Shown here: positions 1-64,000 of the stretch, piece after piece
Numbering within the stretch: position 1 is the stretch's first letter
Layout: each line of letters starts with the position of its first letter
Source: Candidatus Poribacteria bacterium
GTDB lineage: Bacteria > Poribacteria > WGA-4E > PCPOR2b
Reading direction: 5' to 3'
DNA: 64,000 bases
Assembly: GCA_965218095.1 (NCBI GenBank)
Contig: OZ244587.1
Coordinates: 3,264,001-3,328,000 of the forward strand
Position numbers and translations under genes: made by a program
The notes under the pieces: model-generated
The model's input: only the letters and a program-made list of their open reading frames with translations
Told to the model about the DNA's origin: nothing
Databases searched by the model: none

Positions 1-1
1 G

Positions 2-748
2 AAAATCCTGACAAGCAACGCTCCAGCCACTGAACGGGGAATTGTTTCAGCAGCCGAGCCGACGCAGTTTCGCGCCTTAGATTCATTGGATCTGAGCGAC
101 GGAATTGGTTTATCGACGGGTGGTGTAACGCCTCATGCGATGCCACAAATGGAGCGGGTGATAACAATCCCCGTCAAGCCAGACCCCGATGAGGCAGAAC
201 GACCAAAAAGCCGCCTAGTAAAATTCATCGAAAGGCAGGAAGGACCGCAACGGATCATTTACTGCGTGGATCTCTCGTCTAGCATGCTAGGCTTGAACCC
301 GCGAAAACTTCGGAAGATTCTCGCCATCATGAAAGATTCACTCGAGTTTCTTGCCCCCCACGATCTATTTAACATTCTGACTTTCAGCGGAGAGATTAAA
401 TTTTATCGAACGAATTTCCTTAGCGTCAATGATGTGAATATCTCCGATGCAATTGCCTACCTTGATCTCGCAAAGCCAACGAAAAGCACCCGCTATTCAG
501 ACAAAGATATGCTTGAAGCATTACAAGCCGCGCACAAAAAGCAACCAACAATCATTGTGCTATTCAGCGATGGCATTCTGACATCAGGCTTCCCCGACCC
601 GAAGGTAATCCAGCAACATACGGCTGGTAATACCGGAATCTTCACAATGGCGATTGATATGGCTGAAGATTTCCCCGGCGCTGTGTTGCTGCACATGCTG
701 GCAGATCGCAGCGGAGGCGAATTTTGGCTCGTTAAAACAGGGCGATAG
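2..748 (+). CDS. VWA domain-containing protein (5'-truncated by window edge)
   Basis: Frame is open from position 2. MIDAS-like DLSSSM motif and IVLFSDG motif. Confidence 0.8.
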   Translation, partial: KILTSNAPATERGIVSAAEPTQFRALDSLDLSDGIGLSTGGVTPHAMPQMERVITIPVKPDPDEAERPKSRLVKFIERQEGPQRIIYCVDLSSSMLGLNPRKLRKILAIMKDSLEFLAPHDLFNILTFSGEIKFYRTNFLSVNDVNISDAIAYLDLAKPTKSTRYSDKDMLEALQAAHKKQPTIIVLFSDGILTSGFPDPKVIQQHTAGNTGIFTMAIDMAEDFPGAVLLHMLADRSGGEFWLVKTGR

Positions 749-1076
749 GGGAAAGAAATCCGAACATATACTTCAGGTACTCCACTGTATCGTCGGATCT
801 ATTCAACAATATAATCATCGGTTGTTTGTCCCCGCTTTGTATACACAATTTCGATTCCATCTTGCTTTTTACGTACTGTCTGGCGTAAGTTCTGTCCCTA
901 CCTGCTAATTGTTGAGATTTCAAGTCTTGAATATTTCCATTGACACAACTTATTGTACTCCATCCTCCTGATGCTTACAAGGGGCAACATCTGTAAAATC
1001 TGTTTGTTTGTCATCTCCTCACCTTCGCTCACGTTTCAATGGTTTACTGTCCCAGTCTGGTCAAGGAGACCTTGCG

Positions 1077-2078
1077 ATGTTTTTACTCAATCGATTGAAC
1101 CGATTTCCTCTGTTTATGGGGACATTTCTTTTTCTAATTTTTGGGTGCGGTGAAGGCAATCGCGATGAGAATTTCGCGCCGCGGATCTCTGCCTTTGAAG
1201 CGGAATCCGACATCGTTGAACCCGGCACGCGAGTCAACATTACAGTCAAAGCCACTGACATTGATGGTGATGAACTCACTTTCGAGTGGTTTGCGACCGG
1301 AGGCACGATTCGCGGCGACGATTCCGGTGCAATTTGGACCGCCCCGGAAGAGGAACAAAAATACCTGATCCAGATCACGGTGAGCGATGGGAGTAAATCG
1401 ACCACAAGCACCATCGATCTCCAGGTGTGGCGAACGCGTCCAGGGGACTATTATCCGCTTGCTGTCGGGAATATATGGAAGTACCGTGATGATGAAGGGA
1501 ACCAGGTTATCTTTGAAATTGTTGACACAATTGATATTCAAATCACCAGGGATAAGACAATAAAAAGCTATGTATTGCAGAAGTCCAGTTCCGCCGAAGA
1601 GTTAGAGGGCATCGTCAATTTTTCCTACTTGGGCAAAAAAACCGAAAACGGCGTCGTCAAGGGTATTCTCCAGCACGCGCAGAATGTTACATCCGGCACA
1701 GAAGATACCATTCTTTTTTCACCCTTTCTACCCCTTTACAATTTCCCTCTGATTCCAGAGAATAAATGGAAGACGAATTTTCAGGCAAAGTTGACCCCCG
1801 AACTTTTTCCGATCGGCGGCGGCGTTGATGAATTTGAGGTAATTTCGGAGGAGATAGTGACTGTCCCGGCAGGTACGTTTGAGCACGTATTTCAGGTGCA
1901 AGAGTCGTTCAGGTGGCAGATTTTTGAGCAAGACCTCGACATAACGGTGGTGCAGAAGTGGCTCGCTCCTCACGTGGGCATCATTAAATTTACCCAATCT
2001 CAGATTCGTGCAGATGTGACTGTTGAGGTTGTGTTTGAACTAGAATCTTTTGAACTGGTGGGGGAAGAGGGGCTATAG
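1077..2078 (+). CDS. Putative lipoprotein with Ig/PKD-like domain and C-terminal beta-rich domain
   Basis: AAGGAG RBS before ATG 1077. Lipobox LIFG-C. DIDGDELTFEW...ITVSDG Ig-like motif and VTVPAGTF motif. Confidence 0.7.
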   Translation: MFLLNRLNRFPLFMGTFLFLIFGCGEGNRDENFAPRISAFEAESDIVEPGTRVNITVKATDIDGDELTFEWFATGGTIRGDDSGAIWTAPEEEQKYLIQITVSDGSKSTTSTIDLQVWRTRPGDYYPLAVGNIWKYRDDEGNQVIFEIVDTIDIQITRDKTIKSYVLQKSSSAEELEGIVNFSYLGKKTENGVVKGILQHAQNVTSGTEDTILFSPFLPLYNFPLIPENKWKTNFQAKLTPELFPIGGGVDEFEVISEEIVTVPAGTFEHVFQVQESFRWQIFEQDLDITVVQKWLAPHVGIIKFTQSQIRADVTVEVVFELESFELVGEEGL

Positions 2079-2150
2079 GACAAGGAGAAGGAGAAAGGGA
2101 AAGATGGGGGAATGGAAGAAAAGGAAGGGTTGCATCGGGATTGACCCGAT

Positions 2151-2681
2151 ATGAGCAAATATGTGTTGACCGGACTGCTGAAATGCGCCGAGTGCGATTC
2201 CAACTTCGTAATCAAGAGCGACCTCAAGCGCGGGTATGCCTACTATATGTGCGGGACCCGATCCCGCAGTCGCGGGTGTTTCAACGATACCTACCTCCCG
2301 CAAGAGAAGCTGGAGACGGCAATCTTCGACCGCATGCAGGCGTCCGTTCTGCAGCCCGACTTTATTGAGGCTTATTTTCGCAAAGTATTAGAAGCGAGTT
2401 TGACACAAACACGCCGCAGCAAAGATGAGTTAAAGCGGCTCGAAGCGCAACTCGCCCACCATTGAGATACCCTTCCTAAAATCCCCACCCCCCTCGCTAT
2501 TGAGACCTTCCGCGACGAACTCGGGGCTGCACTCGTCGAGGATGAAGGCATAAAAAAAGCCGCGTTGCATGGGCTGGTGAAGCAAATCACCGTCCACACA
2601 GACGCGACTATAGAGATTGATTATATTGTGCCGTTAGCGCGTAACGGAGATAGCGCTACGGGGAATCGAACCCCGGTTTGA
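2151..2681 (+). pseudogene. C-terminal remnant of a large serine recombinase (zinc-ribbon and coiled-coil part)
   Basis: YVLTGLLKCAECD...YYMC...C zinc ribbon. In-frame TGA at 2463-2465, after which the frame continues (LVKQITV...IEIDY...SATGNRTPV*) into the antisense of tRNA-Glu. The catalytic N-terminus is absent. Confidence 0.75.
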
Positions 2682-2722
2682 TGGCTGAGAACCACCCGTC
2701 CTAACCCCTAGACGATAGCGCC
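2651..2722 (-). tRNA. tRNA-Glu(CUC); CCA not encoded
   Basis: Reverse complement is GGCGCTATCGTCTAGGGGTTAGGACGGGTGGTT-CTC-AGCCATCAAACCGGGGTTCGATTCCCCGTAGCGCTA, which folds as a cloverleaf with a GTTCGA T-loop. Confidence 0.95.
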
Positions 2723-2733
2723 ATGAAAAAAGC

Positions 2734-2807
2734 TGGCTGCCGGGGAAGGACTCGAACCCTCGTAACATGGGCCAGAACCATGCGTCCTACCACTAGACGA
2801 CCCGGCA
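2734..2807 (-). tRNA. tRNA-Gln(CUG)
   Basis: Reverse complement is TGCCGGGTCGTCTAGTGGTAGGACGCATGGTT-CTG-GCCCATGTTACGAGGGTTCGAGTCCTTCCCCGGCAGCCA. U1-A72 pair and encoded CCA. Confidence 0.95.
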
Positions 2808-2822
2808 AAACCAGATGGCGGG

Positions 2823-2851
2823 ATTATAACAGGAGATCTTTTGTTTGTCAA
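2823..2851 (-). promoter_or_regulatory. sigma70 promoter of the tRNA-Gln/tRNA-Glu operon
   Basis: Perfect TTGACA-17 bp-TATAAT on the minus strand just upstream of tRNA-Gln. Confidence 0.85.
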
Positions 2852-2873
2852 GAGTTTTTGTCGTCTTTTTTGT

Positions 2874-2902
2874 TTGACGGACGTTGATGGTTATGCTATC
2901 AT
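2874..2902 (+). promoter_or_regulatory. Divergent sigma70 promoter
   Basis: TTGACG-17 bp-TATCAT with a TGn extended -10, upstream of the AAGGAGG RBS and ATG 2932. Confidence 0.6.
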
Positions 2903-2931
2903 TTCCAGTATATCAAGGAGGTAATATATAC

Positions 2932-3756
2932 ATGGCTGACAGGAGAAAAGTTCTCGTAACCGGCGCATCAGGATATATTGCAGGGAGGATGTTACCCGCC
3001 TTTCGTGAACGCTATGAGCTCGTGTTGCTCGACGTTAAAACGACCAATCGGGAAGGCGAGGCAGTCAACGGGATTCAGATCGCTGACTTGACCGATCCAG
3101 TCCGGGATAAATACAGGGCTTATTTCAAAGGCGTTAATGCTGTCGTTCACTGCGCGTTTGTGAGGGGCGGCAACTTTGAGAACGAGTCGGCGAATGTTCA
3201 AATGGCGTACAATGTCTACCAGACCTGTCTTGAGGAGGACGTGCGTCGGGTAGTTGTCTGTAGTTCTAATCATGCAGCGGATTACTATGAGCAGTTAATC
3301 TGGGAAGATAAGTGGGATGTGGTGACGCCGGATATGCGTCCGTTATCCGACAATTTCTATGGTTGGGCGAAAGAGGCGTATGAGCATCTCGGCTTTGTGT
3401 TTGCAACAGGGCACGTTAGTGGGAAGAAACTGCAAAATGTGCAAGTCCGGATCGGTGCGCCGCGTGAGACGATTCTTGATGACGCCGATCCGAAGAATTT
3501 GAAGCCCATCCATCGTGGGCTTGGCGCCTACTTGAGCGCACGGGATCAGACCCAACTCTTTATCAAAAGCATCGAAACCGAAAACATCGCAGATGAAAAT
3601 GGGGTTCCGTTTCAGATTTTCTATGGGATTAGCGGCAATTCACACAGCTTCTGGAGCATCGTGAACGCTCGGAAAGTAATTGGCTATGAACCTGAAGATA
3701 ATAGCGCGGTCAAGTTTGCTGAACGGATCGCTGAGTTAATGAAGTCGCTGAGTTAA
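2932..3756 (+). CDS. NAD(P)-dependent epimerase/dehydratase (uronate dehydrogenase-like)
   Basis: VLVTGASGYIA Rossmann motif, SSNHA, and YGWAK (YxxxK). Confidence 0.85.
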   Translation: MADRRKVLVTGASGYIAGRMLPAFRERYELVLLDVKTTNREGEAVNGIQIADLTDPVRDKYRAYFKGVNAVVHCAFVRGGNFENESANVQMAYNVYQTCLEEDVRRVVVCSSNHAADYYEQLIWEDKWDVVTPDMRPLSDNFYGWAKEAYEHLGFVFATGHVSGKKLQNVQVRIGAPRETILDDADPKNLKPIHRGLGAYLSARDQTQLFIKSIETENIADENGVPFQIFYGISGNSHSFWSIVNARKVIGYEPEDNSAVKFAERIAELMKSLS

Positions 3757-3778
3757 TGAAGTCGCTGAGTTAATGAAG
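3728..3778 (+). repeat. Three perfect 17-bp tandem repeats (TCGCTGAGTTAATGAAG) spanning the stop codon
   Basis: Copies at 3728-3744, 3745-3761 and 3762-3778. Confidence 0.95.
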
Positions 3779-3854
3779 GAGGCAAACGGTGATTGATTGG
3801 AACAGGCACACACTCGCATTACTTTTTAAAATCTCAATTATCGGGGGAATCCAG

Positions 3855-5243
3855 ATGAAGTTGATGAAACACACAATCCATTGCTTATGCTTGGGGGTTA
3901 TCGGGGTATGGCTCGCCATACCGATGAATAGCCAAGCAAATTCACCTTTTTTTGTGGTTAGAGGTCTTGTGACCGATACAAATGGCGCTTTGGTCGATGG
4001 ACTTGAGGTCACCGTGACGAACACCACCCAAAATCTATCTGAGACCGAACGCATAGGACCACCCGACTTTAATACCGGACTATACGCTGTTGCCTTCTCC
4101 GTCATCCGTGAAGAAGAACTCTTGGCAACGGCTGGGAAAGTTGGCGACGAAATCAAAATCGCTGTCAAACAGAGTGAACAAGTTATTGCGGAAGCTGCGC
4201 ATATCATCAATAATGACAACATCGCACAATTCCAAGCCATTATCAATGTGCAGCTTGTCGAGCAATCCGTCTCGCCAATTCTCACCAGTATTGACCCTGA
4301 CAGTGATTTGGTAACAGGCGGCGCAACTGTTCAGATTATCGGAGAAAATTTTCAGGATGGGGCAACAGTCACTATTGGCGGAAAGGCAGCAACCGACGTG
4401 TTCTTTGTTTCACCAACGGAGTTGACGGCTAAGGCGCCTGAAGGCGTTGCAGGAAGCACCGATGTCGTCCTCATCAACCCTGATGGGAAATTAGCGACGC
4501 TTGCAGGCGGATTCACATATATCGAGGAGCCGCAGTTCCCCCCATATGATGTCAACGAGGATGGCATAGTCAATATTTTCGACCTCGTCATCGTCGGCGG
4601 ACAGTTTGGGGACACTGGAGAAGGGCTATCAGGGGATGTTAACGGCGACAGCGTTGTCAACATCTTTGATCTGGTGACCGTCGGCAGCCACTTTGGTGAG
4701 ATAACCGTTCGAGCTGCACCATCACGGCATCGCATCGTTTCCTTCCCTGAAGTCAGCAAACGCACAGATCGGCGCGGGATCGCGCCAGAAACAGAAGCCG
4801 GCCGTCGTTTGCGGACTGCGTTGACCGAGCTAGAGCATCGAGCCAACGCTGACCCAGAAATCCGTTTCGTTGCCGATCTGCTGCGTCGGTGGCTGATTGA
4901 TAGTGGGGAAATTCCAGCGAAAACACAGTTGCTCCCCAATTACCCGAACCCGTTCAATCCGGAGACGTGGATACCTTATCAGCTTGCCCAGACCTCTGAA
5001 GTCCAGATTTTCATCTATAACATGATGGGGCAGCGCGTCCGGGAGTTGAAAGTCGGGTTCAGACACGCGGGCATCTACAGCAATCGCTCGGAAGCTGCAT
5101 ACTGGGATGGGCGGAATGATGCCGGCGAACGTGTCACCAGCGGTGTCTATTTCTACACACTTCAGGCCTCTAGCGAAGCGAGATCTCGATCCATCGGGGC
5201 GGATAACTTCTCGGCAACGCGAAAAATGATTATTTTGAAGTGA
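3855..5243 (+). CDS. Secreted protein with IPT/TIG domain, dockerin-like duplicated Ca-binding motif and C-terminal FlgD-Ig/T9SS-A-like domain
   Basis: Signal peptide. ITSIDP-like...GENFQDGATVTIGG IPT motif. DVNEDGIVNIFDL and DVNGDSVVNIFDL repeats. NYPNPFNPETWIPYQL...WDGRN...SGVYFY tail. Confidence 0.85.
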   Translation: MKLMKHTIHCLCLGVIGVWLAIPMNSQANSPFFVVRGLVTDTNGALVDGLEVTVTNTTQNLSETERIGPPDFNTGLYAVAFSVIREEELLATAGKVGDEIKIAVKQSEQVIAEAAHIINNDNIAQFQAIINVQLVEQSVSPILTSIDPDSDLVTGGATVQIIGENFQDGATVTIGGKAATDVFFVSPTELTAKAPEGVAGSTDVVLINPDGKLATLAGGFTYIEEPQFPPYDVNEDGIVNIFDLVIVGGQFGDTGEGLSGDVNGDSVVNIFDLVTVGSHFGEITVRAAPSRHRIVSFPEVSKRTDRRGIAPETEAGRRLRTALTELEHRANADPEIRFVADLLRRWLIDSGEIPAKTQLLPNYPNPFNPETWIPYQLAQTSEVQIFIYNMMGQRVRELKVGFRHAGIYSNRSEAAYWDGRNDAGERVTSGVYFYTLQASSEARSRSIGADNFSATRKMIILK

Positions 5244-5361
5244 GGCGTAACGCGTGAAAAGTAAAATGAAATGTTTGATGGGTAAGTGGAAAGGAAGAAA
5301 AACAAATCGTAATCCGTATCACATATTACGTTTTACTTTGACAACGGAAGGCAGAAACTAA

Positions 5362-6132
5362 ATGGATCTTGGACTCAAAGATAAAGTTGTCATCGTCACC
5401 GGTGCAAGCCGCGGCATCGGGAAAGCGATTGCGCTCGGTTTTGGATCAGAAGAGGCACGCTTGAGCATCTGCGGCAGAACGCCGGAGACACTCGAAGCGA
5501 CTGCCCGCGAGATTCAGGCGCTTGGGGCGGAGGTGTTTGCCAAGCCTGCTGATGTCACAAAAGGCGCGGACGCGGAGGCGTTTGTGGAAGAAACGTTAGA
5601 CCGATATGGGCGGGTTGATGTGCTGATTAACAACGTCGGTGGGAGCAAGTGGACGCCAACCCCTGAAATTTCTGATGAGGAGTGGCACGAAATTCTCGAC
5701 CTGAATCTCGTTTCCGCCGCCCGGATGAGCCGAGCCGTCATCCCGATGATGCAGGCGCGAGGGAGCGGCGTCATTATCATGATCTCGTCAATTTACGGAC
5801 GGGAGGGCGGCGGACATATCACCTACAACGCGGCGAAGGCGGCAGAGATTAGCATGTCGAAGTCGTTGGCACATGAGCTCGCCCCGAACAACATCCGCGT
5901 CAACAGCGTTGCCCCCGGTTCGATTCTATTCCCCGGCGGCGGTTGGGCTCGACGGCAGGAAGCGGACCCGGAAGGGATGGCTGCATTTGTCAAAAGCGAT
6001 ATGCCGCTCAGACGGTTTGGGAGGCCAGAGGAGATTGCCAACGTTGTTGTGTTCCTTGCATCTGAACGTGCGAGTCTTGTGACCGGCACGTGTATCAATG
6101 TTGATGGCTGCCAGTCGAAGTCAAATATTTGA
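5362..6132 (+). CDS. SDR family oxidoreductase
   Basis: TGASRGIG, NNVG and YNAAK motifs. Confidence 0.92.
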   Translation: MDLGLKDKVVIVTGASRGIGKAIALGFGSEEARLSICGRTPETLEATAREIQALGAEVFAKPADVTKGADAEAFVEETLDRYGRVDVLINNVGGSKWTPTPEISDEEWHEILDLNLVSAARMSRAVIPMMQARGSGVIIMISSIYGREGGGHITYNAAKAAEISMSKSLAHELAPNNIRVNSVAPGSILFPGGGWARRQEADPEGMAAFVKSDMPLRRFGRPEEIANVVVFLASERASLVTGTCINVDGCQSKSNI

Positions 6133-6317
6133 GGTTAGGTCCAGCGAGCATCTGCTTGCTGACCCACGTCAGAAGAACTCTCTGATCCCGATTTATTTGA
6201 GGGTGGTTCATAATTCGAGGCGCGTCATTGCTCAATTGGGGCGATTGGGAAATGGTCTGAATCGGGATTCACTGGATTATTTGATGCAGATCCTGCTTGA
6301 CTCTCACCTCCCTGTTC

Positions 6318-7215
6318 CTATCTGTCTTCGTGGGGTGGCATGCCGGTAACCCTTTCGAGAGGAAAACGCCGTTGTCGCCGCATCCCTTGCCGCACGGCTG
6401 GGTCAACGGGCGGTTCCTCTATGGCTTTTTCAATCTGCTGCTGCCGTTCAGCATTGAGTGGTGCCTGCTTATCCCGTTGCGACGTTTCCCCTTCCGCGGC
6501 GGTCCCCAGCAGTCTTTCAAATTCTGCCCACTCCTCATCTGAAAGTGAGGTGGGGCCTTCAGACGTTTCGGAGGGGGTGGTCGTGGACTCAACCGTCGGG
6601 TCGGACGGGGTTAATACAGAATGAGTGGGATTTGGCTGTGATTCTGTTGATGTAGATGGCGTGGGTCCTGCAATAGGTGGCAGGATGACAAATTCTCCAC
6701 TTGCGATTTTCTGCTTTAACTCCTCCTCTGTCAGTTGTGGGCCCTCTGTTATGTATAAAAGGCTTTTTCCGAGCCTGTGCTCGAATACCCGGGTAATTGT
6801 ATTGCCACTATTGTTTTCTAGCGCTTCTATTATCACTTGAAGAATCTCTTCTTCGTTTACTGCAACAGAATTCGATTCAAATGTGTGGTGATACACCACA
6901 CCGCCCAACAGTTTTTCGATTCGGCGGCGAACCTTCTGCTTTGCACGCTTGAGGCGGTTGGCAACCGCCGCATACGACAAACCGGACTCGACCCGCAACC
7001 GGTCATAGCTTGCCCCTTTGATGTAACGGGCTTCCATCAGCTTGCGATCGGTCCCCTGTAGAGTACCGATTGCCTGTCGGACAACCGTTTCGATTTCAGC
7101 CTTCAGCCCAATCTCTTCAGGGGATGGGACGGTTTCCGCGAAATCTGCTTCGTTCACCGCCTCAAAGCTGCTCGTCGAACCGTGCCGCTGCCGGAGCCAA
7201 TCCTTGCAGATTGAG
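6318..7215 (-). pseudogene. Truncated ECF sigma factor (end of region 2 plus region 4) with C-terminal extension
   Basis: NLCKDWLR upstream of the called ORF. Region-4 HTH SYDRLRVESGLSYAAVANRLKRAK. The N-terminus is replaced by AT-rich DNA. Confidence 0.65.
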
Positions 7216-7402
7216 TGTAAAGAATTTCTTGACCCAAAGATTAAAAACCCTAAGCTTATCAGGGCATCTAGATTTAGAAAATTAAATAACTGATTTTAAT
7301 TTGTTTGGATAGGTCTTATCCTTGTCCAACTCGTTAAAATGGCTTGTAGAGCAAATTAGAGACATTTACGTTGATATTTGATATGAGGATGTTATAAAAA
7401 TA

Positions 7403-7966
7403 ATGAGGATTTGTATTTATTCTGATTTTGAACAAGATATTATTTTGAGAAGTCTTGAAATAGAAGGCGAAAAAAATGATATTGAAAGTTATGGTATTTC
7501 ATTTGGCAAAGAAGAAGATTCTATCTTTACAGAGTATGAGTCTTTGCCTGAAGAAAGGACGAAATTTTTTCGTTGTAACATTAAAAATTCTTGGGAATTT
7601 ATAAAGGAATGTGGTATATCAAAAGCTATAATTCCTTTTGATTTAGATTGTGATTTAATAAATATGTTTGATCACATAAATGTTTACGGTAATAATTACT
7701 TTATGATAGGTGTCAAAAAGGATTTTAGAAGTAAAAAATATAGAGATAAAATTAAGAAGAAGTTAGGGAAGAAGGGAGTTTTTATTCCCGGTAAAAGCTA
7801 TGGCAAACATAGCATGGAATTTATTGAGTTTTTATATCAATTTCCCGTAGAGAAACCTCTTAGCTGGAAAAAAACTCTTTTTTTGGGTGCTTTTATTTCA
7901 GTTTTAATTTCTATTCTTAATCCTATTGTTATTAATATTTTCAAGCTAATTCGCCAATGGTTTTGA
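7403..7966 (+). CDS. Hypothetical protein with C-terminal TM helix, in AT-rich island
   Basis: 187-aa ORF with GAGG RBS, very low GC and a hydrophobic C-terminus. Confidence 0.6.
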   Translation: MRICIYSDFEQDIILRSLEIEGEKNDIESYGISFGKEEDSIFTEYESLPEERTKFFRCNIKNSWEFIKECGISKAIIPFDLDCDLINMFDHINVYGNNYFMIGVKKDFRSKKYRDKIKKKLGKKGVFIPGKSYGKHSMEFIEFLYQFPVEKPLSWKKTLFLGAFISVLISILNPIVINIFKLIRQWF

Positions 7967-7995
7967 ATTGTATGATATTTAACAAGGAGGCTATA

Positions 7996-8408
7996 ATGTC
8001 TGATATAACCTATGTAGAAGAAATGACGAGGGGTATTGCAACTTCCATTGAATACGATGGTGCTACGAAAACTTATATAGCCCGAAAGCCTGTTGATTCA
8101 TGGTCTGATGGGCAAAATAAACAAGAATCTCTTACGACTTTTTGTAGAAGTGTTTATAGTGATTTAATGGCTGTATTGATATTTTATGTATGATGGAAGA
8201 AGGAGACAACTATGGAAATAGTTTTATGGTTAAATTTCGTTGGAATGATGGGTATTGTAGCTATCAATCAAATTTAGCCAAAGCAGTTGCAAAATATGAG
8301 AAAATTATTTATAGAGAGGGTTATATGCCTTCTATTTCTGTTAGAGAACATCGTATTAGCAGGTTAGCTTTCAGTCCGCTTTTCATCGCGGCAGGGAGTG
8401 CAACTTGA
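7996..8408 (+). CDS. Hypothetical small ORFs 7996-8193 and 8190-8408 (possibly one split gene), AT-rich island
   Basis: AAGGAGG RBS before ATG 7996. ATGA-type overlap at 8190. Confidence 0.35.
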
Positions 8409-8512
8409 ACGATACGTCGCAATGGTTAAGTTCTCACGGCTCGCCTGTTTCACCTCCTCAACTCGGCTTCGATCCTCCGTTCCGAGAGCAGGCCGATCGG
8501 ATCGGGGGCGGT

Positions 8513-8799
8513 CTACGCCCACGGCCTCTCCGGCGCTATCTCTATCCCTTCCGCTACGAGGTTTACCCTCACGATCTCCATCAACACGTGGGCTGCGTCC
8601 GACAGGTTCTCCGCCTGGCGTATCTGCGTCGCTGCTTCGGTCGGTTCGTTGTCTTCCAGGTAGTGTGTCAGATACCGCATCGCCTGTTTCGGTGGCATCT
8701 CCGACAGGTCCACGACCTGTTCCTGTATCGCTTCCTGTAGGCTGCTCGTCTGCTGCGCTTTCCTCGCCTGTTGGTCTAGCTCGTACTGTATCAGTACTA
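8513..8799 (-). pseudogene. 3' fragment of a hypothetical gene cut by the IS5 element
   Basis: Helical-looking frame (LVLIQYELDQQARKAQ...APERPWA*) that begins at the IS end. Confidence 0.35.
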
Positions 8800-9635
8800 G
8801 GTGCTGTTGACATTTCAAGGGAGCCATATAAGAGTGGAGACAAAGCTGAGAAATCCAAAATAACGGACAGCTAACTTCTCGAACCGAGAGAAGATGCGGC
8901 GATACCATTTTATCTTGTTAATGAAACATTCAACCCGATGTCTCTCTTTGTACAGATGTTTGTCGTAATCTCTTTGATCCACACGATGACTTTTGGGCGG
9001 TATCACCGCAATCGCTCCATTTGCCTCAATAACGGCAATAAAATTGTCGGAGTCATATCCCTTGTCTCCAATCACATACTCGCTTTTATATCCAAGTATC
9101 AACGCTTCTGCTTCCGCTATGTCGTTTCTTTGACCGGGCGTCAGATGTATTCTTAGTGGATTACCCAGGACGTCAACGGTGATGTGAATTTTTGTACTGA
9201 ATCCCCCGCGAGAGCGACCTAACGCTTGGTTTTCAGTGCCACCCTTTTTTTTAAGGTGCCCGCTTTTTAAGGTGCCCGCCGCACACGGGTGCGCTCGAAT
9301 GATTGTACTGTCCACAATAAGCGACTCGATATCGGGGTCGGTGGCGAAGTGGGGATGCATCTGTGTGAAGACCCCTTTGTCGCACCACCGAGCAAACTGC
9401 TTATAGAGGGTGTTCGATTTACCATAGGTGTCTGGCAGAATCCGCCATTGAGCACTGCTACGGGTCGCCCAGAGAACCGCTTCGATAAAGCGGCGTGTTG
9501 TCGCTTCGTTGCCAACATAGATGGTGGGACAGCTAAGAAGAAACCGGTATATCTTATTCCATTGTTCATCAGGTAAGGTTATTGGCATCATTCTTCTATT
9601 ATGCCACAACCTTATACTCAAATGTCAACAGAACC
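8800..9635 (-). mobile_element. IS5-family (IS427-like) insertion sequence
   Basis: TIRs GGTGCTGTTGACATTT and AAATGTCAACAGAACC, each flanked by (C)TA(G), giving a TA duplication at 8798-8799 and 9636-9637. Confidence 0.9.
8815..9591 (-). CDS. IS5-family transposase, fused into a single ORF
   Basis: RRFIEAVLW...WRILP, IVDSTIIRAHPCAAG, LGRSRGGFSTKIH, GDKGYDSD and RHRVECFINKIK motifs. Confidence 0.92.
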   Translation of the reverse strand: MMPITLPDEQWNKIYRFLLSCPTIYVGNEATTRRFIEAVLWATRSSAQWRILPDTYGKSNTLYKQFARWCDKGVFTQMHPHFATDPDIESLIVDSTIIRAHPCAAGTLKSGHLKKKGGTENQALGRSRGGFSTKIHITVDVLGNPLRIHLTPGQRNDIAEAEALILGYKSEYVIGDKGYDSDNFIAVIEANGAIAVIPPKSHRVDQRDYDKHLYKERHRVECFINKIKWYRRIFSRFEKLAVRYFGFLSFVSTLIWLP

Positions 9636-9653
9636 TAGCACAAGTCGTTAATT

Positions 9654-10268
9654 ATGTCAGATGAATACAAAACTATCGTCGGAATCGCTGAGTCGAAACT
9701 CGTTATCAAAAAATCCCGGTTTATCGGGCTAGCCGCATCGGTCGATACGATAGAGGGGTCAAAAGCGTTCTTAGATCTTGCCAGGAAGAAGTACCCCAAT
9801 GCCTCGCACTACTGTTACGGATATAGTATCGGTTGGGGGCGTGAAAAGCGGGAATATGCAACCGATGCTGGCGAGCCGACAAACTCTGCAGGTCCCCCAA
9901 TCTTAGTTGCCGTGATTGCATCCGGGCTATTGAACGTGCTCTCTGTTGTTGTACGCTATTACGGTGGTATTAATCTTGGCGTTGGTGGCCTCATTCGGGC
10001 TTATGGGGGGTGTACGCGAGACTGTTTAGCGAGCGCAAAAATTGAAAATCGGATTTTTTACCAGACGTTACAGGTTCGGACGCCGAATGAACGGATTGGT
10101 TCAGTGCTCAATCTGTGTCACAGATTAGGAGGAAAAGTGATGAATGTCGAATATGATCAGTGTGCGACTGCCCATCTTCGGATACGTCAACGAGAGATTG
10201 AAAATTTTCAAGTAAATTTGCGAAGAATCAGCCCTGATATTGATGTGATTTGTCCTGTGATCGTCTAA
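9654..10268 (+). CDS. yigZ: YigZ/IMPACT family protein
   Basis: IKKSRFI, ASHYCYGY, DAGEP..SAG.P and VVRYYGGINLGVGGLIRAY motifs. Confidence 0.9.
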   Translation: MSDEYKTIVGIAESKLVIKKSRFIGLAASVDTIEGSKAFLDLARKKYPNASHYCYGYSIGWGREKREYATDAGEPTNSAGPPILVAVIASGLLNVLSVVVRYYGGINLGVGGLIRAYGGCTRDCLASAKIENRIFYQTLQVRTPNERIGSVLNLCHRLGGKVMNVEYDQCATAHLRIRQREIENFQVNLRRISPDIDVICPVIV

Positions 10269-10325
10269 TCCATTGGTTTTGAATCCTGGGCATGTAAGAG
10301 GTTAGGAAATACAGGAGGACCAGTC

Positions 10326-10757
10326 TTGAGCGAGGTAAAATACACCACTACACATGAATGGATTGAGGTTGGTGGTTCAGAAGGAATCGTCGGAATCACT
10401 GAACGCGCCCAATTAACGTATGGTGAAATTGTCTATGTTGAACTCCCTGCGGTTGGTGACGAGTATGAGCAAGACGAGATAATCGGCAGGGTAGAGGTCG
10501 CTGATGGTAAGAGTTACCCTATCCATGCACCCGTAACCGGGGAGATTAAACGGTTCAACTTTGACCATGCGGATGATCCGGATTTGATTAATCAGTCACC
10601 GGAAGGGGATGGTTGGATTTGCCGGATAAGCATTGAAAGTCGCAGAGAACTTGACATATTGATGACTGCTGATGCGTACGACAAGTATGAGGCGGAGGCG
10701 CTTGACGAAGAATACATGGATGAGGAAAGTTTCTATGATGATGACGAGGAATATTAA
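10326..10757 (+). CDS. gcvH: Glycine cleavage H-like protein with atypical lipoyl loop and acidic tail
   Basis: YTTTHEWI, VGITERAQ, GEIVYVELP, PVTGEI and PDLINQSPEGDGW motifs. TTG start with AGGAGG RBS. Confidence 0.75.
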   Translation: MSEVKYTTTHEWIEVGGSEGIVGITERAQLTYGEIVYVELPAVGDEYEQDEIIGRVEVADGKSYPIHAPVTGEIKRFNFDHADDPDLINQSPEGDGWICRISIESRRELDILMTADAYDKYEAEALDEEYMDEESFYDDDEEY

Positions 10758-11692
10758 TGGGCGCTGCCTGTGTCTGTTATAAAGATGCGGCGGAGGATGT
10801 TATGTTTCGGCACCTGGATAATCTGCCTCACATTGTAGCCCAAACCGATGAGGCGCCCGCTGAGATCTCGTATGTCGACAAAAGCGCATTTGGACGCGAT
10901 ATAGCGGATGTTCTGCAAAATTTCCTCGTCTCGTGAGATGTCACTGGTTAGCATGATGCCGTAAGGTAGATCTGTCGCCACGGCATCGAATCGTCCACGG
11001 ATTCGGCGTGCATCGCCAAGACAGACTTTGGCTGTCAAACTGTAGTAAGCTAGATTTGCCTGTGTCGCCTTGACCATGTTTGGGTTGATATCATATCCGA
11101 CAACATCCATCCCCATTTGTGCTGCTTCTAACACGATTGTCCCTGTGCCGCAACAAGGGTCAACAAGTCGATCATTTGGGGAAGCAATCAGATTCACTAT
11201 CGCCCTCGCAAGCCTTGTGGGGAGTGAGCTTGATGTAACACGGGGGCGTTTTCGGTGGGCAACCCACCTACCGTCTGACTCAGACAAAAGCCTTCCGAAC
11301 CAGATCTTTCTGCTTGTCACCACAGTTAAAAAAATGACGCGTGGCTGCGTCAAACGAGCCCTTCCGCCGATAACCCCCCCGACTGTGTGAGCCATTTTCA
11401 TTGTATCCACTCGCAGATTACGTGGAAGCCGAATAACAGATACACGAAAATCCTCTGCGTGTAATTCAGCGGATTTGATTTGTGCACATATCTCCGCCAC
11501 GCTTCCCCCCTCAAATAAGATCTCCATGCAGCTCTTGACATAAGCGCCCCGCTTGACATCAACGCACCTCTCCGAAATCGCAATTCCATAAGAATTTGGC
11601 GCATGGCCGGTTAATGCACGGGACTCTGCATTGATTAACTCTGTGTCTTGATTGGGGATCGCTGTCAGGTAGAGGTAGCTTCGGGTGGACAT
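10754..11692 (-). CDS. TRM11/Trm14-like SAM-dependent RNA methyltransferase
   Basis: SSLPTRLARAIVN, DPCCGTGT and ATDLPYG motifs. Confidence 0.8.
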   Translation of the reverse strand: MSTRSYLYLTAIPNQDTELINAESRALTGHAPNSYGIAISERCVDVKRGAYVKSCMEILFEGGSVAEICAQIKSAELHAEDFRVSVIRLPRNLRVDTMKMAHTVGGVIGGRARLTQPRVIFLTVVTSRKIWFGRLLSESDGRWVAHRKRPRVTSSSLPTRLARAIVNLIASPNDRLVDPCCGTGTIVLEAAQMGMDVVGYDINPNMVKATQANLAYYSLTAKVCLGDARRIRGRFDAVATDLPYGIMLTSDISRDEEILQNIRYIASKCAFVDIRDLSGRLIGLGYNVRQIIQVPKHNILRRIFITDTGSAH

Positions 11693-11724
11693 CTTTCCTA
11701 TCCTTATGAAGGGCTGATGCCGGG

Positions 11725-11753
11725 ATAGTATCACAATTCCTCGAAGATGTCAA
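11725..11753 (-). promoter_or_regulatory. sigma70 promoter of the methyltransferase
   Basis: TTGACA-17 bp-TACTAT on the minus strand. Confidence 0.6.
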
Positions 11754-12137
11754 TGAGGAGAAACACAGTCATTCTCCAGTACCCGAGCCGTTCAATAATC
11801 TCTCAGCCCGCCATCCGGGGCAATCAGCGCCGGACGGTCATAAGGTTGCGGCGGGTAATGTTTGAAGGCCTCTTCATTATCAATGATAAACTGACACTTT
11901 TGCCATCACGACGCAAATTTGGAGGAACTCGTAAACCGACTGAATTTAACCCGATTTAATATTGCGCGTTTTTCACCGATATGCTATAATCGGGTTTCCA
12001 ATTGCTTGGTTAAGTAATTTTCAGTATTAAGTATTTTATAAATAGTTTGTTTAACTTTCAGTCCAGGGACTCCGCTCCTGGCACGGATCCATGTAGATGA
12101 AAGAAATTATAACTTACTTAAACTATACATTCCGTTT

Positions 12138-12205
12138 GTAGTCGCGCAATTGATTGCGCGTTTGGGACAGCGATGAATCGTTTCACTACAAACCATTACT
12201 TTCTT
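12138..12205 (+). repeat. GTAG-type REP doublet (REPIN); left boundary of the R-M island
   Basis: GTAGTCGCGCAATTGATTGCGCG...GCGATGAATCGTTTCACTAC followed by AAACCATTACTTTCTT. Homologs at 12786, 19970 and 24494. Confidence 0.8.
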
Positions 12206-12211
12206 TCTGAT

Positions 12212-12470
12212 ATGGCGCGAAGGAAGCGCACATCCCAAGAAACAGAAATCCAAGATTACCGACACGAGGCCGCCACCCGAAAGAACAATCCACCTGTGGG
12301 CATCGCCTCACACGGCGTAATCCGCGAAACACCGAAGCAGAAATACGCCTACAACCCCACCTGCCGCCAAGTCTACCGCCCTGCAGCAGATGTTGAGAGC
12401 ATCTCCACGCTATGGTATAATCCGAAGCCGTGTGGAATGTGTAACAGACCGTTGCCGGTGATCAGGTGTT
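12212..12470 (+). repeat. Truncated mod 5' copy 1 plus shared promoter tail
   Basis: Encodes DYRHEAATRKNNPPVGIASH...YAYNP, matching the mod N-terminus at 16381-16496. 12251-12470 matches 14694-14914 with 10 differences by manual count. Confidence 0.9.
12393..12421 (+). promoter_or_regulatory. sigma70-like promoter in repeat copy 1
   Basis: TTGAGA-17 bp-TATAAT with a TGn extension. Identical copy at 14837-14865. Confidence 0.65.
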
Positions 12471-12734
12471 TTTGACTTCGCTCAGTCTTTTTCCGGTGTG
12501 ATGGGCATCGGTAGGCCTGTCCTTGGATGCGAGTGGGTGTGCTAAGTTGTAATCCACACCTTGCGTGACGCGGACAACGCCCTTTGAAGTGGCAACAAGG
12601 CGGTCATATTCTGCTAAAAGCCGATGGTTGATCTTCGGATTGTTTTTGATGGTAATCATGTCAGTTCTCTCTGAAGTCTTCTTTCCGACATCCTCTGCTG
12701 GAGAGGGAATAAGGGATTGGCATGAGTTTCTCAT
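12462..12734 (-). CDS. Small hypothetical protein (90 aa), paralog of 14906-15232
   Basis: AGGAGG RBS. Shared NNPKI...RLVA.SKG.VRV.QG.DY.L.HPL motif. Confidence 0.7.
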   Translation of the reverse strand: MRNSCQSLIPSPAEDVGKKTSERTDMITIKNNPKINHRLLAEYDRLVATSKGVVRVTQGVDYNLAHPLASKDRPTDAHHTGKRLSEVKNT

Positions 12735-12757
12735 TGTAAACCTCCTTATAATTATAT

Positions 12758-12873
12758 GATAACCCAAGTTGCTACTCTTTGGTTAGTAGTAGCGCAATTC
12801 ATTGCGCGTTCTTCTGTTCTTCTTTGCGTCCTTGCGTTCTATTTTTCTTATCAAGGTAGCAACTCGGATTATA
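12758..12873. repeat. TA-terminated MITE-like element containing a nested REP
   Basis: Inverted ends TAACCCAAGTTGCTAC and GTAGCAACTCGGATTA. Internal REP GTAGTAGCGCAATTCATTGCGCG at 12786-12808. Confidence 0.55.
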
Positions 12874-12955
12874 ATATCATGATTTTGCATTTAATACCAG
12901 CATTTTATGCTCACCACTAACGAATATGCTTGATTTTAATATCTGAGATAATCTC

Positions 12956-14113
12956 ATGGCTGAATACATTCAAGGGATTAATCCCACCATAGTCAAGTGG
13001 GCGAGAGAACGCTCAGGATACACCCTGCGAGAAGTCGCCAAATTCTTCAAGAAGAATGTCGAAACCATTGCCAATTGGGAGTCTGGGGCAGCTGCGCCGA
13101 CTTATGTTCAACTTGAAAAGCTGGCTGACAAATACAAACGACCCGTCGCCATGTTCTTCTTCCCGGAACCTCCCAATGAGACCGATTTTGTGGGACAACT
13201 TGCACTGCGAAGCTCCGAAATTGAGCAACTGGATCCAGGTATCCGTATTCTGTTGCGTCAGGCATACGCAAGGCAACTTTCATTGATGGAACTGAACATG
13301 GACGTGAATCCTGTAGAAACAAAAATTTTCCGCGATCTTCACCCCCAACTTGGCGACTCACCAACAGAGTTGGCACAACAAACCCGAGCGTACTTGGACA
13401 TAAGCGTTGACACGCAAGCAGGCTGGAATAGCGCGAAAGAAGCACTCGGAAATTGGCTAGAAAGTGTTGAGGAAAAAGGTATCTTCGTTTTTAAGGCTGC
13501 CTTCCAAAACGACTCCGTTGATGGCTTTTGTCTCGTCCACGAGCAGTTTCCTGTTATCTACCTCAACAATAGTAGATCGTCTGTCAGACAGATTTTCTCA
13601 CTCTTTCATGAGTTAGCTCATCTCTTACTCGGTGAGAATGGTATAACACGAGGCATCAACCCTGTAGGTGAGCAAATTGAGGTCTTTTGCAACCAATTTG
13701 CTGCTGAATTTCTGGTGCCGTCTGGCGATCTGGAACCCCGACTCAGCTATCCGGTTTACAATGACGCTGCAATAGAGGAGTTGGCAAGTTACTATAAGGT
13801 GAGTCGTCCTGTCATTCTGCTGAGACTGATTAATCAGGGCACCCTCAAACAAAACAGCTACAGGCGGAGGGCCGCCCGATGGACTGAAGAGTACGAATCC
13901 CGCCTAGAAGGAAGGGCAGGAGGTGAATCCCCAGGCGGAGGAAACTATTATAACACCCACGCAGTGTATTTAGGATACAAATTTATAGAACTTGCGTTCA
14001 GCAGATATCATCAGGGACAGTGTTCAATGGAAGAACTTGCAGAACATCTGAGCGTCAAGGCTAAAAACTTGCCTGGTCTCGAAGATTGCCTATTGAGGAA
14101 GATAACCCGCTAA
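12956..14113 (+). CDS. XRE-HTH plus ImmA/IrrE family metallopeptidase
   Basis: N-terminal HTH (WARERSG...WESG..PT..QL). RQIFSLFHELAH (HExxH) and EVFCNQFAAEFLVP. Confidence 0.9.
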   Translation: MAEYIQGINPTIVKWARERSGYTLREVAKFFKKNVETIANWESGAAAPTYVQLEKLADKYKRPVAMFFFPEPPNETDFVGQLALRSSEIEQLDPGIRILLRQAYARQLSLMELNMDVNPVETKIFRDLHPQLGDSPTELAQQTRAYLDISVDTQAGWNSAKEALGNWLESVEEKGIFVFKAAFQNDSVDGFCLVHEQFPVIYLNNSRSSVRQIFSLFHELAHLLLGENGITRGINPVGEQIEVFCNQFAAEFLVPSGDLEPRLSYPVYNDAAIEELASYYKVSRPVILLRLINQGTLKQNSYRRRAARWTEEYESRLEGRAGGESPGGGNYYNTHAVYLGYKFIELAFSRYHQGQCSMEELAEHLSVKAKNLPGLEDCLLRKITR

Positions 14114-14583
14114 TGGCTTACGTATTTGACACCAACAGTTTTAGGGTGCTTGGGAACTACTATCCTGAACAATTTCCAACTTTTTGGGAAAAATTCAATC
14201 AGGCAGTAACCTTTGGAAAGATAATCTCTGTGAGAGAGACCCGCAGGGAACTAGAGTTCCAAGTACATCATCCCCATTTATTTGATTGGGTGAAAGATTA
14301 CGGACATCTTTTTTTGTCCCCTCGACCAGCGGAAATGCAGTTCGTCAGTGATATTTTTTCTGTTTCACATTTCCAAACGTTAGTGAATGCGAAAACTCGT
14401 TTACTCGGCCAACCGTGTGCAGATCCGTTTATTATCGCAAAAGCGAAGTTCATAGATGGTTGTGTTGTCACAGAAGAAAAGTGGAAGCAAAACGCTGCGA
14501 AAATCCCGAACGTTTGTGAGCATTTTGAGGTGGACTGCACAAACCTCCAAGGGTTCATGGAAAGAGAGGGTTGGACGTTCTAA
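14113..14583 (+). CDS. DUF4411 family PIN-like nuclease
   Basis: YVFDTNSF, F..FW, ADPFIIAKA, VVTEE and KIPNVC motifs. TAATG coupling to the upstream gene. Confidence 0.85.
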   Translation: MAYVFDTNSFRVLGNYYPEQFPTFWEKFNQAVTFGKIISVRETRRELEFQVHHPHLFDWVKDYGHLFLSPRPAEMQFVSDIFSVSHFQTLVNAKTRLLGQPCADPFIIAKAKFIDGCVVTEEKWKQNAAKIPNVCEHFEVDCTNLQGFMEREGWTF

Positions 14584-14648
14584 CTTTGCTCGGTATTGAC
14601 AAGCAACAAATCCCTAACCCCGGAAACTCAGAAGAAGGAAAGAAAGAT

Positions 14649-14914
14649 ATGGCACGAACGAAACGCCCTGCCAAAAAGCAGGAAACCGAAACCCAAGATT
14701 ACCGGCACGACGACGCCACCCGAAAGAACAACCCGCCTGCGGGCATCGCCTCACACGGCGTAATCCGCGAAACACCGAAGCAGGAATACGCCTACAACCC
14801 CCACCTGCCGCCAAGTCTACCGCCCTGCAGCAGATGTTGAGAGCATCTCCACGCTATGGTATAATCCGAAGCCATGTGGAATGTGTAACAGACCTTTGCC
14901 GGTGATCAGGTGTT
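14649..14914 (+). repeat. Truncated mod 5' copy 2 (ORF 14649-14840) plus shared promoter tail
   Basis: MARTKRPAKKQETETQDYRHDDATRKNNPPAGIASH...YAYNPHLPP followed by a stop. Has its own purine-rich RBS. Confidence 0.9.
14837..14865 (+). promoter_or_regulatory. sigma70-like promoter in repeat copy 2
   Basis: TTGAGA-17 bp-TATAAT. Confidence 0.65.
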
Positions 14915-15232
14915 CTTAGCTTCGCTTAGGCTTTTTCCAATCTCACGGGGATCAGTGGACACGTCATTGGATCCAAGTGGATGTGACAGATGGTAATCTG
15001 CACCTTGTACGACGCGGACAATACCTTTTGAAGCAGCAACAAGGCGTTCATATTCCTCAGTCACACGGTAGAATTCTGATAAAAGTTCATGGTCAATCTT
15101 CGGATTGTTTTCGACAGTAATTGTGTTAACCCTTTGTTCGTGCGGTGTAGAAACCTCTACAGCTCTCTCAGAAGTCTTATCTCTGACATCCTCTGTTGAA
15201 AAGGAGATAAGGGATTGGCGTGAGTCCTTCAT
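14906..15232 (-). CDS. Small hypothetical protein (108 aa) directly downstream of the SDH protease
   Basis: AAGGGGG RBS, 21 bp after the protease stop codon. Paralog at 12462-12734. Confidence 0.72.
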   Translation of the reverse strand: MKDSRQSLISFSTEDVRDKTSERAVEVSTPHEQRVNTITVENNPKIDHELLSEFYRVTEEYERLVAASKGIVRVVQGADYHLSHPLGSNDVSTDPREIGKSLSEAKNT

Positions 15233-15253
15233 TGTGAACCCCCTTGTCTTTGA

Positions 15254-16108
15254 TCAGAAGTATTTGCAGGTGTGCACAAACGAGCCTCCTTGAATATAAT
15301 CTTTGAGCAGCCCAACGTAGTTATCAAGAACAAGGGAGAGGTTGGGGGTATCTTCCAACTTCTCGATTTTCAAGTTTATGTCCGGATCCGAGGTTAGTAT
15401 GTCTCTGGAAATCATGCGTCCATGAGAATGCCAACGTTCATTATCACTCAACATAGCTGCAATCTCTTTTGCTCTTTGCTTCTTTTCATCTTCCGTCACA
15501 GTTGCTCCAGTTGAACTGTGGGTCTTCCAGTTCTTGAACTTATAGGTGGAGAGCCATTGAGTCAAAAGATCGTGCGACAACTGGCGTGCTTGTTCAAATT
15601 GGTCAAGCTCACCCAAGTCAAGTTTGTTGAGAAGCACCAGTTCGGCAGTGTTCAACTCGCCAGCCTCCGCTTTTGCGTGCAGCCGCTGATACTGGTTTAA
15701 ATACGACAAGGCTGGAACAAGTTTTTCGTCCTTCACAATTTGGGGATCGATGGGCCCCAAACACGAAAAGTAGCCCATGAAGATCCGGTCGCCCGCCATC
15801 ACGAAAACTGTACCGGCGGACATGGCTCGGTCAGGGATCAGGAAGTCAACTGCAGCATAGTAGTGGCGAATAACAGACACGATACGTTCAACTACTTCGA
15901 CTATGCCACCAGGCGTGTCTAAGACAATCGCTATTCTGGACTTTCGTTTTTGGAACGACTCAACAGCACTCCTTACTCTATTCTCTAAACCGTACAATAT
16001 CGGACTGAAGATTGTAAGCGCGTCTGCTTTGAGAATTTTTTCAATCTTGCCGAGATACTTATTGAGTTGGGTATTTGTGTGATGATCGACCGGGCGGAGT
16101 GTTACCAT
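15254..16108 (-). CDS. SDH-family ClpP-class serine protease
   Basis: LDTPGG, AMSAGT (catalytic Ser), LGPIDPQI and WHSHGRMI motifs. Confidence 0.88.
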   Translation of the reverse strand: MVTLRPVDHHTNTQLNKYLGKIEKILKADALTIFSPILYGLENRVRSAVESFQKRKSRIAIVLDTPGGIVEVVERIVSVIRHYYAAVDFLIPDRAMSAGTVFVMAGDRIFMGYFSCLGPIDPQIVKDEKLVPALSYLNQYQRLHAKAEAGELNTAELVLLNKLDLGELDQFEQARQLSHDLLTQWLSTYKFKNWKTHSSTGATVTEDEKKQRAKEIAAMLSDNERWHSHGRMISRDILTSDPDINLKIEKLEDTPNLSLVLDNYVGLLKDYIQGGSFVHTCKYF

Positions 16109-16161
16109 AGTTTTTCTGATTGGGCTAAATCGCCTCCTTAGTTTTAAAGGGTTTATATGGT

Positions 16162-16248
16162 ATAATGATATTATGATATCATAAGATATTATTATATCAT
16201 AATTTGGCACTATATGCCATAATTTGGCACTATATGCCGTAATTTGGC
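16162..16248. repeat. Tandem operator-like repeats in the divergent protease/mod promoter region
   Basis: GATATTA(TG/TT)ATATC twice, then a 20-bp unit containing AATTTGGCACTATATGCC at 16201 and 16221 with a partial third copy at 16241. Confidence 0.8.
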
Positions 16249-16338
16249 CCTTTGTACCAGCGAAAATTTTATACTCACCACCAGCATCCGAAACCACTTT
16301 AGGGGCGTGGACCCCTAGCCCTATAAGGAAACAATTTA

Positions 16339-19281
16339 ATGCCAAAAAATCCCCAAAAATCTAACGAGAAAGGCGTCGAAGATTACCGGCACGACGCTGC
16401 CACCCGAAAGAACAACCCGCCCGCGGGCATCGCCTCACATGCGAAAATCCGCGAAAAACCGAAGCAAGAATACGCCTACAACCCCCACCTGCCGCCGTGC
16501 CTGCAATTCGACGAAAACGGCGACGCCGACCAACTCCCCGAATTGCTCGAAAAGGCGCGACATAAACCGCTCTCCGCCGATGAGGTGCAAATCCTCGCAG
16601 AGGCACTGAGACACCACGGTCCATGGATCGAATGGGCGGGCAAACAGGAGGCGGAATCGTTCGCTGTCGATCCGGTTGCGTTGCACATCCACGAGCGGGT
16701 AAGTACGAAAGCCATTGTGAAAGTGGCAGAGCGGGAAAACGTCCAACGCGAGCTCTTTGCCGACCCGCAGCAAGAATACCGGGAGGCAGTGCAGTTTTAC
16801 CAACACGATGTGGATTGGACGAACCGCCTCATCTTGGGCGATAGCCTCACCGTGATGAGTTCTTTGGCACGACGTGAAGACCTCGCGGGCAAAGTCCAGA
16901 TGATTTACATCGATCCACCCTACGGCATCAAGTTCGCCTCAAACTTTCAACCCACTGTCTTCCAGCGTGATGTGAAGGAAAAACCGGCTGACCTGACCCG
17001 CGAACGGGAGCAGATTAAAGCCTACCGCGATACGTGGACCCTCGGCGTTCACTCCTACCTCGCCTACCTCCGCGACCGGCTGATTGTCGCCAAAGAGTTA
17101 TTGACCGATAGCGGTAGCATCTTTGTGCAGATCGGTGATGAGAATATTCATCGGGTGCGATGTCTAATGGATGAGGTATTTGGGGCAGAAAATTTTATAG
17201 CCCTCATTCCATTTCAGACAACAACCGGGCTTCAAAGTCGTTACCTTAAAGGTGTCTATGACCTTATTATTTGGTATGCAAGAGAAAAAGCAAATATGAA
17301 GTACAAGCAACTTTACTTAGAAAAACAAACAGGGGCGAATACATATTATGACTATATGAAGTTACCAAACGGATCAATTCAGAAAACGCAAGAGAGCGAA
17401 GAAATCCCTGATAACTGGCAGATATTCTCACCTCAACCTCTTGTTTCAGGTGCATACTCAGAAACGACAACTTTTGAGTTTCCTCATAACAATACTTTAT
17501 ATCATCCCGGTAGAAATAGGTGCTGGAAGACTACTCCTGAAGGAATGAAAAGATTATCAAAGTCTGAAAGAATATTTGCATCTACTAAAACATTGAAATT
17601 CATTCGCTATGCTAATGATTTCCTTGTTACAGAGATATCAAATCTTTGGACAGATGCGATGAGTCTCATTGGCAAAAAATATGTTGCTGAAACAGTCCCT
17701 AAAATTATTGAGCGTTGTATGTTAATGGTGACAGAGCCCGGCGATCTGGTTCTTGATCCGACTTGCGGTAGTGGTACGACTGCTTACGTTGCTGAACAAT
17801 GGGGTAGACGCTGGATTACTATTGATACTAGTCGCGTTGCTATCACATTAGCACGCCAAAAACTTCTTACCGCGAATTTCAATTACTATCAACTCAAAGA
17901 CGGATTAGAAGGAGTTTCAGGTGGCTTTGTCAACAAAACGGTCCCGCATATCACCCTCAAAAGCATTGCTCAAAATACTGCACTTGATCCGATATTCGCA
18001 AAATATGAGCCGATTCTCGCGGAAAAGTTAGAAACCCTCAATCTTGCCCTAGCAGAGGTTACGCCAGAGATTCGGACTAAACTCCGTTCCAAACTTGCGA
18101 CGAGGGAACGGAGCAAAGGGAAAAAGGCGGTCACGGATGTGGACCGACGGCGTTGGCAGCTCCCGAAAACGACGTGGCAGGAGTGGGAGGTGCCGTTTGA
18201 CACCGACCCCAATTGGCCCCTAGCGTTGAGTGAAGCATTAACCGATTATCGCGAGGCGTTCCGAGCAAAGATGAACGAAGTAAACGGCTGCATCGCCGCA
18301 TCTTCCGATGGCGAGGAATTGGTCGATCAGCCGGAGGTAGACAGAAAGAAGCTGCGGGTGAGTGGGCCCTTCACGGTGGAGGCGGTACAACCCGCTGAAG
18401 CATCACTCGACCCCGATTCACCCATCGGCGGTGAACCGGAAGAAGCACTGGACACATTCGAGTCTGACGACGTTGAGGGTGAACCCACTAACGCCGAAGC
18501 GTATCTTGATCAAATGATTCGTCTGCTGCGAAATGACGGTGTACGTTTTCCTGATAACCAGAAAATGAAATTCGCGGCACTCGATCCACTTGAGGATGAT
18601 ATTCTGCACGCCGAAGGGAGTTGGGAAGGTAACGATGCGGAGCGAAACGTAGCGGTAGTGTTTGGTCCACAGCACGGTCCCGTCACAGTGATGCAGGTTG
18701 AGGCGTGCTTGCCTATTGCGTCTCGGCGTGGATATGATGAACTAATCTTTGCTGGCTTCAGTTTCGACGGTGCGGCGCAAGCGGTTATCCGAGAGGACCC
18801 GCATCCAAGGGTCCGTATCCACATGGCACACATCAACCCCGACGTAACGATGGGCGACCTACTAAAGGAGACGCCTTCCAGTCAACTGTTCACTGTGTTT
18901 GGGGCGCCGCGCACAGCAATCGAAATGATAGGGAACGGTGAGTATATCGTCAAGATGGAGGGGGTGGATATTTACAACCCCGTAGAGAACACGGTGAGTT
19001 CTGCAGGCGGTGACAAGGTGGCGGCGTGGTTCCTTGACAGCGACTACGACGGTCGAACCTTCTGCATCACCCAAGCGTTTTTCCCCGACAAAAAGGCGTG
19101 GGACAAAATAGCGAGAGCACTCAAAGGCGTTATTGACCCAGAGCATTTTGAGAAGTTCAGTGGAACCGAATCGTTTCCGTTCCCTGCCGGGGAGCACCGG
19201 AGCGTCGCGGTCAAGGTGATTGACCCGCGGGGGAATGAGGTGATGCGGGTGCACGATTTGCGGGAGACAAGGTATGCTTGA
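16339..19281 (+). CDS. mod: Type III R-M DNA methyltransferase (Mod)
   Basis: NRLILGDSL, IYIDPPYG (motif IV) and VLDPTCGSGTT (motif I). C-terminal AVKVIDPRGNE. AT-rich TRD between the motifs. Confidence 0.93.
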   Translation: MPKNPQKSNEKGVEDYRHDAATRKNNPPAGIASHAKIREKPKQEYAYNPHLPPCLQFDENGDADQLPELLEKARHKPLSADEVQILAEALRHHGPWIEWAGKQEAESFAVDPVALHIHERVSTKAIVKVAERENVQRELFADPQQEYREAVQFYQHDVDWTNRLILGDSLTVMSSLARREDLAGKVQMIYIDPPYGIKFASNFQPTVFQRDVKEKPADLTREREQIKAYRDTWTLGVHSYLAYLRDRLIVAKELLTDSGSIFVQIGDENIHRVRCLMDEVFGAENFIALIPFQTTTGLQSRYLKGVYDLIIWYAREKANMKYKQLYLEKQTGANTYYDYMKLPNGSIQKTQESEEIPDNWQIFSPQPLVSGAYSETTTFEFPHNNTLYHPGRNRCWKTTPEGMKRLSKSERIFASTKTLKFIRYANDFLVTEISNLWTDAMSLIGKKYVAETVPKIIERCMLMVTEPGDLVLDPTCGSGTTAYVAEQWGRRWITIDTSRVAITLARQKLLTANFNYYQLKDGLEGVSGGFVNKTVPHITLKSIAQNTALDPIFAKYEPILAEKLETLNLALAEVTPEIRTKLRSKLATRERSKGKKAVTDVDRRRWQLPKTTWQEWEVPFDTDPNWPLALSEALTDYREAFRAKMNEVNGCIAASSDGEELVDQPEVDRKKLRVSGPFTVEAVQPAEASLDPDSPIGGEPEEALDTFESDDVEGEPTNAEAYLDQMIRLLRNDGVRFPDNQKMKFAALDPLEDDILHAEGSWEGNDAERNVAVVFGPQHGPVTVMQVEACLPIASRRGYDELIFAGFSFDGAAQAVIREDPHPRVRIHMAHINPDVTMGDLLKETPSSQLFTVFGAPRTAIEMIGNGEYIVKMEGVDIYNPVENTVSSAGGDKVAAWFLDSDYDGRTFCITQAFFPDKKAWDKIARALKGVIDPEHFEKFSGTESFPFPAGEHRSVAVKVIDPRGNEVMRVHDLRETRYA

Positions 19282-19405
19282 TTCGTATCGGGTAACTCAA
19301 TGAGGGTTGTTCATTATTCTGTAGGAGGGACTCCCTATCCTGATTATCGGGGCGATAACTTCTCCGACACAGTGGGGTGGAAGGACGCTCGCGTGCCTCC
19401 TTGCT

Positions 19406-19520
19406 TGTCTGAATCACGGATTAAACAGATGACGCAGACGACACGGATTAAGAACCGATTGAACATTCGGATAAAAAATCCGCGAAATCCAATAATCCGC
19501 GCAAATCCGCGATTCAGACA
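19406..19520. repeat. Palindromic AATCCGCG-family element
   Basis: TGTCTGAATCACGGATT...AATCCGCGATTCAGACA inverted ends. The right half is repeated at 20233-20282. Confidence 0.75.
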
Positions 19521-19947
19521 CTCTCCAAGTTTGACAATTTCTCATACAATACAATCAGGAGGCAGAAAATGAATAAGAATCACGACAACCTTTGAGGGAG
19601 ACAATCTGCACCGTCAATCCTAACGACAACTGTTACGACGCCGCAAAATGGGATAAGCAATTCCGGGCTAATGCAGGCGAATTACCTCCGGGAACTGGAG
19701 AAGCGTTACCAACAACTGGCATCTAAGGCAGCGAGCGCATTGAACGCCGCGCATGACAGTCTGGAATCTACAATTCCATCCCTTAGCCCAAAAGAGCAAA
19801 TTTCACTTGTTCCAGGGGATTTGAGCGTTCAACTGCGTAAGTTCTACATATTAATCGTCAACGCAAATCTTTATCAGTTGTGCACGCCAACTTTTTTTTG
19901 CGTTGGCATTGTGTTGGCATTCTTTATGAAATACAACCCTAAATTCA

Positions 19948-20226
19948 TAGGACTTACGCAGTTCAGCTTGTAGTAGCGTAATTCATTGCGCGTCCGGACA
20001 GGCGATAAATCATCCTACTACAAATCTCGATGCCGTTGTCTTGATGCTTTGATGTAGGAAACAACGATCGTTGTTCCCTACGGAATCGGGGGTTCTCGGT
20101 AAGAATTTATTGTAATTGCCCGATTCATCGGGCGTTGTAGTACGGCGATGAATCGCCGCACTACAAGTTGCTTTGAATCCCGATCTCTGCATTGGGGGCT
20201 TTGAGCATTCGACTGCGTGAGTCCTA
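19948..20226. mobile_element. MITE-like element with TAGGACTTACGCA ends carrying several REP palindromes
   Basis: TAGGACTTACGCAGT and ACTGCGTGAGTCCTA ends. Internal REPIN at 19970-20021, GTAGG..CCTAC palindrome at about 20054-20079, and a REP pair at about 20112-20164. Confidence 0.65.
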
Positions 20227-20330
20227 ATTCTAATAAAAAATCCGCGAAATCCAATAATCCGCGCGAATCCGCGATTCAGACAGTTTCCAAGTCCAACAAC
20301 TCCTCATACAATATGATTGGGCAGCAGCAG

Positions 20331-21485
20331 ATGAGTAAGAACATGAAAAAATTTATAGCCTGCCTACTATTGGGGGCACTGCTAGGAATGATACCCCCTC
20401 TGTTGCCTGCACAGCAGAATCAAAACACGCAAAAGTCGAATCCGGAAATTGAAGCCCTTAAAAAACGGGTTTCGGAACTGGAACAACAGCTTCAGACTGT
20501 GGAAAATGTTGAGAAGATGGATCTTGCAAGAAACTACGCTGATGCAAAAGCGAAACTTATTAATGTGGATGTTGACAAGCTTAAGTGGGAATTGAGGGAT
20601 TCTAATCATAAATGGCTGACAGGATGGATTTTATTCTTCCTAGCGATTTTATCTGCTATTGGGGTAGGTGTTTGGTCTTGGCTTAAATCTAGAACTAATC
20701 AATTGATAGAGACTGAAGTTGAAAAGAATCTCAATGGGTTTAAGGAGGCTGTGGGCCAAGTAGACACACTGAAAAATCAACAAAAGGTATTAGAAAAAGA
20801 ACATGTAGCTGCTATGTTAGATAGTATTGCTGACAAACCCTATGGGCCCAGATATTCTTATCCTGAACGAATCAAAGCACTTTCTGAAGAAGCTCTTTTA
20901 TGGGTACTTGACGATGAAATATACGGTCGAGTAGTCAGATATCTGGCAGCAGAAGTTTTAGCTAATAGAAAATCTCCTCAATTGCCTTCTCTCTTGCTTA
21001 AATTCTTAAATTCAGTTGTTGATTGGGAAAAAGACCGACTTGAAACGTATACCTTTGCCCCACTTTCCCTGATACATTTTCTCGAAGAAATATACACGCA
21101 CGAGGTCTATCAAGGACTTAAAAGATTCCTCAACCGTTTATTGACAGAAAATCCAAAAAACAAGGATTTGTTCCTACCGGAGACAGTATCTTCACTCGCT
21201 GGAATTGGTGTTAAATTGAATATGGGAGACTCGGTTCCCATACTGAAAACAGCTATACCTCATTTGAAGAATCCAAGCCACAAGGTCCTAAGTGACTTAG
21301 CTAGGTATTTTGATATATTCAATGAACCAGCAGGTATAAAGGAAATCCTAATCAATCATGTAACAAGTGAGAGGTCTGGTATGGAGGAGGTAGAGAATAG
21401 ATGCTTAGAACTATTGCAAAAGTACGGTCCCGCGTTTGTAGCAGAATGGCGAGCAAGAGCAACAACAGATAACAGCAACGCATAA
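20331..21485 (+). CDS. Hypothetical membrane protein (signal peptide, coiled coil, TM helix, helical-repeat C-terminus) between mod and res
   Basis: MKKFIACLLLG signal peptide, EIEALKKRVSELEQQL coiled coil and WILFFLAILSAIGVGVW TM segment. Low GC. Confidence 0.75.
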   Translation: MSKNMKKFIACLLLGALLGMIPPLLPAQQNQNTQKSNPEIEALKKRVSELEQQLQTVENVEKMDLARNYADAKAKLINVDVDKLKWELRDSNHKWLTGWILFFLAILSAIGVGVWSWLKSRTNQLIETEVEKNLNGFKEAVGQVDTLKNQQKVLEKEHVAAMLDSIADKPYGPRYSYPERIKALSEEALLWVLDDEIYGRVVRYLAAEVLANRKSPQLPSLLLKFLNSVVDWEKDRLETYTFAPLSLIHFLEEIYTHEVYQGLKRFLNRLLTENPKNKDLFLPETVSSLAGIGVKLNMGDSVPILKTAIPHLKNPSHKVLSDLARYFDIFNEPAGIKEILINHVTSERSGMEEVENRCLELLQKYGPAFVAEWRARATTDNSNA

Positions 21486-21494
21486 GGATCCCTC

Positions 21495-24400
21495 ATGAAT
21501 CAAGACCAACTCGAAATCCCAATCCAACCCGTTGAACGTCCCATCCTGTGCAATCCCTATGAAGAACCGGACGCACATTGGGTTTACGATACTGAAACCG
21601 GCGAAGCGATCAAGCAGCCGGGCAGACGCGCTGCGGGGTACTGGTACAAAACACAACGCACAGGCAGTCAGCAACTCCAACTCTTTCAAGAAGAAGAGCG
21701 GGATGACCTGCCATTAGTCAATGCGCTGCGCGATGATGTCAGGAGATGGCGTGAATCAAATTACCGAAACGCAACGGTTGTGACGCGGGAATTGCTGCGC
21801 CACTGGACGCGAGAAGACAAGGAACGCCGCCTCTTTTTCTGTCAGTGTGAAGCGGTTGAAACGATCATATACATCGCCGAGATCCGGCAGGGGTGCAAAA
21901 AGACCGGCTTTAACCCGCAATTTACGAAGGCGGATCTCGCTAAATTGGTTGATTCTCCCAACACCCCTAACATCCCGGATCTAATCCGCTACGGCTGCAA
22001 AATGGCGACCGGCAGTGGCAAAACGGTGGTGATGGCGATGCTGATTGCGTGGGCGTTCTGCAATCGCGGGAAAGTGCCTTCCGATGAGCGTTTCCCCGCG
22101 GCGGCGTTGATCGTCTGTCCGAACCTGACAATCAAAGAACGGCTTCAGGTCTTGAGACCCGAATCCCCGGATAACTACTACGATGCGTTTGAACTCATCC
22201 CGACAAAACTCCGCCCCTTGCTCAACAAAGGGAAAGTGCTTGTGACCAACTGGCACCAATTCGCGCCGGAGTCCGCGCACAGCGAAGGTGGTCAAAGTTA
22301 CGCGGTCGTGAACAAAGGCGAAGAAACACCGGACGCCTTTGCAAAGCGCGTGTTGGGTGAACTACATGAACACGCTCCGATCATGGTGATGAATGATGAG
22401 GGACATCACGCCTACCGTCCCGCACCTACCGATGAAAAGCTATCCGCTAACGCCAAAAAGGGACGTCAAGATGCTACCGTCTGGATTAGCGGCTTGGACA
22501 CGATTAATCAAGCGTGCGGCATCCGTTTCTGTGTAGATCTCTCCGCCACGCCGTTTTATATTCAAAACAGTGGTCACCCGGAAGGCTCCCCCTTCCCGTG
22601 GCTCGTGAGCGATTTCGGGTTGGTGGACGCAATTGAGAGCGGCATCACGAAGATTCCCCGATTGCCGGTCAGCGATACGACGGGCAGACCTGAACCGAAA
22701 TTCTTCCGACTCTGGGAAGCAATTCAGGAAGAAATCCTGCCAGCGGATCGACTGCCGGGCAAAAAGCCGAAACCGGAGGCGGTCTATCGTGAGGCGGAAG
22801 ACGCACTTAACACCCTCGCCAGTCAGTGGAAAGAACGTTTTGAATACATCGAGCAGGCATCGGATGCCCAAGAGAAAACGCCCCCTGTAATGATCATTGT
22901 CTGCGACAACACCAATATCGCGGAGCACTTCTTTGAAAAAATCTCCGGCGAGGAGGTCGTTGAGTTTGATGTAGGGGCATCCCTTGTGGTTGCCCACAAC
23001 CAAGGAAAAGGAAAAAAGAAAAAACAGACCCAAACTGTCTACGGACAAGGGCAGGTATTTCCCGACATGCTATCAAACAGCGAAGGCATTTCACGAACCC
23101 TGCGAATTGATAGTAAAAAACTGGCTGAGGCGGAAAGCGAGAACCCACAAAAGAACAAGACGCAGGCAGCAGAGGACTTGCGTCGCGTGGTCGCAACAAT
23201 CGGAAAGCCGGGGCAGCCCGGGGAACAGATTCGATGCGTTGTGTCTGTGGCGATGCTGAACGAGGGGTGGGACGCGAATAACGTTACCCATATTCTGGGA
23301 CTACGCGCCTTCAGCAGCCAATTGCTCTGTGAGCAGGTGGTCGGGCGCGGATTGCGCCGCATGAATTACACGCCAGACCCGGAAACCGGGCTGTTGACCG
23401 AGGAATATGTCGATGTATACGGCATCCCGTTTTCTGTGATTCCATTCAAGGGACGCCCTAAGAACAAGCGTGAGCCCATTGACAAACCGAAAAACCACGT
23501 CCGGGCGATGCCAGAGCGGGAAAAGGACTTTGAGATAAGATTTCCCATTGTTGAAGGATACGTTTTCGCACTTCAAAAAGATGAAATCAAGGCAGATATT
23601 AAAGCGATTGAACCGCTGATCCTTGAACCGGAATACACACCGACCGCCGTTTTTGTCAAACCAACAGCCGGCTATGAAATCGGTTTGCCAACCACCTTAC
23701 GCCCCGGTCCAGCTATACTTCAAGACCGCGAAGAATATTACAAGGCAACACACATTCAAGCCATCAAGTTTGAGATCTCCCGCCGGATCATTACGGCATT
23801 AGTCGGTGATCGTGAAAACCAGCCAGATCCAAATAGCAATCCTAAACTTCGGCTGCAATCTCGACACCGGTTGTTCCCTCAAGTATTCAGGTTGGTTGAT
23901 AACTATGTGGAAACAAAGGTAGATCTTCGCTATTGTCATCCGTGCGAGCTCGGACAAGAAAAATATGTAATTCGTATCGTTGAACGGCTTATTGCTGCGA
24001 TTCAGCCCAATGAGACACAGGGTGAAATTCCACTAATGCCTATCTTGAACCGTTACAAACCGATTGGTTCATCATCAGAAGTAGACTTTATGACCGCGCG
24101 TCCTTGTCAGGGGACACAACGGAGTCATATTAATCAGGTTGCGCTGGACACTCAGACATGGGAACGCGCTGCTTGCTTTGGACTAGAGCAATCTGAGGTT
24201 GTGGCGTACTATGTTCGGAACGATCATCTGGGGTTCGGCATTCCGTATGAGTATACCGGCGCTTCTCACAGTTATGAACCGGATTTTATCGTCCACCTCA
24301 AGAACGGTGTCAACCTAATTTTGGAAATCAAGGGCTTTGAAACCGAGCAAGACCGTGCCAAACATACCGCTGCTAGACGGTGGGCATCCGCAGTCAGTAA

Positions 24401-24497
24401 CTGGGGAAGGCTTGGAAAATGGGAGTTTTATCCTTGCAAAGACCCTCAACGGATGCGGCACGAATTGGCGTTTTTAGGACGTAGTAGCGGTTCGTAG
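21495..24497 (+). CDS. res: Type III R-M restriction subunit (Res; SF2 helicase plus PD-(D/E)XK nuclease)
   Basis: KMATGSGKT, DEGHH, SATP, EGWD, QVVGRGLRR and YEPDFIV...LEIKG motifs. Confidence 0.93.
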   Translation: MNQDQLEIPIQPVERPILCNPYEEPDAHWVYDTETGEAIKQPGRRAAGYWYKTQRTGSQQLQLFQEEERDDLPLVNALRDDVRRWRESNYRNATVVTRELLRHWTREDKERRLFFCQCEAVETIIYIAEIRQGCKKTGFNPQFTKADLAKLVDSPNTPNIPDLIRYGCKMATGSGKTVVMAMLIAWAFCNRGKVPSDERFPAAALIVCPNLTIKERLQVLRPESPDNYYDAFELIPTKLRPLLNKGKVLVTNWHQFAPESAHSEGGQSYAVVNKGEETPDAFAKRVLGELHEHAPIMVMNDEGHHAYRPAPTDEKLSANAKKGRQDATVWISGLDTINQACGIRFCVDLSATPFYIQNSGHPEGSPFPWLVSDFGLVDAIESGITKIPRLPVSDTTGRPEPKFFRLWEAIQEEILPADRLPGKKPKPEAVYREAEDALNTLASQWKERFEYIEQASDAQEKTPPVMIIVCDNTNIAEHFFEKISGEEVVEFDVGASLVVAHNQGKGKKKKQTQTVYGQGQVFPDMLSNSEGISRTLRIDSKKLAEAESENPQKNKTQAAEDLRRVVATIGKPGQPGEQIRCVVSVAMLNEGWDANNVTHILGLRAFSSQLLCEQVVGRGLRRMNYTPDPETGLLTEEYVDVYGIPFSVIPFKGRPKNKREPIDKPKNHVRAMPEREKDFEIRFPIVEGYVFALQKDEIKADIKAIEPLILEPEYTPTAVFVKPTAGYEIGLPTTLRPGPAILQDREEYYKATHIQAIKFEISRRIITALVGDRENQPDPNSNPKLRLQSRHRLFPQVFRLVDNYVETKVDLRYCHPCELGQEKYVIRIVERLIAAIQPNETQGEIPLMPILNRYKPIGSSSEVDFMTARPCQGTQRSHINQVALDTQTWERAACFGLEQSEVVAYYVRNDHLGFGIPYEYTGASHSYEPDFIVHLKNGVNLILEIKGFETEQDRAKHTAARRWASAVSNWGRLGKWEFYPCKDPQRMRHELAFLGRSSGS
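22971..22995 (+). repeat. REP palindrome inside the res coding sequence
   Basis: GTAGGGGCATCCCTTGTGGTTGCCC (GTAG followed by a GGGCA..CC/GG..TGCCC stem), read as VGASLVVA. Confidence 0.6.
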
Positions 24498-24593
24498 TAG
24501 CGCAATTGATTGCGCGTTTGGGATGGTGATGAATCATCCCGCTACACGGGATCTCGCTACGCTAGAGACCTCACTACAAACCATTACTTTCTT
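24494..24593 (+). repeat. REPIN copy at the right boundary of the R-M island, with a nested 32-bp insertion
   Basis: Direct repeat of 12138-12205, including the CACTACAAACCATTACTTTCTT tail. Confidence 0.8.
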
Positions 24594-24660
24594 TTTGAAG
24601 ATTACTTGGGATTCCCTCACGTGATGGGGGCGCCTGTTCATTGGTTAGAAGGAGGAGCCC

Positions 24661-25473
24661 ATGAGAAAATTCTTAAGGCTTGCTACCTGTGTGGCAGTTA
24701 TTTACTTGGCGATTCTGCCGATAGTCTTTGCACGAGCCATCGTATCAATCCAACCACCGGAGATGAAGTCCCCAGCAGTTGGGAAGCAGTTCACAGTGAA
24801 TGTGAACATCGCAGGCGGGGTGAATGTCACTGGGTATCAAATCACTGTGAGGTTCGACCCAACGGTGCTTTCGTTGGTCGACTTAGAAAATGCCGATTAT
24901 CTGCCAGCCGGCGCCTTTGCCGTGCCGCCCGTCCTCACTGATGATAGCGCAACACTTGCGGCGGCCTCTCTGGGTGGCGCATCGAACGGAGACGGCGTCC
25001 TCGCAGCCGTCACGTTTGTGGTCGTCAAAGTTAAAAGTTCTACAATCGGGCTTGTAGATGTCGCGCTTTCAGATCCGGAAGTTGTCCAGTTAGACGTAAT
25101 AACCGCAAATGGTCGGATTGCCGGCCCGGTGGGTGTCAATGAGTTTCCTCTTGCCATCATTGAAGCAGCCCCTGCCAAAGCAGCAGCAGGTAAAGCGGTC
25201 GCGTTAAGCGGCGCCGGTTCGGTGGACAGCGGTCGAATCATGAGGTACGTGTGGAATTTTGGCGATGGATCTGGCGTCGGGCAAGGCGATATCGTCGAAC
25301 ATGTTTATGACAAGCCGGGCGAGTATACTGTCACTCTCACCGTTACTGACAATGGTAATCCCCCGCTAACAGATCAAGCGACTCTGTTCATCACAGTGGC
25401 TGATGAAGCATTTACTGTCCACCTACAAAGAAAAATGGTCACAACTTGGGGCGGTCTTAAAATCACAAGATAA
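24661..25473 (+). CDS. Secreted cohesin-like plus PKD domain protein with TTWGGLK C-terminus
   Basis: Signal peptide. FTVNVNI...GYQITVRFDP...GDGVLA cohesin-like segment and YVWNFGDG...HVYDKPGEYTVTLTVTD PKD segment. Confidence 0.8.
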   Translation: MRKFLRLATCVAVIYLAILPIVFARAIVSIQPPEMKSPAVGKQFTVNVNIAGGVNVTGYQITVRFDPTVLSLVDLENADYLPAGAFAVPPVLTDDSATLAAASLGGASNGDGVLAAVTFVVVKVKSSTIGLVDVALSDPEVVQLDVITANGRIAGPVGVNEFPLAIIEAAPAKAAAGKAVALSGAGSVDSGRIMRYVWNFGDGSGVGQGDIVEHVYDKPGEYTVTLTVTDNGNPPLTDQATLFITVADEAFTVHLQRKMVTTWGGLKITR

Positions 25474-25506
25474 AAAGAGGTACTAAAACAAAAGGGAGAT
25501 CAGGGT

Positions 25507-26535
25507 ATGAGACTGATTCAGTTTCACTTGCCAGACAGGCGGATTGGATACATTGATGGTGAGCACGTTGTCGACTTGACCAGTGTCAACGCGGAGTGGA
25601 CGCAGACCTATTATCTCTTCTTTGAAGCTCGCAGAAGCGGCAAGACCATCAGCGCATACCTTGCCGATATTCCCACTGATAATGCGGATCGTGTGCCGTA
25701 TGATCAACTGTTAGCTGGGCGTCCGGGGGATGCGAGCGGATGGATTCTGCCTCCACTCGACCACCCAGATCCGGCGCACTGTTCAATTTCTGGAACGGGG
25801 CTAACGCATCTGGGAAGTATGGAAGCGCGCGACCAGATGCACACGATTGTCAACGCCGACGAAGCGACGAAGACAGATTCCCAGAAGATGTTTGAGATGG
25901 GGTTAAAGGATGGCAAACCGGAGCCCGGCGCGCGTGGGGTTCAACCGGAATGGTTTTACAAAGGGAGCGGCGCAAGTTTGCGGGGACACAACGACTTTCT
26001 GGATATACCCGACTTCACAGAAGATGGCGGTGAGGAGCCGGAAATCGTTGGTTGCTACGTGATCGACGACAATGGGATTCCCTGTCGGCTCGGCTTTGCG
26101 ATCGGCAACGAATGGGCAGACCATCCTATGGAGCGCGTGAACTACCTGTGGCTTGCCCCCTCGAAGATGCGCGTCTGCGCGGTTGGACCGGAGTTGGCAA
26201 CAGACCAAACGTTCACCGATGTCCGGGGAAGCTGCCGCATCGTGCGGGGAGCAGAGGAAATCTATCATTCCGGGGAGCTCCTCACGGGCGAAGCACACAT
26301 GAGTCATACGCTTGCCAATCTCGAAGACCATCACTTCAAGTACCCGCACTTTCGGGTGCCTGGCGATGTGCATTTGCATTACTTCGGAACGATGAAACTC
26401 TCCTTCCTGGATCGGCCGACCTATCAAACAGGCGATCAGATCGAGATCCGTTTTGATGGAATGGGGGCGCTGCTCGTCAACCATGTCCGTCAGATTCCGA
26501 TTTCTGAGAAGGCTGTGAGCGTGGAAAAGGGATGA
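25507..26535 (+). CDS. AraD1/GguC family FAH-superfamily protein
   Basis: PPLDHPDPAHC.ISGTGLTHLGS, QPEWFYKG, DGGEEPE and HTLANLEDHHFKY motifs. Confidence 0.88.
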   Translation: MRLIQFHLPDRRIGYIDGEHVVDLTSVNAEWTQTYYLFFEARRSGKTISAYLADIPTDNADRVPYDQLLAGRPGDASGWILPPLDHPDPAHCSISGTGLTHLGSMEARDQMHTIVNADEATKTDSQKMFEMGLKDGKPEPGARGVQPEWFYKGSGASLRGHNDFLDIPDFTEDGGEEPEIVGCYVIDDNGIPCRLGFAIGNEWADHPMERVNYLWLAPSKMRVCAVGPELATDQTFTDVRGSCRIVRGAEEIYHSGELLTGEAHMSHTLANLEDHHFKYPHFRVPGDVHLHYFGTMKLSFLDRPTYQTGDQIEIRFDGMGALLVNHVRQIPISEKAVSVEKG

Positions 26536-26672
26536 AGTTTATCTCTAAATAAATCGTCATTGACATCTGTTCTAAAATCCCAATATAATTACCGATGGAC
26601 TTCCGCTTCGATAATGCGAAAGATGAGTTACATTCGAGAAAAGATTAAACGACTTCAAAGGGGGTAGCAAAG

Positions 26673-27491
26673 ATGGAAAGATTGGACCAACCGTCTGCTC
26701 CGGCGTCCCGCCGGCTGGCCGGCAAAGTCGCAGCGGTCACCGGGGCCGGACAGGGAATCGGCAGGGCAATCGTCTGCCGATTGACGCAGGAAGGGGCATC
26801 GCTTTTCGCCAGCGACATCAAAACAGATCTCCTGGAGAAACTGGAGCACGACGTCAAAGCGACCGGCGCCCAAATCACCACGGAGGTCTTCGATGCCGCC
26901 AAAGTGGCTGACGCCGCGCGTTTCGTCCAGGCCGTGGTCGAGCGGTGCGGACGCATCGATATCTTTGTCAACAATGCGGGGGGAATCCGGGCCCAGCCGT
27001 TCCCCGATGTCACCGAAGAGACATGGAACTGGACGTTAGACCTGAACCTCAAAGGTCCCTACTTTTACATGCAGGAAGCGGCCAGGCGAATGACGGTGCA
27101 AAAAAGTGGCACGATCATCAATTTGGCCTCGGTCGCTGGTATTGCTGGAGGGATGACCTATTCACCGCCTTATGCTGCCAGCAAGGCCGCGATTATTAAC
27201 CTCACCAAGGTGGCTGCCGCCAAGCTTGCTGAGTTTGGGGTAACAGTAAACGCCGTTGCCCCCGGCATTGTCGACACAGCTTTTAACTGGCGACTTGATG
27301 AGGAGATTGGCGTCAATCAGATGGGGCTGACGCCGGGGGAGTTGTTAAACCGTCGGCGTGCGTCTATCCCCATGGGGCGGCTCCAACAACCGGAAGACAT
27401 CGCCAACGTTGTGGCTTTTTTGGCGAGTGAAGATGCCGCTGAGATGACCGGCGAGACGATTGTGGTTTCCGGTGGTTTGGTGATGCGGTGA
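26673..27491 (+). CDS. SDR family oxidoreductase
   Basis: TGAGQGIG, NNAG and YAASK motifs. Confidence 0.9.
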   Translation: MERLDQPSAPASRRLAGKVAAVTGAGQGIGRAIVCRLTQEGASLFASDIKTDLLEKLEHDVKATGAQITTEVFDAAKVADAARFVQAVVERCGRIDIFVNNAGGIRAQPFPDVTEETWNWTLDLNLKGPYFYMQEAARRMTVQKSGTIINLASVAGIAGGMTYSPPYAASKAAIINLTKVAAAKLAEFGVTVNAVAPGIVDTAFNWRLDEEIGVNQMGLTPGELLNRRRASIPMGRLQQPEDIANVVAFLASEDAAEMTGETIVVSGGLVMR

Positions 27492-27515
27492 ACAAGGAAA
27501 ACCCAGGAGGATTAG

Positions 27516-27890
27516 ATGGTACAGCGTATAGATCATATTGAGCTAATCGTCTCAGACGTCGAGCCGTATGTGCAGCTCTTTAAGCTGGGATTCAAGCTCC
27601 TGACCCGGACCTCGCACCATGGCGAATCGGTGGAGTTGCAGCTACCCGGTCCCAATCAACCAATCTTTGAAATCCACCAGGTCAGCGGGGAGGAGAACAT
27701 CGGCGTCAACCATATCGCCTTTCAGGTGGACGACGCGCACAAAGCTTATGAGACACTTAAGGGCGCTGGGGTGCCCTTTGAGGGGGGACCCACCTTTGTT
27801 GAAGCGAGCGGACGGATCGTGGTCAATTTCCGGGATCCCGATGGTTGGCGGCTTCAATTGGCGGATGCAAAAAGAAAAGCGCCTCAGTAG
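27516..27890 (+). CDS. VOC/glyoxalase family protein
   Basis: IDHIELIVSD, GVNHIAFQVDD and FRDPDGWRLQL motifs. Confidence 0.88.
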   Translation: MVQRIDHIELIVSDVEPYVQLFKLGFKLLTRTSHHGESVELQLPGPNQPIFEIHQVSGEENIGVNHIAFQVDDAHKAYETLKGAGVPFEGGPTFVEASGRIVVNFRDPDGWRLQLADAKRKAPQ

Positions 27891-28208
27891 CCACAGTTTG
27901 GGGAAGGTAAATTCACTCGTTGCGTTGGGTTGCATCCATCACTTTGCGCCTTGAGATTCAAAGCAAGAATCGTCAAGCGGTTTACGCTTGTTGATCTGAT
28001 TTTGCTCTCAGCGACACTCTCCTGAATGGCAATTACTTCGTCAAAGTTTTCGATAAACAGATCCACTAGTTTTGGATTGAACGATATTTGTAATTATACT
28101 TCAATAGGTCACAAATCATCTTAACGGAGACACGAGGCGGTTTTGAGCCACTCTTGTCCTCTTCGGAACTATACAGGATCGCGTATCTGTCTCTGGAAAG
28201 GTAATACC

Positions 28209-29633
28209 ATGAATTTGAACGTTCTACTCATATCCACCTACGAAATGGGACGTCAGCCTTTTGGTTTAGCCTCACCTGCTGCCTGGTTACGTGACGCGGG
28301 CGCCCATGTTCGATGTCTCGACCTATCGGTTGAATCTTTCTGCGAAGATGCAGTTACATCCGCAGACCTCATTGCCTTTTATGTGCCGATGCACATGGGG
28401 ACCCGGATGGCGGTAAGTATGTTAGATGGCGTTCGTCAAATCAACCCCGAGGCACACCTTTGCTTCTACGGACTGTACGCCTCGGAAAGCGAGTCTTATC
28501 TACGTTGCTCAGGTGTAGATACGATCCTTGGCGGAGAATTTGAAACAGGTCTGGTAGATTTGGCGAAGCGGCTCTCGAACTCAAATAACGGAAAGACCAC
28601 GACAGGCACCCAACCGGAAGCCATCGTGTCCCTGGCCCGCCAAAAATTCCTCGTGCCAGATCGCGTGGGGCTGCCAGACCTGACAAAGTACGCGCATTTG
28701 GTCACATGTGAAGGGCGGCATCTGACCGCTGGGTACGTGGAAGCCACCCGTGGGTGTAAACATCTCTGTCGTCACTGCCCCATCGTGCCAGTCTACAACG
28801 GAAACTTTCGCGTTGTTCAGCGGGAAGTCGTACTGGAAGACATCCGCCAACAGGTCGCCGCTGGTGCACAGCATATCACGTTTGGTGACCCCGATTTCTT
28901 TAACGGTGTCAGTCATGCGATCCGATTGGTCACTGCACTTCACGAAGAGCATCCCCATTTGACTTATGATGTGACCATCAAAGTGGAGCACCTTCTCAAA
29001 CATGCAAAACATCTTAAAACGCTCAAAGAAAGCGGCTGCCTGTTTATTACCTCAGCGGTGGAGTCGTTCGATGAGCACATCCTGACAATATTCGAGAAGC
29101 ATCATACGGTGCGGGACTTTGAAGCCGTATTGAGCCACTGTAGGCAGGCCGGCTTGTTGCTGGTTCCCACCTTTGTCGCCTTTACACCGTGGACGACCCT
29201 TGAGGGCTATCGCACTTTATTATGGGGGGTTGCCCGTCTCGGGCTGGTTGATGAGGTTTCCCCAATCCAATACGCGATCCGCCTCCTGATTCCGCCGGGC
29301 TCCAGACTGTTAGAAGTCCCGGAGGTACAGGAGATTGTTGGAAGTCTGGACGAGTCCATGTTGTCCTACACATGGACGAATCCCGATCCACGGATGGATA
29401 CCCTCCAAAAAGACTTGGAACGCCTGGTCCAAAAGTGTGCGGCTCAACAGCTTCCAAGGCGCGAAACCTTCCAGCAGATTTGGGAGCGGACCCACCAGGA
29501 AGTGACTGAATGCTCGGATGCAATTCCCCACCCATTTCTGGCTGATCATCCAAGTTTTGTTCCCTATCTGACAGAGCCATGGTATTGTTGAGCGGAGCCG
29601 ACTGAGGAGCAGTTTGCTTCTCTATATCTTTGA
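28209..29633 (+). CDS. CUAEP-tail B12-binding radical SAM selenoprotein (UGA 29589-29591 read as Sec)
   Basis: STYEMGRQPFGLASP N-terminus and RGCKHLCRHC (CxxxCxxC). Ends TEPWYC-TGA-AEPTEEQFASLYL*. Confidence 0.88.
29604..29622 (+). promoter_or_regulatory. Candidate bacterial SECIS hairpin
   Basis: GAGGAGCA-GTT-TGCTTCTC forms an 8-bp stem (one G-U pair) with a G in the loop, starting 12 nt after the UGA. Confidence 0.6.
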
Positions 29634-29765
29634 ACCTCCACCAGTCATTAGTCAGATGCTCCAGCGACTGTTGATTTTTGATTTTCCTTTTTGGACAAAT
29701 CTATAATTACTTACGTAATGCGTATCGCGTATAACATTTCACATTTATGGAGAGGAGTATTCTTT

Positions 29766-32078
29766 ATGTCAGAATATTCGGTTATTGGCAAAAGGCTACC
29801 AAGGGTTGATGCACTCGAAAAAGTGACGGGTGCGGCACAGTACGGGGCAGACGTTCAACTGCCTGGTATGCTTCACGGGAAGTTTGTTCGTAGTAAACAC
29901 CCGCATGCGAAGATCCTTCGCATCGATATGAGTGAAGCCGAAAAACTACCGGGTGTGCGAGCCATTGTGACACAGGAAGATGTTGAGAGTGGTCGAAGGG
30001 TCTTTGCTTCGGACAAGGCGCTTTATCTCGGCGAACCGATTGCAGCCGTTGCGGCAACCGATCCGGACATCGCAGAGGAAGCCGCCGACCTCGTTAAGAT
30101 CGACTACGAAGTGCTGTCCGTCGTTCAGGACGTGACGGCAGCAATTAAGTCCTCTGCACCACGTCTGCACAGCGATGATACGAAAGATGGTCCAACTCGT
30201 CGAGCAATTAGAGCCAAACTGAAAAAGCTTGAGGACGACCAATCACAAGAGCACGGTGCAGAGGTCGCAGCGTTAAATGCGCAGTTGGGAGATCTGCAAG
30301 ACGAGATTTACTACAACATCTCGGCCGAAACACACTCAGCGATTGGCGATGCCGAAAAAGGCTTCGCCGAATCAAATCTTGTCGTCGAAGACACATACAT
30401 CATTCCGCGCGTCCATCAGACCTACATGGAGCCGCACGTCTCTGTTGCCGATGTCGATTCCACCGGCAAAGTCACGGTGTGGGCAAGCACGCAGGGACCT
30501 TTCGCTATCCGATCCGGCATTGCGGGGACGCTTGGTATTTCGCTTAATCAGATTAACGTGATCGCAACAACAATGGGCGGTGGATTTGGTGGACGGTTCG
30601 GCGTTGCACTCACGCATGTGCCTGCTGTGCTACTGTCGCAGAAGACGGGGCGCCCGGTGAAGCTCCAGATGAGCCGTGAAGAGGAGTTTATCGATGGCCG
30701 TCCGGCGCCGGGGTGCGTAGTTAAGCTGAAGACAGGTGTAACGAATGATGGTCGCATCCTCGCCCGTCAAGCCCTTGCATTCTGGGATTCCGGTTCCGTA
30801 TCTGGTGCCTCAATCGGTAGTACCATCCGTGTGCGCGGCGTCTATAAAATCCCGCACCTGAAAGTTGATGCGTATGGCGTCTACACAAACAAGTCTGGGA
30901 CAGCCGCCTATCGCGCGCCGGGCACACCACAGGTGGCCTTCGCCGGCGAATCTCAGCTTGATGACATTGCACGCCAACTTGGCATGGATGCGGTTGAATT
31001 CCGACTCAAAAACATGCGTGGAGAGGGCGATCCGATCCCCGGCGGTGGCCAACGGGGCGGATTAAAAGAACCGAAGGTCGGTTATAAGGAAACCCTGAAA
31101 GCTGTCGCCGATGCGGTTGATTGGAAGAATCGGATGAAGGGACCGAATCAAGGCTGGGGCGTGGCGATTGGCGATTGGACAAATGGCTGTGGCCCCGGTG
31201 GGATGTACGTCTCTATCCACGAAGATGGGAGCGCTCGAATCTTCCACGGCTCGATAGACATCACCGGCACAGATACAGCGCTTGCCCAGATCGTTGCTGA
31301 AATTTTGACACTTCCTTATGATAAGGTCGCAATCACTCGCGGCGATACCGACTCCGCGCCTTACGCGACCGGCTCTGGCGGCAGCGTCGTGACTTTTACG
31401 ATGGGCAACACCGCCAAAATCGCGGCTGAAGATACGTGCAAACGTCTCCTTGAGCTCGCCGCTGAAAGGCTGAACATGTCGATTGATGACCTCGAACTCA
31501 AAGACGGAAAGGTATCCACGATTGTCGGTGATCCGCCGAAATCCATCAGACTTGGGGAGTTGGCTGCATACAGCCTGTCAACAACGGGTGGCCCAATCGT
31601 TGGCAAAGGTTCATTCGCACGGAAACCGACCACGCCTGCCCTTGCCGCACAAATCGCTAAGGTCGAGGTCGATAAAGAGACCGGCAGAATCAAGGTCCTG
31701 AAGATGGCTTCCTCACAGGATGTCGGCTTCGCTATTAACCCGATGTCAGTTGAGGGGCAGATCGAGGGCGGCACAGTGCAAGGCTACGCCTGGGCGACCA
31801 TGGAGGAGATGCAGTATGACGAGAGCGGTAACGTGAATCCGGGCTTCGTCGATTATCGTGTGCCGACCTCCGCAGATCTTCCCATCGTGGAGTCCATCAT
31901 CGTTGAAGTTGAGGCGCCCAACGGCCCATTCGGCGCGAAGGGTGTCGGTGAACCACCCATCACGCCGACCCTGGCAGCGATGGCTAACGCGGTTGCCGAT
32001 GCGGTTGGCGTTCGGATTACCGAACTCCCGATTAAACCGGAAAGGGTTGTCAATGCGCTCCATAATAACGGAAAGTGA
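29766..32078 (+). CDS. Xanthine dehydrogenase family molybdopterin-binding subunit
   Basis: KVTGAAQY, MGGGFGG, AYRAPG, EGQIEGG and GAKGVGEPP motifs. Confidence 0.92.
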   Translation: MSEYSVIGKRLPRVDALEKVTGAAQYGADVQLPGMLHGKFVRSKHPHAKILRIDMSEAEKLPGVRAIVTQEDVESGRRVFASDKALYLGEPIAAVAATDPDIAEEAADLVKIDYEVLSVVQDVTAAIKSSAPRLHSDDTKDGPTRRAIRAKLKKLEDDQSQEHGAEVAALNAQLGDLQDEIYYNISAETHSAIGDAEKGFAESNLVVEDTYIIPRVHQTYMEPHVSVADVDSTGKVTVWASTQGPFAIRSGIAGTLGISLNQINVIATTMGGGFGGRFGVALTHVPAVLLSQKTGRPVKLQMSREEEFIDGRPAPGCVVKLKTGVTNDGRILARQALAFWDSGSVSGASIGSTIRVRGVYKIPHLKVDAYGVYTNKSGTAAYRAPGTPQVAFAGESQLDDIARQLGMDAVEFRLKNMRGEGDPIPGGGQRGGLKEPKVGYKETLKAVADAVDWKNRMKGPNQGWGVAIGDWTNGCGPGGMYVSIHEDGSARIFHGSIDITGTDTALAQIVAEILTLPYDKVAITRGDTDSAPYATGSGGSVVTFTMGNTAKIAAEDTCKRLLELAAERLNMSIDDLELKDGKVSTIVGDPPKSIRLGELAAYSLSTTGGPIVGKGSFARKPTTPALAAQIAKVEVDKETGRIKVLKMASSQDVGFAINPMSVEGQIEGGTVQGYAWATMEEMQYDESGNVNPGFVDYRVPTSADLPIVESIIVEVEAPNGPFGAKGVGEPPITPTLAAMANAVADAVGVRITELPIKPERVVNALHNNGK

Positions 32079-32099
32079 GCCACGCACCCCATGAGGTGG

Positions 32100-32575
32100 C
32101 TGTTCTTTTCGGCGGCAATTTCGGTTGGAGCATCTTCAGAACAGAGCTCACGTGGGAACACGTGCCCACTTCGCCGAATTGCTCTGGTGCGCGGACAATT
32201 GCAGGACCACTTCCCCCTGGTACAACGATGGGCTGTCATCGTTAAAAGATCGTGACAACAGCGTTGCCAGGTCGTGGAAAAGTAGGGGCGATCGATTCAC
32301 ACGCGTTGTCGCCGTGCACAGTGAACGCGGCGAGGCCCAGTGCTCCGTGCTCTGCTTCGCGAGCATCTCGCTGATGCGGTCCACTATCTCGGTCATTAGC
32401 GGCTGACGCTCACGTCCTGTCCCTTCCGGAAAGTAGCCGTGGTCGCGGAAACATAGCTCCAGTCCGTCAACGTCAAACCGGTCCACGATCCCTTTGGCGG
32501 CGGTAAACACGTAGTTTCACACCTCGGCAAAGATAAAGTCCATGTGGGTACCGAGCTTCGTGCGAACGCTGCCTG
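32100..32575 (-). pseudogene. Degraded glycoside-hydrolase-like TIM-barrel fragment
   Basis: GTHMDFIFAEV*NYVF...RFDVDGLELCFR with an in-frame stop and no intact ORF. Confidence 0.45.
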
Positions 32576-32614
32576 CCTGTTGTTTGATATACCACTGAGG
32601 GTTATCGGTAATTC

Positions 32615-34864
32615 ATGCCCAAATCGATCTTCGTCATTTTTATCTTGATATTCATGTCCTTTCCGAATATCTTATCCGCGCGTGATGGAGGATTCGGGGC
32701 GCATGTTATCGAAGCCTACCGTCTCAATGAAGACGTACCCCCGCCCAAAATTGATGGAAGATTAGATGACCCTGCTTGGCAGCGAGCACAACCAGTGAAC
32801 GGGTTTATTCAACTTGTGCCAGATCGAGGGCAGCCCGCCACAGATGATACAGAATTCTATATCGTCTATGACCGACATCATCTCTACGTCGCATTTCGGT
32901 GCTATGATGCCTCCCCTGATAAGATCGTCAACCGCCTCGTGTGGCGGGATGGGAGTATCTATGACTCAGATGTGATATCCTTCTTCATGGACCCACATCA
33001 TGACCATCGCACCGGATATAAGTTTGCCACCACCCCCGGCGGCGTTCAGAGTGATGCGTATCGTTTCGACGATATTCGGTCCGATTCAAGTTGGAGGGGA
33101 ATCTGGTGGTTAGAAACGGGGATTGATGCACAGGGGTGGGTTGCTGAGTTTAAAATCCCTTTCGCAAATTTCCGCTTCCCGGATAAGCCGGAACAGGTGT
33201 GGGGATTCGATGTTGAACGGGTGAGCCGGAGAAAAAATGAAGTCACGGTTTGGAAACAGATGACCCAGGCGGGAAGTATAACGCGGATGTCTGACCTGGG
33301 CCATCTGGTGAAACTCAGGAACATTAGAGGAGGCAAACCGTTTGAAATTTCTCCCTATTTCTTAAGAGGGAGTTCTGAAACGCACGATGAATCGCTAGAT
33401 GGTCAACTGGGAGTAGGACTAGATGTTCAGTACAACCTGACAGCTGCATTAAAGACAAACGTCACCGTTAACCCTGACTTCGCCCAGGTGGAAGCAGACC
33501 AACTGGAGATTAACCTGACTCGTTTCCCGACTCGCTTTCCGGAGCGGCGTCCTTTCTTCGTTGAGGGTAACAGTTTTTTTGAAACGCCCCTGGAGCTCTT
33601 TTTCAGTCGACGTATCGGCAGCCAGGGGGACATCCTCTGGGGCGGCAAGATGACCGGCAAGGTCGGAGATTATTCCATCGGTCTTCTCGGGAGTCAAATC
33701 GGCAGTTTCGACGCCCTGGAGATTGGTCAACAATCGGTGCTCAAAGAGGAGGCGTTGTATTCAGCGGTCCGGTTGAAGAAGGATATCCTTGAGCGCTCAA
33801 GCCTTGGGCTTATCTACGTTGATAAGGAGCAAATCGATGATAGGGAGGGAGATGAAAGCTACAGTCGGGTGGGAGGCCTGGATACGGATGTGTTCTTTCT
33901 AAAAACCTATCGATTATCGGGACAATATGCGAGGAGCTTTCATCCCGGCCGGGACACAAAAAACGGAGCCTATCTTATGGAACTTGCACAAAGCAATTAC
34001 CTCTGGAATGCCAGAGTGAGGCTGGAACGGGTTGAGCCCCTATTTGAAACCAATCAGACAGGATTCCTCCGAAAGGAGAGGTATCGCGGCTGGCAACAAA
34101 TGGATATCATGACGACTTATATTCCCCGATTGGGTCCGCATCGGGCGTCTTTGGAGATTGATAGCAGCGTCTTTCAGAGTCTTTACACTGATGCGTATTT
34201 CGCCAATTGGAGAGAGAGTAATCCAAATAGCACGCTTGCTCTAGAGTTTGAGGAGGATCTGATCGCCTGGGATGTCAACATCTCGGCAGATTTTCGTCCC
34301 ACCGAATCCTTCTGGGATGGCGTCGGCGTGTTTTATCGACGTGGCCGGGAAGTCGAACTGACGGATATATTCACGGCAGACGGATACGGATTTTCCATCG
34401 AAACGAACACCGCGCGCCCCATTGCGGTAGGTGTGGATGGAGAGATAGCGGATTTTTTCAATTTCTCAAGACAGGCTGTGGGGAAGCAGCAGCAGCTTTC
34501 TTTCTCTAGCGCCATACGGCCTCAGAGCAATTTCGCCATGGAGTTTAAGGGCAGTTACGCCCAAAGCCTCGATCAAACAGATGTCATTGATGGACGTTTT
34601 TTCGTCAGCTCTCTGCGCGTCACCTATCTGTTTACCCGCGATCTATTTCTGAGGGTTTTTACGCAAGCCGGATGTGAACGCACCTCCTTCCACGAGATAG
34701 AGGCCAATGAGAACTACTTGGTCAGCGCCCTCTTCGGGTGGGAATATAGCCCCAAAAGCCATATTTTCGTTGCGTATAACGAAGATTGGAGGACCGCTGA
34801 GGAGGAATTACGGCTGGATAACAGGGTTGTCGTATTCAAGATTTCCTATCTCTGGAATCTCTAA
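32615..34864 (+). CDS. DUF5916 / CBM9-like sugar-binding outer-membrane protein
   Basis: PKIDGRLDDPAW, GWVAEFKIPF, TVNPDFAQVEAD and PERRPFFVEG motifs. Beta-barrel-like C-terminus KISYLWNL. Confidence 0.85.
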   Translation: MPKSIFVIFILIFMSFPNILSARDGGFGAHVIEAYRLNEDVPPPKIDGRLDDPAWQRAQPVNGFIQLVPDRGQPATDDTEFYIVYDRHHLYVAFRCYDASPDKIVNRLVWRDGSIYDSDVISFFMDPHHDHRTGYKFATTPGGVQSDAYRFDDIRSDSSWRGIWWLETGIDAQGWVAEFKIPFANFRFPDKPEQVWGFDVERVSRRKNEVTVWKQMTQAGSITRMSDLGHLVKLRNIRGGKPFEISPYFLRGSSETHDESLDGQLGVGLDVQYNLTAALKTNVTVNPDFAQVEADQLEINLTRFPTRFPERRPFFVEGNSFFETPLELFFSRRIGSQGDILWGGKMTGKVGDYSIGLLGSQIGSFDALEIGQQSVLKEEALYSAVRLKKDILERSSLGLIYVDKEQIDDREGDESYSRVGGLDTDVFFLKTYRLSGQYARSFHPGRDTKNGAYLMELAQSNYLWNARVRLERVEPLFETNQTGFLRKERYRGWQQMDIMTTYIPRLGPHRASLEIDSSVFQSLYTDAYFANWRESNPNSTLALEFEEDLIAWDVNISADFRPTESFWDGVGVFYRRGREVELTDIFTADGYGFSIETNTARPIAVGVDGEIADFFNFSRQAVGKQQQLSFSSAIRPQSNFAMEFKGSYAQSLDQTDVIDGRFFVSSLRVTYLFTRDLFLRVFTQAGCERTSFHEIEANENYLVSALFGWEYSPKSHIFVAYNEDWRTAEEELRLDNRVVVFKISYLWNL

Positions 34865-35309
34865 CGAATCGAAAAGAAGTTCAACTCCCAGCGTCCCGGG
34901 GATGTCGTTGTACACATAAATTTGTTCTTGACATCAATAAACATCTCATGCTGACATTACACGACAGCACATGAATATGAAGGCTACACTTATCTGGTAA
35001 CGGAGCCAATACGGACCGGAAATGCGTCTGTCGTTTGGGTTGATTGATGATCTCCTGATTGCTAGCTTAGGAGAATCGACGATAAAAAAGGCTATTGATC
35101 TCTCTTAGGGCAAATCAGCGGAAAGCCTCGCCAACGACGCAGAATTTGCGGAAGTAATCGCACGTTTCCAGACTAACACCAGTCTGACAGACTGTCAATT
35201 CTAGCATTCTTCCAGAATTTCATGAACAACATCGAACCCGGGGCGGGAAAGGATACATTAGGACTCCTGTGAGACAGGTAACTTGACCGTGTCGACATTT
35301 CAGAGAAAG

Positions 35310-35504
35310 TTAAGTGCGTTTATAAAATCTCCGAGTTTCCTTCCCTTTCTTTATTGCCTCTCTTCGTTTCCGTTTCTTTTTTTCAGAAGGCTTTTCATGA
35401 AAGCGTCTCCTTCTGATCTCCTTGAAAAGACCTTCCTTCTGGAGTCGACGTTTTAAGGCTTGAAGTGCTTTTTCGACATTATTATCGTAAACTTTTATCT
35501 CCAA
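35310..35504 (-). CDS. rpsU: 30S ribosomal protein S21
   Basis: VEKALQALKR...EG...EIRRRRFHEKPSEKK. Confidence 0.93.
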   Translation of the reverse strand: MEIKVYDNNVEKALQALKRRLQKEGLFKEIRRRRFHEKPSEKKKRKRREAIKKGKETRRFYKRT

Positions 35505-35720
35505 CTGGTTCTCCTTCTGTCGTCAAATGAGTAGCTATTATTAACTTCGGATATAAATTATACTTCACGTCGCCGGAAATTCAGCTTCCCGGACGAGCAC
35601 TGCTAGCTCGTTCCTGCTTCCACGATGAACAAATCCCTAGCAAAGCGAGATTCGGTGAAGCGGGGCTGGCAGCATCCACTACGACTGGATCGTGTTTCTA
35701 ATTTAACATTGTGGAGTTAC

Positions 35721-37394
35721 TTAAAGTTGTTTGGACAACCTTTCGGTGAGTCGCATCAGAGCCGGTGAGCGATCCAATTTGTCCAATTGCACATTGATGA
35801 TGGTAAAACTCTCCGTATGCCCCAACGCTTCCTTGAGTGCGGCATCCAGCTCACCTTCGGTTTGAACGACGAAGCCCTTGCCTGTGCCTAGCACCGCTGA
35901 CAGGTGGCTGTAACGCCACTCCCCGATGTCGTTGAACGCTCCTTCGTGCAGATGCCTTTCCGTGCTGTAGCCATCGTTATTCAACACGATGACAATGGGA
36001 TTGAGCCCGTAACGGACGCTGGTGGAGAGTTCCATCCCGGTCATCTGAAACGCGCCATCCCCGACGATGACCAGCGGTCTTCGATCAGAATGACCGAGTT
36101 GCGCGCCGATGGATGCCGGCACGGCGAACCCCATTGAGGCGTAATACGCCGGACTCAAAAAGTCGGTGCGCTGGTGCATTCTAAGATCAATCGCACCAAA
36201 AAGGCTATCGCCGATGTCTGCAATGACCATCATCTCGTCGGTAATGAACGCATTCAATCGCTCGAACATCCGAGACACTGTGATCGGCGTATCCGGATGA
36301 ACAGCAACCGACTCAGTGAACGGCTCGAGCCAATCTAGCACCGGCGGGCAGCGTTTACGAATCGGGGCATTGAGGAGGGAATCTAGGAAATCGCTGAAAG
36401 TGACATCTTCATAAGTGTGATACTTGATGGCAATCTTTTCTGATGTGGCGTAGAGATAGCGTCGCTGGTCGAGATTGGCAGTGTAAATGCCGAGGTTCAT
36501 ATCTGTCATAAACGCGCCGAGAATAATCGCGCAGTCGGAACTTTCAACACATTGACGCACCTCCTCACGGCCCATTGCGCCTTCATAAATCCCCAGGTAA
36601 AGAGGGTGTTCTTCTTGAATGACCGATTTGCCCAGCAGCGTGGCTGCTACGGGAATGTTCGTTGATTCGATCAACTTCAGCAACTTATCTTGAAATCCAA
36701 ATCGGTGGAGTTCGACACCCGCCAGGATGACGGGACTCTCACTTTCGTTGATGAACTCCACCGTCTCCTCAACGCTAGCACGAAGCACGTCCGGATCGCT
36801 CAACAGGTCACGAACAGTTGGGCGATGGTGCGGTTGTCCCTGCACATCAACCATATCGCGGGGGAGTTCGATATACCCCGGCCTTTTATAGCGATAGGCC
36901 GCATCAAACACCCGATCGATTTCACTGAAGGCAGTAATCGGATCGTCGAGCAGTGTGCTCGCTGCCGTGATTTGTTCGTAAATCCGCTTCTGTGTGAGGA
37001 AATCCCGCACCTTATGATGCAACAGTGGGTCTTTTTCCCGCTCTTTCATTCCCGGACCACCACTAATCACGAGCACGGGTGATTTCTCGGCATAAGCCCC
37101 CGCTATGGAATTGGTCATCGATAAGCCACCGACACAGTAGGTGATGCAAGCTGCCCCCATCCCGTTGACACGGGCGTAGGCGTCCGCTGCATATCCCGCG
37201 GCGTCCTCCCGTGTCATGCCAATATGTTGAATAGGGCTCTGCTCGATTAGATGATAAAACCGCAGCACGTAATCCCCCGGAATACCGAAAATATGTTTGA
37301 TGTTATACGTCTGCAACTTTTCCAGCAGATATTCGCCAATCGTCGCAGATGTTTGAATCTGTTTTGTTGTCGCAACAGGTTGGTCTTTCATCAT
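35721..37394 (-). CDS. TPP-dependent alpha-keto acid (indolepyruvate/pyruvate) decarboxylase
   Basis: IFGIPGDY, AGYAADAYAR, LLHH and GDGAFQM...NN motifs. Confidence 0.9.
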   Translation of the reverse strand: MMKDQPVATTKQIQTSATIGEYLLEKLQTYNIKHIFGIPGDYVLRFYHLIEQSPIQHIGMTREDAAGYAADAYARVNGMGAACITYCVGGLSMTNSIAGAYAEKSPVLVISGGPGMKEREKDPLLHHKVRDFLTQKRIYEQITAASTLLDDPITAFSEIDRVFDAAYRYKRPGYIELPRDMVDVQGQPHHRPTVRDLLSDPDVLRASVEETVEFINESESPVILAGVELHRFGFQDKLLKLIESTNIPVAATLLGKSVIQEEHPLYLGIYEGAMGREEVRQCVESSDCAIILGAFMTDMNLGIYTANLDQRRYLYATSEKIAIKYHTYEDVTFSDFLDSLLNAPIRKRCPPVLDWLEPFTESVAVHPDTPITVSRMFERLNAFITDEMMVIADIGDSLFGAIDLRMHQRTDFLSPAYYASMGFAVPASIGAQLGHSDRRPLVIVGDGAFQMTGMELSTSVRYGLNPIVIVLNNDGYSTERHLHEGAFNDIGEWRYSHLSAVLGTGKGFVVQTEGELDAALKEALGHTESFTIINVQLDKLDRSPALMRLTERLSKQL

Positions 37395-37482
37395 TGATAC
37401 TTGCTTTCGGTCCGGTGTCCTCGAACCCTTTCACAGATTGGATTTCTCATTTCTGGCATTCGTTTAACACCGCTTCCGCGAA

Positions 37483-38250
37483 TCATGTCAGAGGGCTGTC
37501 AGAGGAAGTGGGATGGGAAAGTGAAGAGGTACCTTCGATTGGGCCATCTTCCGGTTCTCGGCGCTGATTTTCTTGGTGGCGGATGGCGGTAGCTATAATT
37601 CCTGCCGCTTGTTCAGTGTGCATTGAACCGGTATTTAGCACAAGGTCATAGTGCATTGCATCCGTCCAATCTGCATCATAGTACTGTTTGATGTAGTGAG
37701 CCCGTTGTTTGTAGATTGTTTCAATGCCTTTCGAGGCTTTCGGATGCGTGATGCCTTCCTCGTCCATAATCTGTTTGATGCGGTCTTCAATGGGCGCAAT
37801 AAAACGGACATGAAGTGTATTCGGCTTCCCGGCAAGAATCATCTGGCTGCCACGTCCGACGATGACGACATTATCACGCTTCCACAGTTTTTCGATGACA
37901 TGCTGGAAAAACGCGAGAACTTCTTCCCTCGTTGGAATCGGCTCATCCGCAATCGATAGCTGTCTCTCAACGGGATAGTATTCCATGAGAAACTCTGATG
38001 GGTAATAATAAGACGGTAACTCAAGGTATCTCGAAAAGTCCGGCAGAAAGAGTTTTTTCAGGAAACCACGAAGTCCGTGCTCATCCCTCTCGTCGTACCG
38101 ACTGATCTGTTCTTCCGTCATGTTGGCGGCGCGTGCTACCTCCGCGAGGATATCTTTATCAAAATAGCTATACCCTAAGTCTTGGGCAACCCGTTGGGCG
38201 ATTTGCTCGCCACGGCTTCCGTATTCTCTGGAAATTGTGATGACTGCCAT
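37483..38250 (-). CDS. Cytidylate kinase-like family protein
   Basis: VITISREYGSRG, VVIVGRGS and YDLVLNT motifs. AGGAGG RBS before ATG 38250. Confidence 0.85.
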   Translation of the reverse strand: MAVITISREYGSRGEQIAQRVAQDLGYSYFDKDILAEVARAANMTEEQISRYDERDEHGLRGFLKKLFLPDFSRYLELPSYYYPSEFLMEYYPVERQLSIADEPIPTREEVLAFFQHVIEKLWKRDNVVIVGRGSQMILAGKPNTLHVRFIAPIEDRIKQIMDEEGITHPKASKGIETIYKQRAHYIKQYYDADWTDAMHYDLVLNTGSMHTEQAAGIIATAIRHQENQRREPEDGPIEGTSSLSHPTSSDSPLT

Positions 38251-38639
38251 AAGCGTTCTCCTCCTTGTGTCTGAGAGGGTATGAGACAAGCACCCTCCCA
38301 CGAAAATGAGCGAATGGCACATAATAACCTTTGGTGCTAGTTTTGGAATGTGGATTCAATAACGACGGGCATAAAGTCCTGGACTACGGAGAATCGTGTC
38401 GTGGCCGAGTCCCTTGTGGGCGTTGAGTTTGGTACGAACAAGCACCATTAGTTAATACCAGTTCTAAATTAAAATCCGACATAACTTTGTAGGGACCATC
38501 CCCCCGATAAAACCGGAATTTCGCTTTGGTCAACCTTTGGTCTCCCATCATTGAGCGGGTGTTTGCATCCCACACAGCGGGGCACAAGTGCCTGCCCCTG
38601 CAGTTCATGCAGCCTCTTAAAATCGAACCGGTATAAGAA

Positions 38640-39011
38640 GTCATCGCTCTCTCTCATTCGCCCGGTGATTTTAACAATTCGAGCGCAGCATCCTCGTCCG
38701 TGATGAGGACATCAACGAAATGCTTCGTTTAGAGCAGCCCGAATACAGGTAACCTTCTCTTTTCCCCCAGGACTGCTGAATTATCTTTAACCATCACAGC
38801 GTCACGCAAACTAAACCGATTCATAAGGGTAATCTCCATGTTTCGGATATGACTCACCTTGATGCGAACCTCTACTAAACCATAGCGCCGTGCTGCTCGG
38901 ATGAAGCGGGAAACCTTGCTTGTAGATAAGCCGAGTTCTGCTGCAATTTTTGCCTGAGGCTGGTTATCTTCATAAAAAATTTTGCACAACGAATCATCAG
39001 TTTGAATCCAT
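38640..39011 (-). pseudogene. SorC/DeoR-type sugar-binding regulator remnant
   Basis: FYEDNQPQAKIAAELGLSTSKVSRFIRAARRYGLVEV HTH, followed out of frame by the C-terminal motif VDVLITDEDAA. The middle is deleted. Confidence 0.65.
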
Positions 39012-39154
39012 CTTCTTGATTATACTAAATCACCTTGTCACGAGGGTTGAAATAAATTGCATCAATTGATATGACAGATAATTACCTGATAATGCTATCA
39101 CGATTTGAAATGTATGTCAAATCATTTGCAAATTTTTCCGCCCAACATTTTTGC

Positions 39155-39182
39155 TTGACACACCGCCGGAAAACCGTATAAT
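39155..39182 (+). promoter_or_regulatory. sigma70 promoter
   Basis: TTGACA-16 bp-TATAAT. A divergent TTGACA-17-TAGCAT lies on the minus strand at 39092-39120. Confidence 0.55.
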
Positions 39183-39249
39183 TGAAACCGTAGTCAGCTA
39201 TAAGTCGGTAAAATTAACGATTTCACACCAAAAGAGTGAGGAGAAACGT

Positions 39250-39573
39250 CGAAGGCGATAAGATGGCCGCCCGCTGGACAGGTTGCGGCACACACAAAGG
39301 GGAGCTATACCGCCACAGATCATAAGTGACATTGCTGCTACTTTGCATCTGGTATCATGAATCATGTATTGGTGCAAGATGCCAGATTCAGGATGCAAAA
39401 GCGTCATTTATCACCGTTTGCAGTATAATGGGCAGCTCCCCGACCAACAAACCTATGGCGGGGACAGGATCACTATCGACCGCATTGCTGGCGGGAAAAG
39501 CGTGGAAAGTTGGGTCGGATATGACCTGATGGGTATAATGCAACAGCTCGGCGTGATTCCCGCGCCAGGGTAG
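39250..39573 (+). pseudogene. Ester cyclase (SnoaL-like) remnant interrupted by a MITE
   Basis: EGDKMAARWTGCGTHKGEL, then the insert, then MGSSPTNKP, a frameshift, and ITIDRIAGGKSVESWVGYDLMGIMQQLGVIP. Confidence 0.7.
39308..39425. mobile_element. 118-bp palindromic MITE with TA target duplication
   Basis: TA[TACCGC...GCAGTA]TA. Removing it restores GAG CTA ATG GGC (ELMG). Internal inverted heptamer repeats. Confidence 0.7.
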
Positions 39574-39934
39574 GTTGAAGAGTAATCCCCATTCTCGGGC
39601 TATCCATCAGGCATACTGAATCCGGAGTGCAGGGCAAGTTCTCCACTCCAACTCTTGGTTCTCATTCATTGCTTCGTTGAGTCCTGCTCAAACGGTCAAG
39701 CTGAGCTCCTCCATAATCTGATAGACTTTCGATTCTGTGGTTGACTTCTTCTGAATGTACAGATAAACAGGACTTAGTGGATTCTTTTTCAGCGTAAAAG
39801 TAATGTCATCCATGGTTGCTTCCCCTTACCCGATTCTCAAAAGGGAGTGACTTCGGATAATATCATTATATCACCTGTCTCAACAGGCATCAACGCAAAA
39901 GAGCGTTGACTAGAAATTTCCAAAATGAGTTGAC

Positions 39935-41665
39935 ATGAAAATAGATCCAATCACCCTCGCCGTGATTCGTGGCAGCTTGGAGCAGATCGCCGACGAGATG
40001 GACGCCACCTTGGAGCGGATGGCGTTTTCACCGGTGATCTCCGATGGGTTTGACCGAGCCAGCGGCATCTACGACAAAACCAATGGTGAGGTTATCATGC
40101 AGGGCCCGCGCGGCCTCCCGAGTTTCATTTACGTCATGGAGTTCACCACCCGTACCGTGATTGAGCAGATTGAGGACATAGCGCCGGGAGACATCTACAT
40201 CATGAACGACCCCTATTTGGGTGGCACTCACCTGATGGATGTGAAGATGGTCAAGCCCGTTTTCTACAAGGGAAAACTGACTGCTTTTCTCGCCAACAGT
40301 GGTCACTGGCCCGACATCGGGGGACGGGTCCCCGGTGGATTCTCAAGCAAAGCCACAGAGATCTATCAAGAAGGACTTCGCCTCCCTCCGATACGGATTT
40401 TGGATCGGGGGAAGTTGAACAAAGAAGTCCTCGACATCATCCTGCACAACGTGCGAGTGCCGGATGAACGGCAGGGAGACATCATCGCCCAGGTGACCGC
40501 CCTCAACCTCGGTGCCGATCGCTTGACCCGGGTCCTTGACCGCTACGGGGAGGAGACGGTTTTTGCCGCTATCGCAGAACTGAAAGCCCGTTCGGAACAG
40601 TTGATACGGTGCCATATTGAGACCATTCCGGACGGAAAGTATGTGTTTGAAGACCATATTGACAGCGATGGGGTGGAATGGAAGCCGCTCACCATCCATA
40701 TAGAGATGGAAGTGAAAGGCAGCGATGTACACATTGATTTCTCCAGGAGCAGCCCGCCCTGTAAGGGACCGCTCAACAGCGTCCTCAGCACCACGATCGC
40801 TGGAGTCTACATCGCCTTTAAGCACGTCTTCCCTGATGTCCCCATCAATGCGGGCTGTTTTGCGCCCTTCTCTTTCAATCTTCCTGCGACAACCTTTATC
40901 AACGCCCAGCATCCACGTCCCGTATCCGGGTGCGCCTCCGAGGTTTGTCAACGTATCATTGATGTGGTGTTGGGTGCGCTCAGTCAGGCTATTCCGGAAA
41001 AGAGCTACGCTGCCCCGATGGGGACGGTGACAAATCTTTCCGTGGGTGGAGAGGATCCGGAGAAGGGATATTACGTCTTTTACTCTTTTATCGGCGGTGG
41101 GTACGGGGGAAATTATCTCACCGACGGGCTGATCAACGGCAATCCGACCATTGCCCTTGCCCGAACTCAAGCCCTGGAGATCTTTGAGTCCCGCTACCCT
41201 GTCCTTTTTACCCGTTACACCATCCGGGAGGGGTCGGGCGGGGCTGGGATGCGTCGCGGCGGTCTTGGTGTGATTTTTGAGTTTCAGATTCGGCGAGGTG
41301 AGGCGAGCGCTTCGATGCTTGGGGAGCGGGGCCGTTTTGCACCCTTCGGCATTCTGGGAGGAAAATCCGCCAAACCGGCAAAACACACTTTCATTCTCCG
41401 GGGAAAGGACTACTGTCCGCCTCATATCTCCAAAGACGAAGGCGTCCCCATGCAGGCGGGGGATGTGCTGCGGCTGGAGACGCCGGGCGGCGGGGGATAT
41501 GGCGCTCCCTTGGATCGCCCGCCGGAGCTGGTCTCACAGGATGTCAAACGTGGATACTACGACCGGGGAACCGCAGAACGAGAATACGGCGTCCTGATTA
41601 AGGGAGATGACTGGGAAGTCGATGCCGAAGGAACCGCGCAACTGCGGGCATCTCTTCGCGCTTAA
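39935..41665 (+). CDS. Hydantoinase B/oxoprolinase family protein
   Basis: DPITLAVI, NDPYLGGTHLMD, HWPDIGG, IYQEGLRLPP and ETPGGGGYG motifs. Confidence 0.92.
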   Translation: MKIDPITLAVIRGSLEQIADEMDATLERMAFSPVISDGFDRASGIYDKTNGEVIMQGPRGLPSFIYVMEFTTRTVIEQIEDIAPGDIYIMNDPYLGGTHLMDVKMVKPVFYKGKLTAFLANSGHWPDIGGRVPGGFSSKATEIYQEGLRLPPIRILDRGKLNKEVLDIILHNVRVPDERQGDIIAQVTALNLGADRLTRVLDRYGEETVFAAIAELKARSEQLIRCHIETIPDGKYVFEDHIDSDGVEWKPLTIHIEMEVKGSDVHIDFSRSSPPCKGPLNSVLSTTIAGVYIAFKHVFPDVPINAGCFAPFSFNLPATTFINAQHPRPVSGCASEVCQRIIDVVLGALSQAIPEKSYAAPMGTVTNLSVGGEDPEKGYYVFYSFIGGGYGGNYLTDGLINGNPTIALARTQALEIFESRYPVLFTRYTIREGSGGAGMRRGGLGVIFEFQIRRGEASASMLGERGRFAPFGILGGKSAKPAKHTFILRGKDYCPPHISKDEGVPMQAGDVLRLETPGGGGYGAPLDRPPELVSQDVKRGYYDRGTAEREYGVLIKGDDWEVDAEGTAQLRASLRA

Positions 41666-41960
41666 TTTTGCTGAGAGGTGTGAACAATGTCAGTTGCTGT
41701 TAAACTGCCGATTAGTGACCGATATTGCTTTAACCCAAGGCAGGACATGTGGGGTGAACCCACAAGAACAGGCATCCCGCATGAATATATTGACTATTTT
41801 TCTTTTGCCTTTATAGCTTACCACTGTTATCATAATAGTGATTACAACATAGACAAGGACAATTGACCGTACGTAGTGTTGATTGGCTGGATTGTATAAT
41901 TTGGTGCTGATGGCTTGACCACTTCAATGGCAAATCGGTATTAGATAAACGAGGAACGCG

Positions 41961-42896
41961 ATGAAAAATTTCAAAACAATCTCTTTGATGAACCTTATCT
42001 TCCTGATACTGCCAATCTTCACGGGTTGCAATATGACCAAACTCACCGTCAACCAAACCGTTAAGGTTTTCGCCGAGGCGTCCCAAACTTTCGACAAGGA
42101 GACAGATCTTGTGTTGGCAGATGCGGGTATCATGTCAAACCTCAAGATATTTGAGGGGCTGCTAGAGATCGCGCCGGATAACGAGGAACTACTAACCCTG
42201 ACGGCGAGGTCTTTCGCGCTGTATGCCTTCGCGTTTGTTGAGGATAAGATGGAAAGCGCGGCAGCAGCAGGGGACTTCGAGACAGAAGCTGAAATGCGAG
42301 CGCGCGCAATCGATTATTACGGGCGAGGCAAACGATACGGACTAAAGCTCCTATCGAAGGCGAATAAGGTGTTTCCCCAAGTGCTTAATGAAGATACGGA
42401 AGCGCTGGAATCCGCGTTAAAGAAACTGAAGAAAAAACACCTCCCCGGGCTCTTCTGGGCAGCTTACACTTGGGGAGGCTTGATCAACTTACAGCAAGAT
42501 GATCCGATGCAGGTCGTCGATCTCGCGAAAGTCGAATTAATGATGAAGCGCGTAATTGAGATGGATGAGGCATTCTTTTTGGGTAGTGCGCACATGTTTT
42601 ATGGGGTTTACTATGGGAGCCGCTCACCACAGCTTGGCGGGGAACCTGAGAAGGCAAAGATGCATCTGCAGAAGGTGGATGCAATCAATGGTGACAAATT
42701 TCTCCTCAGCAAGCTGTTCCTCGCCCTTCACTATGCTTATCCGACTCAAGATCGCGATCTCTACCAAAGGACATTGCAGGGAATTATTGACGCCCCCATT
42801 GACATTTTTCCCGAACAGCGGATCGTGACTGCTGTTGCTAAAGCCCGTGCCAAACGTTGGCTTGCTCAAATCGATAATCTTTTCGATGAAGAATAA
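41961..42896 (+). CDS. TRAP transporter TatT component family lipoprotein
   Basis: Lipobox IFTG-C, EGLLEIAPDNEELL, LFWAAYTWGG and LGGEPEKAKMH. No other TRAP genes are adjacent. Confidence 0.8.
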   Translation: MKNFKTISLMNLIFLILPIFTGCNMTKLTVNQTVKVFAEASQTFDKETDLVLADAGIMSNLKIFEGLLEIAPDNEELLTLTARSFALYAFAFVEDKMESAAAAGDFETEAEMRARAIDYYGRGKRYGLKLLSKANKVFPQVLNEDTEALESALKKLKKKHLPGLFWAAYTWGGLINLQQDDPMQVVDLAKVELMMKRVIEMDEAFFLGSAHMFYGVYYGSRSPQLGGEPEKAKMHLQKVDAINGDKFLLSKLFLALHYAYPTQDRDLYQRTLQGIIDAPIDIFPEQRIVTAVAKARAKRWLAQIDNLFDEE

Positions 42897-42940
42897 TCCG
42901 CAGATTTTTGAGTGAAGGGACTTACTTTTTCTCAAGCGCT

Positions 42941-43280
42941 ATGCCAAATCAGGACAGATATTGAACATATTTCGATGAGGCGTGGAAGAAAGTCATAGAA
43001 CGCTTTTTCCCGGATCTCTTACGCTTCTTTATGCCTCAACTTTATGCGGATGTCGATTTCTCCAAACCGATTGTCTTCCTCGATAAGGAGATAGAGCGAC
43101 TTGGCATGCAGAGCGTTAAAGGAGCGAGGTTTGTTGATAAGCTGGTAAAAGCCCACCTCACGAATGGGAACGAGCAATGGATTCTGATTCATATTGAAGT
43201 GTAAAGCGATCCGGACAGAGAATTCTCAATCCGGATGTTTCGCTACTTCTACCGAATTTTCGACCGGCACGGCAAGCCAA
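42941..43280 (+). pseudogene. Rpn/PD-(D/E)XK nuclease-like (putative transposase) fragment
   Basis: FDEAWKKVIERFF...FLDKE...VDKLVK...WILIHIEV*...RMFRYFYRIFDR, with stops at 42962 and 43202. Confidence 0.7.
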
Positions 43281-43329
43281 CGAAAAACTCCTTCTTGCCT
43301 ATCCACAAAGCGGATCACGAGAGGAGGCA

Positions 43330-44100
43330 ATGGATCAGCTTCAAAAGATGCTCAATCGAGAGGCATCGCCGAATGGCTACAACACCGCTGGAATGATGTA
43401 CTATCTAAAGTCAGACGATCGACAAAGCCATTGACGTTCCAAAGAGCGCTTCAGATCAACCCTCGTTATCAGCCCCAAAAATAATCTGCACCAACTCTAT
43501 CGTGAGCAGGGGATCGCTGCATTAGCAGATGAAACTTATCCGAAAGCAATTTCGTTTTTTTTACAGGCGCTCAAGTTCAATCCGACAGATTCTACACTGT
43601 ATAATCTGACAGGCAAGGTGTATGCAAGAAGCGGGGACCACCAACTCCACATTCGGCGTGGGAATGATTTGCTAAATCGGAAGAAATATACGTCCGCGCT
43701 GAAGGCGTTGCCGGCTTTTGAGGCCGCCCTCGCGGATGACCTACAGGACAAAGTGGCTTACCAAAATCTCCTGAGTATTGAGTCACGATTTGACGCACAG
43801 CTTAATCGCGCCGATGATTCCTAGACGGTGAAAGATAACCTCGCGCTGATGCGAAACAGCCTCGTGCTTTGCCTCATTGGTCGCGGTGAACACCTCAACA
43901 CGAAAGCCAAATACCGCTCTGCATTAGATCTCGACCCAGAAGAACCGTCGGTTAAAGTATCGCTAATCAACACTGCCATTTGTCTTGCGCAAGCGTTCCA
44001 GAAAAAAAATGGCCCAAAAATATGAAGGAGGTAATCCGGTGGATTCAGGAGCAAGCCCCCGACAATTCAGTAGCCAAAAAGTTGCTTGAGGAAGTGCCGT
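43330..44100 (+). pseudogene. Fragmented TPR protein
   Basis: TPR-like pieces in several frames (FQRALQINPRY; YPKAISFFLQALKFNP; YRSALDLDP). Confidence 0.5.
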
Positions 44101-44150
44101 AATTCTCCTGAGTAACTCATCAGATCTTGTCTTTGGTCCACCGTAATGAT

Positions 44151-46376
44151 ATGCTCAAAAAAGCATCGTTCACTCTATTTCTTCTACTGTCTATTGTTGT
44201 CAGTACTTGTATAATTTCACAGATGCCTGCGGATGCCGCGTTCACAGCGGCACTTGCGCTTGTCGATCAGGGAAACTACGTTCAGGCAGCCCAGCGTTTA
44301 GAATCTTTGCTCCAAACGAAGACTGGAAAGGCGCATCCAGAGAAACAGGAAATCCATCACGTCCTCGCCTACTGTTATGAGAAGCAGAAAAAATGGGAGG
44401 AAGCAATTGAACATTATAAAGAAGCAGTTTCGTCCTCCTATAACCTGGCAGATTATGTCATTTACCGCTTGGCAAGATCGTATGGACACATGAAAGATTA
44501 TCCAAACGCCGTGATCTGGTATCAGCATTTGGTCGATGCACATCCGCAGAGTTTTCATCTCGCTAGAGCAAAGTATGAGATTGCCAAAGCCCATCAGCAG
44601 CAAGGTAATTACGCCAAGGCACTGCAAGACTTTGCGGCGCTCATTGCCCAGCCACAAAATGGTTATGTCAGGCAGGCAACCTATGAGGCCGCAAAGGCTT
44701 ATGAGGGAATGAGTAACTGGAAGGAAGCCCAACTCACCTACCAACGGTTAATCAATGCAAACGATGCTGATAAGATTGCGAAGAACGCGCTTAAGGGCAT
44801 CCAAAGACTCACCAAAGAACATACAGAACTACAAATCACTCGCAGTCAACACATGACGCATGGCATGGTGCTTTATAATGACGGCAAGCTGAAAGATGCT
44901 CGCGCAAAATTTCGTAAAGCCGTCGCAGGCTATAAAGACAAACTGACAGGACGTGCGATCTACTATATTGGCCGTTCATACTACCGCCAGCGGAAATATG
45001 ACCTAGCAGTCAAGGAATACAACAAAATCGTCTCTCTTTACCCGGCGAGTGGTTATCTCACACGCGCGCTTTACCAAACGACACTTTGCTATCGTCGTAA
45101 GGGACAACCTGACCTTGCTCAGAAACATCTGAAGGTTTTTATCAAAACCTACGATTGGAGCGCATTAGCGGATAATGCAATGTATGATCTCGGTTGGGTG
45201 CAAGAGAACCAGAAGCAGTATGATGAAGCAATTGCTTCCTACCGTCGCTTGATGCGCGAATACCGCCGAAACGACCTATTGCCTCAAGCTTACTGGCGGA
45301 TCGGTTGGATTCAGTTTAAGAATAAGCGATATGCGGAGAGCATTGAAACCTTCGGTCTCTTGATGAAACTTTTTCCGAGGGATAGCCTTGCCATGGCGGC
45401 GCACTTCTGGATGGCAAAAAGTCATGAACGCCAGAATCAGTGGGAAGTTGCGCAAAACATATATGGTGAAATTGTGGAAGCCAATTACTGGTACTACAGC
45501 AGCCGGGCAAAGGAACAGCTCAAGCGTCGCACCTCAAAAAAGCAGGCAGGCACGACACCAGTGGCTCTGAATCACCCCCGCGCCCGCGTCATTTCTGACA
45601 GTCCGATCTGGAAAGACATTGGATCAAAGAAAACACCCCGTGTGGAAAAATTGATGCGTCTCAAAATCTTTGAGGATGCGCTTACTGAACTCAAGGGGAC
45701 CGTCAAACACGATCGATCAAACCTTCGAGATGATTATTACAACCTCGTCGTCTGCTACCAGAAACTCAAAAAATTTCAGCAGGCTTGCCAGTATGCGGAT
45801 AGGCTGTCACAAATCCAATCCTTGCGCGATGAAAACCAGGCGATTCCAGTAAAACTCTACCAGCTCCTGTACCCTGTTTACTTTACGGATCTCGTAGGCA
45901 AGCATTCAAAGAAGTATGAGATTGACCCACTGTTTGTGGCTTCGATGATTCGTGAGGAAAGCCGCTACAATGCAGAGATCATTTCCAGCGCGGGTGCAGT
46001 GGGCTTGATGCAGATTATGCCGGCAACAGGACGTGATCTTGCGCGTCGTCTCAAAATTCGTCGATTTCACCGGGGCATGCTCTTTAATCCAGACATCAAC
46101 ATCCGGATGGGAACGTGGTACATGAAGGATCTGATGAACCGGTTTGAAAACAACCACGCGCTCGTCGCAGGAGCGTACAATGGCGGTCCCGGCCGCATGC
46201 AGCGATGGTTAGATGCAAAGAAAATCTCTGATCTGGATGAGTTCATCGAAGATATTGGGCTGACCCAAACGCGCCGTCACATCAAAAAAGTCCTCGATAG
46301 CTATGCCATCTATCAGGAACTTTACCCAAAACCGAAGTCATCCGCCGCAGAAAAATCACAGCAAACTGGTAGTTGA
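44151..46376 (+). CDS. TPR-containing soluble lytic transglycosylase (Slt-like)
   Basis: Signal peptide and many TPRs. IREESRY, SSAGAVGLMQIMP and GAYNGGPG motifs. Confidence 0.92.
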   Translation: MLKKASFTLFLLLSIVVSTCIISQMPADAAFTAALALVDQGNYVQAAQRLESLLQTKTGKAHPEKQEIHHVLAYCYEKQKKWEEAIEHYKEAVSSSYNLADYVIYRLARSYGHMKDYPNAVIWYQHLVDAHPQSFHLARAKYEIAKAHQQQGNYAKALQDFAALIAQPQNGYVRQATYEAAKAYEGMSNWKEAQLTYQRLINANDADKIAKNALKGIQRLTKEHTELQITRSQHMTHGMVLYNDGKLKDARAKFRKAVAGYKDKLTGRAIYYIGRSYYRQRKYDLAVKEYNKIVSLYPASGYLTRALYQTTLCYRRKGQPDLAQKHLKVFIKTYDWSALADNAMYDLGWVQENQKQYDEAIASYRRLMREYRRNDLLPQAYWRIGWIQFKNKRYAESIETFGLLMKLFPRDSLAMAAHFWMAKSHERQNQWEVAQNIYGEIVEANYWYYSSRAKEQLKRRTSKKQAGTTPVALNHPRARVISDSPIWKDIGSKKTPRVEKLMRLKIFEDALTELKGTVKHDRSNLRDDYYNLVVCYQKLKKFQQACQYADRLSQIQSLRDENQAIPVKLYQLLYPVYFTDLVGKHSKKYEIDPLFVASMIREESRYNAEIISSAGAVGLMQIMPATGRDLARRLKIRRFHRGMLFNPDINIRMGTWYMKDLMNRFENNHALVAGAYNGGPGRMQRWLDAKKISDLDEFIEDIGLTQTRRHIKKVLDSYAIYQELYPKPKSSAAEKSQQTGS

Positions 46377-46523
46377 ATCCCATCCATGATAGAAGTTGCG
46401 CAGTTGATTACCATGAGTCTACGATTATCTGCATCTTGCATCTCGTATCTTGATCAGGATTCATGATGCAGGTATCATACAGTATGGAGTTCGTAACCGA
46501 CACAAATAGAAAAGGATAATTCC

Positions 46524-47315
46524 ATGAAACACACAATCGGCTGTACAACCCGTCCTTATGGTTCGCTCACATTCGCAGAAGCGTGCGAACACATCGCGGC
46601 TGCCGGATATACCGATGTCGCAGTCTTCACCAACGCCGGTCAGGTCCCTGTGAGGGCTGATAGCACGAGAGCGGAAATCGTTGCAACCCGCGAAGTCGCC
46701 GGCGATGTTGGGCTGATCCCCTCAATGCTGATCGGCGGCACGAAATTGAATCTTGGCTTGGAAGCCGCCATCGAAGATTATAAGCAGCTCATCGACAACG
46801 CCGCCGCACTCGGTACAAAGTGGCTGCTCGATTGCGGCACGGGAAATGAGGCGCACTACGCGGACTACTTCGAGTTGATGCGTCAAGTGGCGCCACACGC
46901 GGGGGAAGCAGGCGTCAATATCACGATGAAACCGCATGGCGGAATTAGCCTCACCGTCCAGGACCTCATTGAGGCTGATGATGAGGTGAATCACCCTGCG
47001 TTTGGGCTCTGCTACGATCCGGGCAACATTATCTACTACACCAAAGGCGACCTTCGCCCTGAAACCGATGTGGCCGCCGTTGCACCGAAAGTGACGACGA
47101 CGATTATCAAGGATTGCGTGGTCGAAGACGGGGCACCTGATGTGATGGTCACGCCGGGCGAAGGGCTGGTGGATTTTGAGAAGGTGCTTGGCGGGCTTGT
47201 CGCCGGTGGATTTGACGGGCCATTATATGTCGAATGCGTTGGCGGGAAAGCCGTGGACGAAATCAACGCAAACGTTGAATCGACGCTGAAATTTGTAAGT
47301 AATATTTTGGCGTAA
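46524..47315 (+). CDS. Sugar phosphate isomerase/epimerase (xylose isomerase-like TIM barrel)
   Basis: MKPHGG, YDPGN, IKD, PGEGLVDF and GFDGPLYVE motifs. Confidence 0.85.
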   Translation: MKHTIGCTTRPYGSLTFAEACEHIAAAGYTDVAVFTNAGQVPVRADSTRAEIVATREVAGDVGLIPSMLIGGTKLNLGLEAAIEDYKQLIDNAAALGTKWLLDCGTGNEAHYADYFELMRQVAPHAGEAGVNITMKPHGGISLTVQDLIEADDEVNHPAFGLCYDPGNIIYYTKGDLRPETDVAAVAPKVTTTIIKDCVVEDGAPDVMVTPGEGLVDFEKVLGGLVAGGFDGPLYVECVGGKAVDEINANVESTLKFVSNILA

Positions 47316-47449
47316 AACGTAATGGTTTATCGGAGATTTTTGTTCTGAGAGATGTATTGAATAGGGACAGTGTGCATCAAAAATTATGGGGTTTTCAGTT
47401 CTCATCGTCACCGAAGTCTCCTCACCCAAGTCTGGATAAAGCGTATTGA

Positions 47450-48454
47450 TCAAGAATTGGTATAAGAAATCACCCGAACTTTCGTGCCATGCGTCATCGC
47501 TTCCTCAATGGCAAGGCACGTTTCAACAGTGGCAATCCCTTTGGACAACGGACAAACCGACTCTCCATCCCCCAGGATACTATCGACGAAGTTTTCCATT
47601 TCATATTGCCATTCGGGTGAACCCCGCCCATGCAGCAGCGTTGTCTTCAACCGATCCGGATTCCATTCCGCTGATTTGTGCAGATAGCCGTGCAGAATCT
47701 CCTCCTCCCACCAACAGACAATCGTCCCCGCATGTCCATAGACGGACAACGATATGATGTATGGACACACCACCGATGCGCTGCTAAACACTTTCCCCAT
47801 CGCACCATTTTTGAACTTCAGGATGGCGATTCGCGCATGTTCTGTATAATCCCCTGATACTTCCTCAACATCGCCGGCGATCCAACGCAGCAAATCCACA
47901 GAATGATATGCAATGCCGAGTCGAACTTGCGCACGCGGGCTGCGCCCCCATGTCAGATGGCTTGGATATTCATTCGGATCTGGCTTATGGGCGTAGTTGG
48001 ACGAAAGGTAGAAGACATCGCCGATTTCACCGCGGGCAGTGATCTTCCTGGCATGCGCGTATGTGGGCCAAGAGCGGCAGATGTGTCCGGTGGCTGCCTT
48101 CTGATTTGGGTGTTCAAACAGGGCAATGCGGAGGGCTTGGCACTCCTCAATCGTGAGGCAGGCTGGCGTTTCGCCGATCACATGCTTCCCGGCTTGCAGG
48201 CATGTAAGTAGTTGTTCGGCATGCAGGTAGTGCGGCGTGCAAAGATCGAATGCGTCGATCTCGTCATCCTTCAAGGCTTCGTCGAATGAGCGGTAGATCT
48301 TTGGAACACTCCACATTTCCGCCTTCGCCTTTGAGGCATCGGAATGCGCGACGACAGCAAGAACCGTCGCTTTTTCAGGAATGGCTTGATAACCGTTAAA
48401 ATGGTTCGTACCGGTCCAGCCTGTACCGACCAGGCAGACTTTGACTTTTTCCAT
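47450..48454 (-). CDS. Gfo/Idh/MocA family oxidoreductase
   Basis: VGTGWTG, TPHYLH, GKHVIGETP and HSVDLLRW motifs. Confidence 0.88.
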   Translation of the reverse strand: MEKVKVCLVGTGWTGTNHFNGYQAIPEKATVLAVVAHSDASKAKAEMWSVPKIYRSFDEALKDDEIDAFDLCTPHYLHAEQLLTCLQAGKHVIGETPACLTIEECQALRIALFEHPNQKAATGHICRSWPTYAHARKITARGEIGDVFYLSSNYAHKPDPNEYPSHLTWGRSPRAQVRLGIAYHSVDLLRWIAGDVEEVSGDYTEHARIAILKFKNGAMGKVFSSASVVCPYIISLSVYGHAGTIVCWWEEEILHGYLHKSAEWNPDRLKTTLLHGRGSPEWQYEMENFVDSILGDGESVCPLSKGIATVETCLAIEEAMTHGTKVRVISYTNS

Positions 48455-48622
48455 CGTAATCTCCTTTTTTTGATCCCAAGCTCTTTATGAGAACGGGATG
48501 CTTATACATCTAGACAGCCTCTATTGGGTATGGTAAAATATTAGTATTGCCAAAGAAGCATTTTTCGCTTTAGCGATCTTTTGAAATGCTTCATTCGGAA
48601 TGATAATCCCCGGAAGCCCTCT

Positions 48623-50107
48623 ATGAAAGAAATTCAGTGGCATACGCACGGATTTCCCATTGCGCTTTCCACGCTGTTGATTTGGTTGGTTGCTGTTTTT
48701 TGCTCGCAGGCAATCAGCGATGCGGCGCTGCCCCTTGATGAAATTATACTGCCGCCGGGCTTTCAAATTAGCGTCTATGCGGAAAACGTCCCCGGTGCGC
48801 GTTCGATGAACCGGAGCCCCAATGGAACGCTGTTTGTTGGAACGAGGGGTACGGGAAAAGTCTACGCAGTTTTAGAGCACGATGAGGACAACAAAGCCGA
48901 TGAGGTGATTACGCTCGCACAGGGATTGAATACACCCAATGGCGTTGCCTTCCACGATGGCGTGCTCTATGTGGCTGAGGTCAATCGTGTGCTGCGATAC
49001 GACAATATCGAAGCCAATCTGCACAACCCGCCTGCACCTGTTGTGGTCAATAATAGTTTTCCGCGGGATGCGCATCACGGCTGGAAGTTTATCCGCTTCG
49101 GTCCAGATGGGATGCTCTACGTTCCGGTGGGCGCACCGTGTAACGTCTGCAAGCGCGATGACCAACGCTATGCAACGATCATGCGGATGAAACCTGATGG
49201 CGCCGGCCTGGAAATCTTTGCTCATGGGGTACGTAACTCCGTTGGTTTTGATTGGCATCCGGAGACCCAGGAGCTCTGGTTCACCGACAACGGGCGTGAT
49301 CTGATGGGCGACAATCTTCCCCCCGACGAACTGAATCGTGTAGCAGAGAAAGGACTACACTTCGGCTTCCCCTATTGTCACGGCGGGGATATTCTTGACC
49401 CACGCTTCGGTCAGCAACACAAGTGTGAGGAGTTTACGCCACCGGCAATGAAATTGGGACCGCATGTGGCGTCGCTCGGCATGCGCTTTTACACCGGTTC
49501 AATGTTCCCCGAAGAATACCACAACCACATCTTCATCGCCGAGCACGGTTCGTGGAATCGTACTGTGCCGATTGGCTATCGTGTGACCCTTGTGCGGCTG
49601 AAAGGGGATAAAGCGGTGTCCTATGAAGTCTTTGCGGAGGGTTGGCTGCGAGAGAACGGTCAGGCGTGGGGGCGTCCCGTGGATCTGCTCGTGATGGCCG
49701 ATGGCGCGCTCCTCGTCTCCGATGACCGCGTGGGCGCAATTTACCGCATCAGCAAGTCTGCCGCCGTCCCGGTCAATCCGGAAGGGAAGCAACAAGTCTT
49801 GTTGGGGGAAATCAAGCGGAATGCGCTGTTTCAAAACTACCCTAACCCCTTTAATCCAGAAACGTGGATTCCCTTCCAACTGGCGGAAAAGGCGTATGTT
49901 CGCATCCGCATCTACGACGCTTCAGGACATCTTGTGCGCGAATTAGACCTTGGTGAACAGCCTAAGGGTAACTACCGGGAGCAGCAAAAAGCGGCTCACT
50001 GGGACGGGCGAGATCGCTTCGGCGAGTTTGTCAGCAGCGGTATCTATTTCTACACTTTGGAAGCCGGTGATTTCCGCGCTACGCGGCGAATGAGTGTGGT
50101 GCGATAG
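48623..50107 (+). CDS. PQQ-dependent sugar (sorbosone-like) dehydrogenase fused to a C-terminal FlgD-Ig/T9SS-A-like domain
   Basis: FGPDGMLYVPVGAPCNVC, GVRNSVG, HGSWNR and GRPVD motifs, then the NYPNPFNPETWIPFQL tail. Confidence 0.88.
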   Translation: MKEIQWHTHGFPIALSTLLIWLVAVFCSQAISDAALPLDEIILPPGFQISVYAENVPGARSMNRSPNGTLFVGTRGTGKVYAVLEHDEDNKADEVITLAQGLNTPNGVAFHDGVLYVAEVNRVLRYDNIEANLHNPPAPVVVNNSFPRDAHHGWKFIRFGPDGMLYVPVGAPCNVCKRDDQRYATIMRMKPDGAGLEIFAHGVRNSVGFDWHPETQELWFTDNGRDLMGDNLPPDELNRVAEKGLHFGFPYCHGGDILDPRFGQQHKCEEFTPPAMKLGPHVASLGMRFYTGSMFPEEYHNHIFIAEHGSWNRTVPIGYRVTLVRLKGDKAVSYEVFAEGWLRENGQAWGRPVDLLVMADGALLVSDDRVGAIYRISKSAAVPVNPEGKQQVLLGEIKRNALFQNYPNPFNPETWIPFQLAEKAYVRIRIYDASGHLVRELDLGEQPKGNYREQQKAAHWDGRDRFGEFVSSGIYFYTLEAGDFRATRRMSVVR

Positions 50108-50417
50108 GCGTAGAATATGTCCGATTCTCGGACAAGCACTGCCAGCTTGTTCCCTCGTTAATGTCAACAGTAGTAGGAGTTACGCACTTCATATTCAGCG
50201 AGTCCCTCTACGCCTACATCTTGAATCTTGAATCCCGCTACAGATGCAGAATTCACGTGTAATCTGTTGTATTTGCTCGGAGGTAAAGCAGATTTTGTGG
50301 ATTTTTTGACACTGCTAGAAAACAGAATCCCCGAAATCCTATCTCCGTTCTATAATTCTCACCATCCGTAATCAAAAAGTGAAAGAATTTCCACCCCAAA
50401 ATTGATGGAGGCTAATT

Positions 50418-51145
50418 ATGAAGATAAACAAGAGGACAAGCTGGAAAATTACAGCATTATTTGCTGTGTGCGTGACTTCAAGTGTGATGTTTCTCAACAG
50501 TTGTGCGGTAATTGAGGGACTGAGTTTCTCAAGGGAAAAAAGGATGAGGAAGTTGAAATCCCATCCAACGGCGAGAATACGATTCAGCTCCCGCTCTTCT
50601 TACGTTTTGTAGACCTTTACCAGGGAATTCAGAGTCTACGAAATCAGGATGAATCGACGTACGAAATGAACTGTGGTTTCTCGTTTAATCTACCGGTTCT
50701 GGGGGCTGTGCGCGTGCCGGTCAGTAAGGATGGGAAATTTCCTTCGCTCAAGCTCCCAACAGTGAATGTGGACGCACTTAAACTCACACATCTGGAGTTC
50801 ACGGGGACGGACCTAAAACTCGGTGTACGGCTAAAGAATCCCAACGCTTTGTCAATGATCCTTGATCGTTTCCAGTATCAGTTTGAAATCAATGGAAACT
50901 GCTGGGTTGTTGGGGAAGCCAAAGAGAAAACACAGGTTGCGGAAAAAGGCGAAGGTCTGATTGAAATTCCGATCCCCCTTAATTTTCTTGAGATGGGGAA
51001 ATCGGTTCCTCAGTTGCTCAGGGGTGGCAAAAACTTAGACTATCAATTTAGAGGCAGTCTTGATCTGACGACTTCACTTCCCCTTTTGGGCAAGGTGACT
51101 CTGCCTTTTGATCGTTTGGGAAAGATCAAAGCGCTTCGGAAGTGA
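50418..51145 (+). pseudogene. LEA_2 family lipoprotein, disrupted
   Basis: Lipobox FLNS-C in the 5' ORF (50418-50612). LEA_2 domain (RLKNPNALSM...YQFEING) in the separate ORF 50666-51145. Confidence 0.6.
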
Positions 51146-51212
51146 ATTACCAGTATGTCAGCGTGAACAAAAATTGTTGACCCTTTCCTTCAAAAACAAG
51201 TTTTGGGCCCGA

Positions 51213-51521
51213 TTAGCAATTGACCTTAACCTCATCGTCTTCAACGAGGACTTGGTAGGATCGGACGCGAAGTCTGGCATCCGTCTGGCATTCACCGCTT
51301 TTGAGGTCATAAGCATAGCTGTGAACGGGACAGATCGCCAGTCCGTTTCTTACACGTCCTCTACCAAGCGGCCCCAGCGCGTGGGCACATGTATTGTCAA
51401 GGGCATAGAAATTCTCCCCATCAACATTAAAAACCGCAATCCGTTTCCCTTTGACGGTAAATGCTTTCCCCCGTCCTTCCTTAATATCCGATGTTTTTGC
51501 GACAGTCACATAAGATGGCAT
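51213..51521 (-). CDS. Rieske 2Fe-2S ferredoxin (NirD-like)
   Basis: CAH...CPVH Rieske ligands. GAAGGAG RBS. Confidence 0.88.
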   Translation of the reverse strand: MPSYVTVAKTSDIKEGRGKAFTVKGKRIAVFNVDGENFYALDNTCAHALGPLGRGRVRNGLAICPVHSYAYDLKSGECQTDARLRVRSYQVLVEDDEVKVNC

Positions 51522-51602
51522 TTGTTCTCCTTCCTCTTGCGCAAAACGTGAAACGTGATGCATATTGCGAAAGTATCCCCATGAGCTTTTGAACTCATGA
51601 AT

Positions 51603-53280
51603 TCATTCCTTGACACTGCCCAACGTGATGCCTTGCACAAATTCACGCTGCATGGCTAAAAAGAGAATGATAATCGGCATGAGCGACAGGAGCGTTCCCG
51701 CCATCAGCATGCCGTATTCCTGCCGATAAACGCCAACCAGGTTGGCTAAACCGAGTGGTAGAGTGTATTTCGATTCATCGCGCAAAATGATCAGGGGCCA
51801 CAAATAGCTGTTCCACGATCCGAGGAACGCGTAGATCGTCAGTGCACCAAGCGCGGGCTTGATAATGGGAAGGATGATCCGCCAGTAGATACCGAACTCC
51901 GAGCAGTCGTCAATCCGAGCCGCGTCAATCAGGTCAGACGGGATGCCAACGATAAACTGACGCATCAGGAAAATCCCAAACGCCCCGACGGAAAACGGGA
52001 TAATAATCGCTTTGTAGCTATCGAGCCAGCGAATTTTGTACATCATGCCAAACAGCGGAACCAGCAAAACCTGAAAAGGGATCATCATCAACGCCAACAG
52101 AATGCCGAACAGGATCTTTTGTCCACGAAAACGGTACTTCGCAAAGGCGTAACCGGCAAGTGAACAGAAAAACAGGGTCAGCAGCGTCGACGCGGTGGAG
52201 ATGAATATACTGTTGATGAAGTATCGACTATACGGCGCCGCCTCCCACAGACGACGGTAGTTATAGGTGAACTTATCCCAACAGATGGCGAGGTAAGGTG
52301 GGCGATAGATTTCCACCTTCAGGCGTAACTCGTTTGATAGGTTTGCCTCCGATAACTCGCCCACTTCACGCGACATCATGATCTGATCGGATTCTAACTG
52401 CCCGGTCTGTCCATGAAGTCGCCAGACGGATTTCCGCCAGAGTGAATCGCTCAATACAAACGATCGACTTGAACGGTAGGTGATGCCTCCCGCCTCGATG
52501 GTTAAGCGTAGATGGTGATAAGACGCAATCCCCACGCACAGGAATACTGATGAGGCGGATGAGGTTGATTGGAATGGGGAACCGAATCAAAGTGGCGATC
52601 TGCGCTCTGTTATCCTGATTAAAATGGTAGGAGAGGCGGGTGCCGTTGGAGTTTCCGGTGAATTCACGCAGGCTTTTCACATTTTCAGATGCCCCTTCCC
52701 ACTTCGACATCCCCACCGAAATATGATTGAAGTTCGTATCCTCGATCTGGATACTTCCCAACGCAACTTCGTAATAGAGGGAATCCCAGAGGCTGTCAAT
52801 GGTTTCAGAGATAATTGCAGGTCGGATCATCTCCAAGATCTCCGCTGTTGAACCCTCCCAGACTTCACCGGGAAGCCCAGCGATTAGTTGTTTCCAAAGC
52901 CCCTCAACCATTTCGTTTTGCAGTTCGGCATTCAACTCCCGGTCATAATTCTCCATCCGATTGTTCGCCGCGATATGCTTCTGGGCTTCCTTCCAGATCA
53001 ACGCTGAGATCTGTGGTTGCAAATCTGCCCAAACGCTTTGCTCGAGGGTGTCTGGCTTCCGGATTGGTGGATAAGCATCCTGATCAATATACGGCGAGGA
53101 TTTCACATTCGGCGGTGCCTCAGGAAACCATTTGAGTGGCACGGCGAAGAGCTCATTAGCCGTCTTGAACGACGAAGTCACAAGCCACAGCAACGGTATC
53201 ATCGTAGCAATCGCTGCACCGACGAGGATAACGTATCCAATGAGCTTGGCGATCAGCGTTGTTTGTGTTGATAGGTTCAT
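51603..53280 (-). pseudogene. Carbohydrate ABC transporter permease with a +1 frameshift near 52527
   Basis: N-terminal PLLWLVTSSFK ORF and C-terminal EAA-loop (DLIDAARID) ORF. Deleting one T (GATTGCG to GATGCG) joins them as VRGDASYHH. Confidence 0.8.
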
Positions 53281-53362
53281 CGGCTTGCCTCGAGCGTATG
53301 ACAGGTTGTGTGATTAAGTGAGGCGTAACCTTGGAAGGTTTCTTACATTTACGCATCACATA

Positions 53363-53896
53363 TTACAACTCCCGAATCCGAATGTCGCGAAACTGAACGG
53401 GCCCGTGATCCCCCTGCAACATGAGCGGGCCCTTGGGCGAATTGTCGTCGCCCAAGGGCCCACCTGTTGGTCCTTTGACGGTCACGTTATCGTGGATCTT
53501 GGTTCCATTCAAAAACACTGTCAGAGTCATGCCCTTGAGCGTCGCATCCACTGTTTGCCACTGCCCTGCTGGTTTGCTCGCCTCGACATCCACATGTTTC
53601 TGATTATAAAGGGCGCCGTTCTCAGCCGGGTAGTTGTAGGTCTTTCCCAGGCTGTCGAGGATCTGAAGTTCATAACGACCGCGGAGATAAATGCCGCTGT
53701 TGCTGTCCTTCGGTACCAGGTATTCGATGTGCAACTCGAAATCGCCGAACTCCCCCTCGGTGATGATGTCCACGCCTTTATCGGTGTTGTCGAGAATGCC
53801 GTCGCGGACAACCCACCTGTGTTCCCGATCCGGATGCCGCATCCGCCAGCTAGTGAGGTCCTTCCCATTAAAAAGCTCAATCCATTCGTTTGCCAT
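53363..53896 (-). CDS. DUF1080 / 3-keto-disaccharide hydrolase family protein
   Basis: LFNGKDL, GDFELHIEY, NSGIYLRGRYELQILD and LQGDHGPVQFR motifs. Confidence 0.88.
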   Translation of the reverse strand: MANEWIELFNGKDLTSWRMRHPDREHRWVVRDGILDNTDKGVDIITEGEFGDFELHIEYLVPKDSNSGIYLRGRYELQILDSLGKTYNYPAENGALYNQKHVDVEASKPAGQWQTVDATLKGMTLTVFLNGTKIHDNVTVKGPTGGPLGDDNSPKGPLMLQGDHGPVQFRDIRIREL

Positions 53897-54034
53897 GAGG
53901 GTTATCTCCTTTGTTATGGTTGATCGAATCGTGCGAATTATAACAAAACATGGACGCACTAGCAAGCCGAAAGGTTCACCTGTTCTCAAAGCAGTGTACG
54001 TGCAACGCAACAGAGGAGGCGTAAACCCGGAGGA

Positions 54035-56449
54035 TCAACTGCGGAGTTCCGCTCCCAACTCCCGTTCCAACTGTTTTAAAATCTCTCCGTGAACCTTATC
54101 AACAATTTCATCCGTGAGCGTCTCCGTTTTCGAGTGGTATTCAATTGCGAAGGCAAGGCTTTTCTTTCCTTCGGGGACCTGCTCACCCGTGTACACATCG
54201 AACAGACGGGTCGAACGGACTAACTCACCGCCGGCAGATTGAATAATTTCACCCTGACGACTGGCGGGAATATCGGCGTCCAGCACAATCGCGAGATCAC
54301 GGTTAACGCTAGGGTAGATGGAGATGGATTCAAATTCCTTCACCGGTTCAGCCACGGCGATCAATGTGTCGAAATCGAGCTCGAACAGATACGCCTTGTC
54401 CGGGAGATCATACTTCTCCAGCACCTCCGGGTGGGCTTCCCCGAAGACGCACAGTTTTTCGTCTTCGATGCGGATTTCCGCCTGGCGTCCAGGATGGAAG
54501 GCTGGATGGTCGGTGCGGGTAATGGTATAATCTGAGAAACCGCATCGATCTAGCACGCCTTCGACAACTCCTTTGATGTCGAAGAAGTCTGCCGGACGGA
54601 ACGGATCGCCGTATACACCCGCGCCGAGATTGCCAGCGATGATGCCCGCCACACGCTCAGGCTCATTTGGGAATTCACCCGCTTCAGTTGGTATAAAGAC
54701 TTTGCTGAACTCGAAGAACTGTACGTCGTTGATCTGGTGATTCCGGTTGTGTTGGGCGTTTGCAAGCAAGCTGGGAAGCAGCGTTGTTCGCATAATCGAC
54801 TGATCTTCGCTCAATGGGTTGTGAAGTCGGATGGCTTGACGGAGCGCATCCGTCGACGCGAGGCGAATGCGATCGAAAACGCCCGGATGATAGAAAGCGT
54901 AGTTCATCGCCTCCATCATGCCGCATCCCAGCAGATACGTTTTTACGCGCTCACGCAGCGCTTCCTTCGGGTCAACCTCTGGAATAGGAATGTCGCCCCT
55001 CGGCAGCGTCATTGGGATGTTGTCGAAGCCGTAGACACGCGCAATTTCCTCAATCAGGTCAATCTCTCGTTCCACATCGGGACGGAAGGTGGGCACCGTG
55101 ACGTCAAACTTGGTAACGGCATCAGCGCTATCAGACACAGCAAAACCAAGGCGAGTGAGAATATCACGCATTTCCTCCGCTGAAATCTCCGTTCCCAGTA
55201 CAAAGTTGCCCCGATCGGGTCGGAGCTTAATTCGGACAGCTTGTCGCTTCTCCGGATAGGCATCGACAATCCCCGCACAGACCTCTCCACCGGCGATTTC
55301 CGCGATAAGTTGTGCCGCACGGTTGATAGCTGGAATAACGCCTTCGGGGTCCGCGCCACGTTCAAATCGGTGAGAGGCTTCGGTGTGCATGCCTAAAGCC
55401 TTTGACGTTTTCCGAATGGTTGGTGGGTGGAAGTACGCACTTTCAAGCAGCACATCAACTGTCTGATCGGTAATCTCCGAATCGAAGCCACCCATCACAC
55501 CAGCCAGCGCAACCGGCTTCTCCGCGTCGGCAATGACAAGCATGTCAGGCGTCAACTTCTGTTCTTCCGTATCGATCGTCTTCAACGTCTCACCCGGCTT
55601 AGCGCGGCGGACAACGATCCGGTTCTCAGCCAGTCCATGATAATCGAAAGCGTGCAAGGGGTGTCCGTATTCCATAAGAACATAATTGGTAATATCAACA
55701 ATGTTGTTAATCGTCCCGACGCCGATGGCTTCGAGCCGACGCTGTAGCCAGGATGGCGAAGGCGCGATTTTGACCCCTTGAATGACTCGTGCCGCGTAGC
55801 GTGGACAGAGCTCTGGGGCATCAATCGTCACGCGGGTGAGATTGTGAATATCTGCCATTCCCTCCTGGACGTTCACCTCGGGCAGCCTTAATGGATTTCC
55901 CGTGGTCACGCTCGTTTCCCTGGCGACCCCAATCGTGCTGAGGCAATCCGGACGATTGGGCGTGATCTCCAGTTCCAGCACAACATCGTCCAAACCGAGG
56001 ACCTCGACAAGCGGTGCGCCAATTTGCAGGTCGCTGGGAAGTTCCATCAAGCCTGATGCCTCATCAGAAATCGCCAACTCCTTCTCCGAGCAGAGTATCC
56101 CTTGCGATTCCTCGCCCCGAATTTTTGCCCGCTTGATTGTCAACCTGTTGGGCAGCTGCGCACCGACGAGCGCAACGGGGGCAACCAACCCTTCACGCGC
56201 ATTTGGGGCACCGCAGACGATTTGTGCGTCTGTGCCCGACCCGACATCAACGTTGCATAGCACTAGTTTGTCCGCCTTCGGGTGCTTCCTCACGGCGTTG
56301 ATTCTGCCAACGACCACCTGATCCAGTCCCTCTCCAAGCCGTTTAATTGATTCGATTTCAATGCCAAGCATCAGCAAACGATCCGCGAGCGCTTCGGGAG
56401 ATAGGTCGAAATCGACATATTCTTTTAACCACTTGATGCTTACGTTCAT
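54035..56449 (-). CDS. pheT: Phenylalanyl-tRNA synthetase beta subunit
   Basis: HPKADKL, TPNRPDCL, VDITNYV, RFERG, DLIEEIAR and FDVYTG...KKSLAF motifs. Confidence 0.97.
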   Translation of the reverse strand: MNVSIKWLKEYVDFDLSPEALADRLLMLGIEIESIKRLGEGLDQVVVGRINAVRKHPKADKLVLCNVDVGSGTDAQIVCGAPNAREGLVAPVALVGAQLPNRLTIKRAKIRGEESQGILCSEKELAISDEASGLMELPSDLQIGAPLVEVLGLDDVVLELEITPNRPDCLSTIGVARETSVTTGNPLRLPEVNVQEGMADIHNLTRVTIDAPELCPRYAARVIQGVKIAPSPSWLQRRLEAIGVGTINNIVDITNYVLMEYGHPLHAFDYHGLAENRIVVRRAKPGETLKTIDTEEQKLTPDMLVIADAEKPVALAGVMGGFDSEITDQTVDVLLESAYFHPPTIRKTSKALGMHTEASHRFERGADPEGVIPAINRAAQLIAEIAGGEVCAGIVDAYPEKRQAVRIKLRPDRGNFVLGTEISAEEMRDILTRLGFAVSDSADAVTKFDVTVPTFRPDVEREIDLIEEIARVYGFDNIPMTLPRGDIPIPEVDPKEALRERVKTYLLGCGMMEAMNYAFYHPGVFDRIRLASTDALRQAIRLHNPLSEDQSIMRTTLLPSLLANAQHNRNHQINDVQFFEFSKVFIPTEAGEFPNEPERVAGIIAGNLGAGVYGDPFRPADFFDIKGVVEGVLDRCGFSDYTITRTDHPAFHPGRQAEIRIEDEKLCVFGEAHPEVLEKYDLPDKAYLFELDFDTLIAVAEPVKEFESISIYPSVNRDLAIVLDADIPASRQGEIIQSAGGELVRSTRLFDVYTGEQVPEGKKSLAFAIEYHSKTETLTDEIVDKVHGEILKQLERELGAELRS

Positions 56450-56452
56450 TCT

Positions 56453-57194
56453 TTAATTTCCTCCGTAGACTAACTGACACAGATAATCTCCGCTACTGTT
56501 CTAACCAATTAATGTGGGGTTCCATCCATGTTTCAGAGTTATTTTTGATAAAGTGTCAAAATCCACATGAAGCCAACCAAATTCTGGGCCAACAACATCT
56601 TTATATTTGAGTTGAAATCGCATTTCACCGACATAGGCACCGGCCCGTATTTGGGTTTGTAGGTATTTAAGGTGAACGATTTTTTGTGTCCTTCTCGCAT
56701 CTAAAGAATCCCCGATAATCTGTCCGCCAGGGGCAATGATCTTGGAAACTTGTTTCAGCAACTTTCCTAAGCCATCAAGATCTGCGACTATCCCAAGGCC
56801 ATGATCTAACATCAGCACGGTGTCAAATTTGCCTTCGTTATATTCAAAGATGTTGGCATGCTTAACGTTCCTGACGCCCCTCTCCTTCATGATTTCCACG
56901 GATCGGGCGGAGATGTCAATTGCCGTTAAATCAAAACCCCTTTCTTGTAGGATTAAACTATGACGCCCGGCACCCGCCCCGACATCAAGGATTTTGCCTC
57001 GGCACAGATCTAGCGTCTTCTTCGTCCCAGGGTAGACTCAGGTCATTAGCGAAGAAGCCTTCAATCAATTGCTTGTCGGCATAGCCATCGTCTCGCACAA
57101 TAAATAGTTCTCCTGGCTGCCTCCGGTGGTAATAATCCCAAGGTGCCATACCTAACGGTTCCATCGGTTCTACATCCAGATTTTCATTCGACAT
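56453..57194 (-). pseudogene. Class I SAM-dependent methyltransferase, frameshifted, between pheS and pheT
   Basis: PLGMA..DY...RDDG, a frameshift near 57020, then GKILDVGAGAGRHSLILQ. Extra in-frame TAG at 56501-56503. Confidence 0.75.
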
Positions 57195-57243
57195 CTCTAA
57201 CACCTTCTTTGAAATGTGACCGTCTGTTACACCTTTCACCCAT

Positions 57244-58260
57244 TTAAAATTGCTGTGCGAACCGCATATCGTTTTCAAAGAATATTCGCAGATCCGGAAT
57301 GCCGTATTTCAAAGCTGCAATCCGATCGACACCCATGCCAAACGCAAAGCCGGTAACCTGTTCCGGATCGTAATTGACATAACGGAAGACGTTTGGATGC
57401 ACCGAGCCCGCCCCCAAGATCTCGAGCCAACCGGTGCCTGAGCAGAGGCGACACCCTCTGCCGTGACAAGTCGTGCAGGAGATATCGACCTCCGCACTCG
57501 GCTCTGTGAATGGGAAGAAATGGGGGCGGAATCGAGTCCGTGTTCCCTCCCCGAACATCTGTTGCGCGAAAGCGTATAATACACCCTTCAACTCACTGAA
57601 AGTGACGTGATGATCGACCAGCAAACCTTCGATCTGATGGAACATCGGCGTGTGGGAAGCATCGGAGTCGCATCGATACACCCGCCCCGGAACGATAATC
57701 CGCACAGGAGGCTTCTGTTTTTCCATGTAGCGTATTTGAACCGGCGAGGTATGCGTCCGCAACAGCAGGCTATCGGTGACGTAAAATGTATCGTGTGCAT
57801 CTCGCGCGGGGTGGTCTGCTGGTGTGTTCAGCGCATTGAAGTTGTAGTATTCATGCTCAATCTCCGGCCCTTGAGCGATCTGGAATCCCATGCCCCGGAA
57901 GATCTCCTGAACTTGGTCAAAGGTTTGTGTCACCGGATGCTTTTTCCCAAGCTGCGGCAGTCGACCGGGAAGCGTAATATCCACAGCCTCCGTTGCAAGC
58001 TGTTGTTTTTGTTCTTGTCGGGTCAGGGTTTGCTCGACTTGATCAAAAGCCTCCGTGAGGTTGGCCCGCACTTCATTTGCGAGTTTGCCAACAACCGGCC
58101 GCTCCGCTTTGGAGAGTTTGCCCATCCCTCGCATCACTGCGGAGAGCAAACCTTTGCGTCCGAAGTACTTAATCCGTAGGGATTCGAGTTCGCGCAAGTC
58201 GTTCACAGTTTTAAGTTCTGTCAACGCTTCAGTTTTGATCTGTTTCAGTTGTCCTTGCAT
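57244..58260 (-). CDS. pheS: Phenylalanyl-tRNA synthetase alpha subunit
   Basis: HPARDAHDTF, LRTHTS, FHQIEG, FPFTEPS and GFAFGMG motifs. Confidence 0.97.
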   Translation of the reverse strand: MQGQLKQIKTEALTELKTVNDLRELESLRIKYFGRKGLLSAVMRGMGKLSKAERPVVGKLANEVRANLTEAFDQVEQTLTRQEQKQQLATEAVDITLPGRLPQLGKKHPVTQTFDQVQEIFRGMGFQIAQGPEIEHEYYNFNALNTPADHPARDAHDTFYVTDSLLLRTHTSPVQIRYMEKQKPPVRIIVPGRVYRCDSDASHTPMFHQIEGLLVDHHVTFSELKGVLYAFAQQMFGEGTRTRFRPHFFPFTEPSAEVDISCTTCHGRGCRLCSGTGWLEILGAGSVHPNVFRYVNYDPEQVTGFAFGMGVDRIAALKYGIPDLRIFFENDMRFAQQF

Positions 58261-58361
58261 GTTAACCTCCAGAATTCGAGTGCCAAACCTTCAGAAGGTT
58301 CCAAACCTCCCGAAGATTATACCATTTCCGAATTCAGAATTGGAATATAAATACGTTGCAA

Positions 58362-58407
58362 TAAAAAACGCCTGTCAATTCGTCCTAGGGACGAAAGTGA
58401 CAGGCGT
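58362..58407 (-). terminator. Intrinsic terminator of the T-box leader
   Basis: ACGCCTGTCA...TGACAGGCGT stem followed by a U-tract. Confidence 0.85.
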
Positions 58408-58640
58408 CAAAACCTTCCGCGGTACCACCCTAATTGGCAAATATAGCATTTGCCCACTTCATTGGTCGTTTCGATAACGGTGAAACTCCCGGCACGAGCC
58501 TACTTGCCTGCAATCGGCGTTCAACTCGGCGGCTCCAGGATGAAATTCGGTGGCTCGTTCCAAAGATACGCTTTCAGCCGGTGACGCATCCTCTCTGCTT
58601 GGAAGCCTCCAACCGCTTACTGTGTCCCTTCACAACCTTT
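58362..58640 (-). ncRNA. T-box riboswitch with Phe (UUC) specifier
   Basis: AGTA, AGAGA and GCTGAA stem I motifs. GAATTTCA specifier loop (UUC at 58542-58544). AGTA in stem II and CCGTTA. T-box AATTAGGGTGGTACCGCG at 58418-58435 pairs with CTTTCGTCCCT. Confidence 0.92.
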
Positions 58641-58693
58641 ACACAAACTCAATTTTATAATGTAGCCCCGAGCGTGGTCGGGATTTGAGTCCA

Positions 58694-59041
58694 TTAACCT
58701 TTCGCAAGTTCCGCAATACGGGCAAATCCAGCTTCATCATAAACAGCCATGTCCGCAAGAACCTTACGATTAAGTTCGATTCCTGCTTTTTTCAATCCGT
58801 TCATGAAGCGGCTGTAAGATAAGCCATGCATCCGTGCGGCGGCATTGATACGAGCAATCCACAACCGTCTGAATTCCCGTTTCCGCGCCCGGCGGTGGGC
58901 ATAGGCATAGTTCCAACCTTTTTCGACGGCTTCCATCGCAGATCGCTTCAAATTATTACGCCCACCGCGATAGCCCTTCGAGTGCTTCATGATTCTTTTT
59001 CGACGTTTGCTGCGGACAACACCTGTTTTTACTCTTGCCAT
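58694..59041 (-). CDS. rplT: 50S ribosomal protein L20
   Basis: MARVKTG...[15 protein letters not shown]...LNRKVLA. Confidence 0.97.
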
Positions 59042-59071
59042 TTTTAGCTCCTTGAACAAACCACGTTAATT

Positions 59072-59266
59072 CTAATCGGGAAGCAAGCGACGCAGCCTTT
59101 TCGTGTTTGTCTTATCCACAAGGGCACTTTTCCTGAGATTCCGCTTCCGTTTTGCTGTCTTCGATAGAAACAAGTGGTTGGAATAAGCTTTGTGTCTACG
59201 AATTTTCCCTTTGCCTGTGAACTTAAAACGCTTGGCTGCGCCCTTATGGGTCTTAATTTTCGGCAT
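59072..59266 (-). CDS. rpmI: 50S ribosomal protein L35
   Basis: MPKIKTHKGAAKRFKFTGKGK. Confidence 0.97.
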   Translation of the reverse strand: MPKIKTHKGAAKRFKFTGKGKIRRHKAYSNHLFLSKTAKRKRNLRKSALVDKTNTKRLRRLLPD

Positions 59267-59281
59267 TTTACTGTTGCTCCT

Positions 59282-59836
59282 CTATTTATCCGACTTTGGC
59301 GCCAAGATCATAAACATTGATCGACTTTCCATCCGTGGTGGTAACTCAATCTCACCGACATCAGCTACATCTGCTGCGAGTCGTTGCAGCATTTCTTTGC
59401 CGAGGTCGGTGTGCAACATCTCACGCCCACTGAATCTAACTGCTGTTTTGACTTTCCAACCATTCAATAAAAACTCACGGGCATGACGCATCTTGAATTG
59501 AAAGTCGTGATCCGCGGTTCTTACGGATTTAAACTTTATTTCTTTCAGGACAACTTTGGCTTGTTTCTTCTTAGCTTCTTTCGCCCGTTTGCTTTTCTCA
59601 TACTGGAATTTACCATAATCCATAATTTTGCAAACAGGTGGATCCGAATTTGGTGAAACTTCCACTAAGTCGAGCCCTTCTTCCATAGCCCGATCTAACG
59701 CTTCATAGGTAGACATCACGCCGAGTTTTTCGTTCTCTAGACTTATCACCAAAACTTGCTTTGCCCGGATCTGCCGATTCACTCGGTTTTGTTGCTGCTG
59801 CACTATTTGATAGGAACGGCGGCCTCTGCTTTGAAT
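59282..59836 (-). CDS. infC: Translation initiation factor IF-3 (probable AUU start)
   Basis: LDLVEVSP...PPVCKIMDYGKF and FSGRE motifs. In-frame ATT at 59836-59834 lies just downstream of a GGGGGTG RBS. Confidence 0.95.
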   Translation of the reverse strand: MQSRGRRSYQIVQQQQNRVNRQIRAKQVLVISLENEKLGVMSTYEALDRAMEEGLDLVEVSPNSDPPVCKIMDYGKFQYEKSKRAKEAKKKQAKVVLKEIKFKSVRTADHDFQFKMRHAREFLLNGWKVKTAVRFSGREMLHTDLGKEMLQRLAADVADVGEIELPPRMESRSMFMILAPKSDK

Positions 59837-60069
59837 CTTTTACACCCCCAAATATGTATCAATGTACATCGAAGGAGTTAATTCCTACAATATACAGTTA
59901 ATTCTTTCGCTAACCGTAACCTCAATAAAACGGTAGGGTATTTTAGCATATCCTAATCTGTGAATGCAAGAGAAAATCCCTGTCAATCATATACTTTTCT
60001 CATAGATATACACACCTCCCAATGCAGACATGCCGGACTCTTCCGCCAACACCGTCCCTCGGCTTTTGA

Positions 60070-60426
60070 TCAAAAGTACCCAATCGTCCATAGAGTGCGC
60101 AAAACAATCAAACCGCCTCCCATGCCGCCAAAGACTAGGATTAGCAGAATACTCACGATCAGCGCCAATCGGACGATTTGTTCTCCCAATGGGGGTTGTT
60201 CGATTGACCAAGCGTGTGCCAGCCAGAAGGTCAAGGCGACGCTGATAAGGATCAAAATTGATGCCCCCAAGATACCAAGCAGAAGCTCTGTGAAATCAAC
60301 CATCATCATCGTTTCAATCAAAGAACCACTCGGCGACCAACGTTTGATAACACCAATCAGAACCCCGATGAGCGCCAGAATGAAAATTAAGAAAGCAATT
60401 AGCGTTTTTTTGAATGCTGTTTTCAT
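60070..60426 (-). CDS. Hypothetical membrane protein (3 TM; possibly frameshifted at the 3' end)
   Basis: Three hydrophobic segments. Confidence 0.5.
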   Translation of the reverse strand: MKTAFKKTLIAFLIFILALIGVLIGVIKRWSPSGSLIETMMMVDFTELLLGILGASILILISVALTFWLAHAWSIEQPPLGEQIVRLALIVSILLILVFGGMGGGLIVLRTLWTIGYF

Positions 60427-60556
60427 TTCATTTTCAAGATGGCGTATAAATTCGACCTGGGTTTGGATGAGATTAAATCAACCGGAATATGTACTATCAC
60501 TAAATGCGTGGTGTGCTCTGTTCTATTTGGCGTATTGAGAAAACAACGAACAATTT

Positions 60557-60604
60557 GAGTTCAGGGGTTCAAAAGTTCAATGAACCCTTTGAACTTTTGA
60601 ACTC
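60557..60604. repeat. Inverted period-8 GTTCA/TGAAC repeat palindrome
   Basis: GAGTTCAGGGGTTCAAAAGTTCA-A-TGAACCCTTTGAACTTTTGAACTC. Confidence 0.7.
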
Positions 60605-60805
60605 CCCGATAGATTGAGGCAGGCTCTGTAGGCTTGCGACGTTAACTGTCCAGTTCCGGTGTGGGTTCTCAAAGGTTTAGTAATAGAACACACCATCCCG
60701 AGATATACCAATAAAAAATATATCACATTCAACGCTTTTTCACAACACCTTTACAATGACTTTGTTAGATTAAAAGAGCTCATCGGCAGATCCACTGGTG
60801 GCTTA

Positions 60806-60890
60806 CCCCCCGGCCCCCGCCCCTCAATCCCCCAACTTTGGGGGGAAGGGGAGAATCGCAAAAACTCCCCCAGAATTGGGGGACGGGGGA
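60806..60890. repeat. CCCCCA..TTGGGGG-type palindromic intergenic repeat
   Basis: Two C5/G5 hairpins (CCCCCAACTTTGGGGG and CCCCCAGAATTGGGGG) inside inverted C-rich and G-rich arms. Confidence 0.65.
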
Positions 60891-60998
60891 CGAATGACTA
60901 ACAAGAAAGGGTTCATTGAGAAAGCGTGTGATGACAGCATGCTAAAGGTTCAACCATCAACGCTGTTCCTTGATTTTCGGCGTCACGAGCATCGGGCA

Positions 60999-61205
60999 TC
61001 ATACGGTGAAGCCGTGCGCTTTCCCGTAGCGGGGTAACCAGTAATCAAACCAGATCTGTTCGCACCGATCGTCGCAAAACTTCAGCGATTTGCCCCCGTA
61101 TTCAACACGCCACAGATGCTTCACCATCATCTTTCCACAGAAGTCGCAGCGGTGAATCTGCGTTGCATACAGCGCCTCAGAAATCGGTTCCCACTGACCT
61201 GTCAG
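60999..61205 (-). CDS. Small Cys-rich (CxxC...FCxxxC) putative metal-binding protein with CTG start, missing from the ORF track
   Basis: AGGAGG RBS, then a CTG overlapping the upstream TGA. Reads ...IHRCDFCGKMMVKHLW...KFCDDRCEQIWFDYWLPRYG. Confidence 0.55.
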   Translation of the reverse strand: MTGQWEPISEALYATQIHRCDFCGKMMVKHLWRVEYGGKSLKFCDDRCEQIWFDYWLPRYGKAHGFTV

Positions 61206-62990
61206 GATATCCTCCTTTCGTGGCGTAGGCGCTTCGTGGCATCTTCATCAACATGCCAGTCTCCATCCTCGTTCCGGACGAGGAACACGGTGTACACGTC
61301 ACGGGCTTCTTCAGGAGAGACGAAGCCCTCGCGGACATCCTCCAGAACCTGGGTAGCCTCGCGCGCTTCAGGTGGTCCATACCCGCCGCCGCCCGGACTG
61401 GCGATCATGATTTCATCGCCTGCTTGGATCTGAATATCAGCGAATTTGTTGGGCGAGGCGGTCCCGTACACTTCGGAGAACGTCCGCTATTGGTCATCTT
61501 TCTTTTTTCGAATCCGTACCGTTCCGCTCCCGCCTTCTTTCCCCCCCAAGAGCCCCCACGCCCGTGTTTCATGGCGGTCCATGAAGTTAGAAACGGTGAT
61601 TTCCGGAGCGAGCGCCTGGATGATTCTTTCGCTGCCACACCCACCGCGGTGCCGACCGTGCCCTCCCGAATTCTCGACAATGCGATACGTTTTCGTCAAC
61701 CAGGGGTAGCGCGTCTCAAAGACCTCCACCGGCGTATTCCGACAATTTCCATTAATCGGGCATTGGGTGTGGTTTCCGTCGCCGGTTGCCTTGCCGCCCC
61801 AGCCACATCCATCAATATGGTAGTTCGCGTAATACTGGCCCGTACTCGGGTGCATCCCCCCGAAAAGAAAGTTGCACGAACTGGCACCAGTCGCTGCAGC
61901 GACTCGCTCGGGCACGGCTTGCGAAAGGCAACCGAACAAAACATCGACAACCCGCTCGTGGATCTCAGAGTTGCCGCCGACGCTGGGCCCTGGGTGTTCC
62001 ACGTTCATGACAGTGCCGGGCGGAACGATGAGTTGAATTGGTCGATAGCAGCTGGAGTTGCGGGGGATGGTCTGATCGGTGATGTTGAGCATCGCGTTGA
62101 ACGTCGCCGATGCGGTCACGCCATACGTGCAGTTGCAGGGCCCCCGCGCTTGGGGACTCGACCCGGTGTAATCAAAGAGCATCTCCTCGTCTCGCACGAT
62201 GACCGTGCAGTTGATTCGGTACCGTTTGTCGGGGACGACGCCGTCATTTTCGATCCAGTCGTCAAGTTGATACTCACCGTTGGGAATGTCTCGAATCTCT
62301 GCCCGCATACGCGCTTCTGAGTAGTCCATGAGTTGCTTCCCGGCGGTGAGGATCTCATCAAATCCATAACGGTCAAGCAGTTGTGTGGAGTCGTCGCTCC
62401 GCCACGTTGAGTGAACCAATCATCGCGTGAAAGTCACCCCAGGAGGTTCGAGGTGTGCGGTGGTTGGAGAGAATAATCTTCCAGATGTCGTCCACATACT
62501 CCCCCTCGCGGATAATCTTGACCGGCGGCAATCGCAACCCCTTTTGATACACCTCCTTTGCGTCCGCCGCAAAACCGCCCACCGCCTTCCCGCCAATCTC
62601 CGTGACATGCGCGATATTGCCAATGAATCCGTACAATTCACCGTTGTGGTAGACCGCCTTTATCACCGTGTGCTCCGGCATGTGGCAACCGCCGCGATAG
62701 GGGTCGTTGTGCATCACCACATCGCCGGGTTTGAAATTCTCCAGACCGACTTCGGCGATAGTCCACTGCATAGTGTACAGAATTGCGCCGATCTGGGCAG
62801 GACAGAACTCCGCATACGCCACCATTTCGCCGTCACGGTCAAAGATGACGCAAGAGAAATCGAGCCCTTCATTAAAGATAGACGAATACGAGGTCTTCAT
62901 CATCGCCAATCCCATCTCACGACAGGTGTTGACGAGGTAGTTGTTGATGATGGTGAGGGTCACGCTGTCTAGTGATTTTTCCGTTGTCAT
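61202..62990 (-). pseudogene. Hydantoinase B/oxoprolinase family gene, disrupted
   Basis: Three pieces: a frameshift near 62380 and an in-frame TAG at 61487-61489. NDPYRGGCHMPE and SPGGGGYG motifs. Confidence 0.85.
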
Positions 62991-63032
62991 AGATTTTTCG
63001 CAGTGGAACTGATGGTTTCCAAGCAGGATACA

Positions 63033-63253
63033 TCAGACATTCAGAAACTCATCGAAGCGTTTGAAGAGTTTGTCTTCCTCTTGAGGAGAAACATCTGTAA
63101 GTTCTCTATCTTTTGAGAAAACATCCCCAAACTCTCCTGCAGCCAATAAATTGTCGATTGTTTCACAGATAGCCTTTTCGGTGAGTCTTTGGACAATAAT
63201 CATGTTAGATACCCAGAAATATAGACCACCAACGCACTCTCCAGTCTTTTTAT
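63033..63253 (-). pseudogene. 3' fragment of a hypothetical gene cut by an IS remnant
   Basis: KKTGECVGGLYFWVSNMIIVQRL...GEFGDVF frame that begins at the IS end. Confidence 0.45.
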
Positions 63254-63510
63254 AAGCCGGTTGAAACTTTTAACAGATGCAAAAGCAATACAAACCGCAA
63301 GCAGAAAAAACGAGGACGGCCGCGCCTGTTGGATGTGGGGATTTATGCCAAGCGGTTTTGCGTTGAGCGCAGCTTCGCTTGGGTGGACAAATACAAGCGA
63401 TTACTGATTCGATTTGAGAGGACCGATGCCAACTTTTTCGGCTTCCATTGTATTGCTTTTGCTATGATTAACCTACGCCATTTACTAGCGTGAAAAGTTT
63501 CAACCGGTTC
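63254..63510 (+). mobile_element. Internally deleted IS5-family element (MITE-like)
   Basis: TIRs CCGGTTGAAACTTTT and AAAAGTTTCAACCGG. Retains the transposase C-terminus RFCVERSFAWVDKYKRLLIRFER...INLR. Confidence 0.8.
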
Positions 63511-64000
63511 AATTGCTAAATAGTCAGAAGGATGCTTGACACTACTCCTAACTATCACAATTATAGCACGATTGCCAAAAAAAAAGAAATCAAAAAGAAT
63601 CTGAGGCTCGATCAACAGGAACTTACTGACTTCGTATGAAAAGTTAGAAAGTATAGAGGAATGGCGTATTGAGACCAACGCCCGGCCCGATAGATCGGGA
63701 TGCAAGCAGCTTCGCTCAACTTGATTTCGATACGGCTATGCCTACTCAATCGGCGCTTATTAATCCGAAAACTAAATGACCCTGGCAAGAAATCCGTATC
63801 CCTTGACAGATAAGCTCTGATTATGTGATAATAGCTCTATCCTGAAAGGAAGATGGGGAAAGACGATGGGTGACTGGACGGAAAGAAAGATAGAAGCGGG
63901 AAGAACGGAAGGAAGAAAAGGAATATTACGTTTCATGTTTTATGCATCATGTCTGCAATTTCAACTTATGCCAATGAAGGAAATAGAGCTCCCAATCACA

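Follow-up and report, generated by a model that had tools for sequence, protein, structure and literature searches.

Genes and repeats at the mod locus

The locus lies in a 64,000-nucleotide stretch (the window, whose positions are used throughout) of a sponge-symbiont-type Candidatus Poribacteria genome, G000, the assembly of which is one 6.35-Mb contig. Here the 5' segment of a type III mod gene is found three times in direct orientation, with starts at 12212, 14649, and 16339, and only the third copy continues into the intact Mod (Table 1). This was already described in an earlier note on this DNA, which placed the D codon of the three copies at 12254, 14697, and 16381 and a different N-terminus of 14-16 codons before each copy, and both observations were upheld, the N-termini of copies 1, 2, and 3 being MARRKRTSQETEIQ, MARTKRPAKKQETETQ, and MPKNPQKSNEKGVE, respectively. 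Chance was ruled out for the mod copies (BLAST E of 1e-40 and 2e-31) and for the block shared by copies 1 and 2 (E of 5e-134), and a genome-wide search detected no fourth copy in the rest of the G000 genome. The intact Mod has DPPY at 192, DPTCGSGTT at 473, and a low-GC variable region at about 17220-17720, and with both methyltransferase motifs in Mod and a mod-res operon the locus was assigned to type III R-M of the BPTD_3080 subfamily.

Table 1. Features of the mod locus (window positions).
Feature	Position	Strand	Remarks
Dispersed REP-like repeat	12134..12210		Ends 1-2 bases before copy 1 ATG, in RBS/promoter position
mod 5' copy 1, pseudo-start	12212..12376	+	Frameshift, one C missing at 12354
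Homogenised tract, copy 1	12298..12470	+	Partner 14741-14914; 173 bp, 3 substitutions and 1 indel
Junction-right segment JR1	12377..12464	+	Sigma-70-like promoter 12393-12421
orfA1, 90 aa	12462..12734	-	Paralogue of SDH partner; own SDH gene missing
28-nt inverted repeat around REP-like copy	12748..12883		Stands in SDH position
HTH-ImmA/IrrE (M78) fusion	12956..14113	+	PF06114, PF01381; putative antitoxin/regulator
DUF4411 PIN-like protein	14113..14583	+	PF14367; putative toxin
Native DUF4411-to-mod spacer with RBS ('A-type' upstream)	14584..14648	+	Precedes mod copy 2
mod 5' copy 2	14649..14820	+	A-type start fused to copy-1-type right half; stop after 62 codons
Junction-right segment JR2	14821..14908	+	Promoter 14837-14865; 2 differences from JR1
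orfA2, 108 aa	14906..15232	-	Conserved partner downstream of SDH; homologues similarly placed in relatives
SDH-type ClpP-fold serine protease, 285 aa	15254..16111	-	PF01972, E 3.5e-14
Upstream DNA of mod copy 3 ('B-type'), with divergent promoter region and RBS	16112..16338	+	Homologous spacer before mod in G027, G021
Intact type III Mod, 980 aa	16339..19281	+	PADLOC MTase_III, E 1e-171
Gene between mod and res	20217..21485	+	Start possibly further downstream; shared by many related loci
Res, BPTD_3080 family	21495..24497	+	NF046055, 958 bits vs cut-off 800

Pfam matches (HTH, Peptidase_M78, DUF4411, and SDH_protease) agree with the cargo named in the earlier note, HTH-ImmA/IrrE with DUF4411 in one module and an SDH protease with its partner in the other. 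The HTH-ImmA/IrrE protein has a HELAH motif at residue 218 and an RmrA-like match (E 2e-31), and the DUF4411 gene lies directly 3' of this fused HTH-DUF955 gene, which is the arrangement of the HTH-DUF955/DUF4411 toxin-antitoxin modules whose proteins are termed potential toxins in PMC5499597. The small genes, orfA1 and orfA2, are indeed more diverged and have indels (52% protein identity, in-frame indels of 33 and 21 nt), with a dS of 0.51, a dN of 0.23, and a dN/dS of about 0.44. PADLOC and NCBIfam families gave no match to orfA1, nor did Pfam to its 101-aa reading; for the function of orfA in general no match was obtained in Pfam, PADLOC, or NCBIfam, the best atlas score was 0.88 (none was at least 0.9), of low recognition and not used, and metagenomes gave two weak matches of 44% over 42 aa. 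The joint at 12748..12883 resembles remnants in two relatives, G019 and G015. As had been inferred before, no integrase was found in the modules by Pfam and NCBIfam search, and each module is closed by a mod start and an RBS of its own. The genome has 8 tyrosine-recombinase matches, of which the nearest (PF00589) is at a distance of about 200 kb; a short recombinase zinc-ribbon ORF is found 10 kb to the left of the array. The tail of the REP-like repeat that precedes copy 1 occurs also at 24571, but REP copies at the island ends were rejected as a unique target duplication, the repeat having 15-31 near copies across the genome. Identity and GC gave no signal of horizontal origin, because the R-M genes and cargo are 76-89% identical to genus g4, with DUF4411 at about 69-74%, and neighbouring core genes show like identity to g4 (79-88%).

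The mosaic of copies 1 and 2

Copies 1 and 2 are cut off at an identical position, after codon 55 of the intact Mod; the break was placed there, and not at 12368 as in the earlier note, because relatives read PPSLRF or PPSLQF where the fragments reach PPSL (12376 and 14820). No RBS is visible before the ATG of copy 1. Copy 2 still has its own RBS. Its 5' end is 87-89% identical to the intact mods of another genus, so that it was functional until recently, and its A-type spacer with the first codons shares 72-92% identity with the DNA that leads into the intact mod of 7 relatives. In its right half copy 2 differs from copy 1 at 2 sites and from copy 3 and 11 relatives at 7 or more. Over 12251-12470 the 10 differences counted earlier between copies 1 and 2 were found again (9 substitutions and the base deleted at 12354), as was the identical TTGAGA-17-TG-n-TATAAT promoter (12393 and 14837), which agrees with the consensus at 11/12 positions, but near-identity does not extend across this 220-bp block and is limited to the 173-bp tract, which has a longest perfect match of 75 bp and reaches 79 bp into mod. 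The differing sites were 6/46 (13%) in mod to the left of the tract, 3/173 in the tract, and 61/264 (23%) in orfA, so that the tract differs from mod-left with a Fisher p of 0.003 and from orfA with a p of 1e-11, its borders having been chosen from the data; the best low-divergence tract was reached in 0 of 60 permutations. Because a tract with 3 substitutions lies between 13% and 23% divergence, it is likely that crossover took place recently both within the mod start and at orfA, and the homologous crossover in the mod 5' segment that had been proposed is borne out by two different upstream regions and N-termini that lead into one near-identical tract.

The divergence on the two sides of the tract is alike, 24% in the N-terminal codons to the left and about 23% to the right, and this is what would be expected from one old tandem duplication, or two tandem R-M loci cut down, followed by differential loss of accessory genes and recent gene conversion over the 173 bp, that is, by decay only and no serial gain. 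We hold such an origin to be rather unlikely since the start of copy 2, with its RBS kept, is unlike an old pseudogene and the dN/dS of the orfA pair also speaks against it.

The junction-right segment (JR) that follows the break is 98% identical in both copies. No real match to it was found in the rest of G000 or in 175 other genomes, where two 24-25-nt matches (E 0.003-0.009) were taken as chance; a 24-mer search of metagenome contigs gave 0 matches and a six-frame peptide search gave nothing in the G000 genome or in 135 loci. As its source was not found, the 'foreign flank' origin that is given to JR below rests on analogy.

Contigs from four runs were examined for other alleles. A contig of run X5 carries the C that is missing from copy 1 at 12354. 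One X5 contig is unbroken over 12342-12835 at 99%, whereas X2 contigs stop at the equivalent points 12400 and 14844, which faintly hints at a one-junction allele; the X5 contig has 27-28 letters on the mod side of the point where copies 1 and 3 diverge and was not taken to bridge to the upstream flank. A join of 16271 to 12918, from the SDH side to ImmA, is present in one X2 contig of low depth and is a weak sign of a third allele. The excision between copies that the earlier note had predicted was not seen, as none of the joints listed at 96% likeness for the contigs of the four runs was a deletion between copies, and contigs drop rare variants. A 14812-16570 joint at 85% likeness was discounted because of unknown letters between. 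Runs X5, X6, and X7 are without cover over 14983-16366 at 96%, which proves nothing because X6, from X5's own sample, lacks cover where X5 has it. That several alleles seem to coexist in these contigs, and that none of the contigs listed spans copy 2 with both flanks, would fit an assembly chimera in which two co-occurring strain alleles were joined through the shared mod segment. Such a chimera is nevertheless very improbable: the assembly is a single contig in which a 120-170-bp repeat should not confuse long reads, if these were used, copy 2 shows a SNP mosaic of its own, difference-free contigs cover both JR2-orfA2-SDH (14844-15560) and the stretch from DUF4411 to where copy 2 starts (14309-14674), and like stacks are present in other single-contig genomes (G021, G017, G013, and G027).

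Related mod loci and the type I hsdM locus

The 65 mod loci compared (56 genomes) were chosen from top, partial, and SDH matches and not at random, and the multi-copy counts are lower bounds, with 4-10 candidates scored per genome. The SDH module neighbours this R-M family in 33 and the ImmA module in 69 of 176 genomes, and both are standing neighbours of the family across the phylum. When the upstream content of the 60 loci with at least 6 kb was examined, it was found to be ImmA-type only at 11, SDH/orfA only at 12, neither at 30, and both at 7, and 5 of these 7 double-module loci have no mod fragment at all. Cargo and mod copy number vary among the relatives, and each module together with its mod start occurs in other genera as a single-copy natural allele. 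A comparable stack was seen at only 1 of the 59 other loci, that of G021, where the module order is reversed and the final 76 bp of the left-flank gene recur, as a 93% copy, behind the break at codon 34, with only a few bases of microhomology at the join; this stack is independent of that in G000. In G107, the third case with more than one copy, a mod with an internal deletion has been duplicated. The mod breakpoints vary among genomes (codons 33, 34, 37, 55, 65, and 93), and res-start to mod-end joins with differing breakpoints were found in G033 and G045. An apparent internal mod duplication in G170 is actually an inserted transposase-like element, the family being recognised by eye.

A dedicated serial cassette system at mod, in the sense of the serial gain and loss proposed in the earlier note, is not supported against this background, the modules being phylum-wide, most double loci being without a fragment, and the breakpoints being different; the array at mod is rare and probably transient. 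An old duplication gains from several of these loci, since internal mod deletions are common (G107, G110, and G142), both modules stand together without fragments at five loci, and G019 keeps remnants of orfA and the B spacer that indicate deletion from a longer ancestral order. Against it stand the correspondence of each module, spacer included, to a separate natural allele and the flank copy at the hsdM locus of G000, which is foreign to its site.

At that type I locus the hsdM start is fused to a copy of the 3' end of a flank gene. The junction-spanning match was found in 8 of 176 genomes, which are kin (one family, 7 of the 8 in one genus), and the junction lies at an 11-bp GGGA(C/T)GCCGCC microhomology of which 10 of 11 bp match. 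There are one, two, or three hsdM starts per locus with cargo between them, CBASS-type in G000, G017, and G014 and an Argonaute-containing set in G022, G013, G016, G009, and G027. The flank gene copied in G000 sits 0.86 Mb away, so the copy likely arrived with the cargo. The hsdM fragments are nearer to the intact hsdM of their own genome than in random pairing (sum of 67 vs a mean of 87, p=0.006, 7 genomes; p=0.036 without G022), although for 2 of the 7, those of G016 and G009, another hsdM is closer than their own. G008 has an Argonaute-type set before hsdM and no fragment, and most double-module mod loci also lack a fragment, so a repeat anchor is not required. Variable copy number and variable cargo at one junction, as the earlier note had foreseen, were thus observed at hsdM and not at mod, where 57 of 60 loci have a single start, and cassette stacking fits the hsdM locus better than the mod locus. 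The same geometry, an R-M gene start followed by a copy of the 3' end of the left flank, is seen at the G021 mod and at hsdM in the eight genomes, in which it has been retained alongside differing cargo.

That one hsdM junction is shared by eight genomes and that GCCGCC lies at or adjoins both the mod and the hsdM junction could also mean that non-autonomous elements were inserted in tandem at a fixed mod site by a recombinase acting in trans, with JR as the left end. The identical breakpoint and nearly identical JR of both copies, the new mod start supplied by each module, and the tyrosine-recombinase matches in the genome are in line with this. We regard it as improbable, however, as JR has no real match in the 175 genomes although the modules are widespread, the mod breakpoints vary over codons 33-93, the tract extends into mod as a homologous crossover predicts, the modules have no integrase, with the nearest tyrosine recombinase far off, and what follows the hsdM junction is the end of a chromosomal gene and not that of an element.

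Proposed origin and its meaning

The explanation that we favour, at a probability of roughly 60%, is that the array arose by integrase-free stacking of alleles in which a broken mod start was reused by homologous recombination. Probably through a single illegitimate join, foreign flank DNA (JR) became attached to the mod start behind codon 55, which would give the order mod start, JR, orfA and so on to mod. The mosaic points to sister alleles that would share this junction and differ in the accessory genes behind it, orfA1-ImmA-DUF4411-mod with the A start or orfA2-SDH-mod with the B start, and both look like deletion derivatives of orfA-SDH-ImmA-DUF4411-mod. The working mod start of one allele would then have paired with the pseudo-start of the other, a crossover to which the sequence itself testifies, leaving copy 2 A-type in its 5' half and copy-1-type in its 3' half, with the modules in tandem. 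In the reverse direction, recombination of copy 1 with copy 2 through the 75-bp perfect match is predicted to remove the ImmA-DUF4411 module, a loss that may be counteracted by a toxin-antitoxin effect; copy 2 with copy 3 (29 bp) would remove the SDH module and give Mod the A start; and copy 1 with copy 3 (17 bp) would be rare and would likely silence mod. Such a swap of N-termini would change the promoter and RBS of Mod and not its specificity because only the basic tail of 14-16 residues is touched, far from the variable region.

The array is best read as akin to the 'insertion with long target duplication' of Furuta et al. 2010 (PMC2853133), in which R-M-linked DNA is flanked by direct repeats that vary in length and exceed 30 bp, mostly in naturally competent species, and for which excision and amplification through the repeats were proposed. 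Direct repeats that flank the insert and the absence of mobile-element genes are common to both, and the repeats of 118-121 bp and inserts of 2.4 and 1.7 kb fall within the sizes given there (repeat >30 bp, insert <20 kb). In those cases, however, the insert is the R and M genes, whereas here it is accessory defence genes with a mod stub only, and the repeat is the R-M gene's own start, in up to three copies with one junction reused. ComEC and DprA are present in G000, which does not prove competence because control genomes carry both too. In the model of PMC5635113 (2017), housekeeping recombination and flanking homology suffice, defence genes are enriched, and cargo varies, but one allele replaces another, whereas a right-flank start fused to a left-flank end would be additive and leave gene-start repeats. 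In the S. aureus lpl cluster (Tsuru & Kobayashi 2008, PMC2568036) the evolutionary unit is likewise a 3' ORF, intergenic DNA, and a 5' ORF, ending in the 5' part of the next gene, and crossovers in a conserved stretch of the genes reshuffle the N-termini and bring gain or loss of units, with exceptions by illegitimate events; those arrays are whole paralogues with no foreign cargo, unlike the dead 5' stubs with unrelated genes between them here. SXT/R391 elements form tandem arrays at the 5' end of prfC (PMC2786100) and additive islands are anchored at tRNA genes (PMC4119200), and the tandem modules at one gene end, the duplicated target fragments, and the RecA hybrids are shared features, but by these accounts both encode an integrase and use a fixed site, and neither an integrase nor a conserved mod site was found here. 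One conserved site with an element end, the mark of an integrase-driven element, is lacking at mod, and at hsdM the site is conserved but a chromosomal gene end follows it; nor does the locus resemble an integron, as it has no integrase, its repeats are coding gene starts, and its modules have their own spacers and RBS.

Homology-facilitated illegitimate recombination, reportedly described by de Vries and Wackernagel in 2002 as single laboratory events, would duplicate a gene start in one step through a homologous anchor and a GC-rich microhomology join. The 11-bp overlap at hsdM may resemble such a join, and a persisting, reused junction is not known to be part of the process. In the literature outside subscription journals no account was found of cargo that had accumulated between repeats of an R-M gene start, and the supplements of PMC2853133 may list cases.

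Where defence islands grow without an integrase or a transposase, flank-to-flank recombination accounts for replacement and not for accretion. A reusable fused junction would be a simple additive route for such islands. More tentatively, and with somewhat less than even confidence, we suggest that Poribacteria keep heritable adapter junctions, each an inactive R-M gene start joined to a copied piece of the left flank, that make R-M loci integrase-free additive landing pads, where any allele with the adapter would be stacked before the working gene and then popped out by RecA alone, so that CBASS, Argonaute, toxin-antitoxin, and protease modules may circulate among loci of types I and III and even move between chromosomal sites and genera. 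The signature of this, an R-M gene 5' stub followed by a copy of the 3' end of the left neighbour, is searchable, and the hsdM series, with eight genomes, one junction, two cargo types, and one to three starts, renders the idea directly testable.

Copies of the mod start in the type III locus

The genome that carries the window (G000) is one contig of 6.35 Mb, and in its type III restriction-modification (R-M) operon Mod, in which both catalytic motifs are present, is followed by an unknown gene and then by a Res of the BPTD_3080 family. The earlier note had reported three direct copies of the mod 5' end, and a genome-wide search for the segment DYRH...YAYNP found these three and no other copy. 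The extent that it gave to them did not stand, however: because PPSLRF follows YAYNPHL in relatives, the two stubs (copies without the rest of the gene) can be seen to run on to PPSL. The allele from which the stubs derive (PPSL) differs from that of copy 3 (PPCLQF). After the break in mod there are 88 bp of non-mod DNA, here called JR, and then the stop codon of orfA. The ten differences between copies 1 and 2 and their common promoter, which agrees with the consensus at 11 of 12 positions, were as first described. Copy 1 is frameshifted and lacks an RBS, which is present in copies 2 and 3.

Coordinates of the features (bare positions are those of the window; L-numbers are fetched stretches of loci)
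Feature	Position	Remark
DYRH...YAYNP segment, copies 1, 2 and 3	12254; 14697; 16381
Stub ends, copies 1 and 2	12376; 14820	Codon 55 of intact Mod
Compared block, copies 1 and 2	12251-12470
Intact Mod	16339-19281
Match to X5 contig of 802 bases	17060-17174	Conserved mod part, exact for 115 bases, then diverges
83% repeat	19465-19579; 20227-20341	Covers the promoter and start of the gene that precedes res; a multi-copy element lies between the repeats; may be one more duplicated gene start
IS5-family transposase	8794-9641	Terminal inverted repeats of 22 nt; lies 2.5 kb to the left of the array
Short ORF, recombinase zinc-ribbon domain	2151-2465	Probably a remnant
res-start/mod-end fusions	L024:19368-19755; L034 (oriented 17986-18146)	Between mod and res, two genomes of genus g11; breakpoints differ
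mod insertions at residue 476	L028:4030-8117; L030:3960-7751 (minus strand)	Inside DPTCGSGTT motif; also L038, L049
hsdM stack of G000	L113:2398-8544	hsdM stub, CBASS genes, HTH-M78 regulator, intact hsdM downstream
AAA ATPase (HEC-03B-like)	L109:1800-5959	157-bp 5' piece, type I methylase gene, intact ATPase
HNH gene pair	L115:2300-5600	Surrounded by 116-bp duplicate of 3' end of NADH dehydrogenase 30-kDa subunit gene; DarT-like and NADAR genes next, within nuo operon
Intergenic direct repeats	L110, L111 (G000 1376559/1379568 and 1853571/1857818)	178 and 184 bp, 95%; enclose 3-4 kb of small genes

Copies 1 and 2 differ by substitution at 9/38 sites of the N-terminal codons, at 6/46 in the left-hand part of the common mod segment, at 3/173 in 12298-12470 and at 61/264 in the paralogous small ORFs orfA1 and orfA2 (Fisher p=0.003 and 1e-11 for the contrasts, with borders picked from the same data). 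Within its right half, copy 2 has 2 differences from copy 1, compared with 7 or more from copy 3 and from each of 11 relatives, and the upstream spacer and first codons of copy 2 are up to 92% identical to intact mods of genus g4 that have the A-type, one of two kinds of spacer. This mosaic and the A-type match argue that the junction of stub and JR arose a single time and was recently transferred between two older alleles, through crossovers within the mod start and at the end of orfA, and the homologous crossover within mod that had been proposed thus gains support. An old duplication with subsequent gene conversion is an unlikely but still credible source of the pattern.

The read evidence consisted of assembled contigs from metagenome runs. 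Difference-free contig pieces of one study (P1) cover most of the array, and the contigs of run X2 are broken at 12400 and at 14844, as would be expected from two copies of JR; that the three copies are an assembly chimera is very improbable. In run X5, from a different study, one unbroken contig spans 12342-12835 at 99% without the frameshift, which hints at an allele with one junction, and 4 of its 5 orfA1 substitutions alter the protein, as expected if an orphaned gene drifts. Among the assembled contigs, which cannot reveal rare joints, no deletion joint between mod copies was listed. The 802-base X5 contig points to a different specificity region in a closely related strain.

Modules and breakpoints at mod among relatives

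Module 1 consists of orfA1, a REP-filled gap, HTH-ImmA and DUF4411, the last two in an arrangement described in PMC5499597 as a putative toxin-antitoxin; module 2 is an SDH/ClpP-fold protease with its partner orfA2. SDH homologues were found in 33 and ImmA homologues in 69 of the 176 genomes of the phylum, many of them immediately 5' of this mod, so neither module is a newcomer there. Among relatives of the SDH protein in named genomes (64-85% band) 7 of 10 are Candidatus Poribacteria, and the runs with matches include sponge metagenomes; G000 is accordingly regarded as poribacterial. From 65 mod loci in 56 genomes we kept the 60 with at least 6 kb upstream and dropped 5: neither module was present at 30, only the ImmA module at 11, only SDH/orfA at 12 and both at 7, five of which have a single mod start, three of these with orfA and without SDH. 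G019 retains remnants that point to orfA-SDH-ImmA-DUF4411-mod as the ancestral order, which deletions would then have shortened, and one low-depth X2 contig (~99% identity) carries a join from the SDH side to ImmA. Together with the single-module loci, these argue that the two modules are alleles of one upstream interval.

One mod start was found at 57 of the 60 loci, and taken by itself the mod array is a rare scar. In G107 the extra copy duplicates an internally deleted mod. G021 has a true second stack, with the order of the modules reversed (flank gene, ATPase, orfA, SDH, mod stub, flank-gene-end copy, ImmA, DUF4411, intact mod); its stub breaks at codon 34 and is followed by the last 76 bp of the flank gene, repeated at 93% identity. 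The same geometry recurs one interval further on in G033 and G045, where the start of res is fused to the end of mod, and lone mod truncations lie at codons 33, 37, 65 and 93. These varying breakpoints, and the lack of any real match to JR in 175 genomes, argue against a fixed site in mod and against a conserved element end. The modules contain no integrase, in agreement with the integrase-free gain that the earlier note had proposed, and a recombinase acting in trans is improbable. In G018 and G019 the residue-476 insertion is in frame with a DUF559 domain; such insertions are putatively intein-like.

Recurring junctions at hsdM

The start of the G000 hsdM matches 89 of the 176 genomes. A second copy of it is found 1.5-6.3 kb further upstream in G000, G022, G017, G027, G016, G009, G015 and G013, the last with three copies; 9 of the family's 18 loci have a single start. 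Eight of 176 genomes (G000, G014, G017, G022, G013, G016, G009, G027) have an identical stub end, which passes, at a GGGA(C/T)GCCGCC overlap, into a duplicate of the 3' end of a PhyH gene, the gene to the left of the locus in g4; G014 has the stub and no intact hsdM within the stretch fetched, and a second junction is common to G013 and G015. The cargo is CBASS-type in three genomes (the cyclase is unmatched in G014) and an Argonaute-containing set in five, assigned by protein scan for G022 and by likeness of ORF starts for the others. Thus the variable copy number and cargo that had been expected occur at hsdM, an R-M gene other than mod, with 1-3 starts at L113 and L116-L123. Since the PhyH gene of G000 lies 0.86 Mb from its hsdM, the flank copy likely came along with the cargo. 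The stubs are nearer to their own genome's hsdM than under random pairing (p=0.006 in 7 genomes that are kin, 0.036 minus G022), with G016 and G009 as exceptions.

When G000 was scanned for low-copy direct repeats with a spacing of 1-6 kb, 15 pairs came up, 2 of which are the mod copies. In at least 2 more, the AAA ATPase locus and the hsdM stack, a piece of the 5' region of a defence gene is followed by cargo and then by the intact gene. At the AAA ATPase locus the g4 genomes have the empty arrangement, with the ATPase directly after the flank gene.

How the stack may have formed

The sequences directly show the repeats, the mosaic, the alleles with one module, the junctions with a flank copy in G021 and at hsdM, and modules free of an integrase; the steps that led there are reconstructed. 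DNA can be joined illegitimately at one end with an anchor of homology at the other, and the first step would probably have been such a join, with JR as the donor flank. An additive unequal crossover between this pseudo-start and a working start would then have stacked the cargo. We put the probability of this illegitimate join and additive crossover at roughly 60%. The DNA may have entered by transformation; ComEC and DprA are present, likewise in control genomes. Module losses are predicted to track the perfect-match lengths of 75, 29 and 17 bp.

Insertion with long target duplication (PMC2853133) works alike, but the insert there holds R and M, unlike the mod array; recombination at flanks of hotspots (PMC5635113) leads to replacement, which the mod and hsdM stacks extend to addition; and the lpl cluster (PMC2568036) has in common the logic that a unit ends in the 5' half of the next gene. 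The array is neither an integron nor SXT-like, and the open papers searched describe no case in which cargo is stacked between repeats of an R-M gene start. It is the recurring hsdM junction that sets the finding above a mere scar at mod.
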